Source: Candidatus Multivorans sp. (GTDB lineage Bacteria > Acidobacteriota > Thermoanaerobaculia > Multivoradales > Multivoraceae). From it: DNA of 64,000 bases. Made by a program: the position numbers and the translations under genes. The number at the start of each line of letters is the position of its first letter. Position 1 is the stretch's first letter. The notes beneath the pieces are model-generated. The model had not been told where the DNA came from, ran no database searches, and saw nothing but the letters and a program-made list of their open reading frames with translations. This document shows positions 1 to 64,000 of this stretch, piece after piece. The DNA lies in NCBI GenBank assembly GCA_965247095.1, contig OZ251997.1:960001-1024000 (forward strand), given 5' to 3'.

Positions 1-6
1 TACCAG

Positions 7-3000
7 TTGCGGGTGGGGCCGGGCAACGTGACCGTGGCGCGTGGATCGGACCAGTTGATCAGCGCGGCCGTCCTGGGCTTCGATCCGGAGCGGGTTGAGG
101 TCGGACTCCGCCCACTGGATGCGAGCGGCAACGCCCAGGGCGACTGGCAGCAGTGGCCCATGAACCGCGTGAACGCCGAGATCGACCTCGACGCCGATCT
201 GATGATCGGCGATGTGCGGGCCAGCCACGACTTCATTGCCCTGAACCTGCGCGCCGACACGGACTACTACGTCGACGCGTCCGGCGTGCGCTCGCCGATC
301 TACCGCATCCGGGTCAAGGATCTGCCCTACGTGGAGCAGATCGACCTGGAGTACAGGTTCCCGGCGTACAGCGGTCTGTCCGACCGGACGGTCGAAGACG
401 GCGGAGACATCGCCGTGCTCGAGGGCACGGAGGTCCTGTTCGGCATCCTGCCGATCTTCGAGGTGCCGGAAGGACGGCTTCTGATCGAGGGCGAGGAGCC
501 GATCGACCTCAGTGCCGGAAGCGAAAGGCTGTCGGCCGCCTACACGATCAGCGGCAATACGTACTACCGCATCGAGTTGATGGACGACGAGGGCCGGTGG
601 CGCCGGGCTTCGGCGGAATACATGATCACCGCGCTCGAGGATCAGCCGCCGATCGTCCGTTTCACCAGTCCCGGCCGGGACATCCAGGTGACGCTGGTCG
701 ATGAAGTGTTCGCCCAGGTGGAGGCCGAGGACGACTACGGTGTGAGTCGTCTGGGCATTCGCTACACGGTGAACGGCGGCGAGGAGACCGCGCTGAACCT
801 TGTGGACAGCCGCTCCGCGATGAAGAAGGTCAGCGCCGGGCATACGTTCTTCCTGGAGGAGATGGATTTGCAAGTAGGGGATTCGATCTCCTACTACGCC
901 GAGGCCTGGGATCGCGGGCGCTCGAAGCCTGTGGTCAGCGACATCTACTTCCTGGAGATCAGGCCCTTCGATCGGAACTACAAGCAGGCCGAGCAGGGCG
1001 GCGGCGGCATGGGTGGCGCCGGCGGTTTCGACAACACGCTGTCGGTGCAGCAGAAGATGATCGTCTCGGCCACCTTCCGGCTGGTCAGGGACGCGGAGGA
1101 GTACAGCCGCCAGGAACTGTCCGAGAACCTGACCACGATCGCCCTGATGCAGGAACGGCTGCGGGAGCAGGTGGGCTCGCTGATCACGCGGATGGGCAAC
1201 CGCGGCCAGCAGTTGCTCGGGGACGAGGAGTTCTCCACGATCATCGAGTTCCTTCAACAGGCGGGCACGGAGATGGCAGCCGCCCAAGGGGAACTCGAGG
1301 CGGAGCGGCCCGACGAGGCGATGCCGGTGGAGAAGCAGGCCCTGGCCTCGCTGCAGCGAGCGGAATCGGCGTTTCGCGAACTGACGGTTTCGTTCCAGCA
1401 GGGCGGCGGCGGTGGCGGCGGCGGAAACCAGCAGCTATCGGAGGACCTCGCCGATCTGTTCGAGCTGGAGCTCGACAAGCTGCGCAACCAGTACGAGACG
1501 GTCCAGCGCGGCGCCGCCGAGCAGGCGCAGGCCGAGATCGACGAATTGATGCAGAAGTTGCGCGAGCTGGCCCGCCGTCAGCAGCGCGAGAACGAACGCC
1601 AGAACCGGCTGCGCGGCCGGCAGCAGCAGGGCGGCGGCGGCGGCGGCGGTCAGCAGCAACTGATCGACGAGACCGAGGAGTTGGCGAGGCGGCTGGAACG
1701 GTTGGCGCGTGAGCAGCAGCGTTCGGAACTCCAGCAGACGACCCAGGCGTTGCGGGAGGCCGTCGAGCAGATGCAGCGCTCACAGGCCGGCTCCTCCGGT
1801 TCGCAGTCGAGTGCCGGGGCGCAGGGGCTCGCGGCCCTGGACAAGCTGCGCGATGCGCGCCGCCTGCTGGCCCGCAACCGCCGCCAGCAGCTCGGCCGGG
1901 ACATGGAGGAACTGCAGCAGCGCGCCGAGCGGGTGTCGCAGATGCAGAGCCGGATCGAGGAGCAGGTCGAAGAGCTGGCGGGTCAGGAGGGCGATGACGG
2001 CCGGCGACGGAGCGGCCTCACGGCGCAGGAACGTTCGGAGTTGATCGAGCGGATCATGGAGCGCAAGGATCGCTTGACCGATGAGGTGGGCGGCCTGGAA
2101 GCCCAGCTCAACCGGATGACGAGGAGCGCCCGCGAGGAGCAGCCGGAGGCGGCGCGCAAGCTGCAGGCGTCGGCGGACGTGATTCGGGACGAGCAGTTGA
2201 AGGAGAAGATCCGCTACTCGAAGGGTGTGCTGGCGGGCCGTGACGCGGAGTTTGCGCGCCTGTTCGAGGGTCAGATCCGCCAGGACATCGACGAGGTGAC
2301 CGAGCGGATTGCCGAAGCACGGGAGAGCGTCGGTGAAGGGGGAAGCGATCGCCAGGACCGGATGCTCGAGCAGACTCGCGATCTGGTCGAGAACCTGTCT
2401 TCTTTCGAGGCCCGTCTACGTGACCGGGCCGAGGCCGGCGCCAGGCTTGGCCAGAGTCCCGGTCAACGAGGCGAACAGGAGGGCGGCGAGCAGCCGGGCG
2501 GCGACCAACAAGACGGCGACCAACAAGGCGGTGAGCAGCAGGGCGGCCAGCAGCAGGGCGGCAGTCAACAGGGCGGTCAGCCGGGAGATGCCTCAGAGAG
2601 CGGCGGCGCGCGCAACCGGGACGGCGGCGCAAGGAACTGGGGTCGTCCCAACCAGTACGGATCGAGCTCGGGCGGCTGGTACCAGCCCGGCATCTTCACC
2701 GCCGAGGACCTGCGCCAGGCTGAACGTGAGTTCGATCAGCGGCAGCAGGACCTCGAGGCCTTGAGAGGCGAGCTCCGACGCGAACGGATGGACACCGCCG
2801 ACCTGGATCAGCTCCTGCGCCAGATGGGCGATCTGAACCTGCTCGGGCTCAACCGGGATCCCCTCGCCCTCGAGTCCCTCCGCCGCGACATCGTCGAAGG
2901 GCTCCGGCAGTTCGAATACCGTCTGTGGCGCGATCTGCGCGGCGCCGACACCGAACGCGTCTACCAGGGCAATTCCGACCAGGTCCCGGCCGGCTACCGC

Positions 3001-3045
3001 GAACTCGTCGACGAGTACTTCCGCAAGCTCGCCAACGAGAGTTAG
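7..3045 (+). CDS. DUF4175-like large coiled-coil protein (5' end outside window)
   Basis: Ig-like beta region with D-x-PP and A-x-DDYG motifs, then long Q/E/R-rich coiled coils and GQ-rich linkers; C-terminal VPAGYRELVDEYFRKL typical of this family; ORF runs from the window edge. Confidence 0.7.
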   Translation: MRVGPGNVTVARGSDQLISAAVLGFDPERVEVGLRPLDASGNAQGDWQQWPMNRVNAEIDLDADLMIGDVRASHDFIALNLRADTDYYVDASGVRSPIYRIRVKDLPYVEQIDLEYRFPAYSGLSDRTVEDGGDIAVLEGTEVLFGILPIFEVPEGRLLIEGEEPIDLSAGSERLSAAYTISGNTYYRIELMDDEGRWRRASAEYMITALEDQPPIVRFTSPGRDIQVTLVDEVFAQVEAEDDYGVSRLGIRYTVNGGEETALNLVDSRSAMKKVSAGHTFFLEEMDLQVGDSISYYAEAWDRGRSKPVVSDIYFLEIRPFDRNYKQAEQGGGGMGGAGGFDNTLSVQQKMIVSATFRLVRDAEEYSRQELSENLTTIALMQERLREQVGSLITRMGNRGQQLLGDEEFSTIIEFLQQAGTEMAAAQGELEAERPDEAMPVEKQALASLQRAESAFRELTVSFQQGGGGGGGGNQQLSEDLADLFELELDKLRNQYETVQRGAAEQAQAEIDELMQKLRELARRQQRENERQNRLRGRQQQGGGGGGGQQQLIDETEELARRLERLAREQQRSELQQTTQALREAVEQMQRSQAGSSGSQSSAGAQGLAALDKLRDARRLLARNRRQQLGRDMEELQQRAERVSQMQSRIEEQVEELAGQEGDDGRRRSGLTAQERSELIERIMERKDRLTDEVGGLEAQLNRMTRSAREEQPEAARKLQASADVIRDEQLKEKIRYSKGVLAGRDAEFARLFEGQIRQDIDEVTERIAEARESVGEGGSDRQDRMLEQTRDLVENLSSFEARLRDRAEAGARLGQSPGQRGEQEGGEQPGGDQQDGDQQGGEQQGGQQQGGSQQGGQPGDASESGGARNRDGGARNWGRPNQYGSSSGGWYQPGIFTAEDLRQAEREFDQRQQDLEALRGELRRERMDTADLDQLLRQMGDLNLLGLNRDPLALESLRRDIVEGLRQFEYRLWRDLRGADTERVYQGNSDQVPAGYRELVDEYFRKLANES
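2470..2585 (+). repeat. In-frame degenerate 15-bp tandem repeat encoding (G/D)G-x-Q-Q pentapeptides
   Basis: Protein GGEQPGGDQQDGDQQGGEQQGGQQQGGSQQGGQPG. Confidence 0.7.
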
Positions 3046-3090
3046 CGCCTGCGCGGGCTGGATGGCGCCTCGCCGCTGGGGGGGCAGACC

Positions 3091-3555
3091 TCAGGGCCGC
3101 TCCTTGAACAGGACGTGAACCGCGAAAGCTCTCCGGTCCCAGATGTCGGTGGTCTCGAAGTTCCTGACCGTGGTTCGTGCGTCCTCGATCCTGTCCAGGA
3201 CATCGGACTTGAAGAACGTCGTAGAAGGGTCGTAGTCGGCATGGCGCCGTTCGCGCTGAAGGTCTGCAAAGAGGTTCGCGAAGCGCCGTATTCGAGCGGG
3301 GAACATCCGCATCGTCCCGGTCCGCCCGCATGCACTCCTGGCCCGGCCATGGTCGAGCGCTCGGTAGGTCAGCTTCCAGGCATGTGTCATGCGGGCGTTC
3401 TTTCCGACCAGTGAGTCCGCGCAGCACCTCGCCAAACAGTGGAACAGCGCGTAGTACGCCGTGCTCACGGCGCGACGCAGATGCGTCTGCAACGGCCGCC
3501 CCGTACCGGCAGGAAGCTGCTGCTCCGCCGAGGCCAGGAGGTCAGATGCCTTCAG
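3091..3555 (-). CDS. HEPN-domain protein (putative toxin); start uncertain
   Basis: RRAVSTAYYALFH N-terminal helix and LQRERRHADYD motif typical of HEPN; frame stays open upstream of the called TTG at 3492 to a CTG at 3555 with GGAG 9 nt upstream. Confidence 0.7.
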   Translation of the reverse strand: MKASDLLASAEQQLPAGTGRPLQTHLRRAVSTAYYALFHCLARCCADSLVGKNARMTHAWKLTYRALDHGRARSACGRTGTMRMFPARIRRFANLFADLQRERRHADYDPSTTFFKSDVLDRIEDARTTVRNFETTDIWDRRAFAVHVLFKERP

Positions 3556-3898
3556 GGCGCCAATCTCCGATGTCCGTCTTTGTAACGAAGTGCGTGCTGG
3601 GAAACACCTTCAGACGCCGGTCCCAGAGCGCGTCCTGAACCCGCGTGCGGAAGGAAAGCCTCGCCCGGGTATGGATCAGATCGGCCGCCTCGGCATCGTA
3701 GACGGCCCAGATGTCTACGACTTCGTCGCCGTACCAGGACCGGTCGGGCCGGACCCAAATGTCGATGAAGCGGACCTGCGGGAAGATCTCCTGGATGAGA
3801 CGGTCGACATCGTCCCTGACGTGGGGCAGTTCTTCCCGGAGACGTCGGCTGATCTCGTCGTAGGTGCTTACGTTCATTGGGGCCGAGTTCTCTTGCAT
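3542..3898 (-). CDS. Putative antitoxin, divergent nucleotidyltransferase(MNT)-like fold
   Basis: 118 aa, directly upstream of and overlapping the HEPN gene; helix-strand pattern with acidic GDEVVDIWAVYD; SD-like AAAGGGG. Confidence 0.5.
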   Translation of the reverse strand: MQENSAPMNVSTYDEISRRLREELPHVRDDVDRLIQEIFPQVRFIDIWVRPDRSWYGDEVVDIWAVYDAEAADLIHTRARLSFRTRVQDALWDRRLKVFPSTHFVTKTDIGDWRPEGI

Positions 3899-4085
3899 GA
3901 TGCACCCCTTTGAGGAGAGGCTAGCCTACTGATCTAGACGGATTCCGCCCTTGCGTTTGCGACGCCTTACCGATGGCACGACCGTGTACGTAAGGCCAGG
4001 GCGGGCGTTCTATGTTCCGCACGCATTCACTTCGCGGCGAAGGACGGTGGAGAGGGTGGCGCTAGTGAGAGGTCGCGTCCGATTC

Positions 4086-4346
4086 CTAGTGCAGCCTGGA
4101 CGCCGCTCTCTTCGTGCAGAGCGGCAGAAGGATCGCGTACGCCACGCCCTGCCATACCGCTGGGAGGCCGAGCGCCAAGCCGGAACTCCGGTCGTAGAGC
4201 ATGCACGTGAGCAGGACCGCCGTCGAGCCGATGAATACGGCGCCCGAGGCGAAGAGCAGGGGCGTTCGGCGAATCGTCCAGACCGGCTCGATCCGGTCCG
4301 CCTTCTGACGGTGTGGCATCTCCAAGTCCTCCGCGCTTCTGCCCAA
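4086..4346 (-). CDS. Small hypothetical membrane protein (two hydrophobic segments)
   Basis: LLFASGAVFIGSTAVLLTCML and LALGLPAVWQGVAYAILLPLC hydrophobic stretches. Confidence 0.35.
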   Translation of the reverse strand: MGRSAEDLEMPHRQKADRIEPVWTIRRTPLLFASGAVFIGSTAVLLTCMLYDRSSGLALGLPAVWQGVAYAILLPLCTKRAASRLH

Positions 4347-4408
4347 GGGATTCGCGACCGTGATTGTAGCGACCGTGAGTGCCCGAACGCGAAGGCTAGG
4401 ATTCCGGC

Positions 4409-4640
4409 ATGGTCGAGAAGGACGCGATGGTCGAGGAACTGACTCGAGTCCTGGACAAGGTGGCCGGGAAGTCGAGATTCAGGAGCGGAGGAAGACGCTG
4501 CCGAACTGGCCGCGTCATCAGGGCGTTGCTGGTGGAGTCCGAGTGGGGCGACGAGCACGAGATCTTTGACGACTTCGAGAAGCTGCTGTTGTGCCGTGCG
4601 GACCTCCGACTGATGATCTTGAACCGTGACGTCCAGCCGG
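4409..4640 (+). pseudogene. Remnant of a PD-(D/E)xK-like hypothetical gene
   Basis: Protein-like block LLVESEWGDEHEIFDDFEKLLLCRADLRLMIL flanked by non-protein-like sequence that runs into a hairpin repeat. Confidence 0.4.
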
Positions 4641-4692
4641 CCCGGCCCGGGGAGTGGAGTGAGCGCCGACTCTCCAACCTCCGACCAAGTGC

Positions 4693-4765
4693 GAACCCGG
4701 GTGGCGCGATCCGCACCACCCGTGAACCAGTCCGTGCGCCCGTCAGCGGGCGCACGGATGGCACG
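4693..4765 (-). repeat. 73-bp double-hairpin dispersed element, copy 1
   Basis: Matches the reverse complement of 16842..16914 at 66 of 73 positions (aligned by eye). Confidence 0.85.
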
Positions 4766-4861
4766 GCCCTTGGGACACTCCCCTCCGCTCTCCGGGCCGG
4801 CGGGTGAGCCCCGGCGGCGTGCCGAAGCCTCGTGCAGCGTCGGGACGCTGCGGTCGTTTCC

Positions 4862-6088
4862 TCAGGTCCCCGTCGGGATGTCGTTGTAGGGCACATCGCG
4901 GTCGACGCGAATCTCGCCGGGGAGGCCGAGGACGCGTTCGGCGATGATGTTGCGCAGGATCTCGTCGGTGCCGCCGGCGATGCGGAGGCCGGGGGAGTAG
5001 AGGTAGGACTGCTGGAAGAGGGCGGAGGCAGGCATCAGGGAGGGGTCGGTGATCACACCGCCCATGTCCATCAGGTCGGCGCCGAAGGAGGCCACGTTCT
5101 GCAGCTTCGAGGCGGAGACGAGTTTGCCGATCGAGTTCTCAGGCCCGGGGATCCGGCCCTGGGACAGGGCGGTCAGCGTGCGCGCCTTGGTGTGCTTCAT
5201 GCCCATCGATTCGACGTACCAGTCGGCGATCTTCTCTCGCACGGCGGAGTCGTCGATGGCCGGCCTGCCGTCGAGGAGGCAACCCGCGGCCAGCTTCATC
5301 ACTTCGCGGAAGTCCGGCGGCGGTGCGTCGCCGACGGCCAGGCGTTCGTTCATCAGGGTCGCGATCGTGACCTGCCAGCCCTCGCCGATCGCGCCGAGAC
5401 GCTGGGCGTCGGGCACCCGGACGTTGGTGAAGAAGACCTCGTTGAAGTTCGAGCCGCCGTTGATCTGCTTGATCGGCTTGACGTCGATTCCGGGCGACTT
5501 CATGTCGATGAAGAAGAAGGTCAGGCCCTTGTGCTTGGGCAGGGAGGAGTCGTGGCGGGCGACCAGGATGCCGTAGTCGGAGTAGTGGGCGCCCGAGGTC
5601 CAGGCCTTCTGGCCGTTGACGACCCAGTCGTCGCCGTCGCGGTGGCAGCGGGTCCGTAGCCCGGCGACGTCGGAACCGGCCGCCGGCTCGGAGAACAACT
5701 GGCACCAGACCTCCTGGCCGCGGATCATCGGCGGGATGTAACGCGACTGCTGTTCCTCGGTGGCGTACTTCGCCATGATCGGGCCGCACATGCCGAGCCC
5801 GATACCGAAGAAGCCGGTCGGAACATCGAAATGGGCCTCCTCCTGGTCGTAGATGATCGTTTCGAGCATCGGCCGGCTCTGGCCACCGTGCTCGGTCGGC
5901 CAGTGGCGGCAGGCGTAACCGGCCTCAGCCTTCTTGTTCTGCCACTTCTTGGCGAGGATGAGCCCTTCCTCGGCGTCCAGCCTGCGGCTAACGCTGGGGC
6001 GGTCCTTGCGCGGCGCCGCGTTGGCGCTAAGCCAGGCGCGGACCTCGGCTCGGTAGGCGGCCTGTTCCGGGGTGTCGTTGAAATTCAT
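4862..6088 (-). CDS. Acyl-CoA dehydrogenase (large subunit of heteromeric PimC/FadE29-type pair)
   Basis: WCQLFSEPAAGSD, NGQKAWTS, TLMNER and IAGGTDEILRNIIAERVLGLP; TGATG overlap with upstream ACAD. Confidence 0.92.
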   Translation of the reverse strand: MNFNDTPEQAAYRAEVRAWLSANAAPRKDRPSVSRRLDAEEGLILAKKWQNKKAEAGYACRHWPTEHGGQSRPMLETIIYDQEEAHFDVPTGFFGIGLGMCGPIMAKYATEEQQSRYIPPMIRGQEVWCQLFSEPAAGSDVAGLRTRCHRDGDDWVVNGQKAWTSGAHYSDYGILVARHDSSLPKHKGLTFFFIDMKSPGIDVKPIKQINGGSNFNEVFFTNVRVPDAQRLGAIGEGWQVTIATLMNERLAVGDAPPPDFREVMKLAAGCLLDGRPAIDDSAVREKIADWYVESMGMKHTKARTLTALSQGRIPGPENSIGKLVSASKLQNVASFGADLMDMGGVITDPSLMPASALFQQSYLYSPGLRIAGGTDEILRNIIAERVLGLPGEIRVDRDVPYNDIPTGT

Positions 6089-7215
6089 CAGGCTGCCTGC
6101 CTTTCCAGACCGGAGATCAATCGGTTCTTCCAAACCCGTTCACTGCCGATGCTGAGCGCCAGCAGCTTGGCGCGGCGGTAGTAGAGATGGCAGTCCGACT
6201 CCCAGGTGAAGCCGATGCCGCCGTGGGTCTGGATGTTCTCCTTCGAGGCGAAGTGGAAGGCCTGGATCGCCGCCACTCGCGCCGCCGCCGCCGCCACCGG
6301 CAGTTCGGGGGCGTCGGTCGACAGGGCCCAGGCGCCGTAGTAGCAGTTCGCCCGTGCCAGTTCGTTCTTGATGTACATGTCGGCGAGCTTGTGCTTGATC
6401 GCCTGGAAGGAGCCGATCGGCCGGCCGAAGGCGTAGCGGCCCTTGGCGTAGCCGATCGCCATCTGGAGACAGGCGTCGGCGCCGCCGAGCTGCTCCATGG
6501 CGAAGAGCACCGCGGCGCGGTCGAAGACGCGGTCCTTGAGCGCCCAGCCCTGGCCGGACTCGCCCAGGAGTTCCGCCGCGGCGCCATCGAAGGTGATGCG
6601 GGCGTTGGAGCGTGAGGGATCGAGCGTGTCCACGGACTCGCGGGAGACGCCGTCGCCGGCGAGGTCGACGACGGCGAGGTCGACGACGGCGAGCGAGGCG
6701 CCCGCGCCGTCCCTGGCAACGACGACACAGAAGTCGGCGACGTCGCCGTCGGGCACGGGCATCTTCGTGCCGCTCAGACGGCCGTCCTTGAGCGTGGCTT
6801 GCAGGTTCGCTTCCGTGGCCTGACCCGGTCCCTCGGAGAGCGCGAACGTACCGATCGTCTCGCCGGCGGCCAGCTTGGGAAGCAGTCTCTGCTTCTGGTC
6901 CTCGGAACCCGCCAGGAGAACCGCCTCGGTGGCCAGGTAGACCGAAGACGAGAAGGGAACCGGTGCAATGGCCCGGCCGAGTTCCTCGGCGACGACGCAG
7001 AGCTCGAGGTAGCCGAAGCCGATGCCGCCGTACTCCTCTGGAATCGCGATCCCGGGCGACTCGTTGGCGCAGATCTGCTGCCAGAGATCGCGCGCGAAGG
7101 GCTCGTCCTCGTCCTCCAGCACGCGCCGGGGCACGGTGGTGTCGCAGGCCGCGCGGAGGAAGCCGCGTGTCTGCTGCTTCAATGCCTTCTGGGCATCCGA
7201 GAAATCGAAGTTCAT
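6088..7215 (-). CDS. Acyl-CoA dehydrogenase (small subunit of heteromeric PimD/FadE28-type pair)
   Basis: FGRPIGSFQAIKHKLADM and QTHGGIGFTWESDCHLYYRRAK. Confidence 0.92.
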   Translation of the reverse strand: MNFDFSDAQKALKQQTRGFLRAACDTTVPRRVLEDEDEPFARDLWQQICANESPGIAIPEEYGGIGFGYLELCVVAEELGRAIAPVPFSSSVYLATEAVLLAGSEDQKQRLLPKLAAGETIGTFALSEGPGQATEANLQATLKDGRLSGTKMPVPDGDVADFCVVVARDGAGASLAVVDLAVVDLAGDGVSRESVDTLDPSRSNARITFDGAAAELLGESGQGWALKDRVFDRAAVLFAMEQLGGADACLQMAIGYAKGRYAFGRPIGSFQAIKHKLADMYIKNELARANCYYGAWALSTDAPELPVAAAAARVAAIQAFHFASKENIQTHGGIGFTWESDCHLYYRRAKLLALSIGSERVWKNRLISGLERQAA

Positions 7216-7292
7216 CGCTGCTCCTGAACGTCTGTCTTGGTCTGTTTTGGAACGCGGAGTGTAGCAGCGGCGTCGTGAACTCCGAGCCGTAC

Positions 7293-8045
7293 TCAGACTT
7301 CGTAGGTGCGCCCTTCGACCAGGGCCTCGATCTCCAGATCGTCCCGCGCCAGCATGTCGTCGCCGAGGTGGGTGAGGAGCATCCGCCGGCAGTCGAGCCG
7401 GTGCCTCTGGGCGACGAGTTCAAGGTAGTTCAGGTGGTTCGGGATCGGCCGGTCGTAGGAGTTGCACTCGCAGATGAAGAGGTCCGCGCCCGCGGCGGCA
7501 TCGACGAGGGCCTCGGTCCACTCCGTGTCGCCGGAGAAGGCCAGTACGCGGTTGCCGTACTCGATCCGCAGGGCGTAGCTGGGCGCTCCGGAGGGGTGGA
7601 CGACCTCGAACGGTGTCACCACGAGCCCGTTGACGTCTGCTGAACGCCGCTCGTGGAGTTCGACGACCTCCAGTTCGAAGGCCAGTTCGCGGCCGGTGGA
7701 TGAAGGGTAGAGGGCCTCCTGCGCCTGCCGGAGCCTTGCCGCGAGACCGGGCGGGCCCGCCAGGGTCAGGGGCTCGGTGCGGCGGGCGCGGTAGTGGGCG
7801 TCCGAGAGCAGGAAGGGCAGGCCGCCGAAGTGGTCGCCGTGCAGGTGGGTGATGAGGATGGTGCGGATCGTCGACGGTTCGATGCCGCGGCCCTTCATCG
7901 CGGAGAGCGAGGTCGCTCCGCAGTCGAGCAGGGTCGGGGGCAGGGCGCCGTCACACGTCTCGCCCCGGAGCAGGAAACAGGTGTGCAGCCGGCCGCCGCT
8001 ACTGAACGCGTCGCCGCAGCCGAGAATCTGGAGTTGGAGCGTCAC
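7293..8045 (-). CDS. MBL-fold metallohydrolase (RNase Z/BN-like)
   Basis: LGCGDAF, LLDCG, THLHGDHFGG, SGDT and LTH motifs. Confidence 0.88.
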   Translation of the reverse strand: MTLQLQILGCGDAFSSGGRLHTCFLLRGETCDGALPPTLLDCGATSLSAMKGRGIEPSTIRTILITHLHGDHFGGLPFLLSDAHYRARRTEPLTLAGPPGLAARLRQAQEALYPSSTGRELAFELEVVELHERRSADVNGLVVTPFEVVHPSGAPSYALRIEYGNRVLAFSGDTEWTEALVDAAAGADLFICECNSYDRPIPNHLNYLELVAQRHRLDCRRMLLTHLGDDMLARDDLEIEALVEGRTYEV

Positions 8046-8058
8046 GGACCGCCGGGTT

Positions 8059-9387
8059 TCAGTCCGCCGGCGACTTGTAGACAGTCCCCGCCTTCATCAC
8101 GAAGCGAACATCCTGAAGCTGGGTCACGTCCGCGATCGGGTCGCCCTCAACCGCGATCAGGTCGGCCGCCTTGCCGGCCGCGACCGAGCCGGTCTCGTCC
8201 CAGATCCCGAGCAGCTTTGCGGTGACGACCGTCGCCGACTGGAGCGCCGCCATGGGCGCCATGCCGCCTTCGACCATGAGCAGGAACTCGCGCGCGTTGC
8301 TGCCGTGCGGGCAGACGCCGCAATCCGTGCCGAAGGCGATCGGTACGCCGGCGCGGTGCGCCTTGGCGAACGTGTCCTGGATGACCGGCCCGATCGCCGC
8401 TGCCTTGGGCCGGATGATCTCGGGGAAGTACCCGGGGATCGCCGCCTTCTCGGCGACGAAGTTGCCGGCCAGGATCGTCGGCACGAAGTAGGTCCCGTGC
8501 TCTTTCATCAGCTCGAACGCCTCTTCGTCCATGTAGGTGCCGTGCTCGATCGTCGTCACGCCGGCCCGGATCGCGCGCTTCATGCCCTCGGCGCCGTGGG
8601 CGTGAGCGGCGACCATGAAACCGTAGTCCTTCGCGGTGTCGACGATGGACCGGATCTCCTCCTCGGTGAACTGCGGGTTCCGGCCGCTCTTGGCCAGACT
8701 GAGGACACCGCCGGTGGCGGTGATCTTGATCAGGTCGGCGCCTTCCTTGTAGCGCTGCCGGACCGCCTTGCGGGCGTCTTCGATGCCGTTGACGATGCCC
8801 TGCTTGGGGCCGGGGTCGCCCTGAAGATCGGCGCGCATGCCGTTGGTCCGGTCGGCGTGGCCTCCGGTCGTGGCCAGAGAGGTGGTGGCGGCGAAGATCC
8901 GTGGCCCCGGCATCTCGCCCTGGTTGATCGCGTTACGGACCGCGAGGATCGCGGTCGCCTCGCCGCCCAGATCGCGGACGGTCGTGAAGCCGGCGAGAAG
9001 AGTTCTCTCCGCGTAGATCAGGGTCTGGACGGTCACGTCCGCGGGGTTTGCCTGGAAGCGCTCCAGGTATGAAGCGGCGCCCGCCTGCTGGGACGTCAGG
9101 TGGACGTGCATGTCCATCAGGCCGGGCAGGACAGTGTGCCCGGAGAGGTCGATCAGGGTGTCGCCCTCTTCCGGGGCGGTGAAGCCTTCCTCGACCGTGA
9201 CGATGTTCTCGCCCTCGACCAGGATGGATCGCTTGCCTACGACCGCGCCGGCCGCAACGTCGACGAGGGCGCCGGCGTGGATCACGGTGCGGCCTTCTGC
9301 GGCGAGGCCGCTGGACGGCCCGAGCAGCAGGAGGGCGGCCAAGGAGAGGAAGGTGGCTGCGCGAAGCAGGAAAGGTCGGTTGTTCAT
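8059..9387 (-). CDS. Secreted amidohydrolase-family protein (Xaa-Pro dipeptidase-like)
   Basis: Signal peptide from MNNRPF; [29 protein letters not shown] and FGTDCGV. Confidence 0.88.
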
Positions 9388-9483
9388 CGTCGGCAAGCTC
9401 CGGGAGTTGAGTCGTAGCGGGCGCCGGGACTGTAACGCAGGGCCGGTCGGCACGATTGCCGGCGGCACGGCGCCGCTCCGCTT

Positions 9484-10404
9484 TCAGCGGGCGTCCTCGC
9501 GCCGGGCGGAGGTTGAGGAACCTACGCGGCTGATGGCCCAGGTCAGGACGAAGCCGGCGCCGGCGATTCCCACGGCGGAACCGGCCTGGAGCGGGGCGGG
9601 ACCGAAGCCCTCGAAGGGCCAGAGACCGACGACGGCGCCCAGGAGAAGGCCGAGGAGTACGCCGAGTGTCGCCTGCCGGAACCGGTGCAGGGCCAGACGC
9701 ACCGCGTTGCTGATCACCGTAGCGCCGACGGCGATACCGATCAGGACCGGCAGCAGAACGCCGGCCGCCTCGACCAGGGCCCCGGCGTCACGGTCCCTGA
9801 GCGCCTGCAGCAGCCCGTCGACGGCACCGAGGATCGGTACGTACTGACCGAGGACGAGGAGCAGATAGCCGCCGCTCAGGCCCGGCAGGATCATGGCCGC
9901 GGCACCGGCCGCTCCGGCGATGGCGAGAAGAAGCGGCCCGTTGCCGCTGGCGCCGGCGGCGGTTGAATCGCTCTGCAGCAGGGCGAGGGCCGCCATGGCG
10001 GCGAACCCGCCCGCGGCGCCGCCCCACACGGCGCGGCCGACCGGTTGGGCGAGGCGCCACACCAGGGGCACGCCGCCCAGGGTCAGGCCGATGAAGGCGC
10101 TGTACATGATCCACTGGTGGTGAACCACGAGGTCGCCCAGCGTGCCGGCGAGCAGCAGGATGGCCAGCCCGCCGGATGCCGCCACCACGATCAGCAGCAG
10201 GAGCGGCTGAAGCCGGAACCGCAGCCGGGTCGTGTCCGCCACCGCCTCGATGAAGCGGGGATAGATCCCGACCGCCAGCAGCATCGTGCCGCCGCTGATC
10301 CCGGGCACCAGGTTCGCCAGGCCCATCAACGCGCCGCCCGCCAGTGCGCGCGGCGCCCAGGAAGCGCCTCCCGCTACGTTCGACCTGCTTGCTTTCGCGG
10401 CCAT
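9484..10404 (-). CDS. DUF368 membrane protein (undecaprenyl-phosphate translocase PopT family)
   Basis: Duplicated PG(I/L)SGG motifs (MGLANLVPGISGGT, AMILPGLSGG); multiple TM helices. Confidence 0.85.
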   Translation of the reverse strand: MAAKASRSNVAGGASWAPRALAGGALMGLANLVPGISGGTMLLAVGIYPRFIEAVADTTRLRFRLQPLLLLIVVAASGGLAILLLAGTLGDLVVHHQWIMYSAFIGLTLGGVPLVWRLAQPVGRAVWGGAAGGFAAMAALALLQSDSTAAGASGNGPLLLAIAGAAGAAAMILPGLSGGYLLLVLGQYVPILGAVDGLLQALRDRDAGALVEAAGVLLPVLIGIAVGATVISNAVRLALHRFRQATLGVLLGLLLGAVVGLWPFEGFGPAPLQAGSAVGIAGAGFVLTWAISRVGSSTSARREDAR

Positions 10405-10475
10405 CGGGTCGGAGTCTACGGGCGCTCCGCGGGCAGGGGTCGGTTTTCGTTGCGGATTCGTCTACCGTTACGCCG

Positions 10476-11870
10476 ATGACGGACTACGACTACGACCTGT
10501 TTGTGATCGGCGCAGGTTCGGGCGGTGTGCGCGCCGCCCGGATGGCTGCCGGCTACGGCGCGCGGGTGGCAATCGCCGAGGCCCGCCACCTGGGCGGCAC
10601 GTGTGTGAACGTCGGCTGCGTGCCGAAGAAGCTCCTCGTCTGTGCGTCGGCCTTTGCCGACCACTACCGCGAAGCTTCTGGATTCGGCTGGACCACGGGA
10701 CCTTCCGCGTTCGACTGGGCGCGTCTCGTCGCCAACAAGGACCGGGAGATCGAGCGTCTGAACGGAATCTACCGCGGGCTGCTCGAAGGCGCAGGTGTGG
10801 AAATCTTCGAGGGTAGGGCGCGTCTGGTCGACGCGGACAGGGTGGAGATCGATCTCGGCAACCGGATGCGGCGCCAGGTCGGCGCCAAGAACATCCTGGT
10901 GGCGACCGGAAGCTGGCCTCACCGGCCGCAGATCCCCGGCATCGAGTACGCCATCACCTCGAACGATGCCTTCCACCTGAAGCGTCTGCCGGAGCGCTTC
11001 GCGGTGGTCGGGGGCGGCTACATCGGCGTCGAGTTCGCCGGCATCCTGGCCGGGCTCGGGTGCCAGGTCACCCTGATCTACCGCGGCGAACTCTTCCTAC
11101 GCGGCTTCGACGAGGAGATTCGCCGCCATCTCGCCGACGAGATGCGGTCGCGCGGAATCGACCTGCGGTTCGGCTGCGAGGTCGAGGCGATCGAGTGGAT
11201 CGGGCCGGGGCCGTCCGGCAACGGCGTCGGCGGGTCGGGCGGCGACCGTCTCCTGCTTCGGCTCACAGGCGGCGTCGAGTTGCGGTCCGGCGAGGCGCTC
11301 TTCGCGACCGGCCGCAGTCCCGAGGTCGTGGGGCTGGGGCTCGAGGACTGCGGCGTCGCCCTGCGTGAGAACGGCGCGGTGCGGGTCGACGAGCTCTCGC
11401 GCACGAACGTTCCGAACATCTGGGCGATCGGCGACGTGACGGACCGCCTGAACCTGACCCCGGTGGCGATCCACGAGGGCATGTGCCTGGCTCGGACGCT
11501 GTTTGCCGGCGAGCCGACAGCGGTGGACCACGAGACCGTCGCTACCGCCGTCTTCAGCCAACCGCCCCTGGCCGCGGTCGGTCTGACCGAGGAGGAGGCG
11601 AGGGAGCGGTACGGCGAGGTCGATGTCTACCGCAGCCGATTCCGGCCGCTCAAGTTGACCCTGACCGACAACCAGGAACGGACCCTGGTCAAGCTGATGG
11701 TTGAGCGTTCGGGCGGGCGCGTCCTCGGCGCCCACATGCTCGGCGCCGACGCACCCGAGATCATCCAGGGCCTCGCCGTGGCCGTGAAGATGGGCGCCAC
11801 CAAGAACGACTTCGACGCCGCAATGGCGATCCATCCGACCTCCGCCGAGGAGTTCGTCACCCTGCGGTGA
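10476..11870 (+). CDS. gor: Glutathione-disulfide reductase
   Basis: DYDLFVIGAGSGGVRAAR, GGTCVNVGCVPKK, GGGYIGVEF and C-terminal HPTSAEEFVT. Confidence 0.93.
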   Translation: MTDYDYDLFVIGAGSGGVRAARMAAGYGARVAIAEARHLGGTCVNVGCVPKKLLVCASAFADHYREASGFGWTTGPSAFDWARLVANKDREIERLNGIYRGLLEGAGVEIFEGRARLVDADRVEIDLGNRMRRQVGAKNILVATGSWPHRPQIPGIEYAITSNDAFHLKRLPERFAVVGGGYIGVEFAGILAGLGCQVTLIYRGELFLRGFDEEIRRHLADEMRSRGIDLRFGCEVEAIEWIGPGPSGNGVGGSGGDRLLLRLTGGVELRSGEALFATGRSPEVVGLGLEDCGVALRENGAVRVDELSRTNVPNIWAIGDVTDRLNLTPVAIHEGMCLARTLFAGEPTAVDHETVATAVFSQPPLAAVGLTEEEARERYGEVDVYRSRFRPLKLTLTDNQERTLVKLMVERSGGRVLGAHMLGADAPEIIQGLAVAVKMGATKNDFDAAMAIHPTSAEEFVTLR

Positions 11871-11880
11871 TCGAGTCGCG

Positions 11881-11910
11881 GGATGCGCGGGCCTTCCGGC
11901 CCCGCATTCG
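11881..11910. terminator. REP-like GC hairpin between convergent gor and gshB
   Basis: GCGGGCC-TTCC-GGCCCGC stem-loop. Confidence 0.5.
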
Positions 11911-11927
11911 CCGCAGGCGGGCGCCGC

Positions 11928-12881
11928 TCAGGCCGTGGCGCGCCGCCGCTCGACGGCGTCGAGCACGTCGACCTCGAGGCGTGGACCGCCGAGGTCCGCG
12001 ATCTCGCGCAGGCCGGTCGGGCTGGTCACGTTGACCTCGGTCAGCCAACCGCCGATCACGTCGATGCCGGCAAAGACGATGCCCAGCCGGACCAGTTCCG
12101 GACCGACCGCGGCGGCGATCTCGCGGTCCCGGTCGTCGACCTTCGTGGCGGCAGGCTGGCCGCCGACGTGGAAGTTGGCTCGCGATTCGCCCTCTGCGGG
12201 CACGCGCAGCACCGCGCCGAGCGCTTCGCCTTCGACCAGGATGACCCGCTTGTCGCCCTGCCGGATCTCGGGCAGGTAGCGTTGCGCCATCAGGTAGCGG
12301 CTCTCGTGCGCGGTGGCCGTCTCGAGGATGGCGCTGGTGTTCCGGTCGCCGGCTTTCAGATGGAAGATGCCTTGGCCGCCGGCGCCGTCGAGTGGCTTGA
12401 CGATCATCTCGCCGCCCATCTCCTCCTGGAAGGCGAGCAGCTCCGGAATGCGGCGGGACACCCGCGCGGGTGGACACACTGCGGGGAAGCGGAGCGCGAA
12501 CAGCTTCTCGTTCGCGTCCCGCAGCGCCAGCGGGTCGTTCACGACCAGGGTGCTCTTCGCCACCATGGACAGCAGGTGGGTGGCGTAGAAGAAGGACATG
12601 TCGAAGGGTGGGTCCTTGCGCATCCAGACCACGTCGAACTCGTCGAGGAAGGCGGTTCGGCCGGTTCCGACCTCGTACCAGGCGCCGCCCTCGCCGGGGT
12701 CGACGGTCCGGGCGGGGACGGCTTCCGCCTGAGGCCGGCCGTCCGGCCCGAGGTCCAGCGTGTCCATCGTGCACACCGCGAGGTCGTGGCCGCGGCTGTC
12801 GGCCTCGCGCAGGAACGCGATGGTGGTGTCCTTCTCGGGATCCAGACGCTCGATCGGATCGATGACGAAGAGATGGCGCAT
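11928..12881 (-). CDS. gshB: Glutathione synthetase
   Basis: DP...KDTT, WMRKDPPFDM, NEKL, KPLDGAGG, GDKRV, RANFHVGG and TEVNVTSPTG. Confidence 0.95.
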   Translation of the reverse strand: MRHLFVIDPIERLDPEKDTTIAFLREADSRGHDLAVCTMDTLDLGPDGRPQAEAVPARTVDPGEGGAWYEVGTGRTAFLDEFDVVWMRKDPPFDMSFFYATHLLSMVAKSTLVVNDPLALRDANEKLFALRFPAVCPPARVSRRIPELLAFQEEMGGEMIVKPLDGAGGQGIFHLKAGDRNTSAILETATAHESRYLMAQRYLPEIRQGDKRVILVEGEALGAVLRVPAEGESRANFHVGGQPAATKVDDRDREIAAAVGPELVRLGIVFAGIDVIGGWLTEVNVTSPTGLREIADLGGPRLEVDVLDAVERRRATA

Positions 12882-12969
12882 GGCGGCGGCGGAGGATCGT
12901 AGCGGGCCGCGCAAGTTATCACGCGAGCGCATGGGAGCGTCCGCGCGCCGCCCTCTAGAATCCGGCGCT

Positions 12970-13542
12970 GTGGACCAAACCAGGCGACAGTGGATCTTCG
13001 GCTACGGCTCGCTGATCTTCCGGCCGGACATACCCTTCGTGGAGCGCCGGCGGGCGCTTCTGCGGGGTTGGGCGCGGCGCTTCTGGCAGTGGTCGACGGA
13101 CCACCGCGGCGAGCCGTGGCGTCCCGGCCGGGTCGTCACCCTGGCGCCGTCACCGGAGGAGGGCTGTTGGGGCGTCGCCTACCGGCTCGACGAGGCCCGG
13201 GCGGACAGGATCCTCGACGACCTGGACGTGCGGGAACGGGGCGGCTACGTCCGCATGGAGGTCGAACTCGAGTTGGACGGGGTGGAACGGGTGTTCGGCG
13301 TGACCTACCAGGCCTGGCCCGGCAACCGGAACTACGCCGGCCCGGCTCCATTGGCCGAAATCGCCGGTCAGGTCGTATCGGCAACGGGTCCCAGCGGCGC
13401 CAACGCCGACTACGTGCGCGATCTCGACGCCGCGCTGCGGGCAATGTCCGCGGAAGACGGCCATACGGTCGAACTGGCCGCCGAAGTGAGGGCGCTGCTT
13501 GCGGGGCCCCCGGGCGCGGTCAGGGCGCCATCGCCCCGGTGA
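12970..13542 (+). CDS. chaC: ChaC-family glutathione-specific gamma-glutamylcyclotransferase
   Basis: WIFGYGSLIF, RRFWQWSTDHRG..PGRVVTL, LDVRERGGY and GPSGANADY. Confidence 0.9.
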   Translation: MDQTRRQWIFGYGSLIFRPDIPFVERRRALLRGWARRFWQWSTDHRGEPWRPGRVVTLAPSPEEGCWGVAYRLDEARADRILDDLDVRERGGYVRMEVELELDGVERVFGVTYQAWPGNRNYAGPAPLAEIAGQVVSATGPSGANADYVRDLDAALRAMSAEDGHTVELAAEVRALLAGPPGAVRAPSPR

Positions 13543-15151
13543 CACCGACTTCCCGCCCCTGCGGGTCGATCAGGACCCCCGGGTTCATCAGGCCGTCCGG
13601 GTCGACGGCCGCCTTGGCGCCGGCCAGGGCGCGTGCGAAGACCTCTGGCCGCTGACGGTCGTAGCCGTTCGGCCGGTGATCGCGTCCCACGGCGTGGTGG
13701 TGCGTCACCGTGCCGCCGGCCTCGACCACGGCCTCGTTGGCAGCCAGCTTGATCTCGCGCCACTGGTCGGCGAGCCGTTCCCAGTCGCCGAGCGCGGAGA
13801 AGGTGAAGTACGGCGCGGGTCCGTCGGGGTAGACGTGGGTGAAGCGGCAGGTGACGCGGCCGGGCCGGCCGGTCGCCTGCTCGAGGATCTCGGCGGTCCC
13901 AGCCGTGATCCGGGCGTGGAAGTCGGCGAAGCGGTCCCAGGTCACGGCAGTCTCGAAGGTGTCGCCGATCACACCCAGGGGCACGCCCACTTCGCGGAAG
14001 TAGGGCCCCTTGATGAAGGCGTCGCGCCAGGCCCCGGCTGCTCCTTCACGGTGGGAGCCGCCGGCGGAGGTGCTGTGATCGCCGCCGCAGTCCGCGGTCA
14101 GTTCGAGCGCTCGCCTGAGCCAGGCGTCGACCGGGTGATCGGCAGACTCGAATCCCAGCACGAGAAGCGACGTCGTGCCGTCGCCGGCGCCCGCATCGCC
14201 AGTCTCCTGGGCGTCGATCAGCCGGCAGTTCGAGGGGTAGAGGCCGCTCTGGGAGAGCATTCGCACCGCTTCCACGGCGCTGGCGTAGTCGGCGAAATGG
14301 ACCGCTGCCGAGCCGCGGTGGACGGGGCGATCCTGAAGCCGCATCCAGGCCTCGGTGATCACACCGAGGATGCCTTCCGAGCCGATGACCATCCGGTCCG
14401 GCGACGGTCCGGCGCCGGAACCGGGCAACCGTCGCGTTTCCATCACCCCCTGGGGCGTCACCGTGGTCGTCGCCTCGACGAAGTCGTCGATGTGGGTGTA
14501 GAGGCTGGCGAAGTGCCCGCCGGAACGGGTCGCGATCCATCCGCCGAGGGTGGAATGCTCGAAGCTCTGCGGAAAGTGGCGGAGCGTCAGCCCGTGCTCG
14601 CGGAGCTGCGCTTCCAGGCCGGGGCCGCGGGTGCCGCCCTGGATCCGCGCGGCACGGCTGGCGCGATCGACCTCGAGCACCTGGTCGAGCTTGAGCAGAT
14701 CGATCGTGACCGCGCCGGCGTAGCTGCCGCCGACCGCCGGTTCGACGCCGCCGACCACGCTCGAGCCGCCGCCGAAGGGGATCACGGCGGCGCCGGAGTC
14801 GCCGGCCCAATCGAGGATCCTGACCACGTCCTCCGTCGTCTCCGGATAGGCGACAAGGTCCGGGGGTTCCGTCACCTCGCGCCGGAACATCCGCACCGCA
14901 TCCGGGAAGGACTTGCCGTAGGCGTGAAGAAGCCGTTCGTACGGGTCGTCGCGAAACAGGGCCGCGAGCGAGGAGGGTGGCCGCAGCCGCGGCGGGCGCA
15001 GGTCGAAGTCCGCGGCCTGCGGCGCCGCCGCCCGCGGTTCGACCGGGGTACCGAAGCGCTCCGCGGTGCGGGCGCGGAACGCGTCCGCCTCCGCCGGCGT
15101 GAGTCCCTGCCCTTCGTAACCCCAACCACAGAGCTTGCGTTGTGACGTCAC
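13520..15151 (-). CDS. FAD-binding oxidoreductase type 4, alkyl-dihydroxyacetonephosphate synthase-like
   Basis: PFGGGSSVVGG, HFPQSFEHSTLGGWIATRSGG, GSEGILGVITE, THHHAVG and DPDGLMNPG. Confidence 0.85.
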   Translation of the reverse strand: MTSQRKLCGWGYEGQGLTPAEADAFRARTAERFGTPVEPRAAAPQAADFDLRPPRLRPPSSLAALFRDDPYERLLHAYGKSFPDAVRMFRREVTEPPDLVAYPETTEDVVRILDWAGDSGAAVIPFGGGSSVVGGVEPAVGGSYAGAVTIDLLKLDQVLEVDRASRAARIQGGTRGPGLEAQLREHGLTLRHFPQSFEHSTLGGWIATRSGGHFASLYTHIDDFVEATTTVTPQGVMETRRLPGSGAGPSPDRMVIGSEGILGVITEAWMRLQDRPVHRGSAAVHFADYASAVEAVRMLSQSGLYPSNCRLIDAQETGDAGAGDGTTSLLVLGFESADHPVDAWLRRALELTADCGGDHSTSAGGSHREGAAGAWRDAFIKGPYFREVGVPLGVIGDTFETAVTWDRFADFHARITAGTAEILEQATGRPGRVTCRFTHVYPDGPAPYFTFSALGDWERLADQWREIKLAANEAVVEAGGTVTHHHAVGRDHRPNGYDRQRPEVFARALAGAKAAVDPDGLMNPGVLIDPQGREVGVTGAMAP

Positions 15152-15223
15152 CGGAACCTCCTTCAGGTCGCGCAGGATAGCCGAGGAGGTGCGATGGCGG
15201 CTGCCGATCTAGAATGCCCGTTC

Positions 15224-16798
15224 ATGTCCTGGCAGCCCGAGGTCGACGAGATCGAACGCCGCCGGCGCCTGGCGCTGGCGATGGGCGGCGAGAAGGCGGT
15301 GGCGCGGCAGCACGAACGCGGCCGGCTGACCGTGCGCGAACGGATCGAGCGGGTCGCCGATCCGGGGTCCTTCATCGAGGAGGGCCGGCAGGCGGGGGCG
15401 GCCGAAGTGGACGGGGAAGGCCGCGTCGTCGCGTTCACGCCGGCGAACTACGTCGTCGGTTTTGCCGACGTGGATGGCCGGCGGTTGATCGTGGCGGGCG
15501 AGGACTTTACCCAGGCCGGGGGTTCGCCGTCGCCGGCCGGTCTGCGCAAGAGCGTCTACTCGGAGGAACTCGCGCTCAAGTACCGGTTGCCGCTGCTGCG
15601 GTTCCTCGAGGGCGGCGGCGGCAGCGTCCGCGGCAGCGGCGGTCGGGTCAAGGGGGCGCCGAAGAAGCCGCCGCGGCCGATGGGTGAGCCTGTCTATTCG
15701 CGGGCCCGTTTCTGGTCGATTGCCGAGATCCTGCGGACGGTGCCGGTGGCCTCGATCGGAGTCGGAGCGGTGGCGGGATTCCCCGCGGCGCGCCTCGTCG
15801 CGTCCCACTTCTCGGTGATGACGCGGCACACGGCGCAGATCCTGATCGGCGGCCCGGCGCTGGTCGAGCGGGCCCTGGGCGAGAAGAAGACGAAGGACGA
15901 GCTGGGCGGATGGCGGGTCCACAGCCGGAGCGGCGTCGTCGACAACGTGGCCGAGGACGAGGACGACGCGATGGAGCAGGTTCGCCGCTTCCTGAGCTAC
16001 CTGCCGCCGAACGTCGACTCGCTGCCGCCGCGTCGTTCCATCGGCGATCCGGCGGATCGGCGCGAGGAGCGACTGCTGTCCATCCTGCCGCGCGACCGCC
16101 GCTTCCTCTACGACATGCGCGAACTGATCTCCCTGGTCGTCGACCGGGACAGCTTCTTCGAGATGACCGCGGGCTACGGGCCGTCCCAGGTCACCGGTCT
16201 GGCGCGCGTCGACGGCTACACGGTCGGCGTGATCGCCAACGACTGCCGGCACATCGGCGGCGCGATGGACGCCGCCGGGGCGCAGAAGTTCCGGCGCTTC
16301 GTCGAGTTGTGCGAGACCTTCCACCTGCCGATCCTGAGCCTGGTCGACGAGCCCGGCTTCATGATCGGTTCGGAGTCGGAGGCATCCGGCACGATCCGCT
16401 ACGGCATGGAGGCGATCGCGGCGACCGTGCGGTCGACCGTGCCCTGGTGCGCTGTCCAGATCCGAAAGGCCTACGGCGTCGCCGCCGCGGCCCACTTCGG
16501 GCCGGGCGGCCGGGTGCTGATCTGGCCGTCGGCGGAGAGCGGCGCGCTGCCGATCGAGGGCGGGGTGGCGGTCGCCTTCCGGCGCGAGATCGCGGCGGCG
16601 CCGGACCCGGACAGGAAACGGGCCGAACTCGAGGCCGAGTTCGCCAAGCGCCGTACTCCCTTCCCGCGTGCCGAGGGGTTCTCGGTCCACGACCTGATCG
16701 ACCCACGGAGCACCCGCGCCGAAGTCGTCAAGTGGTTGAAACTGTCCGGGGCCCTACTCGCGGCCAGGGTGGCGGGGCGAAGCGGAGGAACGATTTGA
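15224..16798 (+). CDS. Acyl-CoA carboxylase carboxyltransferase (beta) subunit
   Basis: MGGEKAVARQHERGRLTVRERI, GGPALVE, DELGG, VDEPGFMIG and RKAYG. Confidence 0.9.
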   Translation: MSWQPEVDEIERRRRLALAMGGEKAVARQHERGRLTVRERIERVADPGSFIEEGRQAGAAEVDGEGRVVAFTPANYVVGFADVDGRRLIVAGEDFTQAGGSPSPAGLRKSVYSEELALKYRLPLLRFLEGGGGSVRGSGGRVKGAPKKPPRPMGEPVYSRARFWSIAEILRTVPVASIGVGAVAGFPAARLVASHFSVMTRHTAQILIGGPALVERALGEKKTKDELGGWRVHSRSGVVDNVAEDEDDAMEQVRRFLSYLPPNVDSLPPRRSIGDPADRREERLLSILPRDRRFLYDMRELISLVVDRDSFFEMTAGYGPSQVTGLARVDGYTVGVIANDCRHIGGAMDAAGAQKFRRFVELCETFHLPILSLVDEPGFMIGSESEASGTIRYGMEAIAATVRSTVPWCAVQIRKAYGVAAAAHFGPGGRVLIWPSAESGALPIEGGVAVAFRREIAAAPDPDRKRAELEAEFAKRRTPFPRAEGFSVHDLIDPRSTRAEVVKWLKLSGALLAARVAGRSGGTI

Positions 16799-16819
16799 GT
16801 GGGCGGCGAGAAACGGAAA

Positions 16820-16919
16820 CCGGATGCGGGCAGGATGCCCGCGTGCCATCCGTGCGCCCGATGACGGGCGCACGGAGTGGTTCGCGTGTGGCGCGGGTCG
16901 CGCCACACGGGTTCCCAGG
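16820..16919 (+). repeat. Mosaic of a REP-like hairpin and 73-bp double-hairpin element copy 2 (16842..16914)
   Basis: Reverse complement reads CCTGGGAAC-[two hairpins]-GCGGGCATCCTGCCCGCATCCGG, matching the REP-like copies at 52325, 52357 and 59846. Confidence 0.8.
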
Positions 16920-16952
16920 CCGGATGTGGGCGCAGCGCCCGAGGAGAGATAG

Positions 16953-17777
16953 ATGTCGATGAAGAGAAGGTACTGTTTTCTGGCAGCAGGCCCGCTGGCC
17001 GCGGGCCTGCTGCTGACAGCGGCCGCCGCCGCCCAGCAGCAGCCGGTCGGCTACGACGACACGCCCGAGCTGCCGGGATTGCCCTGGAAGGTGCACGACC
17101 CGAACCGGCCGCTGCCCCCGGTGGTTGCGCCCGGCGCCTCGTTCAGCGACATGGCGGCCGCCCCGGCCGACGCGGTCGTGCTGTTCGACGGCACGGACCT
17201 CTCCAAGTGGCAGAAGGCGGGCGGGGGAGATGCCGAGTGGAAGGTCGAGAACGGGTACATGGAGGTCACTTCCACGGGGTCGATCCGCACCCGGGACGAG
17301 TTCGGCGACTTCCAGCTCCACCTGGAGTTCGCGACGCCAGGCCAGGTCGAGAGCAACAGCCAGGGCCGCGGCAACAGCGGCGTGATGATCTACGGCGACT
17401 ACGAGGTCCAGATCCTCGACTCGTACGAGAACCGGACCTACGCCGACGGCCAGGCGGGCGCGATCTACGGCCAGACGCCGCCGATGGTGAACGCGGCGCG
17501 TCCTCCCGGCGCCTGGCAGACCTACGACATCATCTTCGAGGCGCCGCGCTGGGAGAACGGCGAGGTGACCAAGAAGGCCCACGTCACCGTGATCCACAAC
17601 GGGGTCGTGATCCACCACCGCAAGGAGTACATCGGCCGCACGATCCACCGCCGGGTCGGCGTCTACGACCGTCCCCACGAGCCGCGCGGCTGGATCGGCC
17701 TTCAGGACCACCGGAACCCGACCCGCTTCCGCAACATCTGGATTCGCGAGCTTCCCGGCTATGACCGGGGCGGCTGA
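16953..17777 (+). CDS. Secreted DUF1080 (3-keto-disaccharide hydrolase family) protein
   Basis: Signal peptide; LFDGTDL, FGDFQLHLEF, GNSGV, EVQILDS, WQTYDI and LQDH..P.RFRNIWIR. Confidence 0.9.
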   Translation: MSMKRRYCFLAAGPLAAGLLLTAAAAAQQQPVGYDDTPELPGLPWKVHDPNRPLPPVVAPGASFSDMAAAPADAVVLFDGTDLSKWQKAGGGDAEWKVENGYMEVTSTGSIRTRDEFGDFQLHLEFATPGQVESNSQGRGNSGVMIYGDYEVQILDSYENRTYADGQAGAIYGQTPPMVNAARPPGAWQTYDIIFEAPRWENGEVTKKAHVTVIHNGVVIHHRKEYIGRTIHRRVGVYDRPHEPRGWIGLQDHRNPTRFRNIWIRELPGYDRGG

Positions 17778-17791
17778 GGCCGGCTTCTTCC

Positions 17792-18964
17792 TTGAAGATC
17801 TCCCTCTTCTACCTGCCCTCGATCGGCTCACGGGCCGACATCGAGCAGGGGATGGCCGGCCTGCGCGGCGATCTCTACGACCGGATGCTGGCCGAGGTCT
17901 CGGAGCAGGCCCGCCTCGCCGACGATCTCGGCTACGACTCGATCAGCTTCACCGAACACCACTTCCACATCGAGGGCTTCGAACTTTCGAACAACCCGGT
18001 GCTGCTCGACCTGTTCATCGGCATGCAGACGAAGAACATCCGGGTCGGGCAGTTGGGGATCGTGCTGCCGTCGCGCAACCCGATCCGGGTCGCCGAGGAC
18101 ATCGCGATGCTCGATCGGATGACCGGCGGCCGCGCCAACGCGGGCTTCGCGCGCGGCTACCAGCGGCGCTGGGTCGACGTGATGGCGCAGCAGACGCACG
18201 GGATCTCCGGCGCTCTCCCGCATCAGCGGGACGAGATCGACCGCACCAACCGGGCGGCGTTCGAGGAGTGCTTCCGGATCGTCAAGAAGGCGTGGACCGA
18301 GCCGATGCTCGACTACGACGGGCGGTTCTGGAAGATCCCGGTGGGCGGTCCCGAGGGCGGCACGCCGTGGACGCTCGAGGCCACCGAGCAGTGGGGCGCC
18401 GGGGTGGAGGACGGCGTGCTGCGCCAGGTCGGCGTGGTGCCGAAGCCGGTGCAGAAGCCGCATCCGCCGATCTTCCAGCCGTTCGCCGCGTCCGAGGAGA
18501 GCATCCGATGGTGCGCCAGGGAGGGGGTTACTGCGATTCTGCCGCCGCTCCACCCGAAGCGGGAGCAGGCCCTGTTCGAGCTCTTCGCCAGCGAGTCGGG
18601 ACGGCCTCTCGGCGACGGCATCGGCGTCCTGCGGGACGTGGTCATCGCCGACACGGACGAGGAAGCGGAGCGTCTGTGGAGGTCGAGCGGCGCCTTCTGC
18701 GGCTCCGCCTGGTTCGAGCCCTTCGGGTTCAGCCGCGGCATGCTGGACCCGGATACCGGGGAGGAGTTCGAGGACTTCCTTGGCGCCGGCATGGCGCTCG
18801 TCGGCACCGTCGACACGGTGACGCGGCAGCTCGAGGCCCTGTGCGAGCGCCTGCCCGTGACCTGGCTCTACTTCTGGGCCTACAACGGCCTGCTGCCGCA
18901 CGCGCGGCTGATGACGACGATCGACCGGTTTGCGACCGAGGTGCTGCCGCGGGTCGACGCCTGA
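17792..18964 (+). CDS. Luciferase-like (LLM class) flavin-dependent oxidoreductase
   Basis: FTEHHFH, NPIRVAEDIAMLD and PKPVQKPHPP; TTG start. Confidence 0.88.
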   Translation: MKISLFYLPSIGSRADIEQGMAGLRGDLYDRMLAEVSEQARLADDLGYDSISFTEHHFHIEGFELSNNPVLLDLFIGMQTKNIRVGQLGIVLPSRNPIRVAEDIAMLDRMTGGRANAGFARGYQRRWVDVMAQQTHGISGALPHQRDEIDRTNRAAFEECFRIVKKAWTEPMLDYDGRFWKIPVGGPEGGTPWTLEATEQWGAGVEDGVLRQVGVVPKPVQKPHPPIFQPFAASEESIRWCAREGVTAILPPLHPKREQALFELFASESGRPLGDGIGVLRDVVIADTDEEAERLWRSSGAFCGSAWFEPFGFSRGMLDPDTGEEFEDFLGAGMALVGTVDTVTRQLEALCERLPVTWLYFWAYNGLLPHARLMTTIDRFATEVLPRVDA

Positions 18965-18971
18965 CGGGCCG

Positions 18972-21407
<2,436 letters not shown>

Positions 21408-21542
21408 GGAAGCGATGGCTGGTTTCCTCCCGGTCGCTCAGTGGCCGGACGGCGACCAGTGGACCGCGTTTTCGAGTTTCCACACAAGATGCGAGGCTGG
21501 TCGGCGGCTCGGAGACTCGTCATGGTCAGGTTCGGCGGTCCA

Positions 21543-21926
21543 CTAGTTGATGTCGTCATTGCCCGGACTGTCTCCGTCACCGGAGTCCTTGCCGTCGCCG
21601 TCATCGGGCTCGAGGGTGCACAGCAGCGGCATTTCCGCCTGCTGGGCCAGACTGTCGACTTCGGCGACCTTGGTCTCGGCGATGGAGAAGGGGTAGAGCC
21701 CGGCCACGCCGACGCCGTTCTTGTGGACGTAGAGCATCAGGCGCGAGCCGTCCGATTCGGTCATGTGGAAGACGTGCTGCAGGACCATGACGACGAACTC
21801 GCGCGGCGTGAAGTCGTCGTTGTGGAGAAGTACCTTGTACAGCCGGGGCCGGGCCAGGCGGGTTCGGGTCTTCGTCCTCGTGAGGACCTTGTTGTCCCCG
21901 TGCGCATCGTCTTCGAAGTGCGGCAT
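21543..21926 (-). CDS. clpS: Clp protease adaptor ClpS
   Basis: YKVLLHNDDFTPREFVV, MLYVHKNG and AETKV. Confidence 0.95.
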   Translation of the reverse strand: MPHFEDDAHGDNKVLTRTKTRTRLARPRLYKVLLHNDDFTPREFVVMVLQHVFHMTESDGSRLMLYVHKNGVGVAGLYPFSIAETKVAEVDSLAQQAEMPLLCTLEPDDGDGKDSGDGDSPGNDDIN

Positions 21927-21971
21927 GACAGCCAGACTATAGGTTCCCGCACAGGGCCGCGCGCAGCGCGG

Positions 21972-23168
21972 TCAGCCGAGCTGGGGCCGGTTGCGACGCC
22001 AGGCCTCGATGCCCTGCAGGTGGCGGGCCGCGTCCTGCTCCAGGGCGGCGGCCAGCAGTGAGTTGAGCTTCTCGTCCATGAACAGGTGGGAACTGTAGAC
22101 CGGCGCGGGCTCGAAGCCCCGGCTGATCTTGTGCTCGCCGCCGGCGCCGCCTTCGAAGACCTGGACGCCGCGTTCGATGCACTCGTCGATCGAGTGGTAG
22201 AGGCAGACGTTGAAGTGCAGGAAACGGTGCTCCTCGTGACAACCCCAGTAACGGCCGTAGAGGTGGGTTTCGGAGCGTAGATTGATCGCGCCGGCGATGA
22301 CACGGTCTGCCCGTTCGGCGATGACCAGCTCGATTTCGCCGTCCAGTCGAGCGAAGAGATCGTGGAACAACGCGCGGTTCAGGTAGCGGCCGCCCCACAT
22401 GTACCTGTCACAGGTCGTACCGTAGAGGTCGAAGGCGGTATCCGCCCAGCGCGCCGGATCGGCGGCGATCTCCTCGCCCCTCACGGTGCGGATGTCGATC
22501 CCCTGGCGGGCTGGTTCGCGTCGCTCACGGCGACATTGCGTGCGGCGCTTCGAACGAAGCCTGACCAGCCAGTCCTCTGACGTCCGGTAGTCGTAGTTGC
22601 GCCAGTGATACTGGACCATGACGCGCTGGGCAAGTCCGGCGCCGGCGAGAGCGTCGACCTCCGTCGCGCTGTGGTAGAGGACGTGAACGGAGGCGATCCC
22701 GACCTCGCGGGCGGTGTGGGCGGCAAGCTGGACCAACATTCGCGCGGCGAGCGCCGGATCGATGCTGTTCGAAGCCAGGATACGGCGCCCGGTAACAGGA
22801 GAGAATGGCACGCCGACCACGAGCTTCGGGTAGAAGCGGCCGCCGGCGGCGCGGACCGCGTCACCGAAAGCCCAGTCGCGGGAGAAGTCGCCCATGCCGT
22901 CATTCTTGATGTAGGCGGGAGCGGCAGCGAGAAGGGTGTCCTCCGAGGTCCAGGCGGTCAGGTGAAACGGAAGCCAACCCCGCTCGCCGGCCGCACAGCC
23001 CGTGCGCTCAAGCGCCTCCAGAAAGGTCCAGGACAGGAAGGGCCGGTCGCCCGCCTTGAGCAGGCCGTCCCAGCTCGGTTGGGGGATGTCCGCCATCGAC
23101 TGGACGATGCGCAACTCAATGGTCCGATCGGCGCCTTCCGGGCGCTGAGTGGCCGTTGAGTCGTCCAT
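21972..23168 (-). CDS. DUF482 / FemAB-like double-GNAT protein
   Basis: PF..W.FL.ALE..GC, YPKLVVGVPFSPVTG, QYHW.N, LYGRYWG, LHFNVCLY and GAGGEHK..RGF. Confidence 0.88.
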   Translation of the reverse strand: MDDSTATQRPEGADRTIELRIVQSMADIPQPSWDGLLKAGDRPFLSWTFLEALERTGCAAGERGWLPFHLTAWTSEDTLLAAAPAYIKNDGMGDFSRDWAFGDAVRAAGGRFYPKLVVGVPFSPVTGRRILASNSIDPALAARMLVQLAAHTAREVGIASVHVLYHSATEVDALAGAGLAQRVMVQYHWRNYDYRTSEDWLVRLRSKRRTQCRRERREPARQGIDIRTVRGEEIAADPARWADTAFDLYGTTCDRYMWGGRYLNRALFHDLFARLDGEIELVIAERADRVIAGAINLRSETHLYGRYWGCHEEHRFLHFNVCLYHSIDECIERGVQVFEGGAGGEHKISRGFEPAPVYSSHLFMDEKLNSLLAAALEQDAARHLQGIEAWRRNRPQLG

Positions 23169-23227
23169 CAACCGTCAGTTTGGCATGTCCGGCGGTCCCC
23201 TCGGCCGTTCCCGGCCCAAGCCGGCCG

Positions 23228-24350
23228 TCAGGAGTCCGGTGTCGCCTTGGCCGACGCGCCGGGTATCAACCGTTTCCGATACTCGGAAGGACTGTAGCCG
23301 ACGGTGGCGCGAAACACACGCCGGAAGCTCCGGTCGCATTGGAACCCCACCGCGCGTGCGACCCGCGCCACGGGAACGTCGGACTCCCGGAGCATCAGGC
23401 AGCCGCGCTCGACCCGGTGGCGGGCCAGCCAGGAGCGAAAAGTCATTCCCACACGCTGCCGGAAGTAGCGTCCGAAGCTCGAAGGCGCCAATGCGGCAAT
23501 GGCGGCGACTGAGTCGAGGGTCAGCGCCTCGCCGATGTGCTCGTCGACATGGCGGCGAACGCGTGCCAGGCGCTCGAAGTAGTGAAACGGGTCGTACGGA
23601 CCATCGGGCGACGCCGAAGAGTCCCCATAGGTCGTGCTCGGGCTCACTCCAGAACCGATCGGGCGGAGGTCGACGTAAGCGGCGCCGTAGCACTCCATCG
23701 ACACTCTCGGAACGACCTTCACGCAGCGGTTCCAGCCGGGCGCCCACTCCGCGAACGTCTGGTACTCGCTGTTCTCCCCGCTGGGGTCGACGTGAGCCGG
23801 CAGATCGGTGAGAAAGGCCTCGTCGAACTTGCGGCCCACCAGGCGCGCTGGGAGTTGCGCCTTTTCAACGGCGTACACCCAAGCTGAGAGGCCGGCAGCG
23901 AACATCGCCTTCACGTGCCTCCTCGGATCCCGTCCCGCGAGTGGAAAGGCCGCCTTCAGGCCGGTACCGGCTAGCAGAACGGACGGGCGGTCTTCGAATC
24001 GCGGTACGAGGTCGCCAAAGGCAACCGCCTCTGCTCCGCGGCGGCGAAGGTCCCGGAAGGCGCTCTCCAGATCCGAGTCGCAGACGCTGAAGGACCGTCC
24101 GCGGGCAGCGCACTCGACCACCAGCAGGGGCAGGCCGGCTGCCGCTGCCTGTTCCTCCAGCAGTTCCTGCGTACCCCGTGGCCGGCGCCTCGTCCGTCGA
24201 AGCGGCTGACCGCCGCAATCAGCCCGACAACATCCCAGGAGGGTCGGATCGGAGCTCGTACAGAGCCCACGCCGCGTCCTTGTTTGCCGTCCACCACACC
24301 CACGTAGTGGTGCCCTGCCGGCGTCTCGTCATTGCCGGTGTCTCTCCCAT
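23228..24350 (-). pseudogene. Dph6/MJ0570-like PP-loop domain fused to AraC HTH, paralog A; two apparent 1-nt deletions (about 24241 and 24166)
   Basis: Three successive frames give WVWWTANKDAAWALYEL / WDVVGLIAAV..HGVRR / ELLEEQAAAAGLPL..FGDL..FPL..DPSGENSEYQTF, then AraC (SSFGRYFRQRVGMTF..GFQCDRSFRRVFRATVGYSPSEYR); colinear with paralog B. Confidence 0.8.
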
Positions 24351-24363
24351 TTCCTCGGGGCGC

Positions 24364-25584
24364 CTACCCAGCCATTGTGAACGGCTTGGACGGGCGCGCT
24401 ATTCCTTCCGGGTGTCGCGCCGCCGGTCCTGTTCGGGTCGATTGGGCGGGTGGTCCGACGTGAGCCTCAGTCGTCCAGGAGGCCCGTTTCCCGGCCGGCA
24501 CGGCAGTCGCGAGGTACCGCGTTCTGTACTGCGAAGGGCAGCAGCCCGATCGCGCACGGAAGACGCGTCGGAACGTTCTGCTGCACGAAAAACCAGCGGT
24601 CCGACCGACCGCGGCCACCGTCATGTCGCACCGGCGCAGGAGCAGGCGGGCGTGGGCTACACGATGGCTAACCAGCCACTGCCGAAACGACATCCCCACG
24701 TGCTGATGGAAGTAGCGCCTGAAGCTGGACGGGGTCATCGCCGCCGCCGAGGCAAGGGACTCGAGCCTCAGCTCGTCGGACAGGTGCGCGTCGACGTAGC
24801 GAATCACCCGACAGAGGCGGGCGTCGCACTCGAACGGATCGCGTTCTTCCCTGGCCAACGAATGGAAACGGTCTTCGCTGACCCGCACACCGGCTGGTGC
24901 GACCTCCAGGTCGGCAAGAGTCAGGGGACCGCGTTCGATCAGGCGGCTGGGCTTCACCGACACGCGGCGGTCCCATCCGGGCGCCCACTCCACGAAGGTG
25001 TGGAACTCGTCGCTGTCCCCGCTGGGCGCCACGTGGTCCGGCAGAGCGGCGAGAAAGCGGCTATCGAAGGTGGCGCCCGCCAGATCGGATCGGACTTCGG
25101 CCGTCGCCACCGCACAGACCCAGGCCGACAGGCCCGCCGACAGGAGCTCGTCGGCGTGTCTCCGCGAGTTGCGCCCCCAGAGGGGGAATGTGGGTCTCAG
25201 TCCGGTCCCTTCAAGGAGGAGAGACCGTCCTATTCGTTTACGTGGGCAGGACAGGTCGCCGAAGGCGACGAAGTCGGTTCCATCCCGTGCGAAGCGGCCG
25301 AGAACGTCCTGAACGGCGGACTCGTAGGCGCCGGATGGCGTCTCCCCTTCACATTCGATGGTGAGGAGGGGCAGGCCGACGGCCGTTGCCTGCTCTTCGA
25401 TGAGCTCTCTTCTGACGCCATGCACCACATGGCGGCCGCAGGACCGGCCCACGACCGTGATCAGTCCGCGGACCTCCCAGTGGGAACTCGACTGCAGCAG
25501 TTTCAGGGCCCAGGCAGCGTCCTTGTCGCCGGTCCACCAGAGCCAGGTCCGCCGGAAGCTCTCAAAAGAGGCACGCCTGACCAT
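24364..25584 (-). CDS. Dph6/MJ0570-like PP-loop domain fused to AraC HTH, paralog B (intact)
   Basis: WWTGDKDAAWAL, HGVRRELIEEQA..GLPL, VAFGDL, FPLWG and SGDSDEFHTFV, then AraC double HTH; AGGAGG SD 6 nt upstream of ATG. Confidence 0.88.
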   Translation of the reverse strand: MVRRASFESFRRTWLWWTGDKDAAWALKLLQSSSHWEVRGLITVVGRSCGRHVVHGVRRELIEEQATAVGLPLLTIECEGETPSGAYESAVQDVLGRFARDGTDFVAFGDLSCPRKRIGRSLLLEGTGLRPTFPLWGRNSRRHADELLSAGLSAWVCAVATAEVRSDLAGATFDSRFLAALPDHVAPSGDSDEFHTFVEWAPGWDRRVSVKPSRLIERGPLTLADLEVAPAGVRVSEDRFHSLAREERDPFECDARLCRVIRYVDAHLSDELRLESLASAAAMTPSSFRRYFHQHVGMSFRQWLVSHRVAHARLLLRRCDMTVAAVGRTAGFSCSRTFRRVFRARSGCCPSQYRTRYLATAVPAGKRASWTTEAHVGPPAQSTRTGPAARHPEGIARPSKPFTMAG

Positions 25585-25627
25585 AACGATCCTCCTGCGC
25601 TCAACGAGCCGGAGTTAGGGGCGTTTC

Positions 25628-25648
25628 GCTACCCGCTTGGCGGGTGGC
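25628..25648. promoter_or_regulatory. Inverted repeat upstream of the PP-loop/AraC genes
   Basis: ACCCGC-TTG-GCGGGT core hairpin. Confidence 0.35.
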
Positions 25649-25765
25649 TTCTGTACGGTACTAGACCGAAGTTCTGGGGGCCTGAGTGTCGCGGATCGTT
25701 GCCGCGCCTAGGGTTTTGCGGTTTCCGAGCCGCAAAGTGTACCCATGTATGATGGTCGAATGCGG

Positions 25766-25794
25766 TAGACATGGAGACATGATGAAGCTACAAT
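25766..25794 (+). promoter_or_regulatory. Sigma70-type promoter of the transposase, probably leaderless
   Basis: TAGACA-17 nt-TACAAT, with ATG 7 nt after the -10 hexamer. Confidence 0.6.
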
Positions 25795-25801
25795 AGAAGC
25801 C

Positions 25802-27538
25802 ATGTACATCGAACGCGTACCCAACCGCAACTCGCCACCCGCCGTGCTCCTGCGCGAGTCCTACCGAGACCACGGAAGAGTCTGCAAACGGACACTCGCC
25901 AACCTCTCCAAGTGGCCCGATCATCTCGTTGAGGGCCTGCGCACTCTCCTCAAGGGCGGCGTCGCACTGCCCTCCCTCGACTCCGCCTTCGAAATCCTGC
26001 GCTCCAGGCCCCACGGTCATGTCGCCGCCACGCTCGGCGCCGCGCGACGACGCGGCCTCGAGACACTCCTCGACCGCCGACCCTCGCGCGAACGGGCGCT
26101 CGCGCTCGCCATGATCATCGCCCGCATCCTCGAACCTCGCTCCAAGCTCGCCACCGCACGCGGACTCTCAAGCGAGACCTCGTCCCACACCCTCGGCGAG
26201 GAACTCGGAGTCGAGGAGGCGGGCGCCGACGAGCTCTACTCCGCCATGGATTGGCTGCTCAAACGGCAGCAACGCATCGAGCGACGGCTGGCCGAACAGC
26301 ACCTCAAAGACGGTTGCCTCGTCTTGTGCGACGTGACCTCGGTCTACTTCGAGGGCGCGAAATGCGCCCTCGCCCGGCGCGGGTACTCCAAGGACGGCAA
26401 GCCGGGCAAGCCCCAGATCGTCTTCGCGCTGCTCTGCAACCGGGACGGATGCCCGGTCGCGGTCGAGGTCTTCGAAGGCAACACCGCCGATCCCGGCACG
26501 CTGAGTTCCCAAGTGCAGAAGCTCAACGAGCGCTTCTCGCTCGACCGCGTGGTCATGGTCGGCGATCGGGGCCTGCTCACCAGCGCCCGCATCCGCGAAG
26601 ACCTCGAACCCGGCGGCCTGTCGTGGATCACTGCCCTGCGCGCGCCCGCGATCCGCACCCTGGTGCAGCAGGGCCACCTGCAACTGTCGATCTTCGACGA
26701 ACGGGACATGGCCGAACTGAGCGCCCCCGAGCTGTACCCCGCAGAGCGGCTGATCGTGTGCCGGAACCCGCTCCTGGCAACCAGGCGGCGCCGCAAGCGC
26801 CAGGAGCTTCTCGACGCCACCGAGCGCAAGCTGGAGGCCGTCGCCGAAGCGACAAGGCGCCCACAGCGCCCCCTGCGGGGCAAGGACAAGATCGCCGCCC
26901 GCGCCGACCGCGCCCTGCGCGCCCACAAGGTCGGCAAGCACTTCGACACCGAGATCGACGAAGACGGCTTCCGCTACTGCCGCAATCAGACGCGGATCGC
27001 CGAAGAGGCCGCCCTCGACGGCTTCTACGTCATCCGCACCAACGTGGCCGAGGCCGACCTCCCGGCGCCGGAGGCGGTCCGGGCCTACAAGAGCCTCAGC
27101 CGCGTCGAGCGCGCCTTCCGCAGCTACAAGAGCGTCGACCTCAAGGTGCGGCCCGTCCACCATCGCCTGGCCGACAGAGTGCGAGCCCACGTCTTTCTGT
27201 GCATGCTCGCCTACTACGTCGAGTGGCACATGCGACGCCTTCTCGCTCCCTTGCTCTTCGACGACGACGACCCCAGGGACCAACGCTCCTCGCCCGTCCA
27301 GCCGGCTCGCCGGTCCCCCGCAGCCCGCGCCAAGGCGAGCGCCAAGCGCACACCGCAAGGACTACCCGTCCACAGCTTCCAGACCCTGCTCGCCGACCTG
27401 GCCACCCTGACCCGAAATCGCGTCCGAATGCAGGGCCACGAGAACGCCACCGCGGATGTCCTGGCCAGACCGACACCCCTCCAGGCCGAGGCCTTCAGCC
27501 TCCTCAACCTACCGACCATGACCAACCGTACCCAGTAG
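25802..27538 (+). CDS. IS1634-family DDE transposase
   Basis: LLRESYR..G.V..RTLANLS, LCDVTSVYFEG, GYSKDGK, VGDRG, DGFYVIRTN and Y..L..VERAFR..K..LKVRPVHH. Confidence 0.93.
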   Translation: MYIERVPNRNSPPAVLLRESYRDHGRVCKRTLANLSKWPDHLVEGLRTLLKGGVALPSLDSAFEILRSRPHGHVAATLGAARRRGLETLLDRRPSRERALALAMIIARILEPRSKLATARGLSSETSSHTLGEELGVEEAGADELYSAMDWLLKRQQRIERRLAEQHLKDGCLVLCDVTSVYFEGAKCALARRGYSKDGKPGKPQIVFALLCNRDGCPVAVEVFEGNTADPGTLSSQVQKLNERFSLDRVVMVGDRGLLTSARIREDLEPGGLSWITALRAPAIRTLVQQGHLQLSIFDERDMAELSAPELYPAERLIVCRNPLLATRRRRKRQELLDATERKLEAVAEATRRPQRPLRGKDKIAARADRALRAHKVGKHFDTEIDEDGFRYCRNQTRIAEEAALDGFYVIRTNVAEADLPAPEAVRAYKSLSRVERAFRSYKSVDLKVRPVHHRLADRVRAHVFLCMLAYYVEWHMRRLLAPLLFDDDDPRDQRSSPVQPARRSPAARAKASAKRTPQGLPVHSFQTLLADLATLTRNRVRMQGHENATADVLARPTPLQAEAFSLLNLPTMTNRTQ

Positions 27539-27649
27539 ACAACACACCCTTATCCAAAAAAACACCGTCATTGCAGGAGTTTCACGACTTGGGCACCAGA
27601 ACTTCGGACTAGAGCCAAGGAACGGCGTAAGCGCAAGGCTCACGCGTGG

Positions 27650-27700
27650 TTTCGTCCGGTCTCCGTTTTCGCCTGTCCGTTTTCGGCTTTCCGTTGTCCG
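27650..27700. repeat. 7/14-bp periodic direct-repeat array in the intergenic region
   Basis: TCCGTTTTCG at 27662 and 27676, TCCGTTGTCC at 27690; seven heptamers each ending in TC from 27650. Confidence 0.7.
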
Positions 27701-27718
27701 ATGCGAGCGGAAGCTTCG

Positions 27719-29362
27719 TCAGTAGCCCAGCGCCGCTCCGTCCTTGCGGGGATCCGAGGCGCCGACCAGGGTGCCGTGGCGGTCGATGCGAATCGCCTGA
27801 GCGCCTCCGAACTCGGCTCCGCCGGCGATCCGCACGTGGTGGCCGAGGTCCTCGAGACCGGCGACGGTCTGCGCCTCCATGCCGCGTTCGCACAACAGGT
27901 CAAGGCCTGTGGTGTGGCGCCAGCGCGGACGGTCGATCGCCGCCTGCAGCGAGAGCCCGTGGTCGTAGTGGTTGGTCAGGAGTTGGACATGCCCCTGGGG
28001 TTGGAAGGGGCCGCCCATCACGCCGTAGCAGAGCTCCAGCCTGCCCGAGTTCAGGACCATGCCGGGGATGATCGTGTGGAAGGGACGCTTGCCGGGTTGG
28101 TACTCGTTGGGGTGTCCGGGCGCCAGGGTAAAGCCGGCGCCGCGGTTGTGGAGCAGGATGCCGGTGTCTCCGCCCACGATCGCGGCGCCGAAGGGCGCGA
28201 ACAGGGAGTTGATGAAGGAGGCGGCGTTGCCGTCGCCGTCGACGACCGCGAGGTAGACCGTGTCCGAGCCGGCACGACCTCCGCCGGTGGGGATTTCGCC
28301 CGCGCCGACGAGCGATGCCGCGCGGCGAGGATCGATCTGACGACTCCGTTCCCGGGCGTAGCCCTTGTCCAACAGCTCGCTCAGCGGTACGCCGCCGCCG
28401 GTGCGGAGGGGATGGCCGTCCGGGTCGCCGACGTGAGCGTGGAGGTCGGCGTAAGCGAGCTTCTTCGCTTCGACCAGCAGGTGGGTGTGCTCGACGCCTC
28501 CCAGGTCCATGGCGGCCAGATCGAAGTTCTCAAGCAGATTGAGCATGAGCAGGACGCCCAACCCCTGACCGTTCGGCGGCAACTGGGCGACCTCGCGGCC
28601 GCGGTAGCGGGTGCCGATCGGATGGACCCAGGTCGACGTGTGGCGCTTGAAGTCATCGAGCTGGAGGAAGCCGCCGGTGCTTTGGGAGTAGCGCACGATC
28701 TCCTCGGCGATCGGTCCGCGGTAGAAGGCGTCTCGCCCGTTCCGTGCGATGCGACGGAGCGAGCGCGCGAGGGCGGGGGACCGGAAGGCGGCGCCGAGTT
28801 CCGGCGCGTCGCCGTCCGGGAGATAGTGCGTCGCCGCCGCCTGGTCGCGGCGCAACCTGTCCGCGCAGGCGCGCCACATGCCCTGCACGCGCTCACTGAC
28901 GGGGAAGCCCTGCTCGGCGGTCTCGGTCGCCGGGCCGATCAGATCGGCAAAGTGCAGGCGACCGAACCGCTCGTGCGCGGTCTGCCAGAGATCGACCGCG
29001 CCGGGGACGGTGACCGCCGGCCACGAGTCGGGTTCGATCGCGTCGCCGGCGAGCGCCTCTCGCGCCAGCCCCGCGGGTGAGCGTCCGCTGCCGTTGAGGC
29101 CCAGGAGTTCGCCCGGCCCGCCTTCCGGGTCGGCCCGGTAGTAGAGCAGGAACGCGTCGCCGCCGATGCCGGTCATCATCGGTTCGACCACCGCCAGCAT
29201 CGCGGCCGCCGCGACCGCTCCGTCGATCGCCGAGCCGCCGGCCCGCAGCATGTCGAGGCCAGCCAGGGTGGCCTGCGGATGGGATGTCGCCACCATGCCC
29301 CGGCACGCCATGACCAGGCTCCGGCCAGGCCGGTGGGGGCTGGCGAGCCTCGGAACCGTCAC
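27719..29362 (-). CDS. ggt: Gamma-glutamyltransferase
   Basis: GGSAIDGAVA..VVEPMMTGIGGD, VTVPG, LPPNGQG, autocatalytic Thr in SDTVYLAVVD, PGKRPFHTIIP and GASDPRKDG. Confidence 0.93.
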   Translation of the reverse strand: MTVPRLASPHRPGRSLVMACRGMVATSHPQATLAGLDMLRAGGSAIDGAVAAAAMLAVVEPMMTGIGGDAFLLYYRADPEGGPGELLGLNGSGRSPAGLAREALAGDAIEPDSWPAVTVPGAVDLWQTAHERFGRLHFADLIGPATETAEQGFPVSERVQGMWRACADRLRRDQAAATHYLPDGDAPELGAAFRSPALARSLRRIARNGRDAFYRGPIAEEIVRYSQSTGGFLQLDDFKRHTSTWVHPIGTRYRGREVAQLPPNGQGLGVLLMLNLLENFDLAAMDLGGVEHTHLLVEAKKLAYADLHAHVGDPDGHPLRTGGGVPLSELLDKGYARERSRQIDPRRAASLVGAGEIPTGGGRAGSDTVYLAVVDGDGNAASFINSLFAPFGAAIVGGDTGILLHNRGAGFTLAPGHPNEYQPGKRPFHTIIPGMVLNSGRLELCYGVMGGPFQPQGHVQLLTNHYDHGLSLQAAIDRPRWRHTTGLDLLCERGMEAQTVAGLEDLGHHVRIAGGAEFGGAQAIRIDRHGTLVGASDPRKDGAALGY

Positions 29363-29385
29363 TGATCAGTAACACCCACCGTAGG

Positions 29386-31605
29386 TCAGCGGAACACATC
29401 GAAGGCGCGGTTGTACTTGACGATCAGGCTGCGATCGGGTTCCTCACGACCCAGGAGACCGAACTCGGAGATCTCGTTGTAGACCAGAAACAGCCCCCGG
29501 TTCGCCTCGTTCAGCCAACTGAAGCGCAGGTTCGTCGACACTCTGTCCGTCGTGTCGTTGTACTGGACCAGAGCCTGTAGCAGCAGGCTCGTGCTGAAGG
29601 CGTAGGTGACGCGAAGACGGCCGAGGTTTGCCTTGAACGCGCCGCCGGCGACTTCGATGTCGTTATAGGACCAACTGATCTCCGAAGTCAGGTAGTCGCC
29701 GAGGCGGATGCTCAGTGCGGGATCGATGGCGAACTGGTCGCCGCCGAAGAAACCGCCGGCCTGGACCATTGCGAACAGACTGACGGCGCGCCCGCGGTTC
29801 GTGTTCATGAACAGGAAGATGCCGTAGTCGTCGTACCTGCCGGCCTCGATCTCGACGCCTTCGCGAACCAGAAAAGAATCGACCAGACCCTCGTAGCGGC
29901 CGCCTCCGGAGAAACTGATCTGGGCGCCGCTACGGAACTCGACCTCGCCGCCGATGGAGTAGCGCTGGGTCTGGTGAAAACCGTCGAAGTCCCAGAAGCT
30001 GTCGTAGTAGACGCGGGGCCCGAACTCCTTGACCCGACCCTCGCCGGCGGGCCGAAACTGACGGCGGATGTAGCCGTTGAGCTGCCGGTAGCCGGAGCGG
30101 CTGAGGAAACCGACCTCCGGATTGAAGTCCTCGCCTATCTCCGCGTAGCCGGTTCGCCAGCGCCAGAACGGCGAGCTGTAGGAACTGCCGAGGCCGAAAC
30201 CGTGGTCGCGGCCGGTGAGGCCCGGGGTCTCGGTCTGCCCCACCCAGCCGGTGAGTTCGGTGTAGTCGCCGACCCCGATCTGCCCGTCGACCGCGTAGGT
30301 GCGGTTGAAGTCGCCGTCGGGCGCCAGGGCGCCCGTACCCTGGCGGTTGATGACGAGCACGCCCGCCCGGCTGCGGTTGCGGTACTCGCGGCTTACGCGC
30401 GCGACGCTGAAGTTGTTGCCGTGAATCTCGCCGAAATCGTCGGTCTGCATGTTCAGGAAGCCGACGTTCAGGCCGCCCGCCTTGCCGGAGAGTCGGACCC
30501 CACCCAGGATGGGGACCGGCTGGCCGCCGGCGAGGCCGATCCGCCGGCTGAAGAAGAGTTCCACCCCGCCGCGGAAGGAACTCCGGCCGCCGACCCGGAA
30601 CTGGCCCGCGTTCTCCAGGAAGAAGGGCCTCTTTTCGGGGAAGAAGAGGCTGAAACGGTCGAGGTTGACCTGCTGATCGTCGGCCTCGACCTGCGCGAAG
30701 TCCGTGTTCAGGGTCACATCGAGCGTGAGGCTCGGGGTGATGCCGTACTTGAGGTCCATGCCGCCGTCCCATTCGGAGCTGCGATCGGCGACGCCGTCGT
30801 CGCGAGTCGAGGACACGGCATACGGGGTCAACTGGAGGTTGCGCTGGCGGGGCGTGACCAGACCGACCAGCGTGCCGGCCTCGGACACCCGGTACAGACG
30901 GTGCTGCCGGGCGAGGTGCGCCCAGAAGGCGGTCTCGTTCTTGCGCCGGATGTTGCGCTCGAAGTTGACGCCCCAGGAGCCGGCCCCGGAGTCGAAGCGG
31001 AGACTGCGGAAGGGAATCGCCATCTCGGCGCTCCACCCGAAGTCGCCGACGCGGGTCCTGACGGTCCAGGAGGTGTCCCAGTCCAGGTTGGCGCCCGAAG
31101 AGGAGCCGCCGGAGAACGAACCACCGCTGCCGGACCCCTCGTTGGTCACCTGGCCGTCATACTGGATGCCACCGACGTTGGTGCCGAACATGAACGCGTT
31201 CTGCCGGTCGCCGTAGGTGTCGAGGATGAAGCGAAAGCTGTCCTCGTCGCGGAGAGAAACGTCGCGCCGGCTGTCTGAGATGACCAGCGTCGAGGCCTCG
31301 CTGTCGAAGCAGACAGCGGCGATGTACAGGTTCTGCTCGTCGAAGGCGATCCGAACTTCGGTGCGCTCCGAGGCCGGCTGGCCTTCGAAGGGCTCGGTCT
31401 GCTGGAAGCCGGTGGCGACATCGACCTGCTGCCACAGCGCCTCCCCGAGCACATCGCCGTCGATGACCGGCTGCTCCTGCAACCGATGTGCCCGGAGCTG
31501 CGGTCGGTCGCTACGGGGCTCTTGCTGTGCAGCCTCGGCGCCGCCCTGGGCCGCAAGGAAGGCGGCCAGCGCGACGGCGCCGCGCCGAAGTGCGATTCGG
31601 TGCAT
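29386..31605 (-). CDS. CBM9-like plus DUF5916 outer-membrane protein
   Basis: Signal peptide; IDG..W, WSAEMAIPFRSLRF, NTDFAQVEAD, FFPEKRPFFLE and FFSRRIG; beta-barrel-like C-terminus. Confidence 0.85.
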   Translation of the reverse strand: MHRIALRRGAVALAAFLAAQGGAEAAQQEPRSDRPQLRAHRLQEQPVIDGDVLGEALWQQVDVATGFQQTEPFEGQPASERTEVRIAFDEQNLYIAAVCFDSEASTLVISDSRRDVSLRDEDSFRFILDTYGDRQNAFMFGTNVGGIQYDGQVTNEGSGSGGSFSGGSSSGANLDWDTSWTVRTRVGDFGWSAEMAIPFRSLRFDSGAGSWGVNFERNIRRKNETAFWAHLARQHRLYRVSEAGTLVGLVTPRQRNLQLTPYAVSSTRDDGVADRSSEWDGGMDLKYGITPSLTLDVTLNTDFAQVEADDQQVNLDRFSLFFPEKRPFFLENAGQFRVGGRSSFRGGVELFFSRRIGLAGGQPVPILGGVRLSGKAGGLNVGFLNMQTDDFGEIHGNNFSVARVSREYRNRSRAGVLVINRQGTGALAPDGDFNRTYAVDGQIGVGDYTELTGWVGQTETPGLTGRDHGFGLGSSYSSPFWRWRTGYAEIGEDFNPEVGFLSRSGYRQLNGYIRRQFRPAGEGRVKEFGPRVYYDSFWDFDGFHQTQRYSIGGEVEFRSGAQISFSGGGRYEGLVDSFLVREGVEIEAGRYDDYGIFLFMNTNRGRAVSLFAMVQAGGFFGGDQFAIDPALSIRLGDYLTSEISWSYNDIEVAGGAFKANLGRLRVTYAFSTSLLLQALVQYNDTTDRVSTNLRFSWLNEANRGLFLVYNEISEFGLLGREEPDRSLIVKYNRAFDVFR

Positions 31606-31610
31606 GACGG

Positions 31611-34600
31611 TTACGGTTGTGCGGGAACTCGATCTGCTTCGCGGCTGGTAGGGGGCTGGACGGCGGGTACTTCCAGTTCCCTTGCGCGCCGGTTCAGCTC
31701 CTCGAGGCGGGGACCGGTCAACTCGTCCACCGCTTCGAGGATCGGCAGCAGCTCCGCCTCAAGGTCTTCGAAGCGGCGACGCGCGCCGGCGGTCGGCCGG
31801 GCGGTGTTGCCGAAGACGTGAGTGTAGAGGTAGGCGTACTGGTTGTCGATCCTCGGCGGGAAGTTCAACGCGTCCTGGGATACGCGACTCTGGGCCTGGA
31901 TGAGCCGATCGTTCAGCTCGTCGGCGCGCTCCGCGACCTCGTCGACGACGGGCTTCAGTTCGCCTGCCCCGGCGGCGTCGAGCCGCTCACCCAGGGTCTC
32001 GGCCTGCTCCCGGACGCTGCGCAGCCCTGCGATCGCGTCGTGGACCGCCGTCAACCGCGCCGACAGCCCGTCGAGCAACTGGTACTGCTCTTCAAGGTCG
32101 GCTTGCGTGACGTCGTCGAGCCGGGGGTCGGCGACTACCTCGAAGGTGCGGCTGTCGCTCCAGGTTTCATCGACGGTTTCCGCATCCTCGGCGGCACTCC
32201 CGACCTCGAGCGTTGCCCGGTAGGTCCCCGGGGGCAGGAAGGGGCCGCCGGTGTAGGACAGGGACATGATCGCGCCCTCGACCAGGTGGGGCGCCTGGTC
32301 CTTCAGGTCCCATTCAACGCGATTGAGGCCCTTCTCTGCCTCGAAGGACTCGACCCGCGGGCGTTCGTCGTCGTGGTCCCTCTGAGGGTCTGCTGCCTGC
32401 CCGGCGTCCTCCTCAGGAAGGGCGAGGAAGCGGCGCAGAACGCGCTCGCTGCCTTCGGGGGCGATCGTCAGTTCGACCGGGCCGTCGGGCGCCTCGGGAA
32501 GGTGGAACCAGATCGAAGCGCCATTGACGAAGCCGCCGCCGCGCCCCGGCCGGTCGACGCGCACGGTCGGCTCGGGTGCGAACAGCCGGGGCGTGGCGCG
32601 GCCGGCGCCGGCTGCCTGTTCCCGGGCGAGCTCCCGAACCACGCCGAGGTCGTCGAGCACCCAGAAGCTCCGCCCCTGGGTCGCCAGCACGAGGTCCGGG
32701 TTGCCGACGCTGTGGTGGAGAGCCAAGTCGGTGACCGGCGTGCGCGGCAGGTTCAACTGGAAGGACTCCCAGGAGTCGCCGCGGTCGAACGAGGCGTAGA
32801 GGCCGAACTCGGTGCCGGCGAAGAGCAGGCCGTCGGCCCCCGGATCCTCACGCACGACGCGGACGAAGTGATTCCCGGGCAGGCCCTCGGTGGCGGTGGT
32901 CCAGGTGGCGCCGCCGTCGTCGGTACGGAAGATGTACGGCGCGTAGTCGTTCAGCCGGTAGCGGTAGGCCGCGACGTAGACCCGCGCCGGATCGTGATGG
33001 GAGATGTCGATCGAGTTCACCGTGCCGTCGACGGGCATTCCGGCCGGCGTGACCTCGGTCCAGGCGGCGCCGTTGTCCCGGCTGACGTGGATGCGGCCGT
33101 CGTCGCTGCCGGCCCAGATCTCGCCGGCCCGGTGCTGCGACTCGGCGAGCGCGAACACCGTGTTGTAGACCTCGACGCCGGTGTGATCGTGCTGGACCGG
33201 ACCGCCCGGCATGCCCTGTTTCTCGTCGTCGTCCGTGGTCAGGTCCGGCGAGATCGTCTCCCAGGTCCAACCGCCGTCGCGGGTGCGGTGCACGTAGTTC
33301 GAGGTGTGGTACACGACGTCGGGATCGTGCCGGGAGATCAGGATCGGCGCGTTCCACTGGAAGCGATAGCGCAGGTCGCGGGGTGCCGTTCCGTCCTGCA
33401 TCTCAGGGTAGAGGATCATGTTGCGGGCGGCGCCGCTGCGGTGGTCGTAGCGGTCGATGCGGCCGAGGTAGTTGCCCGAATAGACCAGGTGCGGCTGCTC
33501 GGGGTGAACCGCGATGTGGCCGCTCTCCGCGCCCGCCACCGAGTGCCAGTGCTGCGTCGGCGTCAGTTCGGGCATGGGGCGCGACGGCACCGAGATCGTG
33601 CTGTTGTCCTGCTGGGCGCCGTAGATGCGGTAGGGGAACTGATTGTCGACGGTGACCCGGTAGAACTCCGCGGTCGGCTGGTTGTTCTGGGTCGACCACG
33701 AGCGTCCGCCGTCGACGCTGACGTTGGCGCCGCCGTCGTTCGCCTGCACCATGATGTGGGGTTGTTCGGGGTTGATCCAGATGTCGTGGTTGTCGCCGTG
33801 GGGCGTGGCAACACGCTCCCAGTTGGCGCCGCCGTCGACCGAGCGGAAGAAACGGACGTTCGAGCCCCAGACCGTGTTCGGATCGGCGGGATCGGCGTAG
33901 ATGTGGCTGTAGTACCAGCCTCGGGTGAGCAGCTCGGGCTCGTCGCTCACCTTCTTCCAGGAATCGCCGTGGTCCTCGGAACGGAAGATGCCGCCGCGGC
34001 CGTTCTTGGCGGTGATGATCGTCCACAGGCGACCGCGCCGCGCCGGCGAGGCGGAGACGCCGATCCGGCCCAGCACGCCGGTCGGCAGGCCGCCTTCGAG
34101 GCGGTCCCAGGTGTCGCCGCCGTCGCTGGAGCGGAACAGGCCGCCCTCGTCGCTGCCGTCGATCAGGGTCCAGGGCTTGCGCTCGATGCGCCAGGCGGCG
34201 GCGTAGAGCACACGCGGATTGAAGGGGTCGAGCTCCAGATCGGCCATGCCGGCGTCGTCCGATATGTAGAGCATGTGCTCCCAGGTTCCGCCGCCGTCGG
34301 TCGAGCGGTAGACGCCCCGATCCGGGTTGCTGCCGAAGATCTGTCCGAGCACCGCAACCCAGAGGCGGTTCGGGTCGCCGGGATGGATCCGGATACGGCT
34401 GATTGCGCCCGCCCGCTCCAGGCCGATGTGCTGCCATGAGGCGCCGGCGTCGGTCGAGCGGTACATGCCGTCGCCGATCGATACGTTGCCGCGTGGACAC
34501 GCCGAGCCGGTGCCGACGTAGATCACGTTCGGGTCGCTCGGGGCGACCGCCACGGCGCCGACAGAACCTGCCCCGAAGTCGCCGTCGGTCAGATTCCGCC

Positions 34601-34835
34601 ATGTGCGGCCCGCGTTCGCGGTGCGCCATACGCCGCCGCCGGTCGACCCCATGTAGAAGGTGTAGGGGTGGGATGGATGGCCCGTTACCGCCGTCACCCG
34701 GCCGCCGCGGCTGGGCCCGACGAGGCGAAACTCGATTCCCTCAAAGGGACCGGACTCGACCTGGCTCCATGCCGGTCCCGCGGTGGCGGCGGCGACAGCG
34801 AGCGTGAGGGCGGCCGCTGGACGCGGGAATAACAT
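31611..34835 (-). CDS. Secreted BNR/VPS10-repeat glycosyl hydrolase-like protein
   Basis: Signal peptide from MLFPRP; GPSRGGRV; many S/T-x-D-G-G-x-x-W Asp-boxes; C-terminal coiled coil. Confidence 0.88.
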   Translation of the reverse strand: MLFPRPAAALTLAVAAATAGPAWSQVESGPFEGIEFRLVGPSRGGRVTAVTGHPSHPYTFYMGSTGGGVWRTANAGRTWRNLTDGDFGAGSVGAVAVAPSDPNVIYVGTGSACPRGNVSIGDGMYRSTDAGASWQHIGLERAGAISRIRIHPGDPNRLWVAVLGQIFGSNPDRGVYRSTDGGGTWEHMLYISDDAGMADLELDPFNPRVLYAAAWRIERKPWTLIDGSDEGGLFRSSDGGDTWDRLEGGLPTGVLGRIGVSASPARRGRLWTIITAKNGRGGIFRSEDHGDSWKKVSDEPELLTRGWYYSHIYADPADPNTVWGSNVRFFRSVDGGANWERVATPHGDNHDIWINPEQPHIMVQANDGGANVSVDGGRSWSTQNNQPTAEFYRVTVDNQFPYRIYGAQQDNSTISVPSRPMPELTPTQHWHSVAGAESGHIAVHPEQPHLVYSGNYLGRIDRYDHRSGAARNMILYPEMQDGTAPRDLRYRFQWNAPILISRHDPDVVYHTSNYVHRTRDGGWTWETISPDLTTDDDEKQGMPGGPVQHDHTGVEVYNTVFALAESQHRAGEIWAGSDDGRIHVSRDNGAAWTEVTPAGMPVDGTVNSIDISHHDPARVYVAAYRYRLNDYAPYIFRTDDGGATWTTATEGLPGNHFVRVVREDPGADGLLFAGTEFGLYASFDRGDSWESFQLNLPRTPVTDLALHHSVGNPDLVLATQGRSFWVLDDLGVVRELAREQAAGAGRATPRLFAPEPTVRVDRPGRGGGFVNGASIWFHLPEAPDGPVELTIAPEGSERVLRRFLALPEEDAGQAADPQRDHDDERPRVESFEAEKGLNRVEWDLKDQAPHLVEGAIMSLSYTGGPFLPPGTYRATLEVGSAAEDAETVDETWSDSRTFEVVADPRLDDVTQADLEEQYQLLDGLSARLTAVHDAIAGLRSVREQAETLGERLDAAGAGELKPVVDEVAERADELNDRLIQAQSRVSQDALNFPPRIDNQYAYLYTHVFGNTARPTAGARRRFEDLEAELLPILEAVDELTGPRLEELNRRARELEVPAVQPPTSREADRVPAQP

Positions 34836-34886
34836 CAGTCCGGCGAGTCTATCGGGGCCTCGTTGGACTGTTACATTCACGCCGTC

Positions 34887-35798
34887 GTGAGCACCCAGCC
34901 TGCCGCCAGGCAGACCCTTGTCATCTACACCGACGGCGGCGCCAGCCCCAACCCGGGTCCCGGCGGCTGGGCGGTGGTGATCCTCGATCCCGGCGGGCGC
35001 CCGCGGGAACTCGCGGGCGGCGCTCCGAGCACGACGAACAACCGCATGGAGCTCCAGGCGGCGATCTCCGCGCTTGCCGATCTGTCCGAACCGAGCGCGG
35101 TAGACCTCTACACGGACTCCCAGTACGTCCGCCAGGGGATCACGTCGTGGCTGGCTCGTTGGCGCGCCCAGAACTGGCGCCGGCGCGACGGCGGGGCGGT
35201 CAAGAACGTGGACCTGTGGCGGCGCCTGGAAGGTCTGAACAAGCGCCACCGCGTCCACTGGCACTGGGTCAAGGGCCATGCCGGGAACGAGTGGAACGAG
35301 CGGGTCGATGCCCTGGCGAGCGCCGAGATCGCGGCTCGAGGGGGCGGCGCCGCCGCGGAACCCGACGCCGAAGTGGAGATTCCGCCCGGCAGCGCGCGAA
35401 TCTTCCTGAAGGTCCGATGCGTCGGCGACCGCGGCGTGTGGGCGGCGGAGTTGGAGACGCCGGACGGCTCGGACCGGCGAACAGGACGGGCGTCGGAAAC
35501 GACTCCGAACCGCCTGGAGCTCACCTGTGTTCTCGATCTGCTCGCCGCGCTGCCCGCCGGACAGCCGGCGGCCGTCTACACCGGCAACGACTACCTGCGG
35601 CGCGGCGCCTCGCTGTGGATCCACTCCTGGAAGCGCAACCGGTGGCGCACGAAGACCGGCGGGCAGGTCAAGAACGCCGAACTCTGGCATCGGCTCGACC
35701 GGCAGCTCGAGGACCGGCGGGTGATCTGGCCGCCGCCGGTTGGTGAAGCCGCGGAGCGGTTGGCGGAACTGAAGGACAGAGTGCGCGAGCTCTTCTAA
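34887..35798 (+). CDS. rnhA: Ribonuclease HI with a second, degenerate C-terminal RNase H domain
   Basis: Domain 1: YTDGG..NPGPGG, TTNNRMEL, TDSQY, WVKGH and NERVD. Domain 2: TTPNRLEL, YTGNDYL, W...W....W....G..VKNAELW. Confidence 0.9.
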   Translation: MSTQPAARQTLVIYTDGGASPNPGPGGWAVVILDPGGRPRELAGGAPSTTNNRMELQAAISALADLSEPSAVDLYTDSQYVRQGITSWLARWRAQNWRRRDGGAVKNVDLWRRLEGLNKRHRVHWHWVKGHAGNEWNERVDALASAEIAARGGGAAAEPDAEVEIPPGSARIFLKVRCVGDRGVWAAELETPDGSDRRTGRASETTPNRLELTCVLDLLAALPAGQPAAVYTGNDYLRRGASLWIHSWKRNRWRTKTGGQVKNAELWHRLDRQLEDRRVIWPPPVGEAAERLAELKDRVRELF

Positions 35799-35832
35799 GC
35801 GGACCCTCCGTGGCACTCTGCCGAGCAGGCTC

Positions 35833-37422
<1,590 letters not shown>

Positions 37423-37584
37423 GGTGCGGTTGTCCTGCGGTGCGCGGGTTGCGCCGCGGCGGGGCGGGTGAGTTTGGCAGCGGCCGCGTCCGCAGTCGGC
37501 GCGCGCCGGCTGGCGGAGTCTATAGTCGGGCCCCCTCGGCGCCCGCCAGAATGCGCGCCCGTTCGATCGACCAGAGGTAACCGC

Positions 37585-38772
37585 ATGAGTGATCTATCCG
37601 TGTTTCGAGAGGAGGCCCGCGCCTGGGTCGAAGCGAACGCACCCGAGTTCCTGCGGGGCAAGGCGGCCGATCCGAACGCCTGGGCGTCCGGCGGCCGCAA
37701 GGCGCCGTTCATCTACCCCGAGAGCCGCGACTGGCTGCTGGCGGCGGCCGACCGCGGCTTCTCGGCGCCGACCTGGCCGCAGGAGTACGGCGGCGCCGGT
37801 CTCTCGCGCGACGAGGCGCTGGTTCTGCACGAGGAGTTCGCGCGCCTCGAGCTGCCGGTGCCGCTCACGGGATTCGGCTACAGCATGATCGGCCCGACGT
37901 TGCTCGATCACGGCACTGCGGCGCAGAAGGCTGAACATCTGCCGAAGATCGCTCGCGGCGAGATCCGCTGGTGCCAGGGTTACTCGGAGCCGAACGCGGG
38001 CTCCGACCTCGCCTCGCTGGCGACCTCGGCGGTGCGGGACGGCGACTTCTACGTCATCAACGGCCAGAAGATCTGGACCTCGGGCGCCGACCAGGCGGAC
38101 TGGATCTTCATGCTCGTGCGGACCGACCCGGACGTCAAGAAGCAGCGCGGCATCACCTTTCTCCTCGTCGACATGGCATCGCCTGGGGTCGAGGCACGGC
38201 CGATTCGGCTGATCAGCGGCGCCTCGCCCTTCTGCGAGACCTTCTTCCACAACGTGCGGGCGCCGGTCCACCAGGTAGTGGGCGAGGTCAACGGCGGCTG
38301 GACGGTGGCGAAGGCCTTGCTCGGTCACGAACGCTCTTCGATCGGCGGCATGGGACGGGGCGGGGGCCGAACGTCCCTGCCGGACCTGGCGCGCGACTAT
38401 GTCGGCGTCGACGAGGCGGGGCGGATCGACGATCCAGCGCTCCGCGAACGGGTCATCCGGTGCGAGATGGACGCGATGTCCTACGGCCTGACGGTCAGGC
38501 GTCACAGCGACGGTCTCGAGGCCGGACACAAACCTGGCCCGGAGAGCTCGCTGTTCAAGTACTACGGCACGGAGCTGAACATGCGCCGCGAGGAACTGAT
38601 GCTCTCGATCCGGGGTCCCCAGGCCCTGGGCTGGGAAGGCGAAGGCTTCGAGCCCGCGGAGTTGAACCAGACCCGGACCTGGCTCCGTTCCCGGGCGAAC
38701 AGCATCGAGGGCGGCACCTCGGAGATTCAACTCAATATCATCGCGAAGCGCGTGCTGGGGCTCCCGGACTGA
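37585..38772 (+). CDS. Acyl-CoA dehydrogenase (large subunit of second heteromeric-type pair)
   Basis: WCQGYSEPNAGSDLASL, NGQKIWTS, LLGHER and IEGGTSEIQLNIIAKRVLGLP. Confidence 0.92.
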   Translation: MSDLSVFREEARAWVEANAPEFLRGKAADPNAWASGGRKAPFIYPESRDWLLAAADRGFSAPTWPQEYGGAGLSRDEALVLHEEFARLELPVPLTGFGYSMIGPTLLDHGTAAQKAEHLPKIARGEIRWCQGYSEPNAGSDLASLATSAVRDGDFYVINGQKIWTSGADQADWIFMLVRTDPDVKKQRGITFLLVDMASPGVEARPIRLISGASPFCETFFHNVRAPVHQVVGEVNGGWTVAKALLGHERSSIGGMGRGGGRTSLPDLARDYVGVDEAGRIDDPALRERVIRCEMDAMSYGLTVRRHSDGLEAGHKPGPESSLFKYYGTELNMRREELMLSIRGPQALGWEGEGFEPAELNQTRTWLRSRANSIEGGTSEIQLNIIAKRVLGLPD

Positions 38773-39905
38773 TGGCTACTCTGGTTCTCACCGCTCCCCA
38801 GAACATGCTCGCCCGCACCGCGGCCGAGCTGGTGCAGAAGCACGGCGGCGTTGACCGCCAACGGCAACTCCGCGACGAGGGCGGCGAACTCGCCTACAGC
38901 CCCGACGTATGGGCCGAGATGGCCGATCTCGGTTGGCTTGGCATCCCCTTCGCCGAAGATCACGGAGGCCTCGGCATGGGCATGGCCGAGACCGTGTTGA
39001 TCACGGAGGCGATGGGCCGCGGACTGGCGCCGGAGCCCTACGTTTCGGCCGTTGTCCTGGCTGGCGGCTTGCTCGCGGATGCTGGAAGCGCGGAGCAGCA
39101 GGCGGAGTGGCTGAGCCCTCTGATCGATGGCGGGAACCGGCTGGCGCCAGCCCTGCTGGAGCCGGGTGGCCGCTACCGGTTGGAGCGGATCGACACTCAG
39201 GCGCGGGCGAACGGTGGGGGTTGGTCCCTGTTCGGCGAGAAGATCCAGGTCGTCGGCGGCGTCGGCGCCGACGGATTCCTGGTTCCGGCGAGAGTCGGCG
39301 ACGACGACGGTCTGACGTTGTTCCTGGTGCCGGCGGGCGCGGCGGGCCTCAAGGTCGTGGCTCAGAGACGCGTCGACTCCCGTAACGCGGCGATCGTCAG
39401 GCTGGACGGCGTCAGCATTGGGGCCGGTGATGTCCTGGGCAAGATCGGCGGCGGATCGGCGCCGCTCCAGCGCGCGGTCGATCGGGCCACGGTGGCGCTC
39501 TGCGGCGAGATGCTCGGTCTGATGACGGAAGCCTTCGAGCGCACGATCGAGTATCTGAAGTCGCGCAGCCAGTTCGGCGTGCTGATCGGAACCTTCCAGG
39601 CGCTCAAGCACAGGGCCGCGAAGATGTTCATCGAGATTGAACTCTCCCGCTCGACCGTCATGGCGGCAGCGCGCGCGCTCGACGCCGGCGACGGCGACGC
39701 CCGACTCCAGGTCTCCAACGCGAAGGCGCGCTGCTCCGACGCGCTCATCCTGGTCACCAACGAGGCCCTGCAGATGCATGGCGGCATCGGTATGACCGAC
39801 GAGCACGACATCGGCCTGTTCATGAAGCGGGCCCGGGCGCTCGAGTTCGCCTTCGGCGACGCCGCGTTCCACCGCCAGCGTTTCGCCGCGCTGCGCGGCT
39901 TCTGA
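38772..39905 (+). CDS. Acyl-CoA dehydrogenase (small subunit of second pair)
   Basis: TGATG overlap; RSQFGVLIGTFQALKHR and QMHGGIGMTDEHDIG. Confidence 0.92.
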   Translation: MATLVLTAPQNMLARTAAELVQKHGGVDRQRQLRDEGGELAYSPDVWAEMADLGWLGIPFAEDHGGLGMGMAETVLITEAMGRGLAPEPYVSAVVLAGGLLADAGSAEQQAEWLSPLIDGGNRLAPALLEPGGRYRLERIDTQARANGGGWSLFGEKIQVVGGVGADGFLVPARVGDDDGLTLFLVPAGAAGLKVVAQRRVDSRNAAIVRLDGVSIGAGDVLGKIGGGSAPLQRAVDRATVALCGEMLGLMTEAFERTIEYLKSRSQFGVLIGTFQALKHRAAKMFIEIELSRSTVMAAARALDAGDGDARLQVSNAKARCSDALILVTNEALQMHGGIGMTDEHDIGLFMKRARALEFAFGDAAFHRQRFAALRGF

Positions 39906-39927
39906 GTCGCAGCGTCGCCCTAGCGCG

Positions 39928-40422
39928 TCAACTCACGATCCGGTCGGGATTCATGCCCGAGCAGCCGTCGTGCTTCGCGGCTGTCGAGCAACGTCCGGTG
40001 TAGCAGGAATCGCCGGCGAAGCCCTCGGGGCGGAGGTTGCCGATCCAGCGCTCGACATTCGCCTGGACCTCGGCTGCGGACTGGCCGTGTTCGGCGATCA
40101 GGACCTTCGACAGTCCCCACCAGGCCCGGGCCAGGTTGCAGGTGCAGCAGCAGGTGTATGCGGTGCGGTCGTTGCAGCATGGAGCGGGAATCGGCGTCAG
40201 CGCGGCGCGATGGATTTCCTCCTGCTCCGAGGTCAGTTCGATCCTGGCGTCGTGCTCGATCAGCTCTTCCATCGGCAGCGCGAGAACCGCCGCGAGGGGG
40301 TCGTAGACGACTACACCTGTGGCCGTCGTCGAGGAGTCGCCGCAAGACCAGAACGCCAGCGCGGTGAGGATTACCGGTGCGGTTCCGGCGAGTCGGCGGA
40401 GACGATCAGCGGGAGGGATCAT
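39928..40422 (-). CDS. Cysteine-rich putative lipoprotein
   Basis: Lipobox-like LAFWS-C; PAPCC-x7-CCCxC and C-x4-C-x8-C motifs. Confidence 0.7.
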   Translation of the reverse strand: MIPPADRLRRLAGTAPVILTALAFWSCGDSSTTATGVVVYDPLAAVLALPMEELIEHDARIELTSEQEEIHRAALTPIPAPCCNDRTAYTCCCTCNLARAWWGLSKVLIAEHGQSAAEVQANVERWIGNLRPEGFAGDSCYTGRCSTAAKHDGCSGMNPDRIVS

Positions 40423-40489
40423 GGCGCGCGATCTTACCCCCGGTGTCCGCCGTTGCGAAGTTCCGGCGGGTGCGGGCGCGAGCCCTGGT

Positions 40490-40939
40490 TCAGGGAGTCC
40501 GTACCAAGGTGGACTCGAGCGAGGGTACGCGCAGGTAGTCCCGGTCGGATGTAAGCAGGTGGCCGTGACATTCGAGCGTGGTGGCTGCGATCCAGACATC
40601 GTTCACGGGAATCGGCGTACCGGCCGCCCGGAGCGAGACGAAGACGCGGGCGTAGTGGCGAACTGTTCCAGGCGTCACGTTGAGCACGCTGACGAAGGGC
40701 AAGGCCAGAAATTCGGCGAGCACGCGGCGGTTCTCGGCGGCGCGGCTACCGCGCTGGAAAGCCGCTTCAAGCTCTCCGAGAACGATGACCGGAACCGAAA
40801 CCTGAACGGCAGCCGTGAGGCGGGCGAGTACCTGAGGGTGTCCCTTGCGGAAGTGGGAGTAGGCGCTGGTGTCGAGCACGAGTCGCTCGATCGACGCCGA
40901 TGTCCCGCTGCTGGCGCCCGAGGTGACTCGCTCCGTCAC
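40490..40939 (-). CDS. vapC: VapC PIN-domain toxin
   Basis: LVLDTSAY, VLGEL, PIPVNDVWIAA and LLTSDRDY. Confidence 0.9.
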   Translation of the reverse strand: MTERVTSGASSGTSASIERLVLDTSAYSHFRKGHPQVLARLTAAVQVSVPVIVLGELEAAFQRGSRAAENRRVLAEFLALPFVSVLNVTPGTVRHYARVFVSLRAAGTPIPVNDVWIAATTLECHGHLLTSDRDYLRVPSLESTLVRTP

Positions 40940-40955
40940 GTCGCGGCCGCGGTCT

Positions 40956-41201
40956 TCATTCCCAGAGCCGCCGGTCGACCACCCGTTGTTCGGCCAGTGC
41001 GGCGTTGAACTCCTGGGCGTCTTCTTCGGTCCAGGTGGCGTAGCGGAGAAGTTGGGCTCTACGGGCGTCCGGTCCCACGGCTTCGCGGAGCACTTGGAGT
41101 ACGGTGGCGTTAAGGCTCTCTCCTCGCTCCGCGCTGATCGCGCGCAGTCGTCGTGCGAGGTCCGGGTCCACGTTGCGGATAGTAAGTTGCGATGAAGGCA
41201 T
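40956..41201 (-). CDS. vapB: FitA/VapB-like ribbon-helix-helix antitoxin
   Basis: QLTIRNVD..L...LR......G.SLN; directly upstream of the PIN toxin. Confidence 0.85.
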   Translation of the reverse strand: MPSSQLTIRNVDPDLARRLRAISAERGESLNATVLQVLREAVGPDARRAQLLRYATWTEEDAQEFNAALAEQRVVDRRLWE

Positions 41202-41231
41202 GACAGCGCGACTATGCAGTCATGCTGTCAT
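41200..41231. promoter_or_regulatory. Probable autoregulatory operator of the vapBC pair
   Basis: ATGACAGC (41200-41207) and GCTGTCAT (41224-41231) inverted repeat, with a GCAGTCAT half-site at 41216. Confidence 0.6.
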
Positions 41232-41272
41232 CGTGTCAACCTGGTCCGTGGCGAGGAGCTTTCCTGTCGAGC

Positions 41273-42700
41273 TCAATCCAACGCGGCGGATCGGCTACAT
41301 GCCGCGCCTGAGAGTTCGTGCACTCCGTACGCGGCCCAGTAGAAGGGGTGGGAGGCATCGAACTCGACCGGCTCGTGACCTCCCCCCTGGTCGAATCGAA
41401 GTGGCTCGGCGAGGAGCGTCAACTGCGCTTCGCGGAGTGCGGTGGAGGGCGGCGCGCCAAGTTCGAGGCGGCGGTAGAAGACTTCGAACAGCTTGGTTGC
41501 CGTTTCGTCTACGACCGGCCATAGCGAGCTGATGACGGAAGCGGCGCCGGCGGTGTGGAAGGCGTCGACGAAGGGGTTCGGCCCGAAGCCCGTGCCGCCC
41601 GAGTCGAGGCCGGAGAGCACGACCACCGAATCTCGACCGAGCTCAAGATCCGAGGCCAGGGCGCCGACGGCCACGCGGAGCGCCTGCTGGTCGTAGCGGC
41701 TCGGCGAGAGCAGCAGCGCCGAAGCGGCAGGATCCCCGGCGTCGACGATCGCTTCGACAGCAAGGTGGAGGACCTGGATGCGGTGGCTGGCGCTCAGATC
41801 CCACAGCGCGGCCGGGGTGGCCGCCTGGCCGAACGCGGTCACGTTCATCAGGCCGAGCGCCTCAGGCGCCTGGGACTGGTTCCGGCGCGCGGCGTGCCGG
41901 CGCCAGGAGATGCCGCCATCGCTCATGGAAGCGCCGAGCGGGCGCGCCGGGGGCCGGTACACGGCGTCCGCGATGGCGGCGGCCACCGGCGCCTGCTGCC
42001 GGCGTTCACCTTCGGTTGCTGTCTGAAGGCGGACCCCGCCCGGAGTCAACCAGCACAGCTCCCTCGTCTCGATCAGGTACCGACCCTCGGGGTCGATGGA
42101 TCGCGGGGCGCGGATGGCGCCGAAGGGCAACTCGACCAGAGGACCGTTGGCCAGCAGCACCACCCGCGAGGTCCCGCGCAACTGGTCGGCGGCCGGAGCG
42201 AGCAGCTTGCGACCCAGCACGTCGCCGAGTCGGACGATCTGGCCCAGGGACGCCCGCGGTCGGAGCAGCGAGAGGCCGCGGAGCTCGGCGATGAGCGGCG
42301 TCAGCTCCTCGGCGGTCGTGTCCAGGGTCTTCGTCACCGGTGGGAGGCCGGGCCTGCCCGGCACGACGGCGAGCCGCACCCGGCGCCCGGGCGAGGCATC
42401 GAAGATCAGGGTCGTCGTGTCGTCAGAGGCCGGCCGGAGATCGGCCTCGAAGCGGGCGTCCGCGGATGGCGACGGCGCCCCGTTCCGGGTGGCCGCTTCG
42501 TCGCCGAGGGCCGATCGGCGCATCTCCCGCCGGCTCGACTCGACCGCTTCGACGATCTCGGCCGCGGCCGTCCAGTCGGTCCGCGTCTCGGGATCGCCGC
42601 CGCTCTCGGAACCGGCGGTCGCCCCGCCCGGCAGCATCGCGCCGAGCAGGACCGCTCCTGTCCAGGCGGCGGTGGACCGCCAGACAGCGTCGTTCCTCAT
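41273..42700 (-). CDS. Secreted CHAT-domain protein lacking the catalytic His/Cys
   Basis: Signal peptide; GPLVELPFGAI, GRYLIE, VLHLAVEA, VVLSGLDSG, AGAASVISSLWPVVD, ALREAQL and HPFYWAAY. Confidence 0.82.
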   Translation of the reverse strand: MRNDAVWRSTAAWTGAVLLGAMLPGGATAGSESGGDPETRTDWTAAAEIVEAVESSRREMRRSALGDEAATRNGAPSPSADARFEADLRPASDDTTTLIFDASPGRRVRLAVVPGRPGLPPVTKTLDTTAEELTPLIAELRGLSLLRPRASLGQIVRLGDVLGRKLLAPAADQLRGTSRVVLLANGPLVELPFGAIRAPRSIDPEGRYLIETRELCWLTPGGVRLQTATEGERRQQAPVAAAIADAVYRPPARPLGASMSDGGISWRRHAARRNQSQAPEALGLMNVTAFGQAATPAALWDLSASHRIQVLHLAVEAIVDAGDPAASALLLSPSRYDQQALRVAVGALASDLELGRDSVVVLSGLDSGGTGFGPNPFVDAFHTAGAASVISSLWPVVDETATKLFEVFYRRLELGAPPSTALREAQLTLLAEPLRFDQGGGHEPVEFDASHPFYWAAYGVHELSGAACSRSAALD

Positions 42701-42838
42701 CCTCGACCGGAAAGACATGATCCGGGGCATTCTTGTATCAGAGCAGGGTGCTGAGCCGGTGGGTGCGACGGGCGCCGCGTCGGATCGGTCGACGCTTCGG
42801 AGCGGGAAGGAGCGTCGGCGAGTACGATCCCGGGAGCG

Positions 42839-43618
42839 ATGTCGAACGTACGACTCGAAGCCGAAGGCGAGGTGGCGCGCATCACCCTCAGCAGGCGTCT
42901 CAGGGCGAACGCGCTCGATTCCGCCACAACCGTGGAGTTGCGCGACGCGGTCCGCGAGTCTGCCGCCGCGAACCCTCGTGTGCTGGTTATTGCCGGCAAC
43001 GGCGTGTTCTGCGGCGGGGCCGACATTCGCGAGATGGAGGGGCTCGACGCCGTCGGCGCCGAGCGTTTCATCCGCGGCCTGCACGAAGCGTTCCTTGCCA
43101 TCCGCGAGCATCCGGCGCCGGTGATCGCCGAAGTCCGCCGCGCGGCCCTCGGCGCGGGCCTGGAACTCCTGGTCTCGTGCGACCTGTCGGTCGCCGCCGA
43201 CGACGCGATCTTCGGCATGCCCGAGCCGCACGTGGGCCTGCCGTCGGTGATCGAGGCGGCGTTGCTGCCGGGCCTCGTCGGACTCGGCCGTGCCCGGGAG
43301 CTGCTGTTCCTGGGCGATCCGATCGACGCCGCCGAGGCGGCACGAATCGGGCTTGTGGGCGAGGTCGTAGCCGCCGAGGACCTCGAGGCGGCGGTGAACG
43401 CCAAGGTGGAGCGTTTGTTGCGCCTCAGTCCAGGCACCCTGGCGCTGCAGAAGCGGCTGATCGGCCGCTGGCTCAACCTGCCCCTGGACCAGGCTGTGGA
43501 GGCAGGCGTCGCCGCGTTCAGAGCCGTTTACGAAACCGGTGAACCGAAGCAGGCGATGGAGGAGTTCTGGCGACGTCGGTCGCGGGGCGGCGGCGGCGCT
43601 AGCCGGTCAGGCGGCTAG
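42839..43618 (+). CDS. Enoyl-CoA hydratase/isomerase family protein
   Basis: FCGGADI, PVIA, GAGLEL..CD and FGMPE..VGL. Confidence 0.9.
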   Translation: MSNVRLEAEGEVARITLSRRLRANALDSATTVELRDAVRESAAANPRVLVIAGNGVFCGGADIREMEGLDAVGAERFIRGLHEAFLAIREHPAPVIAEVRRAALGAGLELLVSCDLSVAADDAIFGMPEPHVGLPSVIEAALLPGLVGLGRARELLFLGDPIDAAEAARIGLVGEVVAAEDLEAAVNAKVERLLRLSPGTLALQKRLIGRWLNLPLDQAVEAGVAAFRAVYETGEPKQAMEEFWRRRSRGGGGASRSGG

Positions 43619-44605
43619 CCACTGCAGACAGCCCGTCGATTCCAGCACGGCGTCGATCTGCGCCCGATCGGAGAGTTCCCCGTACTTGCGACGCAGTGCA
43701 GCAAGAGACCGGGCGTGGTACTTCTGCGGTTTCTGGGTCCAGGTCCCGCTCGCGAGGCCGACGGAGAACTCCTCCTCGCCGCCAGCGATGGCCTTGGCGT
43801 TGGCGACGCTCCAGGGGAGGAAGAGCCCGCCCACCTGTTGCTCAAGCAGGGGCATCAGCGTCGGCGCCAGGGACTCCCAGTCCTCGAAGTCGCCATTCGC
43901 GGTCGGGTCCACCAGGCGCTTGACCCATTCGACGGTGCGAGGCGCCCTCTCCTCCAGCAGAGCGCCGGGCGTCGGATCCGTCCATGCCTGGTGCATCTGG
44001 AAGCCGACGCCGAAGTCGCCGAACGCGGGCCGATTCCCGAACAGGTAGTCGCGGCCCTCGAGATGCGTCTCGATGAGGCCGACCGTGTCGAGGAACGACT
44101 GCTCGATCTGGGGGGCCGTCTGTTCGTTCGAGCCAACGAACCAGACACGGGGGACCATCCGCTCCTTGACCTGGGCGGTCATCGCCTTCAGCGTCCCCTC
44201 ATCGGCGTCGGGGTTCCTGCTCTGGGCGAGGCGCCGGGCGCCGGACTCCTGGTCCACGGGGCGGGCCCAGCGGTAGTGGAACATCCACTTGTTGCCCCAC
44301 TCGTCGCCCCACTCCTCGAGCAGCACGGAGACGAAGGCCGCGGTGGGGTCGTCGGGGTGGATCGACGGCACCGGGTACTCAGCCTCCATCGCCTCCAGGA
44401 TTGGCGTCGAGTCCTGCATGCCCCGGTCGTCGGGCGTGATAACGAGCGGCACCAGGGGCAGCTTGGCGTAGCGCCGGAACTCGTCCTGGTTGGCGGGGCC
44501 GCGGCGGCGCCACTCGTGCGGGATTCCCTTGTAACGGAAGTAGGAGCGGACCTTGACGGAGTAGGGCGAGAGTTCGGCGCCGAAGATTCGGTAGGGTCGG
44601 GCCAT
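43607..44605 (-). CDS. Glutathione S-transferase family protein
   Basis: SPYSVKVRSYFRYK, LVP, QDSTPI and YLFGNRP..GDF. Confidence 0.88.
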   Translation of the reverse strand: MARPYRIFGAELSPYSVKVRSYFRYKGIPHEWRRRGPANQDEFRRYAKLPLVPLVITPDDRGMQDSTPILEAMEAEYPVPSIHPDDPTAAFVSVLLEEWGDEWGNKWMFHYRWARPVDQESGARRLAQSRNPDADEGTLKAMTAQVKERMVPRVWFVGSNEQTAPQIEQSFLDTVGLIETHLEGRDYLFGNRPAFGDFGVGFQMHQAWTDPTPGALLEERAPRTVEWVKRLVDPTANGDFEDWESLAPTLMPLLEQQVGGLFLPWSVANAKAIAGGEEEFSVGLASGTWTQKPQKYHARSLAALRRKYGELSDRAQIDAVLESTGCLQWLAA

Positions 44606-44775
44606 TGGCAGAAGCCTCCTGGAGGGGAGTCGTTGGACGGAGGCACATGCTAGGAGGCTGCGCTGCGGAACGCAACGTAGTGAGTTCGGCGGCGCAGCCT
44701 GCTGGTGAGGTGGGGGATGGGGCCAGACGCCGAGCCTGCGAGGCGTTTGGCGGCGCTAGGAGGATTCTCGGCGTC

Positions 44776-46803
44776 GTGGCAACGGCTCTTGATTTGAAAG
44801 GACGGCTGGGGAGCGTATTCGGCCACTCGGGTTTCCGCCCTCACCAGGAGGAAGTGTGCCTCCGCACCGCGGAGGGCGCCGACGGCCTGGTGGTCATGCC
44901 GACCGGCGCCGGCAAGTCGCTCTGCTACCAGCTTCCGGGCCTGCTGCGCGACGGGCCGACTCTGGTCTTTTCGCCGCTGATCGCCCTGATGGAGGATCAG
45001 ACCGCGAAGCTCCGGCAAATCGGCCTGCGTGCCGAGCGGATCCACTCGGGACGGCCGCGCCACGAGTCGCGCGAGGCCTGTCGCCTGTACCGCGACGGCG
45101 AGCTGGACTTCCTGTTCATCGCTCCGGAGCGCCTGGGCGTCCCCGGCTTCATCGAGTTCCTGGAGCGTTGCCGGCCGGCCCTGATCGCGGTCGACGAAGC
45201 GCACTGCATCTCCCAGTGGGGGCATGACTTCCGTCCCGACTACCGGCTCCTGGGGCAACGCCTGCCGCGCCTGCGCCCGGCGCCGGTGTTGGCCCTGACC
45301 GCGACCGCGACGCCGCGCATCCAGGACGACATCGCGGCGCAGCTCGATCTGCAGGGGGACGAGCGGTACATCTACGGCTTCCGGCGCGACAACCTGGCAG
45401 TGGAGGTGGTGCAGAAGCGGCCCGGGGCGCGAGCCGCGGTGGTTTCCGAGGTGTTGGGGGAGAGTGAGCGGCGGCCTGCCATCGTCTACGCGCCGACACG
45501 CAAGGAGACGGAGACTCTCGCTGGTCGGCTGGCCGACAATTTTCCGACCGCGGCGTACCACGCCGGGCTGCCGACGGCCGAGCGGGACGAGGCGCAGACC
45601 GCGTTTCTCGACGGCGAGATCGAAGTGGTGGTTGCCACCACCGCCTTCGGTATGGGGATCGACAAGCCGAACATCCGCACGGTGATTCACACCGCGATGC
45701 CGGCGACGGTGGAGGGCTACTACCAGGAGATCGGCCGCGCCGGCCGCGACGGCGAGCCGGCCCGGGCGCTGCTCCTGTACTCCTGGGCCGATCGCCGTAC
45801 CCAGGAGTTCCTGCACAAGCTCTCCTATCCGGAGATCGGCTATCTCAAGGGGCTGTACGACGCGCTGTCGGACGAGCCGCGTGACCAGGCCGATCTGCAG
45901 CGCCGCCTCCGCTTCGACGAGCAAGTCTTCGAAGCGGCTCTCGATCAACTCCGAATCCATGGCGGCGCGACCATTGGCGGTGGCTACCGCGTACGCCGCG
46001 GCGGGGACTCGTGGATGCGGACCTACCGCGTCCAGCGCCAGCACCGGCTGGACCAGATCGACGAGATGACCCGGTTCGCGGACCACCGGGGCTGCCGGAT
46101 GCTGCGCCTGGTCCGGCACTTCGGCGACCGCGCGGACAGCGACGCACTCTGCGGCGTCTGCGATGTCTGCCGGCCGGACGACTGCCTGGTGCGCCGGTTC
46201 CGCGCGCCGTTGCCCGAGGAGGTGCAGGCGATGGAGACGGTGCTGTCGCTGCTGCGCCGCCGTGAGGGCCAGGGTACGGGCCGACTGTTCCAGGAGTTCC
46301 GGTCGGTCCATGGCTCGTACGACCGTGGCGCGTTCGAGGACCTTCTCGGCGCGCTCGGGCAGGCGCGGGTGGTCTTCGTGGAGGACGACTCGTTCCAGAA
46401 GGACGGCGAGACGATCCGGTATCAGCGGGCCGGGCTGACGCCGAGCGGCCGTCGCCGCGGGATCGACCTGGCGGGGCAGGTGTTGCTGCCGGACGATCCG
46501 CCCGATGAGCCGAAGGCGCGCCGGAAGCGGAAGACCGCTACGGCGTCGGAGATCGCGGAGGCTGACGCCGACCCGGCCGTGGTTGAGGCCCTGCGCGAGT
46601 GGCGGCTGGAAGAGGCCCGGAAGAGGCGGTGGCCCGCGTACACGGTGCTTCAGAACCGCGCGCTGCTGGCCGTCGCGGCAGCGAAGCCCGGAGACCCCGA
46701 CCAGTTGCTCGCGCTTCCCGGTATCGGCGCCACAACCGTCAAGCGCTACGGCGCCGCGTTGCTGCGGATCGTGGCGGCAGCAGGGAAGGCTGAACCGAAG
46801 TGA
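44776..46803 (+). CDS. recQ: RecQ-family ATP-dependent DNA helicase with HRDC domain
   Basis: MPTGAGKSLCYQLP, DEAHCISQWGHDFRP, QEIGRAGRDG, Zn-binding cysteines and C-terminal HRDC (ALREWR..A..PAY). Confidence 0.92.
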   Translation: MATALDLKGRLGSVFGHSGFRPHQEEVCLRTAEGADGLVVMPTGAGKSLCYQLPGLLRDGPTLVFSPLIALMEDQTAKLRQIGLRAERIHSGRPRHESREACRLYRDGELDFLFIAPERLGVPGFIEFLERCRPALIAVDEAHCISQWGHDFRPDYRLLGQRLPRLRPAPVLALTATATPRIQDDIAAQLDLQGDERYIYGFRRDNLAVEVVQKRPGARAAVVSEVLGESERRPAIVYAPTRKETETLAGRLADNFPTAAYHAGLPTAERDEAQTAFLDGEIEVVVATTAFGMGIDKPNIRTVIHTAMPATVEGYYQEIGRAGRDGEPARALLLYSWADRRTQEFLHKLSYPEIGYLKGLYDALSDEPRDQADLQRRLRFDEQVFEAALDQLRIHGGATIGGGYRVRRGGDSWMRTYRVQRQHRLDQIDEMTRFADHRGCRMLRLVRHFGDRADSDALCGVCDVCRPDDCLVRRFRAPLPEEVQAMETVLSLLRRREGQGTGRLFQEFRSVHGSYDRGAFEDLLGALGQARVVFVEDDSFQKDGETIRYQRAGLTPSGRRRGIDLAGQVLLPDDPPDEPKARRKRKTATASEIAEADADPAVVEALREWRLEEARKRRWPAYTVLQNRALLAVAAAKPGDPDQLLALPGIGATTVKRYGAALLRIVAAAGKAEPK

Positions 46804-46817
46804 CACAATCCCTCCTC

Positions 46818-48293
<1,476 letters not shown>

Positions 48294-48326
48294 CGGGCCG
48301 CCGGCGCACTCGGTTGATGCCGTGCC

Positions 48327-49916
48327 TCAGTTGATGCCGCGCTCCTTGCCCTCCCAGTAGGGCGCGCGCAGCTCTCGCTTGAGCACCTTCATCGCGCCGG
48401 AAAGCGGTAGCGGTTCGGCCCGGAACTCGACCGACTTGGGCGCCTTGTAGCCGGCGATCGACTCGCGGGCGTAGCTGATGATCGAGGCCGCCGTGTTCTC
48501 GTCGACTTCGACGCCTTCCTTCGGCACGACGATGGCGTGGACCTGCTCGCCCCAGACGTCGTGGGGAATGCCGATCACTGCCACCTGGCCGACCACGGGG
48601 TGGGTGGAGATCGCGCTCTCGACCTCGGCTGAATACACGTTCTCGCCGCCGGAGACGATCATGTCCTTCACTCGATCGACGAGGAAGAGGTAGCCCTCTT
48701 CGTCGAGGTAGCCGGCATCGCCGGTGTGGTACCAGCCGCCGCGGAAGGCTTCCTCGGTAGCCTCTTCCTTGTTCCAGTACTCGGTCATGTAGTTGCCGCC
48801 CCGTGCGCAGACCTCGCCGATCTCGCCGCTGGGCAGCTCGCTGCCGTCCTCGTCCTGGATCTGTAGCACGACGCCGGGCACCGAGCGCCCGACGGAACGC
48901 AGGCGGTCGCCGCCGGCCTTGTGGTCCTTGGCGTCGAGCACGGTCAGGAGCGAGGAACTCTCCGTCATGCCGTAGCCCTGCCCGATCTCCATCTCCGGGA
49001 AGAGCGTCAGCAGCCGGTTGAGCAGGGCCGCCGGCATCGGCGAGGCGCCGTAGGCCAGGCTGCGCACCGATGCGAGCTTCTCGGGCGCAAAGTCCGGGTG
49101 GCTCATCATCATGTGGATCATGGTCGGCACCATGGTCGTCGTGGTCACCTCGTACTTCTCGATCAACGCGAGTGCTATGCCGGGGTCGAACATCGGCATC
49201 AGGACCATCTTGCCGCCAAACGTCTGGGTCGCGATGACGCCGACCATGGAGGCGGCGTGGAAGATCGGCGTCTGCAGCAGCGCCGTGCCCTCGGAGAGCT
49301 GGGGAAACCGCATCACCGCGTGGTACGTGTTCAGGATCTCCGCGCGCTGGTTGCAGAGGACGCCCTTGGGCAGCCCGGTCGTACCGCCGGTGTACATCAG
49401 GACCACCGGATCGGTCTCCTCCGGCTCGCCCGGCAGCACCGGCTCACTGCCCGCGATCAGGTCCTCGTAGCGGAGGTCGCAGGGCACGTCCGTGTCGTCG
49501 CCGGGGCCGTCGATCAGCACCGTGTGCCGGATCGTGCAGTCGTCGCCGGCAAGGGCCATCGCCTGGGCGAAGGCCGGGGCGAAGGTCTTGTCCACGAAGG
49601 CGACCTCGGTGCCGGAGTCGCGGACAATGTAGTCGAGTTCCTTGCCCGCCAGGCGCAGGTTGAGTGGGTTGATCACGCCGGCGCCGAGGTAGGCGGCGTG
49701 GTACAGCTCGACGTACTGGTGGCAGGTCAGCGCCATGACCGCAAAGCGGTCGGTGCGGCCGATGCCGAGTTCGCCGGTGAGCGCGGTGCACAGGCGCATC
49801 GTGCGGTCGGCGTGCTCCCCGAAGGTCGCGCTGTAGGCGCCGTCGATGATGGACTCCTGGTTGGCCAGGTAGTTCAGGGCAGGGACGAAGAGCCGGTGGA
49901 AGATGAGTTCCTTCAT
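48327..49916 (-). CDS. Long-chain acyl-CoA ligase (AMP-binding)
   Basis: YTGGTTGLPKG, YGMTE, HTGD, DRVKDMIVSGGENVY and terminal Lys motif. Confidence 0.92.
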   Translation of the reverse strand: MKELIFHRLFVPALNYLANQESIIDGAYSATFGEHADRTMRLCTALTGELGIGRTDRFAVMALTCHQYVELYHAAYLGAGVINPLNLRLAGKELDYIVRDSGTEVAFVDKTFAPAFAQAMALAGDDCTIRHTVLIDGPGDDTDVPCDLRYEDLIAGSEPVLPGEPEETDPVVLMYTGGTTGLPKGVLCNQRAEILNTYHAVMRFPQLSEGTALLQTPIFHAASMVGVIATQTFGGKMVLMPMFDPGIALALIEKYEVTTTTMVPTMIHMMMSHPDFAPEKLASVRSLAYGASPMPAALLNRLLTLFPEMEIGQGYGMTESSSLLTVLDAKDHKAGGDRLRSVGRSVPGVVLQIQDEDGSELPSGEIGEVCARGGNYMTEYWNKEEATEEAFRGGWYHTGDAGYLDEEGYLFLVDRVKDMIVSGGENVYSAEVESAISTHPVVGQVAVIGIPHDVWGEQVHAIVVPKEGVEVDENTAASIISYARESIAGYKAPKSVEFRAEPLPLSGAMKVLKRELRAPYWEGKERGIN

Positions 49917-49962
49917 CGCGTGCAACTCCTGTTGAGCGTGTCGTTCGAGCGGTGCCTTCGAT

Positions 49963-50970
49963 TCACTGCGCCGACAGAGCCGCGATCATGTCCCGCTGCG
50001 TTCGTTCGTCGAGAAAGCGCAGGCTGGGGCTGATCCGGTCGACCACATCGCCGTAGCGGGCGAGGACGGCGGAGGCGATGCCGTCCGGCTCGCCGACGAC
50101 GGCGAAGGCGTCGAGCATCTCGTCGGTGATGAGAAGGCCCATCTCGTCCCACTGGCCCTGCTTGGACATCCGGTTCAGCTCGAGCTGCAGATCGCCCCAG
50201 CCCTCCGACTCGAGCACCGGCCGGTAGGCGGGAGTCGAGCCGTAGAACGAGATCTGCTTCTTGACCGCCTGCTTCGTCGCCTCGTAGGTCTTCTCGTCCT
50301 GACCCGAAACGATGAAGCCGGGGTAGCTGATCTGGAAGTCGGAGCGGTCGCGTCCGGCGGCGGCCAGTCCGCGCTCGATCGCCGGCAGCGTCGTGTTCCG
50401 CATGTAGGACGGGGTCGTGAACGGGTGAACGATCAGGCCGTCCGCCACTTCGCCCGCGACCTCCGTCATCAGGGGGCCGACGGCGGCCAGGAAGACTCGC
50501 GGCGGCCCGTACTCGGTGTTCGTCGGCGTGAACATCGGCGTCATCAGGGTGTGGGAGTAGAACTCGCCCTGGAAGCGCAACCGCTCTCCCTCGTACCAGT
50601 TGTCCCAGATCGCCCGCATCGCCAGGATCATCTCCTTCATGCGCTTGGCCGGGCTCGACCACGGCATGCTGAACCGCTTCGTGATGTGAGGCCTGATCTG
50701 GGACCCCAAACCGAGGATGAAGCGTCCCTTCGAGTAGGCATTCAGGTCGTGGCCTACATGGGCCAGCGTCATCGGGCTGCGTGCGAAGGCAACCGCGATC
50801 GAGGTCGTCAACTCGATCCGCTCGCTGTGTTCCGCGGCGAGCAACAGGGGGAAGAAGGGGTCGTGCGCCGTCTCCGCGGTCATCGCCGCCGCGAAGCCTC
50901 CACCTTCGAGTTCCCTTATGCGGGCCGGGACTTCGCGCAGATCGGTGGGCAGTCTGCCGTCAACCTTCAT
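49963..50970 (-). CDS. LLM-class oxidoreductase, probable F420-dependent TIGR03617-like family
   Basis: AETAHDPF, IAVAFARSPM, RFILGLGSQIRPHITKRFSMPWS and FYGSTPAY. Confidence 0.8.
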   Translation of the reverse strand: MKVDGRLPTDLREVPARIRELEGGGFAAAMTAETAHDPFFPLLLAAEHSERIELTTSIAVAFARSPMTLAHVGHDLNAYSKGRFILGLGSQIRPHITKRFSMPWSSPAKRMKEMILAMRAIWDNWYEGERLRFQGEFYSHTLMTPMFTPTNTEYGPPRVFLAAVGPLMTEVAGEVADGLIVHPFTTPSYMRNTTLPAIERGLAAAGRDRSDFQISYPGFIVSGQDEKTYEATKQAVKKQISFYGSTPAYRPVLESEGWGDLQLELNRMSKQGQWDEMGLLITDEMLDAFAVVGEPDGIASAVLARYGDVVDRISPSLRFLDERTQRDMIAALSAQ

Positions 50971-51089
50971 TTCTGTCTCCAGGCTGGTTGTTCGAGGGTG
51001 GCGCGCGAGTATAGAGGAGGGAGGAAGGCTTGCTACGATCCCGGCTTTACTGCCTCGATAACCTGCCTTCCAGACCTAGGGGAGTCTCC

Positions 51090-52304
51090 ATGCATCAGGT
51101 GCTCGCCGGCGTCCGCGTTCTGGACTTCGGCCGCTACATCGCCGGACCCTTCTGCGCCGCCCTGCTCGGTGATCTCGGCGCGGACGTGATCCGTATCGAG
51201 AAGGTGCGGGGCAGCGAGGACCGCTTCATCGCCCCCGTCGCGCCGACCGGCGAAGGCGGCATGTTCCTGCAAATGAACCGGAACAAACGGTCCTTGACGC
51301 TCAATCCGACGAAGCCGGCTGGCAGGAAGATCGTCCGCAGGCTGGTGGCGACCGCCGATGTCGTCGTGGCCAACCTGCCGCCGGCGACGCTTAAGGCGAT
51401 GGGGCTCGACCTGGACAGCCTGCGCGAAGTGAAGGAGGACATCATTCTGACCACGGTTTCGGCCTACGGCCGTGGCGGTCGCTACAGCGATCGGGTGGGA
51501 TTCGACGGCATCGGCCAGGTCATGTCGGGGATTGCCTACATGACCGGCGATCCCGACCGTCCCCGGCGCGCGGCGGCGCCCTTCGTCGATTTCGGCACCG
51601 CGCTCTCCTGCGCCTACGGCACGCTGGCGGCGCTGATGGCCCGGCAGCAGACCGGCGAGGGACAGATGGTCGAGGGCGCCCTGCTGCAGACCGCCCTGAT
51701 GATGGGGAACGCGAACCTGATCGAGCAGGCGGTGATCGAGAGGAACCGGCAGCCGACCGGAAACCGGAACCAAACCTCGGCGCCGTCCGACATCTACCGG
51801 ACCGCCGACGGCTGGTTGCTGTGTTCGGTGATCGGCGAGCCCCTGTTCAGGCGCTGGGGGGATCTGATGACCGAGGACGGCCCCGCGGGGGGCGACGGGC
51901 ACAGCATCGACTGGCTGAACGATCCGCGGTTTGCCGACGATCTCGCTCGCGGCGACAACGCCGAAGCGATCGGCGCGCGGATGAACGCCTGGTGCGCCGC
52001 GCGCTCCACGGCGGACGCGGTCGAGGCGCTGAACGCGGCGATGATCCCCTCGGCGCCGGCGTATTCGATGCAGGAAGCGCTGGATGACCCCCATATCGCC
52101 GAAGTCGAGTCCTTCGTGGAGCTCGACTATCCGGGCCTGGCGCGGCCGGCGCCGGTGGCCCGCCCCTCCGTGCGCCTGACCGCCACTCCGGCCACGATCC
52201 GTCACCGTGCGCCGACGCTCGGCGAACACACGGACCAGATCCTGGGCGACCTCGGCTACAGCGGCGACGAGATCGAGGGGTTCCGGGCCGAGCGGGTGGT
52301 GTAG
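51090..52304 (+). CDS. CaiB/BaiF family III CoA-transferase
   Basis: LAGVRVLDF, GPFCAALLGDLGADVIRIE, NRNKRSL and APTLGEHT. Confidence 0.9.
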   Translation: MHQVLAGVRVLDFGRYIAGPFCAALLGDLGADVIRIEKVRGSEDRFIAPVAPTGEGGMFLQMNRNKRSLTLNPTKPAGRKIVRRLVATADVVVANLPPATLKAMGLDLDSLREVKEDIILTTVSAYGRGGRYSDRVGFDGIGQVMSGIAYMTGDPDRPRRAAAPFVDFGTALSCAYGTLAALMARQQTGEGQMVEGALLQTALMMGNANLIEQAVIERNRQPTGNRNQTSAPSDIYRTADGWLLCSVIGEPLFRRWGDLMTEDGPAGGDGHSIDWLNDPRFADDLARGDNAEAIGARMNAWCAARSTADAVEALNAAMIPSAPAYSMQEALDDPHIAEVESFVELDYPGLARPAPVARPSVRLTATPATIRHRAPTLGEHTDQILGDLGYSGDEIEGFRAERVV

Positions 52305-52306
52305 CC

Positions 52307-54325
52307 GTGGCCTTGGCGTCCGACCTGGGACCGCGGGCGTCTCGCCCGCATCCGGTCTGGGAACGCCGGCATCCTGCCCGCATCCGATCCGGGAACTTGG
52401 CCGGCGCCGCCGCTTTCCTCGGGTTGGTCCTGGCATTCCTGATCGCGCTCGCAGCACCGGCGGCGGCGCAGCCCCCGGCCGCCGACCTGCCGCCACCGAA
52501 CGTCTTCTGGATCTCAAGCGAAGACAACGGACCCCACCTCGGCGCCTACGGCGACGCCTACGCCACCACGCCGAATCTCGACGCGCTCGCGGCCCGAGGC
52601 CTGATCTACCGCAATGCCTGGTCGACGGTGCCGGTGTGTGCGCCGGCCCGCACCACGATCATCAGCGGCCTCTACCCGGTCTCGACCGGCGCCCAGCACA
52701 TGCGCAGCCAGTCGCGGCTGCCGGAGGGCTTCCGGTTCTTCCCGGAGCTGCTCCGCGAGGCCGGCTACTACACGACGAACAACTCGAAGCAGGACTACAA
52801 CCTCGAGAAGCCCGGCGGTGAGGGCTCCGTGTGGCACGAGACGTCGCGCGAGGCGCACTGGCGGAACCGGCCGGAGGGCGCTCCGTTCTTCGCCGTCTTC
52901 AACTTCACCGTGACCCACGAGAGCCAGATCCGGCGTCGCCCCCACACGCCGGTCCACGATCCGGCCGCGGTGCGGGTGCCCGCCTACCACCCGGACGCGC
53001 CGGAGGTGCGGCAGGACTGGGCGCAGTACTACGACAAACTGACCGAGATGGACGGCATGGCCGGTGAGCGCCTGGCCGAGGTGGAGACGGCGGGCCTGCT
53101 CGACGACACGATCGTCTTCTACTGGGGCGACCACGGCCCGGGGCTGCCGCGCGGCAAGCGCACAGCGCTCCAGACCGGGCTCGGCGTGCCGTTGATCATC
53201 TCGATTCCGGAGAAGTACCGCCACCTGGCGCCGGCGGACTACGAGCCCGGCGGCAGCACGGACCGCCTGGTCGGATTCATCGACTTCGCCCCGACGATGC
53301 TGAGCCTGGCCGGCATCGAGCCGCCGCCGCACCTGCAGGGCCGGGCCTTCCTGGGTGCCTACGAGGCGGAGGCGAACGAGGTCCTCTTCGGGTTTTCCGA
53401 CCGCATGGACGAGCGCTACGACATGGTGCGGAGCGTGCGGGACAAGCGGTACGTGTACGCCCGGAACTTCCTGATCGATCGCCCCTACGGCCAGCGTCTC
53501 TCGTACCAGATGGAGACGCCGACTACCCAGGTCTGGCTGCGGCTGTTCCAGGAGGGCAAGCTGAACGAGGCGCAGTCGGCGTTCTGGCGAGAGAAACCGA
53601 GCGAAGAGCTCTACGACCTGGAGAACGACCCGGACCAGATCCGCAACCTGGCGGCTTCACCCGAGCACGCGGCCGAGCGGGAACGTCTGGCCGGCGCCCT
53701 GCGCAGGCAACTCCTCACGATCCGCGACCTCGGCTTCCTGCCCGAAGGCGAGATGCACCGGCGCGCGGCGGCTATGGACGCCGCGCCCTGGGCCTACGGC
53801 CAGGGCGGCTACCAGGTCGAGCGGGTGCTGGCCGCCGCCGAGCTGGCCTCCGACCGGTCGGCGTGGGACGCCGCCGCCACCGACCGGCTCAAGAGGCTGC
53901 TTGGCGACCCGGACTCCGCGGTCCGCGCCTGGGCGGCGACCGGGCTGCGTGCCCGCGGCGAAGCGGCGGTGCAGCAGGCCCTCGCCGAACTCCGCGCCGC
54001 CCTCCGGGACCGATCGGCACCCGTCCGCATCTACGCCGCCGAGGCGCTGGGCCGCTTCGGGGAGGAGACGGATCGGGAGCCGGCGGTCGAGTTGCTGCTG
54101 GCCTCGGCCTCGATCGAGGAGAACGACTTCTTCGACGCTCTGCTGGCGCTCAACGCGCTGGACTACCTGGATCCGGAGCTGCTCGGCGGGCCGGAGGCGC
54201 GGGCGCAGCCTTGGCGGGATCGGCTGGCCGCCCTGCCGAGGGAACTCGACGGCCTCGACCGCCGCTTCAGGAACTACGTCCCGCGGCTTCTCGAGGCAGT
54301 CTGGCTGGATCTTCCGGATCGTTGA
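52307..54325 (+). CDS. Secreted Cys-type sulfatase with C-terminal HEAT-like repeats
   Basis: PNVFWISSED, CAPAR (formylglycine motif), WGDHG, IDFAPT and ELYDL..DP; HEAT-like L.D....VR..AA..LG. Confidence 0.88.
   Translation: MALASDLGPRASRPHPVWERRHPARIRSGNLAGAAAFLGLVLAFLIALAAPAAAQPPAADLPPPNVFWISSEDNGPHLGAYGDAYATTPNLDALAARGLIYRNAWSTVPVCAPARTTIISGLYPVSTGAQHMRSQSRLPEGFRFFPELLREAGYYTTNNSKQDYNLEKPGGEGSVWHETSREAHWRNRPEGAPFFAVFNFTVTHESQIRRRPHTPVHDPAAVRVPAYHPDAPEVRQDWAQYYDKLTEMDGMAGERLAEVETAGLLDDTIVFYWGDHGPGLPRGKRTALQTGLGVPLIISIPEKYRHLAPADYEPGGSTDRLVGFIDFAPTMLSLAGIEPPPHLQGRAFLGAYEAEANEVLFGFSDRMDERYDMVRSVRDKRYVYARNFLIDRPYGQRLSYQMETPTTQVWLRLFQEGKLNEAQSAFWREKPSEELYDLENDPDQIRNLAASPEHAAERERLAGALRRQLLTIRDLGFLPEGEMHRRAAAMDAAPWAYGQGGYQVERVLAAAELASDRSAWDAAATDRLKRLLGDPDSAVRAWAATGLRARGEAAVQQALAELRAALRDRSAPVRIYAAEALGRFGEETDREPAVELLLASASIEENDFFDALLALNALDYLDPELLGGPEARAQPWRDRLAALPRELDGLDRRFRNYVPRLLEAVWLDLPDR
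52325..52386 (+). repeat. Two tandem REP-like palindromes (period 32)
   Basis: CTGGGACCGCGGGCGTCTCGCCCGCATCCG and CTGGGAACGCCGGCATCCTGCCCGCATCCG. Confidence 0.8.
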
Positions 54326-54364
54326 GGTTGGAGCCTAGTCGCGTTTGAGTGGGCGCCCGGATCG

Positions 54365-55207
54365 TCACGACGATCTCTCACCGTACCGTTCGTGAGCAGC
54401 CAGCAGGAATCGGATGTACTCCCGAACAAGGTGACAGAAGAGGCGGGCCTCATGGTCCTCAAGGTCCTTCGGATCGGCGATGTCCGTTCCGTGTCGAACG
54501 CCGCCGCCGGTGGGCGAGGAGAGATACCCGTACAGTTGCTCGATCCACTTGAGGACCTGCTCTAGGGTGTTGCCCCTATGAAGCTTGCGAAGGTCCTTCA
54601 CGATCCTGACAAAGTACTTGCCCTCAACGCTTCCTGAGGACGTGCCAGTTCCCTTGAACGCCGTGGACACGGTCTCCAATAACCAAAGCACTTCCTGGAC
54701 TGCTTGCTTGTTTCTTCCCTCGCTCAGAAGTCGTTCGGATTCCTTCAAAGAGTCCTGGATGACGCCGTCCGCCCGTTCGCCAATCGACTTTGCTCTCACT
54801 GGCTCAGGTGCCGTCTCCGCGCCCGAGCGAATGAGTCTTGGCGGATGAACTTCGAACCCAGTTCGGTGTTTAGCCAGCACCCGGTTCAGTGCATCCGCGT
54901 CAGGCCCAGCTGCGCCGGCCTGGCGAGCCTCGTCGCAGGCGTCCCAGAAGGCCTCGATGAAGAGCGGTGCATTCTTGGCGGCTTTGAACATCAGGTCTTC
55001 GAGGTGAGTCTTGGCCCAGCCACTGTCGGAACTCCTGAAGTACTGAACCCCGGCTGCCTGGGCGAAGTACATCTTGAACATCTCGAAGAGCTGCCAACGT
55101 TCCCCCAATTTCGCAGTGGTGCACGCGAAAGCGAAGATCTCGCGGCACGCCTCCTCTGGAACTTCGCCCGGAGAGGTGAATCGCCAAGATTCCTCGAAGT
55201 CGAGCAT
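54365..55207 (-). CDS. Hypothetical Abi-like protein with HEPN-like C-terminus (AbiJ-related)
   Basis: NAPLFIEAFWD..N..L....GF N-domain; C-terminal AVQEVLWLLE and LYGYLSSPTGGGVRHG...EARL; visibly lower GC than flanking genes. Confidence 0.55.
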   Translation of the reverse strand: MLDFEESWRFTSPGEVPEEACREIFAFACTTAKLGERWQLFEMFKMYFAQAAGVQYFRSSDSGWAKTHLEDLMFKAAKNAPLFIEAFWDACDEARQAGAAGPDADALNRVLAKHRTGFEVHPPRLIRSGAETAPEPVRAKSIGERADGVIQDSLKESERLLSEGRNKQAVQEVLWLLETVSTAFKGTGTSSGSVEGKYFVRIVKDLRKLHRGNTLEQVLKWIEQLYGYLSSPTGGGVRHGTDIADPKDLEDHEARLFCHLVREYIRFLLAAHERYGERSS

Positions 55208-55289
55208 AGGCAGCGGTTTGGGGTGGCAGTAGGTTGCGAGTGTTGGCGGCAGAGCCGCTCGGGACGCTTCGCCAGATGCCGTGACGGCG

Positions 55290-55724
55290 TCAGGCAAGAG
55301 GATCCCGGACGTCGAGAAACTCGAATCTCCGGAAGTCTCGGTCACGGGTGTAGAGCTTCCTGACTCCGTGTGAGCGAAGCAGTGCCGCGAGATGTGCGTC
55401 GGGCACCAGATTCCCGCGTACCGGCACCTGGCTTACGGTGGCTCGCCAACTCTCCCAGAATCCCTCTTCCTCTGCGAGGCAGCGGGACTGTGGCAGAGCG
55501 AGGAGCTCTTCCACGTTCGCCATCGCCTCTTCGGGCGTCAGCGGTGCATCGAAGATCGACGGATGGGTGGCGATCCTCAAGTAGCCCATGAGCGTCGGCC
55601 AACTCAGATACATGATGTCGGGTCCAGACATGCACACTTCAAGGAAGCTCTTTGCCTCCGCGTGGACCGGACTGCTCGCATCGGAGGCGTAGAGAAGGAG
55701 ATTGACGTCCAGTGAGTAGCTCAT
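55290..55724 (-). CDS. vapC: VapC PIN-domain toxin
   Basis: LDVNLLLYA, YLRIATHP, GNLVPDAHLAAL and TRDRDFRRF. Confidence 0.92.
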   Translation of the reverse strand: MSYSLDVNLLLYASDASSPVHAEAKSFLEVCMSGPDIMYLSWPTLMGYLRIATHPSIFDAPLTPEEAMANVEELLALPQSRCLAEEEGFWESWRATVSQVPVRGNLVPDAHLAALLRSHGVRKLYTRDRDFRRFEFLDVRDPLA

Positions 55725-55743
55725 GATGGTCGCCGACTGGGTT

Positions 55744-55977
55744 CTACGTGTCGCGTTCCAAGGCCCGGTAGACCGCCTCCTTGTCGGAGAGATTGACCCG
55801 AGCCCCCATCGGTCTAGCGATCCACGAGGCAGGACGGGCGGTGGCTGGCCGCGCGTGGTCCTTCAGAGCCGGGGCCAGAAGATCGGATACCAGGCGACCG
55901 AGCGACTTGTTCTCGCTGGCCTGCAGCTTCTTCAGCTCCTGGAGCACTGGATCGTCGATATCGAGCGTAGTTCTCAT
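55744..55977 (-). CDS. vapB: VapB antitoxin
   Basis: MRTTLDIDDPVLQELK......KSLGRLVSDLL; upstream of vapC. Confidence 0.88.
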   Translation of the reverse strand: MRTTLDIDDPVLQELKKLQASENKSLGRLVSDLLAPALKDHARPATARPASWIARPMGARVNLSDKEAVYRALERDT

Positions 55978-55994
55978 GGCAACCCTCCTATGCC

Positions 55995-56028
55995 GCATCA
56001 GATGCTAAGCGACCTGATGCGCTGATGC
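55995..56028. promoter_or_regulatory. Probable vapBC operator
   Basis: GCATC-A-GATGC palindrome (55995-56005) plus CTGATGC at 56014 and 56022. Confidence 0.6.
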
Positions 56029-56100
56029 AACAAGGGCGTGCCGACCCGCTCACGAGAGCCAATCACGCAGCTACGTCCTTCGAGCGCCGGCCCAATCGCC

Positions 56101-57543
56101 CTACTCACCCCCAGCCGCCTCTGGCGGCCAGCCGAAGGGCAGGTCCTCCGGCACCACCTCGATCTCGGTCGAGAACTTGAACGGCGCTTCCCCCGGACCC
56201 GGGAAGGTGAACTCGAGGAAGAAGGCGCTCCAGCCGGCTTCGGGGGCGGCGACGGCGACGACCCACTGGCCGTCGTCCGAGACCTCGACCGCGGTGCTGG
56301 TCCACGCCCTGCCGATCGTGTCGACCCGGAAGTCACGTGCTTCCGGGTTCGTTGCCTGCCACAGGAGCACCTCGCTCGGCTCCATGCCGTTCGCGACGTG
56401 GGCCGTGATCGCGGCGCCGCCGTCGGTGGAGGAGAGCGTCCAGTCGACATCCGGGCGTTCGACGCCCTCGAGCACCGCCTGGTAGAAGGCGAGCAAGCCG
56501 ACCGCCGCGTCGCTGCCGCCGAGCGAATGCTCGGTGTTCGGCACGTAGCGCAGGTGCTTCTCACCGATCAGGTCGTCGAAGTAGAACTGGGAACTGTCGG
56601 GGAGGAAGAACTGGTCGCCGGTGGCGTTGATCAGGTACTTCGGCAGTTCCAGCTTCTCCCGGTGCTGGTACGGCTCGGTGATCTGCTGGAGTTCGAGGTA
56701 CCTGGGATCGCCGAACCAGTCCATGATCCCCTCGCGCACGTAGTCGCCGACGGCGGGCGCCCAGAAGCCGTAGGCCTGCCAGTGGTGGACGAACGAGGGT
56801 TCCAGGTTCAGCATGTCGATGACGATCGGCGCGATCGCGACCACCCGCTTGTCGACGATCGCCGTGGTCCAGGTGGTCCAGCCTCGCTTCGAGCCGCCGG
56901 CGACGACGAACCGATTCACTTCGGCCTGCGCGCCGTCCTCGGACGCCGCGAACGCCGTCATCGTGTCCATCGCCCGCACCGCGGCCTTGGTCATCGGCAG
57001 CCGCGCCAGCCAGATCGCGTCCTCGCCCCGCAGGAACTTGTCCCAGCCGTAGGCGATCAACTGGTCCTCGCGGCGCTCCCCGAAGTCATCGTCGACGAAG
57101 GTCAGAGTCTGGTTCGGCACCATTCGCAGTTCGGCCGTGAACGAGCCGGTGGCGAGAGCCGGCTGGAGCATCAGCGGATTCGCCTGCTCCGGCGGGTCGT
57201 CGCCGTTCCGGCCACCCGAGATGTAGAGGAAGGCCGCGTCGCTCTTGATTTCATCCGGTTCCACCACCATCAGCCAGTGGGTCCACAGCGGCCGGTCGAC
57301 CTCGGCCTCGGTGAGCCAGGTCTGGCTCGTCATCTCGATCGTGTGGAGGGTGTAGCCGTCGCCGGGCCGGCTGTTCACGAGGGTCCAGTCGTAGGCCGGG
57401 TCGGGGGTGTCGACGTACTGCTTCAGGATGTCGCCTGGGGCGGGGCCGGCGTCGGTGACCGCCTCGGCGCCGCCGCAACTGGAGAGCAGCAGTGCAGCCG
57501 CGAGGAGGGCGAGAACGAATTGAGCGTTGCGTGTCATGGTCAT
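56101..57543 (-). CDS. PqaA-type (PhoPQ-activated pathogenicity-related) alpha/beta hydrolase lipoprotein
   Basis: Lipobox LLLSSC; MTSQTW, VPNQ, REDQLIAY, LPMTKA, GGSKRGWTTW, GDQFFLPD and PNTEH. Confidence 0.85.
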   Translation of the reverse strand: MTMTRNAQFVLALLAAALLLSSCGGAEAVTDAGPAPGDILKQYVDTPDPAYDWTLVNSRPGDGYTLHTIEMTSQTWLTEAEVDRPLWTHWLMVVEPDEIKSDAAFLYISGGRNGDDPPEQANPLMLQPALATGSFTAELRMVPNQTLTFVDDDFGERREDQLIAYGWDKFLRGEDAIWLARLPMTKAAVRAMDTMTAFAASEDGAQAEVNRFVVAGGSKRGWTTWTTAIVDKRVVAIAPIVIDMLNLEPSFVHHWQAYGFWAPAVGDYVREGIMDWFGDPRYLELQQITEPYQHREKLELPKYLINATGDQFFLPDSSQFYFDDLIGEKHLRYVPNTEHSLGGSDAAVGLLAFYQAVLEGVERPDVDWTLSSTDGGAAITAHVANGMEPSEVLLWQATNPEARDFRVDTIGRAWTSTAVEVSDDGQWVVAVAAPEAGWSAFFLEFTFPGPGEAPFKFSTEIEVVPEDLPFGWPPEAAGGE

Positions 57544-57547
57544 CTCC

Positions 57548-58678
57548 TCAAATCGCCCCGGCGGAGCGCATCGCGTTGATCTGCTGGTCGCTGAAGCCCC
57601 AGTCGGCCAGCACCGCGTCGGTGTGTTCGCCGGCCTTGGGCGGCGGCCCCTGGACCGCGACCGTGGTACGGCTGAAGCGCGGCGCCGGCGCCGGCTGCGG
57701 CACGCCTTCGACGTCGACGAAGGTCCGGCGCGCCCGGTTGTGCGGGTGAGCGACCGCCTCGTCGATGCTGAGAACGGGAGCGAAACAGACATCGCTGCCC
57801 TCCATGATCTCGCACCACTCCTCGCGCGTCTTGGTGCGGAACACCTCGGCGAGCCTGGCGGAGAGTTCGGGCCAGCGGTCGCGGTTCACAATGTGGTCGT
57901 CCCACTCGCTGCCGATAAGCTCCGCCTTCTCGCGCAGCAGGGCGTAGAACTGCGGCTCGAGCGATCCGACCGAGACGTACTTGCCGTCAGAGCACTCGTA
58001 CGTGTCGTAGAAGTGGGCGCCGCTATCGAGCATGTTCGAGCCGCGCTCGTCGTTCCATACGCCGGAACCGTGCATGCCGACAACTGCGGCCAGTAGCAAC
58101 GCCGAACCGTCGGTCATCGCGGCGTCCACGACCTGCCCCTTGCCCGACTTCTGGACCTCCAGCAGACCGGCGACGACGCCCAGGGCGAGGAGCATGCCGC
58201 CGCCGCCGAAGTCGCCGACCAGGTTGAGCGGCGGCACCGGCTTGCAGCCGGCGTTGCCGATCGAGTGCAACACGCCCGAGAGCGCGATGTAGTTGATGTC
58301 GTGGCCGGCGGCGTGGGCGATCGTGCCGTTCTGCCCCCAGCCGGTCATGCGCCCAAAGACGAGCTTCGGGTTCCGCTCCAGGCAGACGTCCGGTCCGAGA
58401 CCGAGCCGCTCCATGACCCCGGGGCGGAAGCCCTCGATCAGCCCGTCGGCGTGTTCGACCATGTCGAGCACTGCTTCAACGGCTTCGGGACGCTTCAGGT
58501 CCATCGCCAGCGAACGCCGGCCCCGGTTCAGAACGTCGAACTTCGAGCCCCGGCCGGCGTAGGCCCGCCGGTCGATGCGCACCACTTCGGCGCCCAGATC
58601 CGAGAGCACCATGGCGCAGAAGGGCCCCGGTCCGATACCGGCTATCTCCAGAATGCGGTAGCCGTCGAGTGGTCCCAT
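57548..58678 (-). CDS. Alpha-methylacyl-CoA racemase-like CaiB/BaiF protein
   Basis: [44 protein letters not shown] and [11 protein letters not shown]. Confidence 0.9.
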
Positions 58679-58858
58679 GATCCGTGTCTCCAGGTGAACC
58701 GTTGGTGGGGAGTCGAGGCGCGTCAGTATAGGAGACGGCTTTGGCCACGGACCGCCGCCAGGTCTGCCGTACAATCCCGTCGCCGACAACCACCCGATAC
58801 GCCAGTTCACTTCAGTCGACCGCGGCCTCCGCGCCGCGGCCGGGGAGAGCCTCAGACC

Positions 58859-59815
58859 ATGCAGCGATACGGAATGACGATCCCATTCAGCCTGCCCCTG
58901 GCGGAGCAGGAAGACCTGATCAAGGAGATGGTGGATCTCGGCTACACGGACTTCTGGTCCTCCGAGTCGAATGGCGCCGACGGCTTCACGCCGCTCGTTC
59001 AGGCGTCGATCTGGGCGCCGACGGCACGGTTGGGCATCGCGATCATCCCCGCCTACACGCGCGGACCGGCGCTGATGGCGATGACCGTCGGCGCGATGGC
59101 CGAGGCGGCGCCGGGGCGTTTCGTCATGGGGATCGGGACCTCGTCCAACGTGATCGTCGAGCAGTGGAACGACATCCCCTTCGAGCGGCCGTACTACAAG
59201 ACCCGCGACATGGTGCGGTTTCTCAAGAAGGCACTCACGGGAGACCGGATCGACGAGGAGTTCGACACCTTCAACGTGCGCGGCTTCCGCATGGGCCGAC
59301 CCCTCGAGGAATGCCCGCCGATCCTGGTCGCTGCCCTGCGCAAGGGGATGCTGCGCATGGCCGGCCGCGAGGGCGACGGCGCGATCCTGAACTGGCTGTC
59401 GCCCGGCGACGTGAAGACCGTCGTTCCCTACGTCCACGAGGGCGGGCCCGGCAAGGAGATCGCGGCGCGGGTTTTCGTCCTGCCAACCGAGGACAAGGCG
59501 ATCATCGACTACGTTGGCCGCCGCGGCATGGCCGCCTACCTGAACGTCCCCGTGTACGCCGCCTTCCACGACTGGCTCGGCCGCCGCGAGCTGCTCGGCC
59601 CGATGTGGGACGCCTGGGCCGCCGGGGACCGCAAGAAGGCGGTCGAGGTAATCCCCGAGGAGGCGCTCCACGACATCCTGATCATCGGCGCGCCCGGAAG
59701 GTGCCGCGAGCGTATCCAGGAGTACATCGAGGCGGGGGTTCATACCCCGGCCCTGTCGATTCTGCACCCGGGCGAGGACCTGCGGACCACGATCCGGGAA
59801 CTGGCGCCGCGGTAG
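58859..59815 (+). CDS. LLM-class oxidoreductase, probably F420-dependent
   Basis: [32 protein letters not shown] and [17 protein letters not shown]. Confidence 0.8.
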
Positions 59816-59845
59816 CGGGTGAGGTTGACGTGGCTGTTCTGGTAC

Positions 59846-59876
59846 CTGGGAACGCGGGCGTCTCGCCCGCATCCGG
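59846..59876 (+). repeat. REP-like palindrome
   Basis: CTGGGAACGCGGGCGTCTCGCCCGCATCCGG, near-identical to the copy at 52325. Confidence 0.8.
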
Positions 59877-59948
59877 CGAGCCGCGGAGCGGCGAGGATAG
59901 GTGGCTTCGGAGAGTCGGTTGCCAGGCTCCAACGCGGGGCCCGAACGG

Positions 59949-62900
59949 ATGAACCCGAAGTTCTTCGAACAGCCGATCCTGAACCCGCCCTACGAGGCCC
60001 CGTCGCGCCACTGGGAGCTCGACACGAACGGGCAGCCGACCCATCGGCTGATCGAGACCCGCCGACAGGTCCGGTTCGAGTCACCGATTCCGGCGCCAAA
60101 GAAGCGCGGCGGCGGCACCCAGTTGGAACTGGCCGCTGACCCGGACGAAGCCGACGAAGCCAGGTTCGACCTGGCGCGGGTGATCCAGGACCTGCGCGGG
60201 GAAGTCACACGCTGGCGCCAGCTCCCCAACCCGCAACAATGGCAGGTGACACCGGAGACTGCTCGGCTGCTGGCCCACTGGCGCCGGCCGGACGGGTGGA
60301 AGGACATTCGACCCTTCTTCTGTCAGGTGGAGGCCGTGGAGACGGCGATCTGGTTGACCGAAGTGGCTTCCAAGCGACGAGATCTCAGGACTCGCCGTTT
60401 CCTGAGACGCCTGGAGGAGGTCAACGCTCAGCATGGCGAGTTGCCGCGCCTGGCCCTCAAGCTCGCCACGGGCGCCGGCAAGACGATGGTCATGGCGATG
60501 TTGATTGCGTGGCAGACGATCAACGCGGTTCGACGGCCGAACAGCCCGTACTTCTCGCGCGGCTTCCTCGTCATGGCCCCTGGTCTGACAATCCGCGACC
60601 GCCTGCGGGTCCTGCAGCCCAACGACCCGGACAACTACTACCGGAGACGTGGGTTGGTTCCCCCGGAAATGGTCGCGGATGTCGATAGGGCAAGAATCGT
60701 CATCACGAACTTCCATGCGTTCCAGCGCCGCGAGCGGATGGCCCTGTCCAAGGGCGCCCGATCCCTGCTTCGCGGCCGCGGCGGAGAAGATCCGGAGACG
60801 CTGGAGACAGAGGGGCAGATGCTCCAGCGGGTCCTGCCCGGGTTGATGGGGATGAAGAACATCGTCGTCTTCAACGATGAGGCGCACCACTGCTACCGGG
60901 AGAAGCCCGGCGATCCCGACGAGGTGAAGCCCAAGGGCGACGACCTGGGTGAAGCGAAGGCAAACAGGGAAGCGGCTCGAGTGTGGATCTCCGGCCTGGA
61001 GAGCGTCCACCGGCGCTTGGGCCTCAGCCGCGTGTTCGACCTGTCGGCCACGCCCTTCTTCCTGCGCGGCTCGGGTTACCCCGAGGGCACGCTGTTCCCG
61101 TGGACGATGAGCGACTTCTCGCTGATGGACGCGATCGAGAGCGGCATCGTCAAGCTGCCCCGGGTGCCGGTGGCGGACGATTTGCCCAGCGCCGACGTAC
61201 CGATGTACCGGAAACTGTGGGAACACATCGGCAAAAAGATGCCCAAGGGCAGACGCACGGCCCGTGCGGCAGGCCTCGACCCCCAGAACCTGCCGCTGCC
61301 GCTTCAGAACGCCCTGGACGCGCTCTACGGTCACTACGAGAAGGTGTCCAAGGCCTGGGGCGAGGCGGACATCGAGAGTCCCCCGTGCTTCATCGTGGTC
61401 TGCAACAACACGTCGACCTCGAAGCTGCTCTACGACTACATCTCCGGCTACGAACGCAAGCATGACGACGGGTCCAGCGACATCGTGCCGGGGCGGCTCG
61501 AGCTGTTCCGCAACTTCGATGACTACGGCAATCCGCTGCCCCGGCCGCGCACGCTCTTGATCGACAGCGTCCAACTCGAGTCGGGAGAAGGGCTGGACAA
61601 GGCCTTCCGTACTGCTGCCGCGGACGAGATCGAGCGCTTCCGCCGGGAAGAGATGGACCGCACCGGGGACCGGGTTGGGGCCGACAGCCTGACCGACGAG
61701 GACCTCCTCCGGGAAGTGATGAACACGGTGGGCAAGCAGGGCCGTCTCGGCGGTTCGATCCGCTGCGTCGTCTCCGTCTCCATGCTGACCGAAGGCTGGG
61801 ATGCGAACACCGTCACCCACATCCTCGGTGTCCGCGCCTTCGGCACCCAGCTTCTCTGTGAACAGGTGATCGGCCGCGCACTGCGGCGGCAGTCCTACGA
61901 ACTGAACGACGAGGGCCTCTTCGATGTCGAGTACGCCGACGTTTTCGGCGTGCCCTTCGACTTCACTGCCGAGCCTGTTCCTGCGCCGCCCCCGGTAGTG
62001 AAGCCGACGATCGCCGTGCGGGCCATCAGCCCGGACCGCGATCATGCGGAGATCCGCTTTCCCCGGGTCGAGGGCTACCGCGTGGAACTGCCGGAAGATC
62101 GCATCGAGGCCGATTTCACGAAGGACTCAACGTTGACGCTCACGCCGGACACCATCGGCGCAACGGATACCCGCAACGAGGCGATCATCGGCGAAGGTGC
62201 GGACATCGATGTTGGGCACCTCGAGGACTACCGGCGGTCGTCGCTGATCTTCAACCTGACCGTCAGGCTTCTGGAGACGAGGAAGTACCGGGACCCCGAC
62301 GGAGAGTTCAACTACGGGCTGTTCGGCAAACTGAAGGGTGTTACCCGCCGTTGGCTCGATTCCCACCTGGAGTGCAAGGGCGGGACGGTACCGGCGCAGC
62401 TCATGTACCGGCAGCTAGCCGACATGGCCTGCGAGAAGATCCATGCCGCGATCGTTCGCAGCCAGAAGGAGGATCGCCCGGTGCTTGCCGTGCTCGACCC
62501 GTTCCGGCCCACCGGAACCACGGCCGACGTGCATTTCCTCACCTCCAAGACCTGTTACCGCACCGATCCCCGGCGCTGCCACGTCGATCACGCCGTACTC
62601 GACAGTCAGTGGGAAGCGGAGTTCTGCCGGGTCGCTGAAGCGCACGACCAGGTCGTCGCCTACGTCAAGAACGACCGTCTGGGTCTGGAGATCCCATACC
62701 TCTTCGGCTCGACGCCGCGCCGCTATCTGCCGGATTTCATCGTCCTGGTGGACGATGGCCAGGGTCGCGAGGATCCCTTGCGGCTCCTGGTCGAGATCAA
62801 GGGGCTTCGCGGCGAAGACGCGAAGGCCAAGAGAGAAGCCACAGAGACCTACTGGGTTCCAGGCGTGAACAACCTGCGCTCCCACGGCCGCTGGGCCTTC

Positions 62901-62984
62901 GAGGAGTTCACGGACCTCTTCAAGATAGCGTCGGAGTTTGAGGAGCTTGTCCGCCGGCTCGCCGGCGTCGAGCCGGCCGCATGA
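59949..62984 (+). CDS. Type III restriction endonuclease Res subunit (BPTD_3080-like)
   Basis: [61 protein letters not shown] and C-terminal YLPDF..LLVEIKG nuclease motif. Confidence 0.92.
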
Positions 62985-63138
62985 CAGGCGCGGCTTCAGG
63001 ACCGGCGAGTTTGGCAGACTACGGGCGATGACCGTGGACACCAAGGCCGTGGCGGGAACAACGGCGGAGACCGGGACGTCGAAAGTCAGCGCCGAGATAC
63101 TGGATGTAACAGCGCGCATTCGCGCCGGAGATTTGCCG

Positions 63139-63432
63139 ATGAGACGCGATGACGTGCTCGCGATTCTCCAGGCCCACCGGCCGATGTTCGTCGAACGGTT
63201 CGACGTTGAGCGTCTCACCCTGTTCGGCTCGGTCGCCCGCGACCAGGCGGAGGAGGGCAGCGACCTGGACCTGCTGGTCGAGTTCACGGGAGCGAAGTCG
63301 CGCTCGAAGGCCTACTTCGGCCTCATGTTCTACCTGGAAGATCTGCTGGAGCGGGAGATCGACCTGGTCACGGAGCCGGCGCTCCGGCGCGAGTTCCGCC
63401 CGTACGTCGAGAGCGAGGCGATCCGTGTCTGA
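63139..63432 (+). CDS. Minimal nucleotidyltransferase (MntA-type antitoxin)
   Basis: LFGSVAR....GSDLDLLVEF and LEDLLEREIDLV. Confidence 0.92.
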   Translation: MRRDDVLAILQAHRPMFVERFDVERLTLFGSVARDQAEEGSDLDLLVEFTGAKSRSKAYFGLMFYLEDLLEREIDLVTEPALRREFRPYVESEAIRV

Positions 63433-63784
63433 GCCCAAGCCGAAGCGGCTGTGGCGCTGCTTCGTTCACGACATGATCGGGTGTTGCGACCGGATCCTCG
63501 AGGATTCGTCCGGCCTCGACCGCGAATCTCTCGTTGCGGAACGGAGCAGCTACGACGCCGTTCGGTACAACCTGATCGTGTTGGGGGAGGCGGTGACCAA
63601 CGTCCCCGAAGAGGTTCGGGCCCGCCACCCCGAGGTGCCGTGGCGGGACATCGTGGCAACGAGGAATCGCTTGATTCACGGCTATCCAGGGGTCGACTCC
63701 GGGATTGTCTGGCAGACCGTCGCGAAGGACATACGGCCTCTTCGGACAGCGCTGCGGGATCTGCTCAAAGCAGAGGTCGAATGA
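63425..63784 (+). CDS. HepT-type (DUF86) HEPN ribonuclease toxin
   Basis: LGEA, PEVPW..I.ATRNRLIHGY (Rx4H motif); overlaps the MNT gene. Confidence 0.92.
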   Translation: MSEPKPKRLWRCFVHDMIGCCDRILEDSSGLDRESLVAERSSYDAVRYNLIVLGEAVTNVPEEVRARHPEVPWRDIVATRNRLIHGYPGVDSGIVWQTVAKDIRPLRTALRDLLKAEVE

Positions 63785-63788
63785 CGTC

Positions 63789-63899
63789 ATGCACGAGACA
63801 GGCAGGGTCTTCGGTATCGTGATCACGATGACCTGCGACAATCACTGGAGACGGGCCCGACCGGAGGAGGCGTTGGAGCGGATCGATGGCTTGGGGTGA
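63789..63899 (+). pseudogene. Internally deleted DUF4160-type toxin remnant
   Basis: MHETGRVFGIVITMTCDNH joined directly to WRRARPEEALERIDGL, resembling the N- and C-termini of DUF4160 without the core. Confidence 0.55.
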
Positions 63900-64000
63900 T
63901 CCAGTAACGCCGGATCTCATGCGGGCGACCTGGCTGGGCGATCATCGCATTCGCCTGGAGTTCGAGGACGGATGCGCGGGGGTGCTGGACATGGGGAACC
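63886..64000 (+). CDS. DUF2442-type antitoxin (runs off the window)
   Basis: RATWLGDHRIRLEFEDGCAGVLD matches the DUF2442 N-terminal strand pattern. Confidence 0.65.
   Translation, partial: MAWGDPVTPDLMRATWLGDHRIRLEFEDGCAGVLDMGN

Follow-up and report, generated by a model that had tools for sequence, protein, structure and literature searches.

Can a PP-loop ATP pyrophosphatase be turned into the sensor of a transcription regulator? AraC-family regulators are among the commonest one-component systems of bacteria, and their sensor domains are drawn from few folds. In a 64,000-nucleotide stretch of a Candidatus Multivorans genome (contig OZ251997.1; the whole stretch is referred to as the window), a reading made from the sequence alone had described two adjacent same-strand paralogs, A and B, each with a full Dph6-like PP-loop domain ahead of an AraC double helix-turn-helix (HTH). 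It had proposed that the enzyme domain was repurposed as a nucleotide sensor. The host belongs to an uncultivated lineage of sponge- and coral-associated Acidobacteriota. The gene pair lies where it was placed, on one strand and 13 nt apart, with a match far above chance (Table 1).

Table 1 Features of the A/B locus and its surroundings (window coordinates)
Feature	Coordinates	Strand	Description	Basis
FemAB_like (GNAT-fold) gene	21972..23171	minus	Downstream neighbor, 56 nt after B; PF04339, E 2.2e-121	Pfam
Gene B pseudogene	23228..24350	minus	374-aa paralogue, ~48% identical to A	Three-frame translation, intact orthologues
ORF within B	23228..24121		297 aa, GTG start; the only B ORF in the window	ORF
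Gene A	24364..25584	minus	406 aa, PP-loop (PF01902/DUF71-type) domain then AraC double HTH	ORF, Pfam
A AraC-type DNA-binding domain	24502..24837	minus	Residues 250-361, seven helices	HTH_18, model, Foldseek
A N-terminal PP-loop domain	24901..25554	minus	Residues 11-228	Model, Foldseek, column comparison
Insertion sequence (IS)	25661..27612	plus	1952 nt, 22-nt terminal inverted repeats, DDE_Tnp_1
IS inverted repeats	25661..25682 and 27591..27612
IS transposase ORF	25802..27538		578 aa, DDE_Tnp_1	Pfam
Gamma-glutamyltranspeptidase (GGT) gene	27719..29362	minus	Upstream neighbor; PF01019, E 2.7e-142	Pfam

Gene A is an intact PP-loop/AraC fusion

Gene A is confirmed as an intact fusion in which a PF01902 PP-loop domain precedes an AraC double HTH, with sequence matches and modeled fold in agreement for both halves. 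PF01902 matches residues 15-215 (E 7.6e-21, 75.1 bits against a gathering threshold of 23.2 bits), so that the assignment of the N-domain to this family holds by sequence as well as by fold. HTH_18 matches residues 277-356 over profile positions 1-80 of 80 (E 4.8e-21), and HTH_AraC also matches, in two stretches. An NCBIfam scan of A returned no family up to its cut-off, AraC equivalogs included. The motifs that had been quoted for A (WWTGDKDAAWAL, HGVRRELIEEQATAVGLPL, AFGDL, FPLWG, and GATFDSRFLAALPDHVAPSGDSDEFHTF) are all present. Its PP-loop is T18-G-D-K-D-A23 (TGDKDA), not S-G-G-K-D-S; H55 and E193-F194-H195-T196 are kept. Intact 406-aa proteins with 96% and 90% identity to A exist. Pfam PF28410 appears in precomputed annotations, and literature searches found no mention of it.

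The AlphaFold model of A has a mean pLDDT of 85.9, with values above 90 over most of residues 11-228, a low-confidence linker (238-247) preceding the DNA-binding domain, and a disordered tail (365-406) C-terminal to it. Sequence matches in the PDB are 3rjz (E 5.6e-10) and 2k9s (E 1.8e-14). Foldseek matched the N-terminal half to 2d13 and 3rjz, with target-normalized TM-scores of 0.73-0.80 against the two-lobed fold of PH1257 and PF0828 (E 1.8e-11 to 5e-9), and the C-terminal half to 3w6v and 2k9s, with target-normalized TM-scores of 0.84-0.86 against the AdpA and AraC DNA-binding domains; it found no PDB chain matching both halves. Modeling two copies of the N-domain (residues 8-235) gave a score of 0.00, which counts neither for nor against a homodimer.

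The layout of A, with an N-terminal effector domain, a linker, and a C-terminal DNA-binding domain, is that of AraC/XylS regulators (AraC, AdpA, ToxT, Rns, and the DJ-1-type CdpR/FtrA), with which it also has the C-terminal double HTH in common. However, its N-domain has a PP-loop (HUP-class) fold, whereas AraC/XylS sensors are cupin, DJ-1, GyrI-like, or receiver domains. Nucleotide-handling enzyme folds are coupled to transcription control in BirA and NadR, and the USP domain of KdpD is an adenine-nucleotide alpha-hydrolase-like domain that acts as a nucleotide sensor. These proteins belong to other folds or families and have other output modules than the fusions, and are analogies only. Literature searches did not find a paper on a PP-loop/AraC architecture, in line with the earlier statement that it is not known from characterized proteins.

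Gene B is a pseudogene in this strain

The description of a full domain in each paralog is correct for A but not for B, whose frame is broken twice in the window. For the B ORF the PF01902 match is limited to profile positions 77-199 (33.7 bits); HTH_18 also matches. The first ~85 residues of B, including its TANKDA loop, lie upstream of the ORF in two other frames: the three-frame translation reads MGETPAMTRRRQGTTTWVWWTANKDAAWALYELRSDP in frame 1, SWDVVGLIAAVSRFDGRGAGHGVRR in frame 0, and ELLEEQAAAAGLPLL in the frame of the ORF. The sequence-only reading had evidently been made across the frameshifts. There are two such -1 frameshifts (1-nt deletions), near 24240 and 24165, downstream of the B ATG at 24350. 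Intact 374-aa orthologues of B exist (P0008 and P0016), and PF01902 scores 56.0 bits on P0016.

Programmed frameshifting and sequencing error were considered as explanations and rejected. Contigs from runs X11 and X1, which belong to two other studies, have one extra base behind 24165 and another behind 24240. Contigs from run X7 agree with the window at both sites at a depth of ~28; this is the best-holding run and may be the source sample, so that it checks the assembly and does not represent another strain. B is a pseudogene in this strain.

The pair had further been suggested to form a heterodimer. In the genome with locus L019, B stands alone at this position; at L056, an N-terminally truncated A lies beside an intact B; and in the window the reverse is found. 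This reciprocal decay makes an obligate A/B heterodimer unlikely, and we have set it aside.

An insertion sequence upstream of A

The IS lies upstream of A, with 76 nt between its end and the A start codon. Contigs of X11 and X1 join across the insertion site, and the IS is thus absent from those strains. The window's own genome carries four full-length copies at 92-100% identity and seven more at 80%. A scan for sigma-70-type promoters found a sole site, in front of the transposase. The IS may have altered expression of A, and its proximity to A, together with the decay of B, allows for loss of the whole locus in this strain. The flanking order of GGT and FemAB_like genes is conserved at L019 and L056. 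In the strains without the IS, 183 nt lie between GGT and A. The locus is a record, checked against contigs of independent runs, of ongoing gene decay in one strain by IS insertion and frameshifts, and it warns against treating tandem A/B as a functional two-gene system.

Origin and conservation of the N-domain

The best structural matches to A residues ~11-228 are the archaeal Dph6-type N-type ATP pyrophosphatases PF0828 (3RJZ/3RK0/3RK1) and PH1257 (2D13), which share with A the K-D of the PP-loop as well as the His and Thr that surround the ATP phosphates. Unlike A, they have no HTH. The Dph6 motif, defined in PMC3541065 as E-G-G-E/D-x-E188, is changed to E-F-H in A, which reads D-S-D-E-F-H at this place, and the TIGR03679 model scores 48.6 bits on A against a cut-off of 197.3. 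According to the same source, bacteria do not have diphthamide. The domain matches PF01902 but is not of the Dph6 type proper, with E-x-E; it derives from the bacterial DUF71-B12 type, with E-F-H.

Stand-alone DUF71-B12 proteins of bacteria (COG2102/PF01902), which databases call either "Dph6-related ATP pyrophosphatase" or members of the TIGR00290 family, are 35-43% identical to the A N-domain and occur in the same genus as the fusions and widely across the phylum. Both groups have the same fold, and in both the C-terminal motif takes its E-F-H-T version (PMC3541065). In contrast to the fusions, the stand-alone proteins are about 225-235 aa long without a DNA-binding domain, and they carry FGDLFLEDxRxYRE and P-x-x-C-x-N motifs that all or nearly all fusions are without. 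They adjoin Peripla_BP_2 (BtuF-like) genes at five of seven loci in the genus, and in genome G309 a Cob_adeno_trans (cobalamin adenosyltransferase) gene, whereas the fusions do not. In a tree of 80 rows, a branch with SH-aLRT support of 97 separates 33 fusion N-domains and one 209-aa fragment from the stand-alone proteins, among which the lineage's own stand-alone DUF71 is nested. This phylogeny shows a single origin of the fusion N-domains, and together with the residue comparison it places their ancestry in the bacterial DUF71-B12 branch, not in true Dph6.

To describe what was kept, residues were compared (in A numbering) between 53 fusion and 56 stand-alone proteins. The fusions retain K21 (91%), D22 (83%), H195 (98%), and R51, Q65, E193, and P202 (each 100%), and for the most part R117 (72%) and R120 (92%). 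The conserved positions include those listed around the ATP phosphates of PF0828 in PMC3541065. Absent from all fusions are L113, D115, P79, and N84, which are present in 100%, 95%, 93%, and 95% of the stand-alone proteins, respectively; C82 is found in 4% of fusions versus 91% of stand-alone proteins. Among 66 intact fusion genes, H55-G56 occurs in all 66 and EFHT in 65, and two residues have been gained, H143 (64/66) and W204 (65/66). The residues before EFHT, E-N-G in DUF71-B12, are variable (D-S-D in A, G-N-D in many others).

The PP-loop conforms to [ST]GGK[DE][STA] in 46 of the 66 intact genes and reads TSGKDS/A or SSGKDS in another 15; SSGKDS is also found in stand-alone proteins, for example P0061. 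TGDKDA occurs only in A within this set. The same D20 is found in P0001-P0005 (58-96% identity to A), and P0005, a member of the A lineage, is without the loop lysine as well. The degenerate loop described earlier is real in A and, across the broken frames, in B (TANKDA), but on this comparison it is peculiar to them and not a family trait.

Estimates of dN/dS for the N-domain range from 0.06 to 0.25 (NG86, from a simple script on genes called by our own GC3-based caller, with pairs that are not independent). By group, they are 0.196 for trp-adjacent genes (90 pairs), 0.242 for groESL (10 pairs), 0.176 for B (3 pairs), and 0.246 for A (1 pair). For the HTH, the groups with multiple pairs give 0.15-0.23 and the single A pair, in which the partner is a truncated copy, gives 0.49; the linker gives 0.5-0.6. 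These low ratios show purifying selection on both the N-domain and the HTH. Three outcomes had been named that would speak against the sequence-only reading: an N-domain outside PF01902, a fusion family already characterized, and a lack of purifying selection. With the PF01902 match, no paper found, and selection evident, none of them was observed. A PP-loop ATP-pyrophosphatase fold became an AraC N-domain once, and was then retained under selection and multiplied in this lineage.

Distribution of the fusion

The joining of this domain with an AraC DNA-binding domain is genuine, and it is rare. The suggested mapping of PF01902-AraC proteins by taxonomy found them in one genus-level lineage only, Candidatus Multivorans, as several paralogues per genome (up to about eight full-length matches). 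Of 24 further genomes from the genus, three have no match at all, and breaks or truncations affect six of the 71 related loci. A two-domain match outside the genus, in G309 (query 12-391, with three internal TGA codons), was rejected as a stand-alone DUF71 gene followed by a Peripla_BP_2 gene.

Proposed function and alternatives

We slightly favor the view that A and B are lineage-specific one-component AraC regulators whose DUF71-derived N-domain senses an adenine-nucleotide-type ligand. In place of the usual AraC sensor/dimerization domain, they would carry one descended from a bacterial DUF71-type PP-loop ATP pyrophosphatase, and this domain presumably no longer carries out the ancestral reaction. 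Its ligand would contain an adenine nucleotide (ATP, AMP, or a metabolite that is adenylated or adenosylated), and the domain closure caused by binding would be relayed to the DNA-binding domain through a linker of ~20 residues. The phosphate loop itself is altered in the sub-lineages of A and B, with G replaced by D or N, so that they probably differ from other family members in ligand or affinity. With B inactivated by its two frameshifts, A is the only one of the two that can work in this strain. On this interpretation, the family would illustrate clearly how an enzyme becomes a regulator, catalytic motifs having been lost to differing degrees among the paralogues, and would give a way into the signals that the symbionts perceive and the surface proteins that they switch.

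The sensor role is what we infer, and conservation of the N-domain could also reflect folding or dimerization alone. Some AraC-family members, such as MarA and SoxS, work without a ligand, and the PP-loop domain might likewise be a ligand-free dimerization or stability module in a constitutive regulator whose effect would depend on how much of the protein is present. This is the least probable of the readings considered here: the best-conserved residues (K21, D22, H55, E193, H195, and T196) line the nucleotide site of PF0828, and a scaffold would not need them. In another view, the N-domain might still adenylate a substrate, with the bound adenylate intermediate or the product controlling DNA binding, after the pattern of BirA and NadR. 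Catalysis may persist in most members, given the canonical loop in the majority of intact genes, its TSGKDS/A or SSGKDS form in 15 more, and the essentially invariant H55-G56 and EFHT; R117 and R120 are also largely kept. We nevertheless consider such a bifunctional enzyme-regulator unlikely, as all fusions are without the L113 and D115 of FGDLFLEDxRxYRE and nearly all without P-x-x-C-x-N, A has Asp at the second loop glycine, one member of its lineage has lost the loop lysine, and no partner biosynthetic genes recur beside the fusions.

Insertion-sequence-rich erosion is known from other host-associated genomes, and neither A nor B might be functional here, the locus being a remnant eroding through the IS and frameshifts. 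The two real deletions in B, the IS that is absent from two other strains and present in four near-identical copies in this genome, the truncated A at L056, the broken loci elsewhere in the family, and the genomes of the genus without any match are all consistent with such erosion. This is quite unlikely, however, in view of the open frame of A over 406 codons, the intact 406-aa proteins closely related to it, the N-domain dN/dS of the A pair, and the 76 nt still separating the IS from the A start codon.

Neighboring genes and candidate targets

In the family at large, a ligand-sensing regulator would probably act on neighboring genes that encode secreted or surface proteins; the GGT and FemAB_like genes, which flank the pair, are candidate targets of A and B. 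Atlas look-ups of the two recurrent neighbors returned only the names "CarboxypepD_reg-repeat protein" and "Acidobacteriota hypothetical protein". A ~800-aa CarboxypepD_reg protein (cluster c3) begins 3 nt after the regulator or overlaps it by 11 nt at four loci (L026, L030, L032, and L034), and lies near paralogues of two other groups at L023 and at L040/L041, an association drawn from genomes that are all close relatives within one genus. Cluster c3 has only three copies in the window's own genome.

It is also conceivable, though very unlikely in our judgment, that the whole family is a metabolite sensor made from a cobamide-salvage enzyme and activates genes encoding secreted or surface proteins in sponge symbionts. 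The ligand would then be an adenosylated or adenylated one, for example a compound related to corrinoids or an acyl-adenylate formed in situ, and the genes switched would be those of the co-transcribed CarboxypepD_reg proteins. If true, this would add a new class of sensor to the AraC regulators and a new route of cofactor reading besides riboswitches and CarH-type proteins. None of the Pfam-scanned neighbor families of the fusions is B12-related, and Rfam models, including the cobalamin riboswitch, have no match in eight related loci or in the window.

One group of paralogues lies next to trp genes at 14 loci; its copy at L002 (1474-2589) has a canonical PP-loop. A functional link to the trp operon was not accepted, as these loci represent one orthologous position in one genus; trpA and the regulator are separated by gaps of 346-835 nt or by intervening ORFs.

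Domain architecture of A and B

The sequence-only reading took A and B for tandem regulators, each with a full PP-loop domain fused to an AraC double helix-turn-helix (HTH). This description stands for A, whose intact open reading frame (ORF) matches PF01902, confirming the identity of the N-domain, and the whole of HTH_18 (residues 277-356, profile positions 1-80 of 80, E 4.8e-21; Pfam). It does not stand for B, whose ORF also carries the HTH but matches just the later half of PF01902 (profile positions 77-199). When the 300 nt upstream of the B ORF were translated in three frames to locate the missing first half, they read MGETPAMTRRRQGTTTWVWWTANKDAAWALYELRSDP in frame 1, SWDVVGLIAAVSRFDGRGAGHGVRR in frame 0, and ELLEEQAAAAGLPLL in the frame of the ORF; two -1 frameshifts therefore break up B, whose ATG lies 13 nt beyond the stop of A. 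The library proteins P0008 and P0016 are intact 374-aa B orthologues, uninterrupted at both frameshift sites.

Features of the A/B locus in the window
Feature	Coordinates	Strand	Description
Gene A	24364-25584	minus	Intact ORF, 406 aa; PF01902 at residues 15-215, E 7.6e-21
B ORF	23228-24121	minus	297 aa, next ORF downstream of A
Gene B	23228-24350	minus	Split by two -1 frameshifts; three-frame translation
IS element	25661-27612		1952 nt; 22-nt terminal inverted repeats; DDE_Tnp_1 transposase

An AlphaFold2 model of A from a 107-row alignment (mean pLDDT 85.9, pTM 0.62) consists of two confident bodies, residues 11-228 and 250-361, with a linker (238-247) and tail (365-406) at pLDDT below 50. 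In Foldseek searches the model resembled PH1257 (2d13; E 1.8e-11, target-normalised TM 0.79) and PF0828 (3rjz, 3rk0, and 3rk1; 0.73-0.80), and its C half resembled many AraC-type domains, among them those of AdpA (0.86) and AraC (0.84). No PDB chain matched both halves of A.

Distribution and origin of the fusion

A word-indexed search returned about 60 two-domain cluster representatives, named only "helix-turn-helix domain-containing protein" or, in one source, "diphthamide synthase/AraC-like DNA-binding protein"; stand-alone relatives of about 225 aa (35% to 43% identity) ranked after them. Exhaustive phmmer comparison with 1.84 billion 50%-identity representatives gave 48 matches at E <= 1e-30. 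Among the 150 matches listed, seven contain both domains in one stretch (P0013, P0121, P0122, P0025, P0125, P0127, and P0129; P0127 and P0129 were verified as PF01902 plus HTH_18), and shorter pieces across the domain junction also occur. Proteins with both domains, for which the sequence-only reading had proposed a search, thus exist, and among 401 genomes drawn evenly from the phylum they are restricted to one genus (eight of eight genomes, plus the window's own); 80 other genomes have the stand-alone N-domain only. A candidate outside the genus, genome G309, was rejected, as its match is a stand-alone gene adjoining a Peripla_BP_2 gene. Within the genus, 20 of 24 other genomes have at least one two-domain match, one has pieces only, and three have none; full-length matches reach about eight in some genomes. 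Besides A and B, the window's genome has one more fusion copy, its third, at G000:C1:4137638-4138720, and none of 16 genomes from other families of the order has a two-domain match. All 71 related loci, found with patterns built from A that could detect only its relatives, are in MAGs titled Candidatus Multivorans, Ca. Multivoraceae, Thermoanaerobaculia, Acidobacteria, or similar. Public runs containing the stretch include sponge metagenomes. The limited literature collection searched contained no paper on a PP-loop (DUF71)-AraC fusion, an architecture that the sequence-only reading did not know from characterised proteins either, and none on Candidatus Multivorans, Multivoraceae, or Multivorans thiocomprendens. 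Many fusion and stand-alone members carry the precomputed Pfam label PF28410.1.

A quick N-domain tree of 80 rows (IQ-TREE under LG+G4, midpoint-rooted only for display) separates 33 fusion rows and one 209-aa fragment from the rest by a branch with SH-aLRT 97, and places the stand-alone DUF71 of the genus itself deep within the stand-alone proteins. It is consistent with the fusion having arisen once and its paralogues having multiplied afterwards. PMC3541065 divides the family into true Dph6, with the motif EGGE/DxE188, and a bacterial "DUF71-B12" group marked by ENGEF/YH, for which it predicts a role in cobamide salvage, since 75 of 102 genes adjoin B12 transporters; AraC does not occur in the text of that paper. 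The fusion proteins have the motif in its E-F-H form and so descend from the bacterial group and not from Dph6 proper, which corrects the Dph6-like label given initially. Stand-alone DUF71 genes of the genus (L127-L133) have an SGGKDS loop and, in five of seven loci, are flanked by an MMPL-family gene on one side and a Peripla_BP_2 (BtuF-like) gene on the other; in G309 (L137), the flanking genes are one for a cobalamin adenosyltransferase and the Peripla_BP_2 gene. These neighbourhoods fit the B12-salvage prediction of PMC3541065. With A as query, the window's genome gave no stand-alone match.

Conservation of the N-domain

We compared 53 fusion and 56 stand-alone proteins column by column (A numbering). 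The fusions keep R51, Q65, P134, P182, G189, E193, and P202 (100% each), F108 and H195 (98% each), W17 and R120 (92% each), K21 and G109 (91% each), and D22 (83%). They have lost L113 and D115 of FGDLFLEDxRxYRE, P79, and N84 (0% each), and C82 (4%), all present in 91% to 100% of stand-alones; H143 (96%), A201 (96%), and W204 (100%) are newly fixed. Among 66 intact genes (A and 65 loci), H55-G56 occurs in 66, EFHT and W204 in 65 each, and H143 in 64.

The degenerate PP-loop noted earlier is real in A and B but is not a family trait: the loop reads [ST]GGK[DE][STA] in 46 of the 66 genes, TSGKDS/A in 12, SSGKDS and SGGKNS in three each, TAGKDS in one, and TGDKDA in A only. A's lineage retains the odd Asp (TGDKDA in P0001-P0003, NGDKDA in P0004), and in P0005 (TGDNEA) the lysine is gone too; the B lineage has TANKDA or TACKDA. 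Around the ATP phosphates of PF0828, PMC3541065 places S12, G13, G14, K15, D16, H48, and T189, at which A aligns T, G, D, K, D, H, and T. The fusion family as a whole thus looks able to hold a nucleotide, although a block of residues specific to the stand-alone enzyme has been lost. A and B have changed further, their phosphate loop being altered.

dN/dS (Nei-Gojobori) within orthologous groups of fusion genes, called with our own GC3-based caller; pairs are not independent
Group	Pairs	N-domain	HTH	Linker
trp-adjacent	90	0.196	0.220	0.563 (20 usable pairs)
groESL-adjacent	10	0.242	0.148	0.595
B	3	0.176	0.180	0.510
A vs truncated L056 copy	1	0.246	0.485	0.109

Absence of purifying selection on the N-domain had been named as counting against the sequence-only reading; N-domain dN/dS is 0.058-0.246 overall, with three more single-pair groups at 0.058-0.214. 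Constraint on the N-domain is thus about as strong as on the DNA-binding domain, and in every group but the single A pair it is weaker on the linker.

Strain variation and decay

Contigs of four public runs were aligned over 22900-27700. In X11, one 5598-nt contig (depth 18.2) spans 22900-25623. B is a recent pseudogene, intact in related strains and broken in the window's strain, because X11 and X1, from two other studies, each have one additional base after 24165 and another after 24240, which restore the frame, and contigs of X7 (records 25 and 26; depth 25-29), a run that contains 0.99 of sampled words and is possibly the source sample, match the window gap-free. Assembly error and programmed frameshifting are both rejected. 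X11 also lacks one nucleotide at 25561 and has one extra behind 25565, both within A's first codons, a compensating pair altering one or two residues of its unconserved N-terminus.

X11 and X1 connect 25623 to 27608 with 33 other letters in between, and the IS element is therefore absent from those strains. It lies upstream of A, ending 76 nt from the start codon. The 4.6-Mb genome holds four full-length copies at 92% to 100% identity and, at 80%, seven copies of a relative; in the aligned runs, depth over the element is 10-100 times that of the flanks. This symbiont seems to have had recent IS activity.

The order on one strand is DUF5916 - GGT - [IS] - A - B - FemAB_like - ClpS - ClpA. At the same locus, L019 has DUF5916 - GGT - B orthologue - FemAB_like, with A absent, and L056 has GGT - 293-aa A - intact B - FemAB_like, its A (5992-6873, 76 nt after the GGT stop) starting at about residue 95 and so missing the PP-loop. 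A and B are therefore each dispensable singly, which speaks against an obligate form of the heterodimer earlier envisaged. L056, with A truncated and B intact, is the mirror image of the window.

Six of the 71 related loci are frameshifted or truncated, and the family shows birth-and-death turnover. Contig G004:C1 (L035 and L050) carries three fusion copies in about 30 kb, one split over two frames (17126-17431 and 17429-18163).

Putative function and candidate targets

We lean towards A and B being one-component AraC regulators in which a former enzyme would now serve as effector domain, predicted still to bind a nucleotide-type ligand and no longer to carry out the ancestral reaction. The many canonical PP-loops of the family favour a BirA-like enzyme-regulator, which we nevertheless consider unlikely. 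It is rather improbable that the locus is merely decaying in this strain, and a ligand-free scaffold appears very doubtful.

The paralogues occupy several positional groups (40 loci). A recurrent neighbour encodes a CarboxypepD_reg protein of about 800 aa, with only three copies in the window's genome. Beside the trp-adjacent paralogue (L026, L030, L032, and L034), this gene starts 3 nt after the regulator or overlaps it by 11 nt, and the two probably form one operon; L036 and L039 show the opposite order, with gaps of 57-69 nt. The gene also lies near paralogues of two further groups (L023, and L040/L041), and its product is the best candidate target of the fusion family. A second recurrent neighbour, a 590-aa Acidobacteriota-specific hypothetical protein, is encoded about a dozen times in the window's genome (17 match segments). 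Both neighbours are leads to targets, not demonstrations.

Other fusions of the bacterial DUF71 domain among 10 long matches scanned (P0134, P0146, P0167, P0177, P0161, and P0243) comprise four with a GNAT acetyltransferase, one with a 4'-phosphopantetheinyl transferase, and one with DUF2284. The conserved downstream neighbour of B (FemAB_like) likewise has a GNAT fold. These partners are a possible hint at the kind of substrate.
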